In this document: positions 1 through 10,480 of the stretch, piece by piece
How positions within the stretch are numbered: position 1 is the first letter of the stretch
How the letters are laid out: each line of letters begins with the position of its first letter
NCBI GenBank assembly: GCA_048884965.1
Contig: JBHLQH010000069.1
Coordinates: forward strand, 1-10,480
Length of the DNA stretch: 10,480 nt
Direction: 5' to 3'
Source of the DNA: Candidatus Thorarchaeota archaeon
GTDB taxonomy: Archaea > Asgardarchaeota > Thorarchaeia > Thorarchaeales > Thorarchaeaceae
The notes under the pieces: generated by a model
Seen by the model: only the letters and a program-made list of their open reading frames with translations
Databases searched by the model: none
What the model was told of the DNA's origin: nothing
Translations under genes and position numbers: made by a program

Positions 1-926
1 GGAACGCTTCATTACCAAGAACCGATACTATCATCATACAGTTCTACTCGACAGACACTGCACTTGCATCAGCTCTTACCTCAGGTGAGGTTGATGTTGC
101 ATATCGTCACTTGACACCCGCTCAAGTGAACACATTCAGGACCAATGCCAATTTCAAGGTCTGGGAGGGAGTAGGTGCATCCATCCAATACATGCTCTTC
201 CAGCAGACAATATATCCATACAATGAAACTTTGATCCGACAAGGCATTGCCGCAGCTTTGAATAGGACCAACATCGCATCAACAGTCTTCGAAGGCACAG
301 TTGATCCGCTCTACAGTATCATTCCCGCTGGAATGGCCTATCACAAGCCGTCATTTGAGATATATGGCGAGGCGAACTACACCTACACTCAGGAATGCTT
401 GGAAGTCTATGGCTATAATTCGACCAATAAATTGCAGGTACACCTATACTACGAGAGCTCTGGGCACTATCCGTCGAGTGAGGCACAAGCCACTGTGTAC
501 AAGAGCGATCTCGACGCGAGCGGTGTGATAACCGTCACACTCCATAGCTATGACTGGCCTACCTACAGACAACAGCGAAATGCTGGTACTATGGACATCT
601 TCATCTATGGATGGTATCCGGACTTCATTGATCCTGACAACTATGGCTTCTTGCCATTCGCATCATGGCTCAATCTAGGATACAATGAGACATATCCTGC
701 TGGTGGTGTCGCTCAGTATGATCTCTGGGTGGAAGGACGAAGTGCGCAGACAGACGCAGCCCGACAAGAGGCTTACTATGACTTGCAGGACTTGCAGGCT
801 GAGGAAGTATCTCTTATTCCACTCTGGCAAGGTCGCAACAACGCTGTGACAAACGCAGACATTGGTGGCATAATTCTGGACATCACAGTCAATTGGCGCC
901 ATTGGCTCCTCTATTGGAACCCATAG
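1..926 (+). CDS. dppA: ABC transporter substrate-binding protein, family 5 (DppA/OppA/NikA-like), 5'-truncated by the window edge
   Basis: The frame is open from base 3 (NASLPRTDTIIIQFYSTDTALASALTSGEVDVAYRHLTP...), so the TTG at 111 is not the real start. Family-5 motifs: ALTSGEVDVA, IRQGIAAALNR, SIIPAGM, GWYPDFIDPDNY, ARQEAYYDLQ..AEEVSLIPLW. First gene of the dppBCDF cluster; stop TAG 924-926. Confidence 0.92.
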   Translation, partial: NASLPRTDTIIIQFYSTDTALASALTSGEVDVAYRHLTPAQVNTFRTNANFKVWEGVGASIQYMLFQQTIYPYNETLIRQGIAAALNRTNIASTVFEGTVDPLYSIIPAGMAYHKPSFEIYGEANYTYTQECLEVYGYNSTNKLQVHLYYESSGHYPSSEAQATVYKSDLDASGVITVTLHSYDWPTYRQQRNAGTMDIFIYGWYPDFIDPDNYGFLPFASWLNLGYNETYPAGGVAQYDLWVEGRSAQTDAARQEAYYDLQDLQAEEVSLIPLWQGRNNAVTNADIGGIILDITVNWRHWLLYWNP

Positions 927-939
927 TCTATATCTTTCA

Positions 940-978
940 TGGTGCTGTTAGTCAAAACAGCACCAAACTCCTTTTTTT
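940..978 (+). terminator. Intra-operon hairpin plus T-tract downstream of the substrate-binding gene (partial terminator or mRNA 3' stabiliser)
   Basis: Perfect 10-bp stem TGGTGCTGTT (940-949) / AACAGCACCA (956-965), 6-nt loop, then AACTCC and T7 (972-978). Starts 13 nt after the stop codon. Confidence 0.75.
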
Positions 979-1077
979 CTGGCCTTCTTTGATATTTCTC
1001 AATTACTAACACACTTATCTTGTGATTGCATTGGAAAAATAGAGGAATTTGCACCATTCGGATGGATTTGAAACAAT

Positions 1078-1083
1078 GGAGGT
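1078..1083 (+). promoter_or_regulatory. Shine-Dalgarno site for dppB
   Basis: GGAGGT lies 9 nt upstream of the TTG start at 1093. Confidence 0.7.
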
Positions 1084-1092
1084 TCTAATCAT

Positions 1093-2103
1093 TTGTCGCT
1101 TAGGTCGTATATCGTGACTCGTGCCCTGCTTACTATTCCTATGATTATGGTATTACTTACGATAGTATTTCTGGTACTCAGAGTTATTCCAGGAGATCCT
1201 GCGCTTCTGCATTTTGAAAAGAATGTTGATCCAGATGTTCTTTATGCTTTCAAGGAACGCTTGGGATTGAATGTATCAGTACCGGAACAATACTTCAATT
1301 ATCTGGGAGGTCTACTGGTTGGGGACCTAGGCCTTTCAATGCAGGATTTCTCCCCTATTAGCACTCACATTGCAGACAGATTTCCAGCAACATTGGAACT
1401 CACCATCTATGCTATGCTATTCGCAGTGCTATTAGGAGTCGCACTTGGAGTAAAGTCATCAAAAAGCTATGACAAACCAGCTGATCATGGTATTCGTCTT
1501 TTTGGAATCATCACCTATGCAATTCCAGTATTCTTCTTGGGGATGATTCTACAATTCATATTCGGAATATGGCTTGGGATTCTTCCTGTCAATGGGCGAT
1601 ATGACCCTCATTTTGCTCTTCCAACTCGAATCACCGGAATGTACACAATAGATGCAATCCTTACTCTGAATCCAGTAGCATTCTTTGTTGCAGCACAATA
1701 CATCATCCTACCGTCTCTAACACTGGGCACCGTCCTTTGTGGGATATTTGTGCGGCTGACAAGGACAAACATGCTTGAAACCCTCCGAATGGACTTTGTC
1801 GTTGCAGCGGAGGCTAGAGGCCTCTCTGATGGAACTATAACCTATGGCTATGCACTGAAGAATGCCTTTCTTCCCATCATGACGATGATCGGATTGCAAT
1901 TTGCAGCTCTTTTAGCAGGTGCTGTTCTTACAGAAACAACATTCAATTGGTTGGGTTTGGGAACTTACTTGATAGATAGAATCAATCATCGTGATTATAC
2001 AGGAATTCAAGGCACCGTCGTCTTCTTTGGAATCCTTGTTAGTCTGGTAACACTGATCATGGACATTCTGTATGCCTACCTTGACCCTAGGATTAGATTG
2101 TAG
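1093..2103 (+). CDS. dppB: Peptide/nickel ABC transporter permease (DppB/OppB type)
   Basis: N-terminal YIVTRALLTIP...LRVIPGDPA, GDLGLS, RFPATLELT, EAA-like loop FVVAAEARGLS..ITYGYALKNAF, GAVLTETTFNWLGLG, and C-terminal DILYAYLDPRIR. TTG start with a GGAGGT RBS. Confidence 0.95.
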   Translation: MSLRSYIVTRALLTIPMIMVLLTIVFLVLRVIPGDPALLHFEKNVDPDVLYAFKERLGLNVSVPEQYFNYLGGLLVGDLGLSMQDFSPISTHIADRFPATLELTIYAMLFAVLLGVALGVKSSKSYDKPADHGIRLFGIITYAIPVFFLGMILQFIFGIWLGILPVNGRYDPHFALPTRITGMYTIDAILTLNPVAFFVAAQYIILPSLTLGTVLCGIFVRLTRTNMLETLRMDFVVAAEARGLSDGTITYGYALKNAFLPIMTMIGLQFAALLAGAVLTETTFNWLGLGTYLIDRINHRDYTGIQGTVVFFGILVSLVTLIMDILYAYLDPRIRL

Positions 2104-2114
2104 GATGTGATAAT

Positions 2115-3374
2115 ATGACTAAGGTACTAAGTGGTATATTTTACCAATTGGCTCCATCAAAGGACGAGCTGAAAGAATATTCCCGAAAGTGGTGGTTGGC
2201 TGTATTATCTCTGACTGCATTTACACTTCTAGTGGTTGCTAGCCTGATAGGGATGTCATTGGTTTCTCATAGTGGAGTGGGCATTTATGTAGTTCTTGGG
2301 ACGCTATGCATTGGAATTGGCATATTGTTCACTTCAGCATATCTGAGGACCCGCTATCAGAATACCGATCTTGTAACGAAGGGAAATATATTTCATTTCG
2401 CTTTGGTATTCCTAATCTTTGCCGTAATCTTCTTTCCATTTGGCTTCATAATCTATCCTTCCGATCCAATCGGTTTCGGGGTGATTGTGCTTGCAGGCGG
2501 CTTTATCCTATCTCTGCTTGTATTGATGGCCTATGAAGGGTATCCGCGGCTGAAGGAACGAGGCTCCCCTGGTGTGCTTACGACCTCTGGCCTGCTGATT
2601 GTATTGGCGTTAGTCTATATGACCGTCATATCTTATTGGATTGTTCCCTACAATCCATTCTCGATAAATATTGGAGGAATTAGAGAGCCTCCCAATCCGG
2701 ATTTCCCCTTAGGCACAACCTCGTTAGGTCAGGATATGCTGAGTAGAGTGGTCGCCGGTGGAGCAACAATGCTACAAGTCGCTGTCCTCTCAGTGATAGT
2801 CTGTTTCTTTGTAGGAGTTCCTTTGGGGTTGCTGTCATCATACAAAGGTGGTAACTTTGATCGCGGCATGGGCCTGATCATGGACAGCCTCTTTGCATTT
2901 CCAGGATTAGTACTTGCCATAGCGATTTCTGCAATGCTTGGTCCCAGAATCGTGAATATGGCGATCGCAATTGCAGTCGTCTATATCCCTTCATATTTCC
3001 GTATCATCAGAAGTCGGGTATTCACAGTGAAGGAATTGCCGTATGTTGAAGCAGCAATTATAATGGGCGCAAAAGATAGAGAGATTCTCCTGAGGTACAT
3101 CTTACCCAATGTACTGCCATCTGTCGTTGTAATCATGTCGATAAACTTCGCAGATGCTGTCTTGACCGCTGCTGGTCTCACGTTTGTAGGGCTAGGACTG
3201 CCAATCGATATCGCCGATTGGGGATGGGATTTGACCCTTGGCTTTGAGGTTATAATCGTCGGTTCATGGTGGGTGTCAGCATTCCCTGGACTGATGATCG
3301 TACTTCTGGCACTAGGCTTTACCTTGACTGGAGAAGGCTTGAACGAGATATTGACACCAAAGCTAAGGGAGTGA
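2115..3374 (+). CDS. dppC: Peptide/nickel ABC transporter permease (DppC/OppC type) with an N-terminal multi-TM extension
   Basis: PYNP...PP..DFPLGTTSLGQDMLSRVVAG, DSLFAFPGLVLAIA, EAA loop PYVEAAIIMGA..ILLRYILPN, LTFVGLG, WG..L, WWVSAFPGL, GEGLNEILTPK. About 150 extra residues precede the usual first helix. Confidence 0.93.
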   Translation: MTKVLSGIFYQLAPSKDELKEYSRKWWLAVLSLTAFTLLVVASLIGMSLVSHSGVGIYVVLGTLCIGIGILFTSAYLRTRYQNTDLVTKGNIFHFALVFLIFAVIFFPFGFIIYPSDPIGFGVIVLAGGFILSLLVLMAYEGYPRLKERGSPGVLTTSGLLIVLALVYMTVISYWIVPYNPFSINIGGIREPPNPDFPLGTTSLGQDMLSRVVAGGATMLQVAVLSVIVCFFVGVPLGLLSSYKGGNFDRGMGLIMDSLFAFPGLVLAIAISAMLGPRIVNMAIAIAVVYIPSYFRIIRSRVFTVKELPYVEAAIIMGAKDREILLRYILPNVLPSVVVIMSINFADAVLTAAGLTFVGLGLPIDIADWGWDLTLGFEVIIVGSWWVSAFPGLMIVLLALGFTLTGEGLNEILTPKLRE

Positions 3375-3380
3375 AGCAGT

Positions 3381-4391
3381 ATGGTTGATGTCCTAAGAAT
3401 AAAAGAATTGGTTGTTGAATACACGACTAGGAGAGGCATAGCTCGTGCAGTTGACCGAGTCAGTCTGAATCTACGAGAGAACAGAACATTGGGGCTTGCA
3501 GGTGAATCCGGTTGCGGCAAATCAACTCTGGGTCGTTCCATCATGCAGCTCGTTCCATATCCGGGCCGTGTGGTTAGCGGTGAAATCCATCTCAATATCG
3601 ATCACGATGTGCCATGGAAAAAAGGGATTATCAAAGAAGGTGATGTTCCTATCCTGGAGTTGAATGGTGAGCAAATGCGTGCGATTAGGGGAAGTAAGAT
3701 TGCCTATATCTTCCAGGATCCAATGACCTCTCTTAATCCTATGCTAAGCATCGGGGATCACTTCATTCAGATTCAACACGCTCATGATCCCGAGATAAGT
3801 GATGAGGACGCCTTGGTGCGCGCGGAGGAAGTCCTTGAGCGTTTAGGGCTTCTAGCAGAGCGTGTGAATGACTATCCTCACCAGTTTAGTGGTGGGATGC
3901 GTCAACGGGTCATGATTGGCCTGGCGCTAGTAATGAGACCGCGTCTACTCATCTCTGATGAGCCGACCACATCACTCGATGTCATTGTCGAGGCACAGAT
4001 CCTTGAGGAAATGGCTGAACTAAAAGATCTGTTCAATTTGACTATGATCCTCATCACACATAATCTGGGTGTCTTAGCCCAGACTGCTGATGATGTTGCT
4101 ATAATGTATACAGGGAAACTTGCAGAGTTGGCAGACACAGAAACGCTGTTTGAGAATCCGCAACACCCCTATACTCAAGCTCTTCTTCAATCCGTTCCCG
4201 ATGTGACGAAACCGGAGAAGAAATTGACATGGATTCCTGGCGCACCTCCTGACTTAGTGCATCCATTACCAGGATGTATGTTTCACCCCCGCTGTCCATT
4301 TGCTATGGACATATGTAGGGAGGAGGAACCAGAGCTCCTCGAAAGCCCCTCTGGGGGAGTAGTAGCCTGTCATCTCTACGGGAGGCAATGA
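3381..4391 (+). CDS. dppD: Peptide ABC transporter ATP-binding protein (DppD/OppD type)
   Basis: Walker A GESGCGKS, Q-loop IFQDPMTSLNP, signature FSGGMRQR, Walker B LLISDEPTTSLD, H-loop ITHN, HPYT, and C-terminal GCMFHPRC..C...VACH. RBS-like GGGAGTGA overlaps the dppC stop. Confidence 0.96.
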   Translation: MVDVLRIKELVVEYTTRRGIARAVDRVSLNLRENRTLGLAGESGCGKSTLGRSIMQLVPYPGRVVSGEIHLNIDHDVPWKKGIIKEGDVPILELNGEQMRAIRGSKIAYIFQDPMTSLNPMLSIGDHFIQIQHAHDPEISDEDALVRAEEVLERLGLLAERVNDYPHQFSGGMRQRVMIGLALVMRPRLLISDEPTTSLDVIVEAQILEEMAELKDLFNLTMILITHNLGVLAQTADDVAIMYTGKLAELADTETLFENPQHPYTQALLQSVPDVTKPEKKLTWIPGAPPDLVHPLPGCMFHPRCPFAMDICREEEPELLESPSGGVVACHLYGRQ

Positions 4392-4392
4392 A

Positions 4393-5376
4393 ATGAAGTT
4401 ACTAGAAATCAAGGGAGTGAGGAAATACTTCCCAGTACAAAAAGGATTCATTGAGCAATTAGTAACACGGGAGAAGACCTTTGTCAAAGCAGTTGATGGT
4501 GTTTCCTTTGATATCATGAAAGGCGAAGTCCTCGGTCTTGCAGGTGAGAGTGGTTCCGGAAAGACGACAATGGGTAGGCTATGTGTGCGACTCATTGCAC
4601 CGACTGAGGGTGAGATCAACTTCGACGGTAAGGATATTGCGAAACTAAAGGGCCTTGAGATGCGAAAGATACGCCAACGCATTCAGTTCACATTCCAGGA
4701 CCCATCTTCGTCACTCAATCCACGGTTATCCATCGGTGATGCTATTGCACATGCCCTAAAATTCCAAGGGATTGGAACTCCTGAAGAGAGAAAAGAACGA
4801 GCTGAGAATGTTCTGGAACGAGTTGGTCTCTCTCCAGCAGTATCTTTCTATGATCGGAAGCCGCATCAACTTTCGGGAGGGCAAAAGCAGCGAGTCGTCT
4901 TTGGAAGAGCAATCATCCTGAATCCCGAGTTTGTGGTGACCGATGAGCCCGTTGCAATGGTAGACGTGTCCATTAAGGCACAGCTTCTGGAACTCATGCT
5001 TGACCTCAAGAAGGAGCTCAATCTAACCTACCTCTTCATCTCTCATGATCTTGCTACGGCACGATATGTCTGTGATCGCATCGCTATCATGTATTTGGGC
5101 AAACTCATCGAGATTGGTGACAAGGACCAGATCTATGAGGAGCCATTGCATCCTTACACAGAAGGTCTCATCAGCGCAATACCGGTTCCTGACCCCACTG
5201 TGAAGAAGGCTGAGAAGATTCCACGAGGGGAGATTCCAAGTCCAATCAATCCTCCCTCTGGCTGCCGTTTTCACCCACGTTGCCCTAAGGCATTCGAAAG
5301 ATGCCCTATAGAAGAACCTGAGCTGGCAAGTACCGGCGATGGAAGATATGTAGCATGTCATCTCTACACTAACTAG
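4393..5376 (+). CDS. dppF: Peptide ABC transporter ATP-binding protein (DppF/OppF type)
   Basis: KAVDGVSF, Walker A GESGSGKT, FQDPSSSLNPR, LSGGQKQR, DEPVAMVD, ISHDL, HPYT, GCRFHPRC...VACH. Starts 1 nt after the dppD stop. Confidence 0.96.
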   Translation: MKLLEIKGVRKYFPVQKGFIEQLVTREKTFVKAVDGVSFDIMKGEVLGLAGESGSGKTTMGRLCVRLIAPTEGEINFDGKDIAKLKGLEMRKIRQRIQFTFQDPSSSLNPRLSIGDAIAHALKFQGIGTPEERKERAENVLERVGLSPAVSFYDRKPHQLSGGQKQRVVFGRAIILNPEFVVTDEPVAMVDVSIKAQLLELMLDLKKELNLTYLFISHDLATARYVCDRIAIMYLGKLIEIGDKDQIYEEPLHPYTEGLISAIPVPDPTVKKAEKIPRGEIPSPINPPSGCRFHPRCPKAFERCPIEEPELASTGDGRYVACHLYTN

Positions 5377-5388
5377 TAGTGATAGGTG

Positions 5389-5426
5389 GAACGATGTACT
5401 GGATGAATCATCTAGTACTATCGTTC
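5389..5426. repeat. Long imperfect inverted repeat between dppF and the secreted-protein gene
   Basis: GAACGAT-GTACTGGATG (5389-5405) / AAT loop / CATCTAGTAC-T-ATCGTTC (5409-5426): 17 pairs with one G.U and one bulged T. Confidence 0.85.
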
Positions 5427-5434
5427 ATTCTGCC

Positions 5435-5441
5435 TATATAT
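5435..5441 (+). promoter_or_regulatory. Candidate archaeal TATA box for the 5470 gene
   Basis: TATATAT about 30-35 nt upstream of the ATG at 5470, with no obvious SD. Compatible with a short-leader transcript, but no clear purine-rich BRE. Confidence 0.4.
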
Positions 5442-5469
5442 CAAAATCAACCAGTATATCCTGAGTAAA

Positions 5470-6021
5470 ATGAAGCATGCCAAGAAGATTGTTCTCTCCA
5501 CTGTAGGCGTTTCACTTCTTGTTATGTTTCTCCTCTCCCTGACCATCCTGCCCAGCGATGCCGCTGCTATCTTAGACACTCCTCGTTCTGCTGCGGCGAA
5601 TGTCGGAAACTCGTTTTCAGTAGATGCTATGGGAGAGGCTCTCTATCTCAATGACACAGATAGTATCAGGGCACTAACTAATATGCACATCGAGTTCACT
5701 ATAGTTCGAAATGGTTCTAGAGGTGTCATCTTTTTGGTTTCGTCTGGTTCATTCGTGATGAACTATACGAGGTTTTCTGTGAACGATGGAGTAGGCTATG
5801 CTGGAAGACCTCAATCGGATTCCTATAATCGAACGCTGGTATTTGGGTTTAGGCTCAATCTGACTGACGATGATGGTATACCACTTCAGTTGTCTTTCAG
5901 AGGATTTGTGGACCGATCTGAGGGTTTCAGACCCGTGCTATTCATGCACGGTAGAATTACATTCGAAAATCTACAATACTATCTGGTACAGCGTGGTACA
6001 ATTCATCGTATCGAATCATGA
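5470..6021 (+). CDS. Hypothetical secreted or membrane-tethered protein, beta-rich
   Basis: 183-aa ORF filling the gap between operons. Basic n-region (MKHAKK), hydrophobic h-region and SDAAA cleavage-like site. Alternating hydrophobic strands and five N-x-S/T sequons. No family recognised. Confidence 0.8.
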   Translation: MKHAKKIVLSTVGVSLLVMFLLSLTILPSDAAAILDTPRSAAANVGNSFSVDAMGEALYLNDTDSIRALTNMHIEFTIVRNGSRGVIFLVSSGSFVMNYTRFSVNDGVGYAGRPQSDSYNRTLVFGFRLNLTDDDGIPLQLSFRGFVDRSEGFRPVLFMHGRITFENLQYYLVQRGTIHRIES

Positions 6022-6074
6022 TGGAAGAAACCGAGGACTGCAGGCAATGCTACAAATCCAAGTACATTGCTCTT

Positions 6075-6100
6075 GAAAGGCGGGATCAAACCCGCCCTTC
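6075..6100 (-). terminator. GC-rich hairpin downstream of the aminopeptidase gene, between convergent genes
   Basis: On the minus strand GAAGGGCGGG-TTTGAT-CCCGCCTTTC forms 10 pairs (one G.U), 17 nt past the aminopeptidase stop. The same position is an A.C mismatch on the plus strand, which favours minus-strand function. No long U-tract follows. Confidence 0.6.
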
Positions 6101-6117
6101 CATCACCTTATGCAGGT

Positions 6118-8724
6118 CTAATCTTTCTCTTCGAGGATAGCCTCGACCTTCGATAGTCTATCCTTTAGGTCCCTGTTCTCCTTCTCAAGGTCCTCAACAG
6201 ACTTCTGGAGGGATTTTACATCAGTGGAGTCTTTCTTTTTGCTCAGCGCACGTATCGCTACTCTTGCAAGTCTAATAATGTCTGAATCAACATGTCCTTC
6301 AGCAAGCTTCTGTAGTGACGGTATCAATTCGGCTGAACCATATCCTCTGGCAGCATTTATTGCGGCTATCTGAACCTTGTATGACCTATCATGAAGTAGA
6401 CCTTCAATGATGTCCTTGACGGCAGGATGCTTCTTCTTGTACTTCCTGCCAAGATCTGCAAGCAATACTGGAGCTGTTCTTCGTAGATAGTCATCATGTC
6501 CGGGTTTCGTGTACTCGGAGATGACTGGAATCGCCTCGGCCTTCTGGGTTTCTTTTAGACCACTGAGATACCCTCTTCGGACGATCTCGGTCCAGCTATC
6601 AGGTGCACCCTTGATACCTTTCTCGAGAATATCAAACGATCTCCTATGTCGTAGTTTCCCTATCGATGTGGCTGCAGATGCCACGACGAAATAGGATTCC
6701 TCATCCTTCAGGAGGATTTGCAGAGCTTCCAATGCCCTCTCATTTTGGTAGTAGTTGCCCAAAGCTCCTGCCACATCAGTTCGAGCCCTGCTATCCTTGA
6801 GATTACAGCCTCTTAGAAGCTGAGTAAGGGCTGACTCGTTCTTAATCTTTCCAAGGACCTTTGCAACCTCTGTTTGCACTCCCCAGAAAGGCTCTGTTAT
6901 CAATGCCTTGCCTAGCGCTTCGAGAGACCTCGGGTTGGCCTTCTTGCCAAGTGCCTGTGCAGCCTTGATTCTTTGCATAACCGTTCGACCTTTGTGCAGC
7001 TGCTCAATCCACATTGGTTCAGGTTTTATGATATCCCAATCCATCAAGACTGCATAGTCAGGGTCGATCAACATCTGCTTTGGCTTCTTGTGAACCGGAT
7101 AGTAGAAGCTGTGTATCCGCTCATTTACTTGCATCGTATAGCGGGTGCTCTCTCCCGATTCATCTACAAACTCCACAGTTAGAGGGAACTTGAATACTCC
7201 AGGCGTCATCCCATCATCATGTTTCTGTGTCTGTTCGACCTTCACTAGGGCATGACCCATCTTCTCGTCATGAGAGCAGGTAATCCTGCATTCGGGATAC
7301 CCGGCTTTATAGAGCCACTGTTCAAAGAACCAACCATAGTCCTCACCGGTCATTTCTGTGAAAAGAGATTCCAGATCATGAGTATACGGTGACTTATGGG
7401 CGAATCTCTTCATCCATTCACCTAGTATCTTCCACCACCGTTCTTCTCCGACAAGGTGCTTGAGCATATAATAGCGCCACGCGGCTCCGGGGTAGAGGTG
7501 CCTGTCGAACATATCGGAGCCCCGCTCCCATTCGTTCTGTACGATAGGACGTCTGTACTGATTCTTGTCCTCGTCAAAATACGATGTCTGCTTCCCATAC
7601 TGCTCATAGAGATATTCGTCGAAGCCCTTGTCATGGAGCTTCCACTCATTCTGCATCTGGGTTCCCCATCCCTCGTTGAGCCAACCATGCGACCAAGTTC
7701 GACAAGTAACTAGGTCCCCACCCCACATGTGAGCAAGCTCATGAGCGACAAGACCATCGGATTGATAGTCCTTGTGAGTCTTCTCATCGTGTAGAGTAAT
7801 ATCTGTCTGAGTGGTCGCACTTGTATTCTCCATGCCTCCAATGACGAAGTTGGCCGCTGTAATCTGCGCATATTTGGCCCATGGGTACTTAACTCCAAGC
7901 TTCTCCTCGAAGAACTTGATCATCTCGGGAGTTTTCCCAAAGGAACGATAGACCGTTTCCTTGTCCCACCGTTTATGTGCGTAGTAGCTCACCTCAAGGC
8001 CATTCATATCCTCCTTGTATTCCACATACTCTGATGCCGCCATAGTCATCAGATATGCGGTTATTGGAAGCTCTTGCACCCAATGGAAGGTCTCTGTTCC
8101 GTCCTCGTTCTTCTTCCGCTCCTTCAAGTATCCATTGCTCATAGCGAAGTAGCCTTCAGGTACAGTAAGGATGGTTTCTGTAGGGAACTTATGACTTGGA
8201 TTATCATAGATGGGCACACACGCTCTGCAGCAATCATCCTGCATCTGTGTCCAGAAAGAGCTCTCGATATTGGGAAACTCGGGTGTTTTATTCGTGAACC
8301 ATAGCCCCACTCGTGGTCTCTCAATCGTATAGGCGAAGGTAAGCTCCTCCTCATTGCCTTCCTCGAGAACCTTTGATAGATACACCATCATGCTCTCAGA
8401 ATCAGGCTGGATATCGAACTCGAGTTCCTCTCCTGAGGAGTCTGTAATCCCTGAGATGTTTAGGTCGAGGACGTGCAGGAACACCTTTGATAGACTTGGC
8501 ACTATGGAAGTGAGTCTAATCTTTGATATCGCATCTACCCGCTCATTGACAATATCAACATTCCAATCCACTATCAAGAGGTCAATGTTATAATGACGCG
8601 GAGGCGTCCATTGTGGTCTTGCTGTAGGAAAAGTGAACGATTCTCTTTCCGCGGCGAAAACGCTCTTCTGTTCTACTGAGTCGCCCCGCATCAGAGAGTC
8701 TAGATAATCATGAAAGTCTGTCAT
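6118..8724 (-). CDS. pepN: M1 family zinc aminopeptidase (PepN-like) with C-terminal HEAT repeats and coiled coil
   Basis: GGMEN exopeptidase motif (7825-7839), HELAH-x18-E zinc motif (HELAH at 7729-7743, E in WLNEG), catalytic Tyr in HLY (7492-7494), WFFEQWLYKAGYP, then HEAT-like repeats (RIKAAQALGK, VQTEVAKVLGK, ARTDVAGALG, VVASAATSIGK). Start placed at ATG 8724 (868 aa) because GAAGGT precedes it; the TTG at 8766 is less likely. Confidence 0.93.
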   Translation of the reverse strand: MTDFHDYLDSLMRGDSVEQKSVFAAERESFTFPTARPQWTPPRHYNIDLLIVDWNVDIVNERVDAISKIRLTSIVPSLSKVFLHVLDLNISGITDSSGEELEFDIQPDSESMMVYLSKVLEEGNEEELTFAYTIERPRVGLWFTNKTPEFPNIESSFWTQMQDDCCRACVPIYDNPSHKFPTETILTVPEGYFAMSNGYLKERKKNEDGTETFHWVQELPITAYLMTMAASEYVEYKEDMNGLEVSYYAHKRWDKETVYRSFGKTPEMIKFFEEKLGVKYPWAKYAQITAANFVIGGMENTSATTQTDITLHDEKTHKDYQSDGLVAHELAHMWGGDLVTCRTWSHGWLNEGWGTQMQNEWKLHDKGFDEYLYEQYGKQTSYFDEDKNQYRRPIVQNEWERGSDMFDRHLYPGAAWRYYMLKHLVGEERWWKILGEWMKRFAHKSPYTHDLESLFTEMTGEDYGWFFEQWLYKAGYPECRITCSHDEKMGHALVKVEQTQKHDDGMTPGVFKFPLTVEFVDESGESTRYTMQVNERIHSFYYPVHKKPKQMLIDPDYAVLMDWDIIKPEPMWIEQLHKGRTVMQRIKAAQALGKKANPRSLEALGKALITEPFWGVQTEVAKVLGKIKNESALTQLLRGCNLKDSRARTDVAGALGNYYQNERALEALQILLKDEESYFVVASAATSIGKLRHRRSFDILEKGIKGAPDSWTEIVRRGYLSGLKETQKAEAIPVISEYTKPGHDDYLRRTAPVLLADLGRKYKKKHPAVKDIIEGLLHDRSYKVQIAAINAARGYGSAELIPSLQKLAEGHVDSDIIRLARVAIRALSKKKDSTDVKSLQKSVEDLEKENRDLKDRLSKVEAILEEKD

Positions 8725-8859
8725 TGGAGAATTACCTTCTTTTTTGTACACTGAAAATGCTATCAAGCATTAGATGAGTGTTCCCGTTGGACCAATTCGA
8801 AGAACCGGAAGTGATAGGTATCGGTTTGCACTTATTTATTCCTTAATGGGGCATGCAGA

Positions 8860-9654
8860 TTGATAGTGGACACTCATTGTCATCTTGAGATGTACGCGAA
8901 CAACACAGAGCAGGCACTATCTGATCTGAAGAAGAACGCAATCGTTGCGATTAGCCTATCCAACGGGATTCCCTCCTATGAACGAACGCTAGACATCGCA
9001 ACTAGATGTGAGATGGTTATCCCTGGCTTTGGCATTCATCCGCATAATGCTCCTGAGGTAATGGATCACTTGGATGTCATCCGAGAATATGCATACAAAT
9101 GCATCGTCCTCGGTGAGATAGGATTGGATCATTTCTTTGCAAAGGACTCTTCTACATATCCCCTCCAAGAGGAACTGCTCAAAGTATTCCTTGAAGTTGC
9201 GGAGAAGAATGATGCGATCCTCAGTATCCACAGTCGTGGTGCAGACCTCAAGGTCGCAGCGATATTAGATTCCTTTCACCTTTCACGTGTAGTCATTCAT
9301 GGCTTTGATCAAGGCATGGAGGTCGCGAATCAGCTGACTGATAGAGGCATCTATCTGTCGTTCGGTCCTCTTATCTCAGAAAGGTACTCTGATATCGTAC
9401 CCCAGTGGGATGATGTTCGTGAGGCTGCATCAAATGTCCCTGACGACCTCCTGCTTATGGAAAGCGATGCCCCTGGGTCATATACTGATGAGATGCCCTC
9501 GGAGAGGATATTCCAAGTTCTAAGCATTCTCTCTTCTCTTCGATTACAGCCTCCGCGAGATACTCAGGATCTCATGAATCGTAATTTTCTGAGATTGATT
9601 GCTGGCATTCCGCAGCTTGAGGGGCAGCGATCTCTAGTTCAATCAGACATGTAA
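8860..9654 (+). CDS. tatD: TatD family metal-dependent hydrolase/nuclease
   Basis: DTHCH, GIHP, LGEIGLD, SIHSR, VIHGF and LMESDAP motifs in the canonical order. The TTG start gives the typical MIVDTHCHL N-terminus. AT-rich TTATTTATT at 8832-8840 may be its TATA box. Confidence 0.93.
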   Translation: MIVDTHCHLEMYANNTEQALSDLKKNAIVAISLSNGIPSYERTLDIATRCEMVIPGFGIHPHNAPEVMDHLDVIREYAYKCIVLGEIGLDHFFAKDSSTYPLQEELLKVFLEVAEKNDAILSIHSRGADLKVAAILDSFHLSRVVIHGFDQGMEVANQLTDRGIYLSFGPLISERYSDIVPQWDDVREAASNVPDDLLLMESDAPGSYTDEMPSERIFQVLSILSSLRLQPPRDTQDLMNRNFLRLIAGIPQLEGQRSLVQSDM

Positions 9655-9782
9655 CAACGATTGTGCTTTCCAGTAAGCGCCAAATCACCTCAATTCTTTG
9701 AGAATTCATGAAATAGTCTGAAACGGCCACCTTCGAAGCGCTTATTAGCTAATTATTCAATTAAGTATGATTGTGTCCCTTG

Positions 9783-9796
9783 GAAAGGTTTTTATT
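9783..9796 (+). promoter_or_regulatory. Candidate BRE-TATA promoter of the rRNA transcription unit
   Basis: GAAAGG (BRE-like) is directly followed by TTTTTATT. The predicted start near 9815-9822 coincides with the 5' strand of the first leader helix. Confidence 0.6.
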
Positions 9797-9819
9797 CACT
9801 TTCTGTGGGGAACGGTTAC

Positions 9820-10114
9820 TTCGCATCCAACGGTGCTATGCTAGAGCTTCGGCGGTAGCCCTGCGATGACAGTTAATGGCTTCCAGATGCGAATACAAGA
9901 TGCGGACGTGAGATAGACTGACGCAAATGTGTCAGAGTCCCCTCAGGTCTAAGATATGCTCAACAGTGTGCAGGTATAATTGGGTAAGAACATCCCTTCT
10001 TTCCCCGTTTTAGCCTGTACTTCATTCAAGCGTTAAGTTTAGTGTGCTAAAGTTGTACGTGGTGACCGAATACTACTCCGGTCATACCTTGCTAAACATG
10101 TACAATTGTGATCA
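9820..10114 (+). other. 5' external transcribed spacer (pre-rRNA leader)
   Basis: No ORF in the track. Several helices: TTCGCATC 9820-9827 / GATGCGAA 9886-9893; CTGACGC/GTGTCAG 9918-9935; TGACCG/CGGTCA 10063-10084; GTTGTACGT 10052-10060 / ATGTACAAT 10098-10106. Confidence 0.6.
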
Positions 10115-10480
10115 ACTCTAGTTGATCCTGCTAGAGGACACTGCTATTGGCTTGGGGTTAAGACATGCAAGTTGAACGAGCACGCATCCGTGTTCGTGGC
10201 GAACGGCTCAGTAGTGTTGTTAACTTACCCTGTAGATGCGGACAACGCCGGGAAACTGGCGGTAATCCGCAATAGGAGCGATGTTCTGGAAATGATTTTG
10301 CTTCAAAATGGTGCCCCTAGGTATGTTGGGGTTTCTGCTACAGGATGGGACAGCACCGGATCATACTTGTAAGTGGGGTAAATGCCCACTTAGGTTGTGA
10401 CCCGAACGGGCGATGTAAGTCGTGGCCCGGAGAAGGCAACTGAGACAAGGTGCCTAGCCCCACGGGGTGCAGCAGTTACG
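10115..10480 (+). rRNA. rrs: 16S (SSU) rRNA, archaeal type, 5' domain only (runs off the window), strongly divergent
   Basis: Conserved landmarks in order: GTTGATCCTGC, CATGCAAGT, GAACGGCTCAGTA, GGGAAACT, CTGAGACA, ACGGGGTGCAGCAG. Helices h1 and h5-h14 can be folded by hand. Hand-counted GC is about 53% (193/366). The 5' end is approximate (+/-2 nt). Confidence 0.96.

Follow-up and report, generated by a model that had tools for sequence, protein, structure and literature searches.

The final 366 nt of the 10,480-nt stretch of DNA analyzed here (hereafter the window, which is the whole of contig C69) are very probably the 5' end of the 16S rRNA gene of a Thorarchaeota/Thorarchaeia MAG, a gene that is ordinary, functional and, as far as is visible, the only one of its kind there; its odd helices are fixed signatures of the lineage, and compensatory substitutions keep its universal SSU fold. 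By cmscan, positions 10115-10480 of the + strand match the Rfam archaeal SSU rRNA model (RF01959) at 252.7 bits (E-value 1.2e-71, gathering threshold 50 bits), and no other Rfam family reached its gathering score in the window. The 3' side of the gene is missing: the contig end at 10480, which corresponds to model position 343 and falls within the conserved ~340-360 primer region, is exactly the truncation point, and the identity of the gene is read from these 366 nt, the remaining three quarters lying beyond the contig end. The source MAG (99 contigs, 4.09 Mb, 95.7% complete, 7.2% contamination) is a Thorarchaeia (Asgard) genome. Other features of the window are listed in Table 1, including a 183-aa ORF that had no match in a Pfam search.

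Table 1. Coordinates of the features located in the window.
Feature	Positions	Strand	Basis or remarks
Opp/Dpp-type ABC transporter operon	3-5376		
183-aa ORF	5470-6021		flanked by the ABC transporter operon and the M1 peptidase gene
M1 aminopeptidase with HEAT repeats	6118-8766	-	Pfam; divergent, conserved neighbor of Thorarchaeia 16S
tatD-family hydrolase gene	8860-9654	+	PF01026, 1.5e-41; directly upstream of the leader
BRE/TATA-like box, GGAAAG + TTTTTATT	9783-9796	+	first block of conservation ahead of the 16S
Structured pre-16S leader (5' external spacer)	9821-10114	+	alignment of 40 leaders; RNA contig exact over 9790-10142
16S rRNA gene, 5' portion (366 nt)	10115-10480	+	cmscan RF01959, model 1-343 of 1478
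Helix 1	10118-10134	+	CUAGU 10118-10122 / GCUAG 10130-10134, loop UGAUCCU
GAC, 5' strand of long-range helix	10162-10164	+	partner GUU 10475-10477
GUGUUGUU, helix 5' strand	10214-10221	+	partner GACAGCAC 10349-10356
Extended helix 10	10310-10336	+	G10310.U10336, G10311-C10335, CCCC 10314-10317 with GGGG 10328-10331; loop AGGUAUGU conserved
GACAGCAC, helix 3' strand	10349-10356	+	partner 10214-10221
GUU, 3' strand of long-range helix	10475-10477	+	within GCAGCAGUUACG, a variant of the ~349 primer region

When the Rfam consensus structure was mapped onto the window, 98 pairs closed within the fragment, and 94 of these are G-C, A-U or G-U, i.e., the fragment has the same fold as the model. The unusual helices pointed out in an earlier, sequence-only reading of this DNA were all recovered: helix 1 forms with two pairs altered on both strands relative to the CcGgu/gcCgG consensus, the covariance model pairs GAC with GUU (10162/10477 G.U, 10163/10476 A-U, 10164/10475 C-G), all eight pairs of the GUGUUGUU/GACAGCAC helix are standard, and UAAGUGGG/CCCACUUA, the GUAA tetraloop, GGCA/UGCC and the CACG loop are likewise present. 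The differences from the model lie in its lower match (~0.74 bits per model position; an Odinarchaeia 16S reaches ~1.0), in the double substitutions of the primer-site helices and in a helix 10 that is ~20 nt longer. The Rfam model counts ~20 bases of this extension (10312-10334) as an insertion; among Thorarchaeia, double changes occur at all five of its pairs and 92% of the alignment cells are paired.

To what extent these substitutions are compensated can be read from an alignment that combines the window with 35 further Thorarchaeia 5' domains, all distinct and sharing 79-92% identity with it. Across these 36 sequences, 95.6% of cells are paired, compared with 35-45% when the partners are slid by 1-3 columns, double-sided changes affect 43 of the 98 pairs (7-19 in the slid controls), and the covariation score is 0.185 (0.033-0.042 in the slid controls). 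The data thus support the view of compensated substitutions shaped by selection on a functioning rRNA, as the preserved pairing had suggested in the first place. The four non-standard pairs of the window (10245/10262 A.G, 10282/10297 U.U, 10362/10401 C.C and 10439/10450 A.G) depart from the standard in 29-36 of the 36 sequences as well, which identifies them as features of the lineage rather than private lesions. Among the motifs noted earlier, the only window-specific oddity is a pair of C-G to U-A double changes in the helix 10214-10221/10349-10356, where the Thorarchaeia consensus is GUGUCGCU/GGCGGCAC.

Helix 1, the GAC/GUU helix, UAAGUGGG/CCCACUUA, GUAA and CACG are invariant or nearly so among the 36 Thorarchaeia sequences, the GAC/GUU helix in 36 of 36. 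The same count for helix 1 is no fair test, most rows of the alignment having been selected by the helix-1 word itself, and the relevant observation is that helix 1 is invariant in 11 loci of relatives fetched by similarity. Searched exactly among 185,579 species representatives, the helix-1 word TCTAGTTGATCCTGCTAGA occurs at 58 loci, 33 of which are titled Candidatus Thorarchaeota, the others belonging to untitled archaeal MAGs, MAGs labelled Promethearchaeota or Hermodarchaeota, Woese- or Nanoarchaeota, and bins labelled Bacteroidetes or Gammaproteobacteria. About 45 species representatives share the 5' domain of the window, and no GTDB species representative is more than 92% identical to the window over these 366 nt of 16S. 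A homologue is found in 21 of 24 same-family genomes picked by genome taxonomy (77-92% identity), and the similarity is graded, with 80-92% identity within the genus and 77-90% within the family vs. 63-69% to other Asgard classes. By marker-gene taxonomy, the genomes with the closest 16S matches are of the same genus. The concordance between 16S similarity and genome taxonomy is imperfect, since one "same genus" relative (G006) is just 80% identical; its 16S, on a contig of 4.2 kb, may have been mis-binned.

The proposal that the lineage as a whole carries a divergent SSU thus stands, with the motifs fixed across Thorarchaeia, while the long branch proved only moderate and the label "highly divergent" too strong. 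Identity of the 5' domain between Thorarchaeia and four other Asgard lineages is 63-69%, and those lineages are themselves only 68-81% identical to each other. On a full-length maximum-likelihood tree the stem leading to the family is moderately long, another Asgard lineage (G028) having a longer branch, and full-length Thorarchaeia genes score 1191-1350 bits against RF01959 vs. 1293-1530 for other Asgards. A CUAG/CUAG helix 1 is also shared with a sister family and with an Odinarchaeia genome. One of the phylum-level relatives is a single-contig assembly, which we take to be the closed Odinarchaeum genome. These relatives also include the Atabeyarchaeia genome of PMC11291895. Judged from these sequence comparisons, "somewhat long-branched" is a fair description and "highly divergent" an overstatement.

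The 5' terminus has, moreover, been described before. Reads of rRNA with the Arch21F site C==TA===========TA== were found in sediment metatranscriptomes (Zhang et al., 2020, BMC Microbiol, PMC6998087), and primers built from those reads yielded full-length sequences that were assigned to Thorarchaeota as "Type A" (PMC6998087). Positions 10116-10135 of the window (CTCTAGTTGATCCTGCTAGA) display the mismatch pattern given for "Type A" in Table 2 of that study, identically, so that the window differs from the published type as another species would and not in kind. The sequence therefore belongs to a described lineage and its helix-1 variant is published, which removes the suggestion of novelty: in kind and in detail, this is an ordinary, already known Thorarchaeia 16S type. 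The ~349 primer region of the window also deviates from the archaeal consensus. Thorarchaeia account for 0 of 4499 Asgard sequences in SILVA, an absence ascribed to primer bias (PMC13617573), and divergence at primer sites explains why the lineage is nearly missing from amplicon databases though common in metagenomes. As a practical reminder, Thorarchaeia escape Arch21F-type primers, and a sequence such as this one, taken without context, seems "highly divergent" though it is not; it carries little weight as a discovery.

Contig ends bearing rRNA are typical sites of misassembly, the contamination estimate of the MAG is 7.2%, and a published Thorarchaeia MAG carries a foreign 16S (PMC13617573), so that one may ask whether, through a chimeric join or mis-binning, the 16S end comes from one organism and the flanking genes or the rest of the MAG from another. 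The genomic context speaks against a join upstream of 10115, which the sequence-only reading had raised as a possibility. Orthologues of the M1 peptidase (60-82% amino-acid identity) adjoin the 16S start in ~30 other Thorarchaeia genomes, with tatD between the two in some. Six further genomes have tatD at a distance of ~400-470 nt upstream of the 16S, and in one locus (L060) the M1 gene follows on the far side of tatD, reproducing the gene order of the window; the leader is part of the same conserved neighborhood. Furthermore, Logan DNA contigs from two runs, which may include the source sample, cover 8800-10134, 8800-9967 and 9965-10139, none of them with more than one difference, and tatD is thereby bridged to the 16S start. 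The nearest 16S matches being from genomes of the same genus (by marker-gene taxonomy), mis-binning is not favored either, and we regard a chimeric or mis-binned contig as highly unlikely.

The contig is most likely interrupted at model position 343 because the sequence downstream would be common to co-occurring Thorarchaeia, at which point the assembly graph breaks. DNA contigs (Logan) from the runs matching the window also fragment within the 16S gene, as would fit a break of the graph where relatives co-occur. MAG contigs that break inside rRNA genes should not be taken as gene fragments.

This bears on whether the locus could be a 16S pseudogene undergoing decay or an orphan fragment of the gene, as might be thought from the presence of just the first 366 nt. 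The truncation coincides with the contig end, and within the 366 nt we found no uncompensated lesion private to the window: 94 of the 98 pairs are intact, the four exceptions are lineage-wide, and the promoter-like box and leader are conserved. The gene is also represented in environmental RNA. Metatranscriptome contigs from a different study match the window with 0 differences over 9790-10142, 10118-10268, 10240-10381, 10353-10426 and 10408-10480; the first spans the leader and the 16S start, and the last runs 18 nt beyond the contig end. In sediment metatranscriptomes such identical RNA contigs reach a high word depth, contigs of this kind giving neither transcript ends nor transcript levels. 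The presence of exact RNA, variable regions included, speaks against a dead gene, and none of the marks of an rRNA pseudogene (lesions, promoter loss, lack of expression) was seen, which makes this explanation hardly credible.

At position 10397 the window has a G, and in two metatranscriptomes an A carries most of the rRNA word depth. The position is unpaired and the Thorarchaeia consensus has an A there, so that related, more abundant Thorarchaeia co-occur.

Divergent rRNA operons within a single genome are known from Haloarcula marismortui (rrnB) and from Plasmodium (A- and S-type rRNAs). These are functional, structurally compensated variants and a precedent for the idea, put forward in the sequence-only reading, that the window holds a divergent second rRNA type coexisting with a conventional 16S in the same cell, in heterogeneous or specialized ribosomes. 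Compensated changes would indeed suit a functional paralogue, and in an incomplete MAG (95.7%) a conventional copy might have been missed, as rRNA genes often are by binning. Such systems, however, need at least two types per genome, and the MAG and its relatives show one. We searched the MAG by blastn with six full-length 16S genes of relatives (a profile search with RF01959 misses the truncated gene), and the 4.09 Mb contained no second 16S piece, the only match being 10115-10480. All relatives in which the full gene is assembled carry a single complete 16S (model 1-1478, 1191-1350 bits, ending in AUCACCUCCU), and in each case it is of the window type; hence no genome with at least two SSU types was found, among what are incomplete MAGs. 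Adding that the signature is fixed over ~45 species and that published Thorarchaeota 16S sequences obtained from rRNA itself share this 5' end (PMC6998087), we consider a second rRNA type extremely improbable and retain the view of a single, ordinary 16S gene.

Separately, we considered the Thorarchaeota MAG CP070761.1, labelled "chromosome", as a closed-genome control for copy number. It was rejected because its rRNA locus is partial and split: only 16S positions 1-123 and 1397-1493 are present, ~200 kb apart (L073 and L074, at 1,854,808 and 1,651,227), and the locus looks misassembled or scaffolded.

Upstream of the gene, the block CTTGGAAAG(C/G)TTTTTATT (9779-9796 in the window) is kept in nearly all of 40 Thorarchaeia leaders, a conservation from which we infer a BRE/TATA promoter. 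The 16S would then be transcribed from this conserved promoter-like element, ~320 nt upstream, by way of a conserved structured leader. No RNA contigs upstream of 9790 were found in runs X4 and X5, contigs being unable to mark a transcript start.

For the 40 leaders, RNAalifold predicted 49 pairs, 30 of them with double changes, arranged in three domains (9821-9892, 9904-9950 and 10053-10105). The first of these is closed by UCGCAUC/GAUGCGA and contains a kink-turn-like motif in the "box D before box C" order, with GA at 9844-9845 and 9868-9869, a C-stem formed by GC 9846-9847 and GC 9863-9864, and a 3-nt bulge (GAU 9865-9867). The GA and AUGA elements are invariant in all 40 leaders, a flanking C-G pair being changed to U-A in the window, and this domain may represent a putative binding site of L7Ae. 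The two other domains are covarying hairpins, GGAC.UGAG/CUCA.GUCU around CUGACGC/GUGUCAG (9904-9950) and UUGUACGUG/CAUGUACAA around GACCG/CGGUC (10053-10105). A box C/D sRNA had been considered over GCGATGAC...CTGACGC (9864-9925) and was rejected, CUGACGC being the 5' strand of the covarying hairpin 9918-9924/9929-9935.

At the junction with the gene, GAUCAAC (10110-10116, the leader end plus the first two 16S bases) is perfectly complementary to GUUGAUC in the helix-1 loop (10121-10127), which makes an alternative pairing that competes with helix 1 possible; GACCA in about half of the relatives breaks one of these pairs, and the pairing is without covariation support. One could go further and speculate that the leader (9821-10114) is more than a passive spacer and acts in cis as an assembly element specific to the lineage. 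An L7Ae-type kink-turn in its first domain and masking of the helix-1 loop would then together chaperone the folding of a stand-alone pre-16S, which several introns interrupt in relatives, a role resembling that of the U3 snoRNP of eukaryotes. This idea, drawn from conservation and covariation, we hold to be rather doubtful.

A more conventional function is suggested for the middle of the leader, where the blocks GCUCAACAG (9958-9966), GGGUAAG (9982-9988), CCCCG (10004-10008) and GCCUGUAC (10014-10021) are matched, in nested order, by complementary stretches of the 3' trailer in two relatives (L003:3024-3366 and L011:3033-3366). One such complement, CUG(C/U)UGAGC, is found in six genomes with trailer sequence, 129-141 nt beyond the 16S gene. 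By analogy with these relatives (the window has no trailer), the leader would pair with the 3' trailer to give the usual archaeal processing stem.

Work by Brewer et al. from 2020, as cited in PMC12918454, is said to have dealt with unlinked ("orphan") rRNA genes of Archaea. Three relatives (L083, L084 and L085) are alike in this respect: no 23S rRNA or other Rfam family was found within 8 kb downstream of their 16S, which is thus unlinked there. The window contig ends inside the gene, and no match to LSU rRNA was found in its MAG.

Finally, the 16S genes of Thorarchaeia vary in length, measuring ~1500 nt plus multiples of ~30 nt (1532, 1562, 1593, 1595 and 1653), with lengthened examples, all outside the window, at L018:4328-5920, L036:2207-3859, L054 and L072. 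The extra length consists of hairpin inserts of 29-33 nt at nine sites in conserved core regions, and inserts of 616-849 nt also occur in relatives, at positions 874 and 940. A permissive scan for bulge-helix-bulge (BHB) motifs was uninformative (~10 matches per shuffled gene), and was replaced by a strict test at the inserts that the alignment defines, with a 4-bp helix, two 3-nt bulges and a cut after the second bulge base. In 15 of 25 inserts, the strict motif excises to exactly the uninterrupted sequence. No description of rRNA introns in Thorarchaeota was found in the literature searched, the coverage of which was limited; the inserts are BHB mini-introns of a kind like the "HP" class introns of Thermoproteales (PMC4496867).
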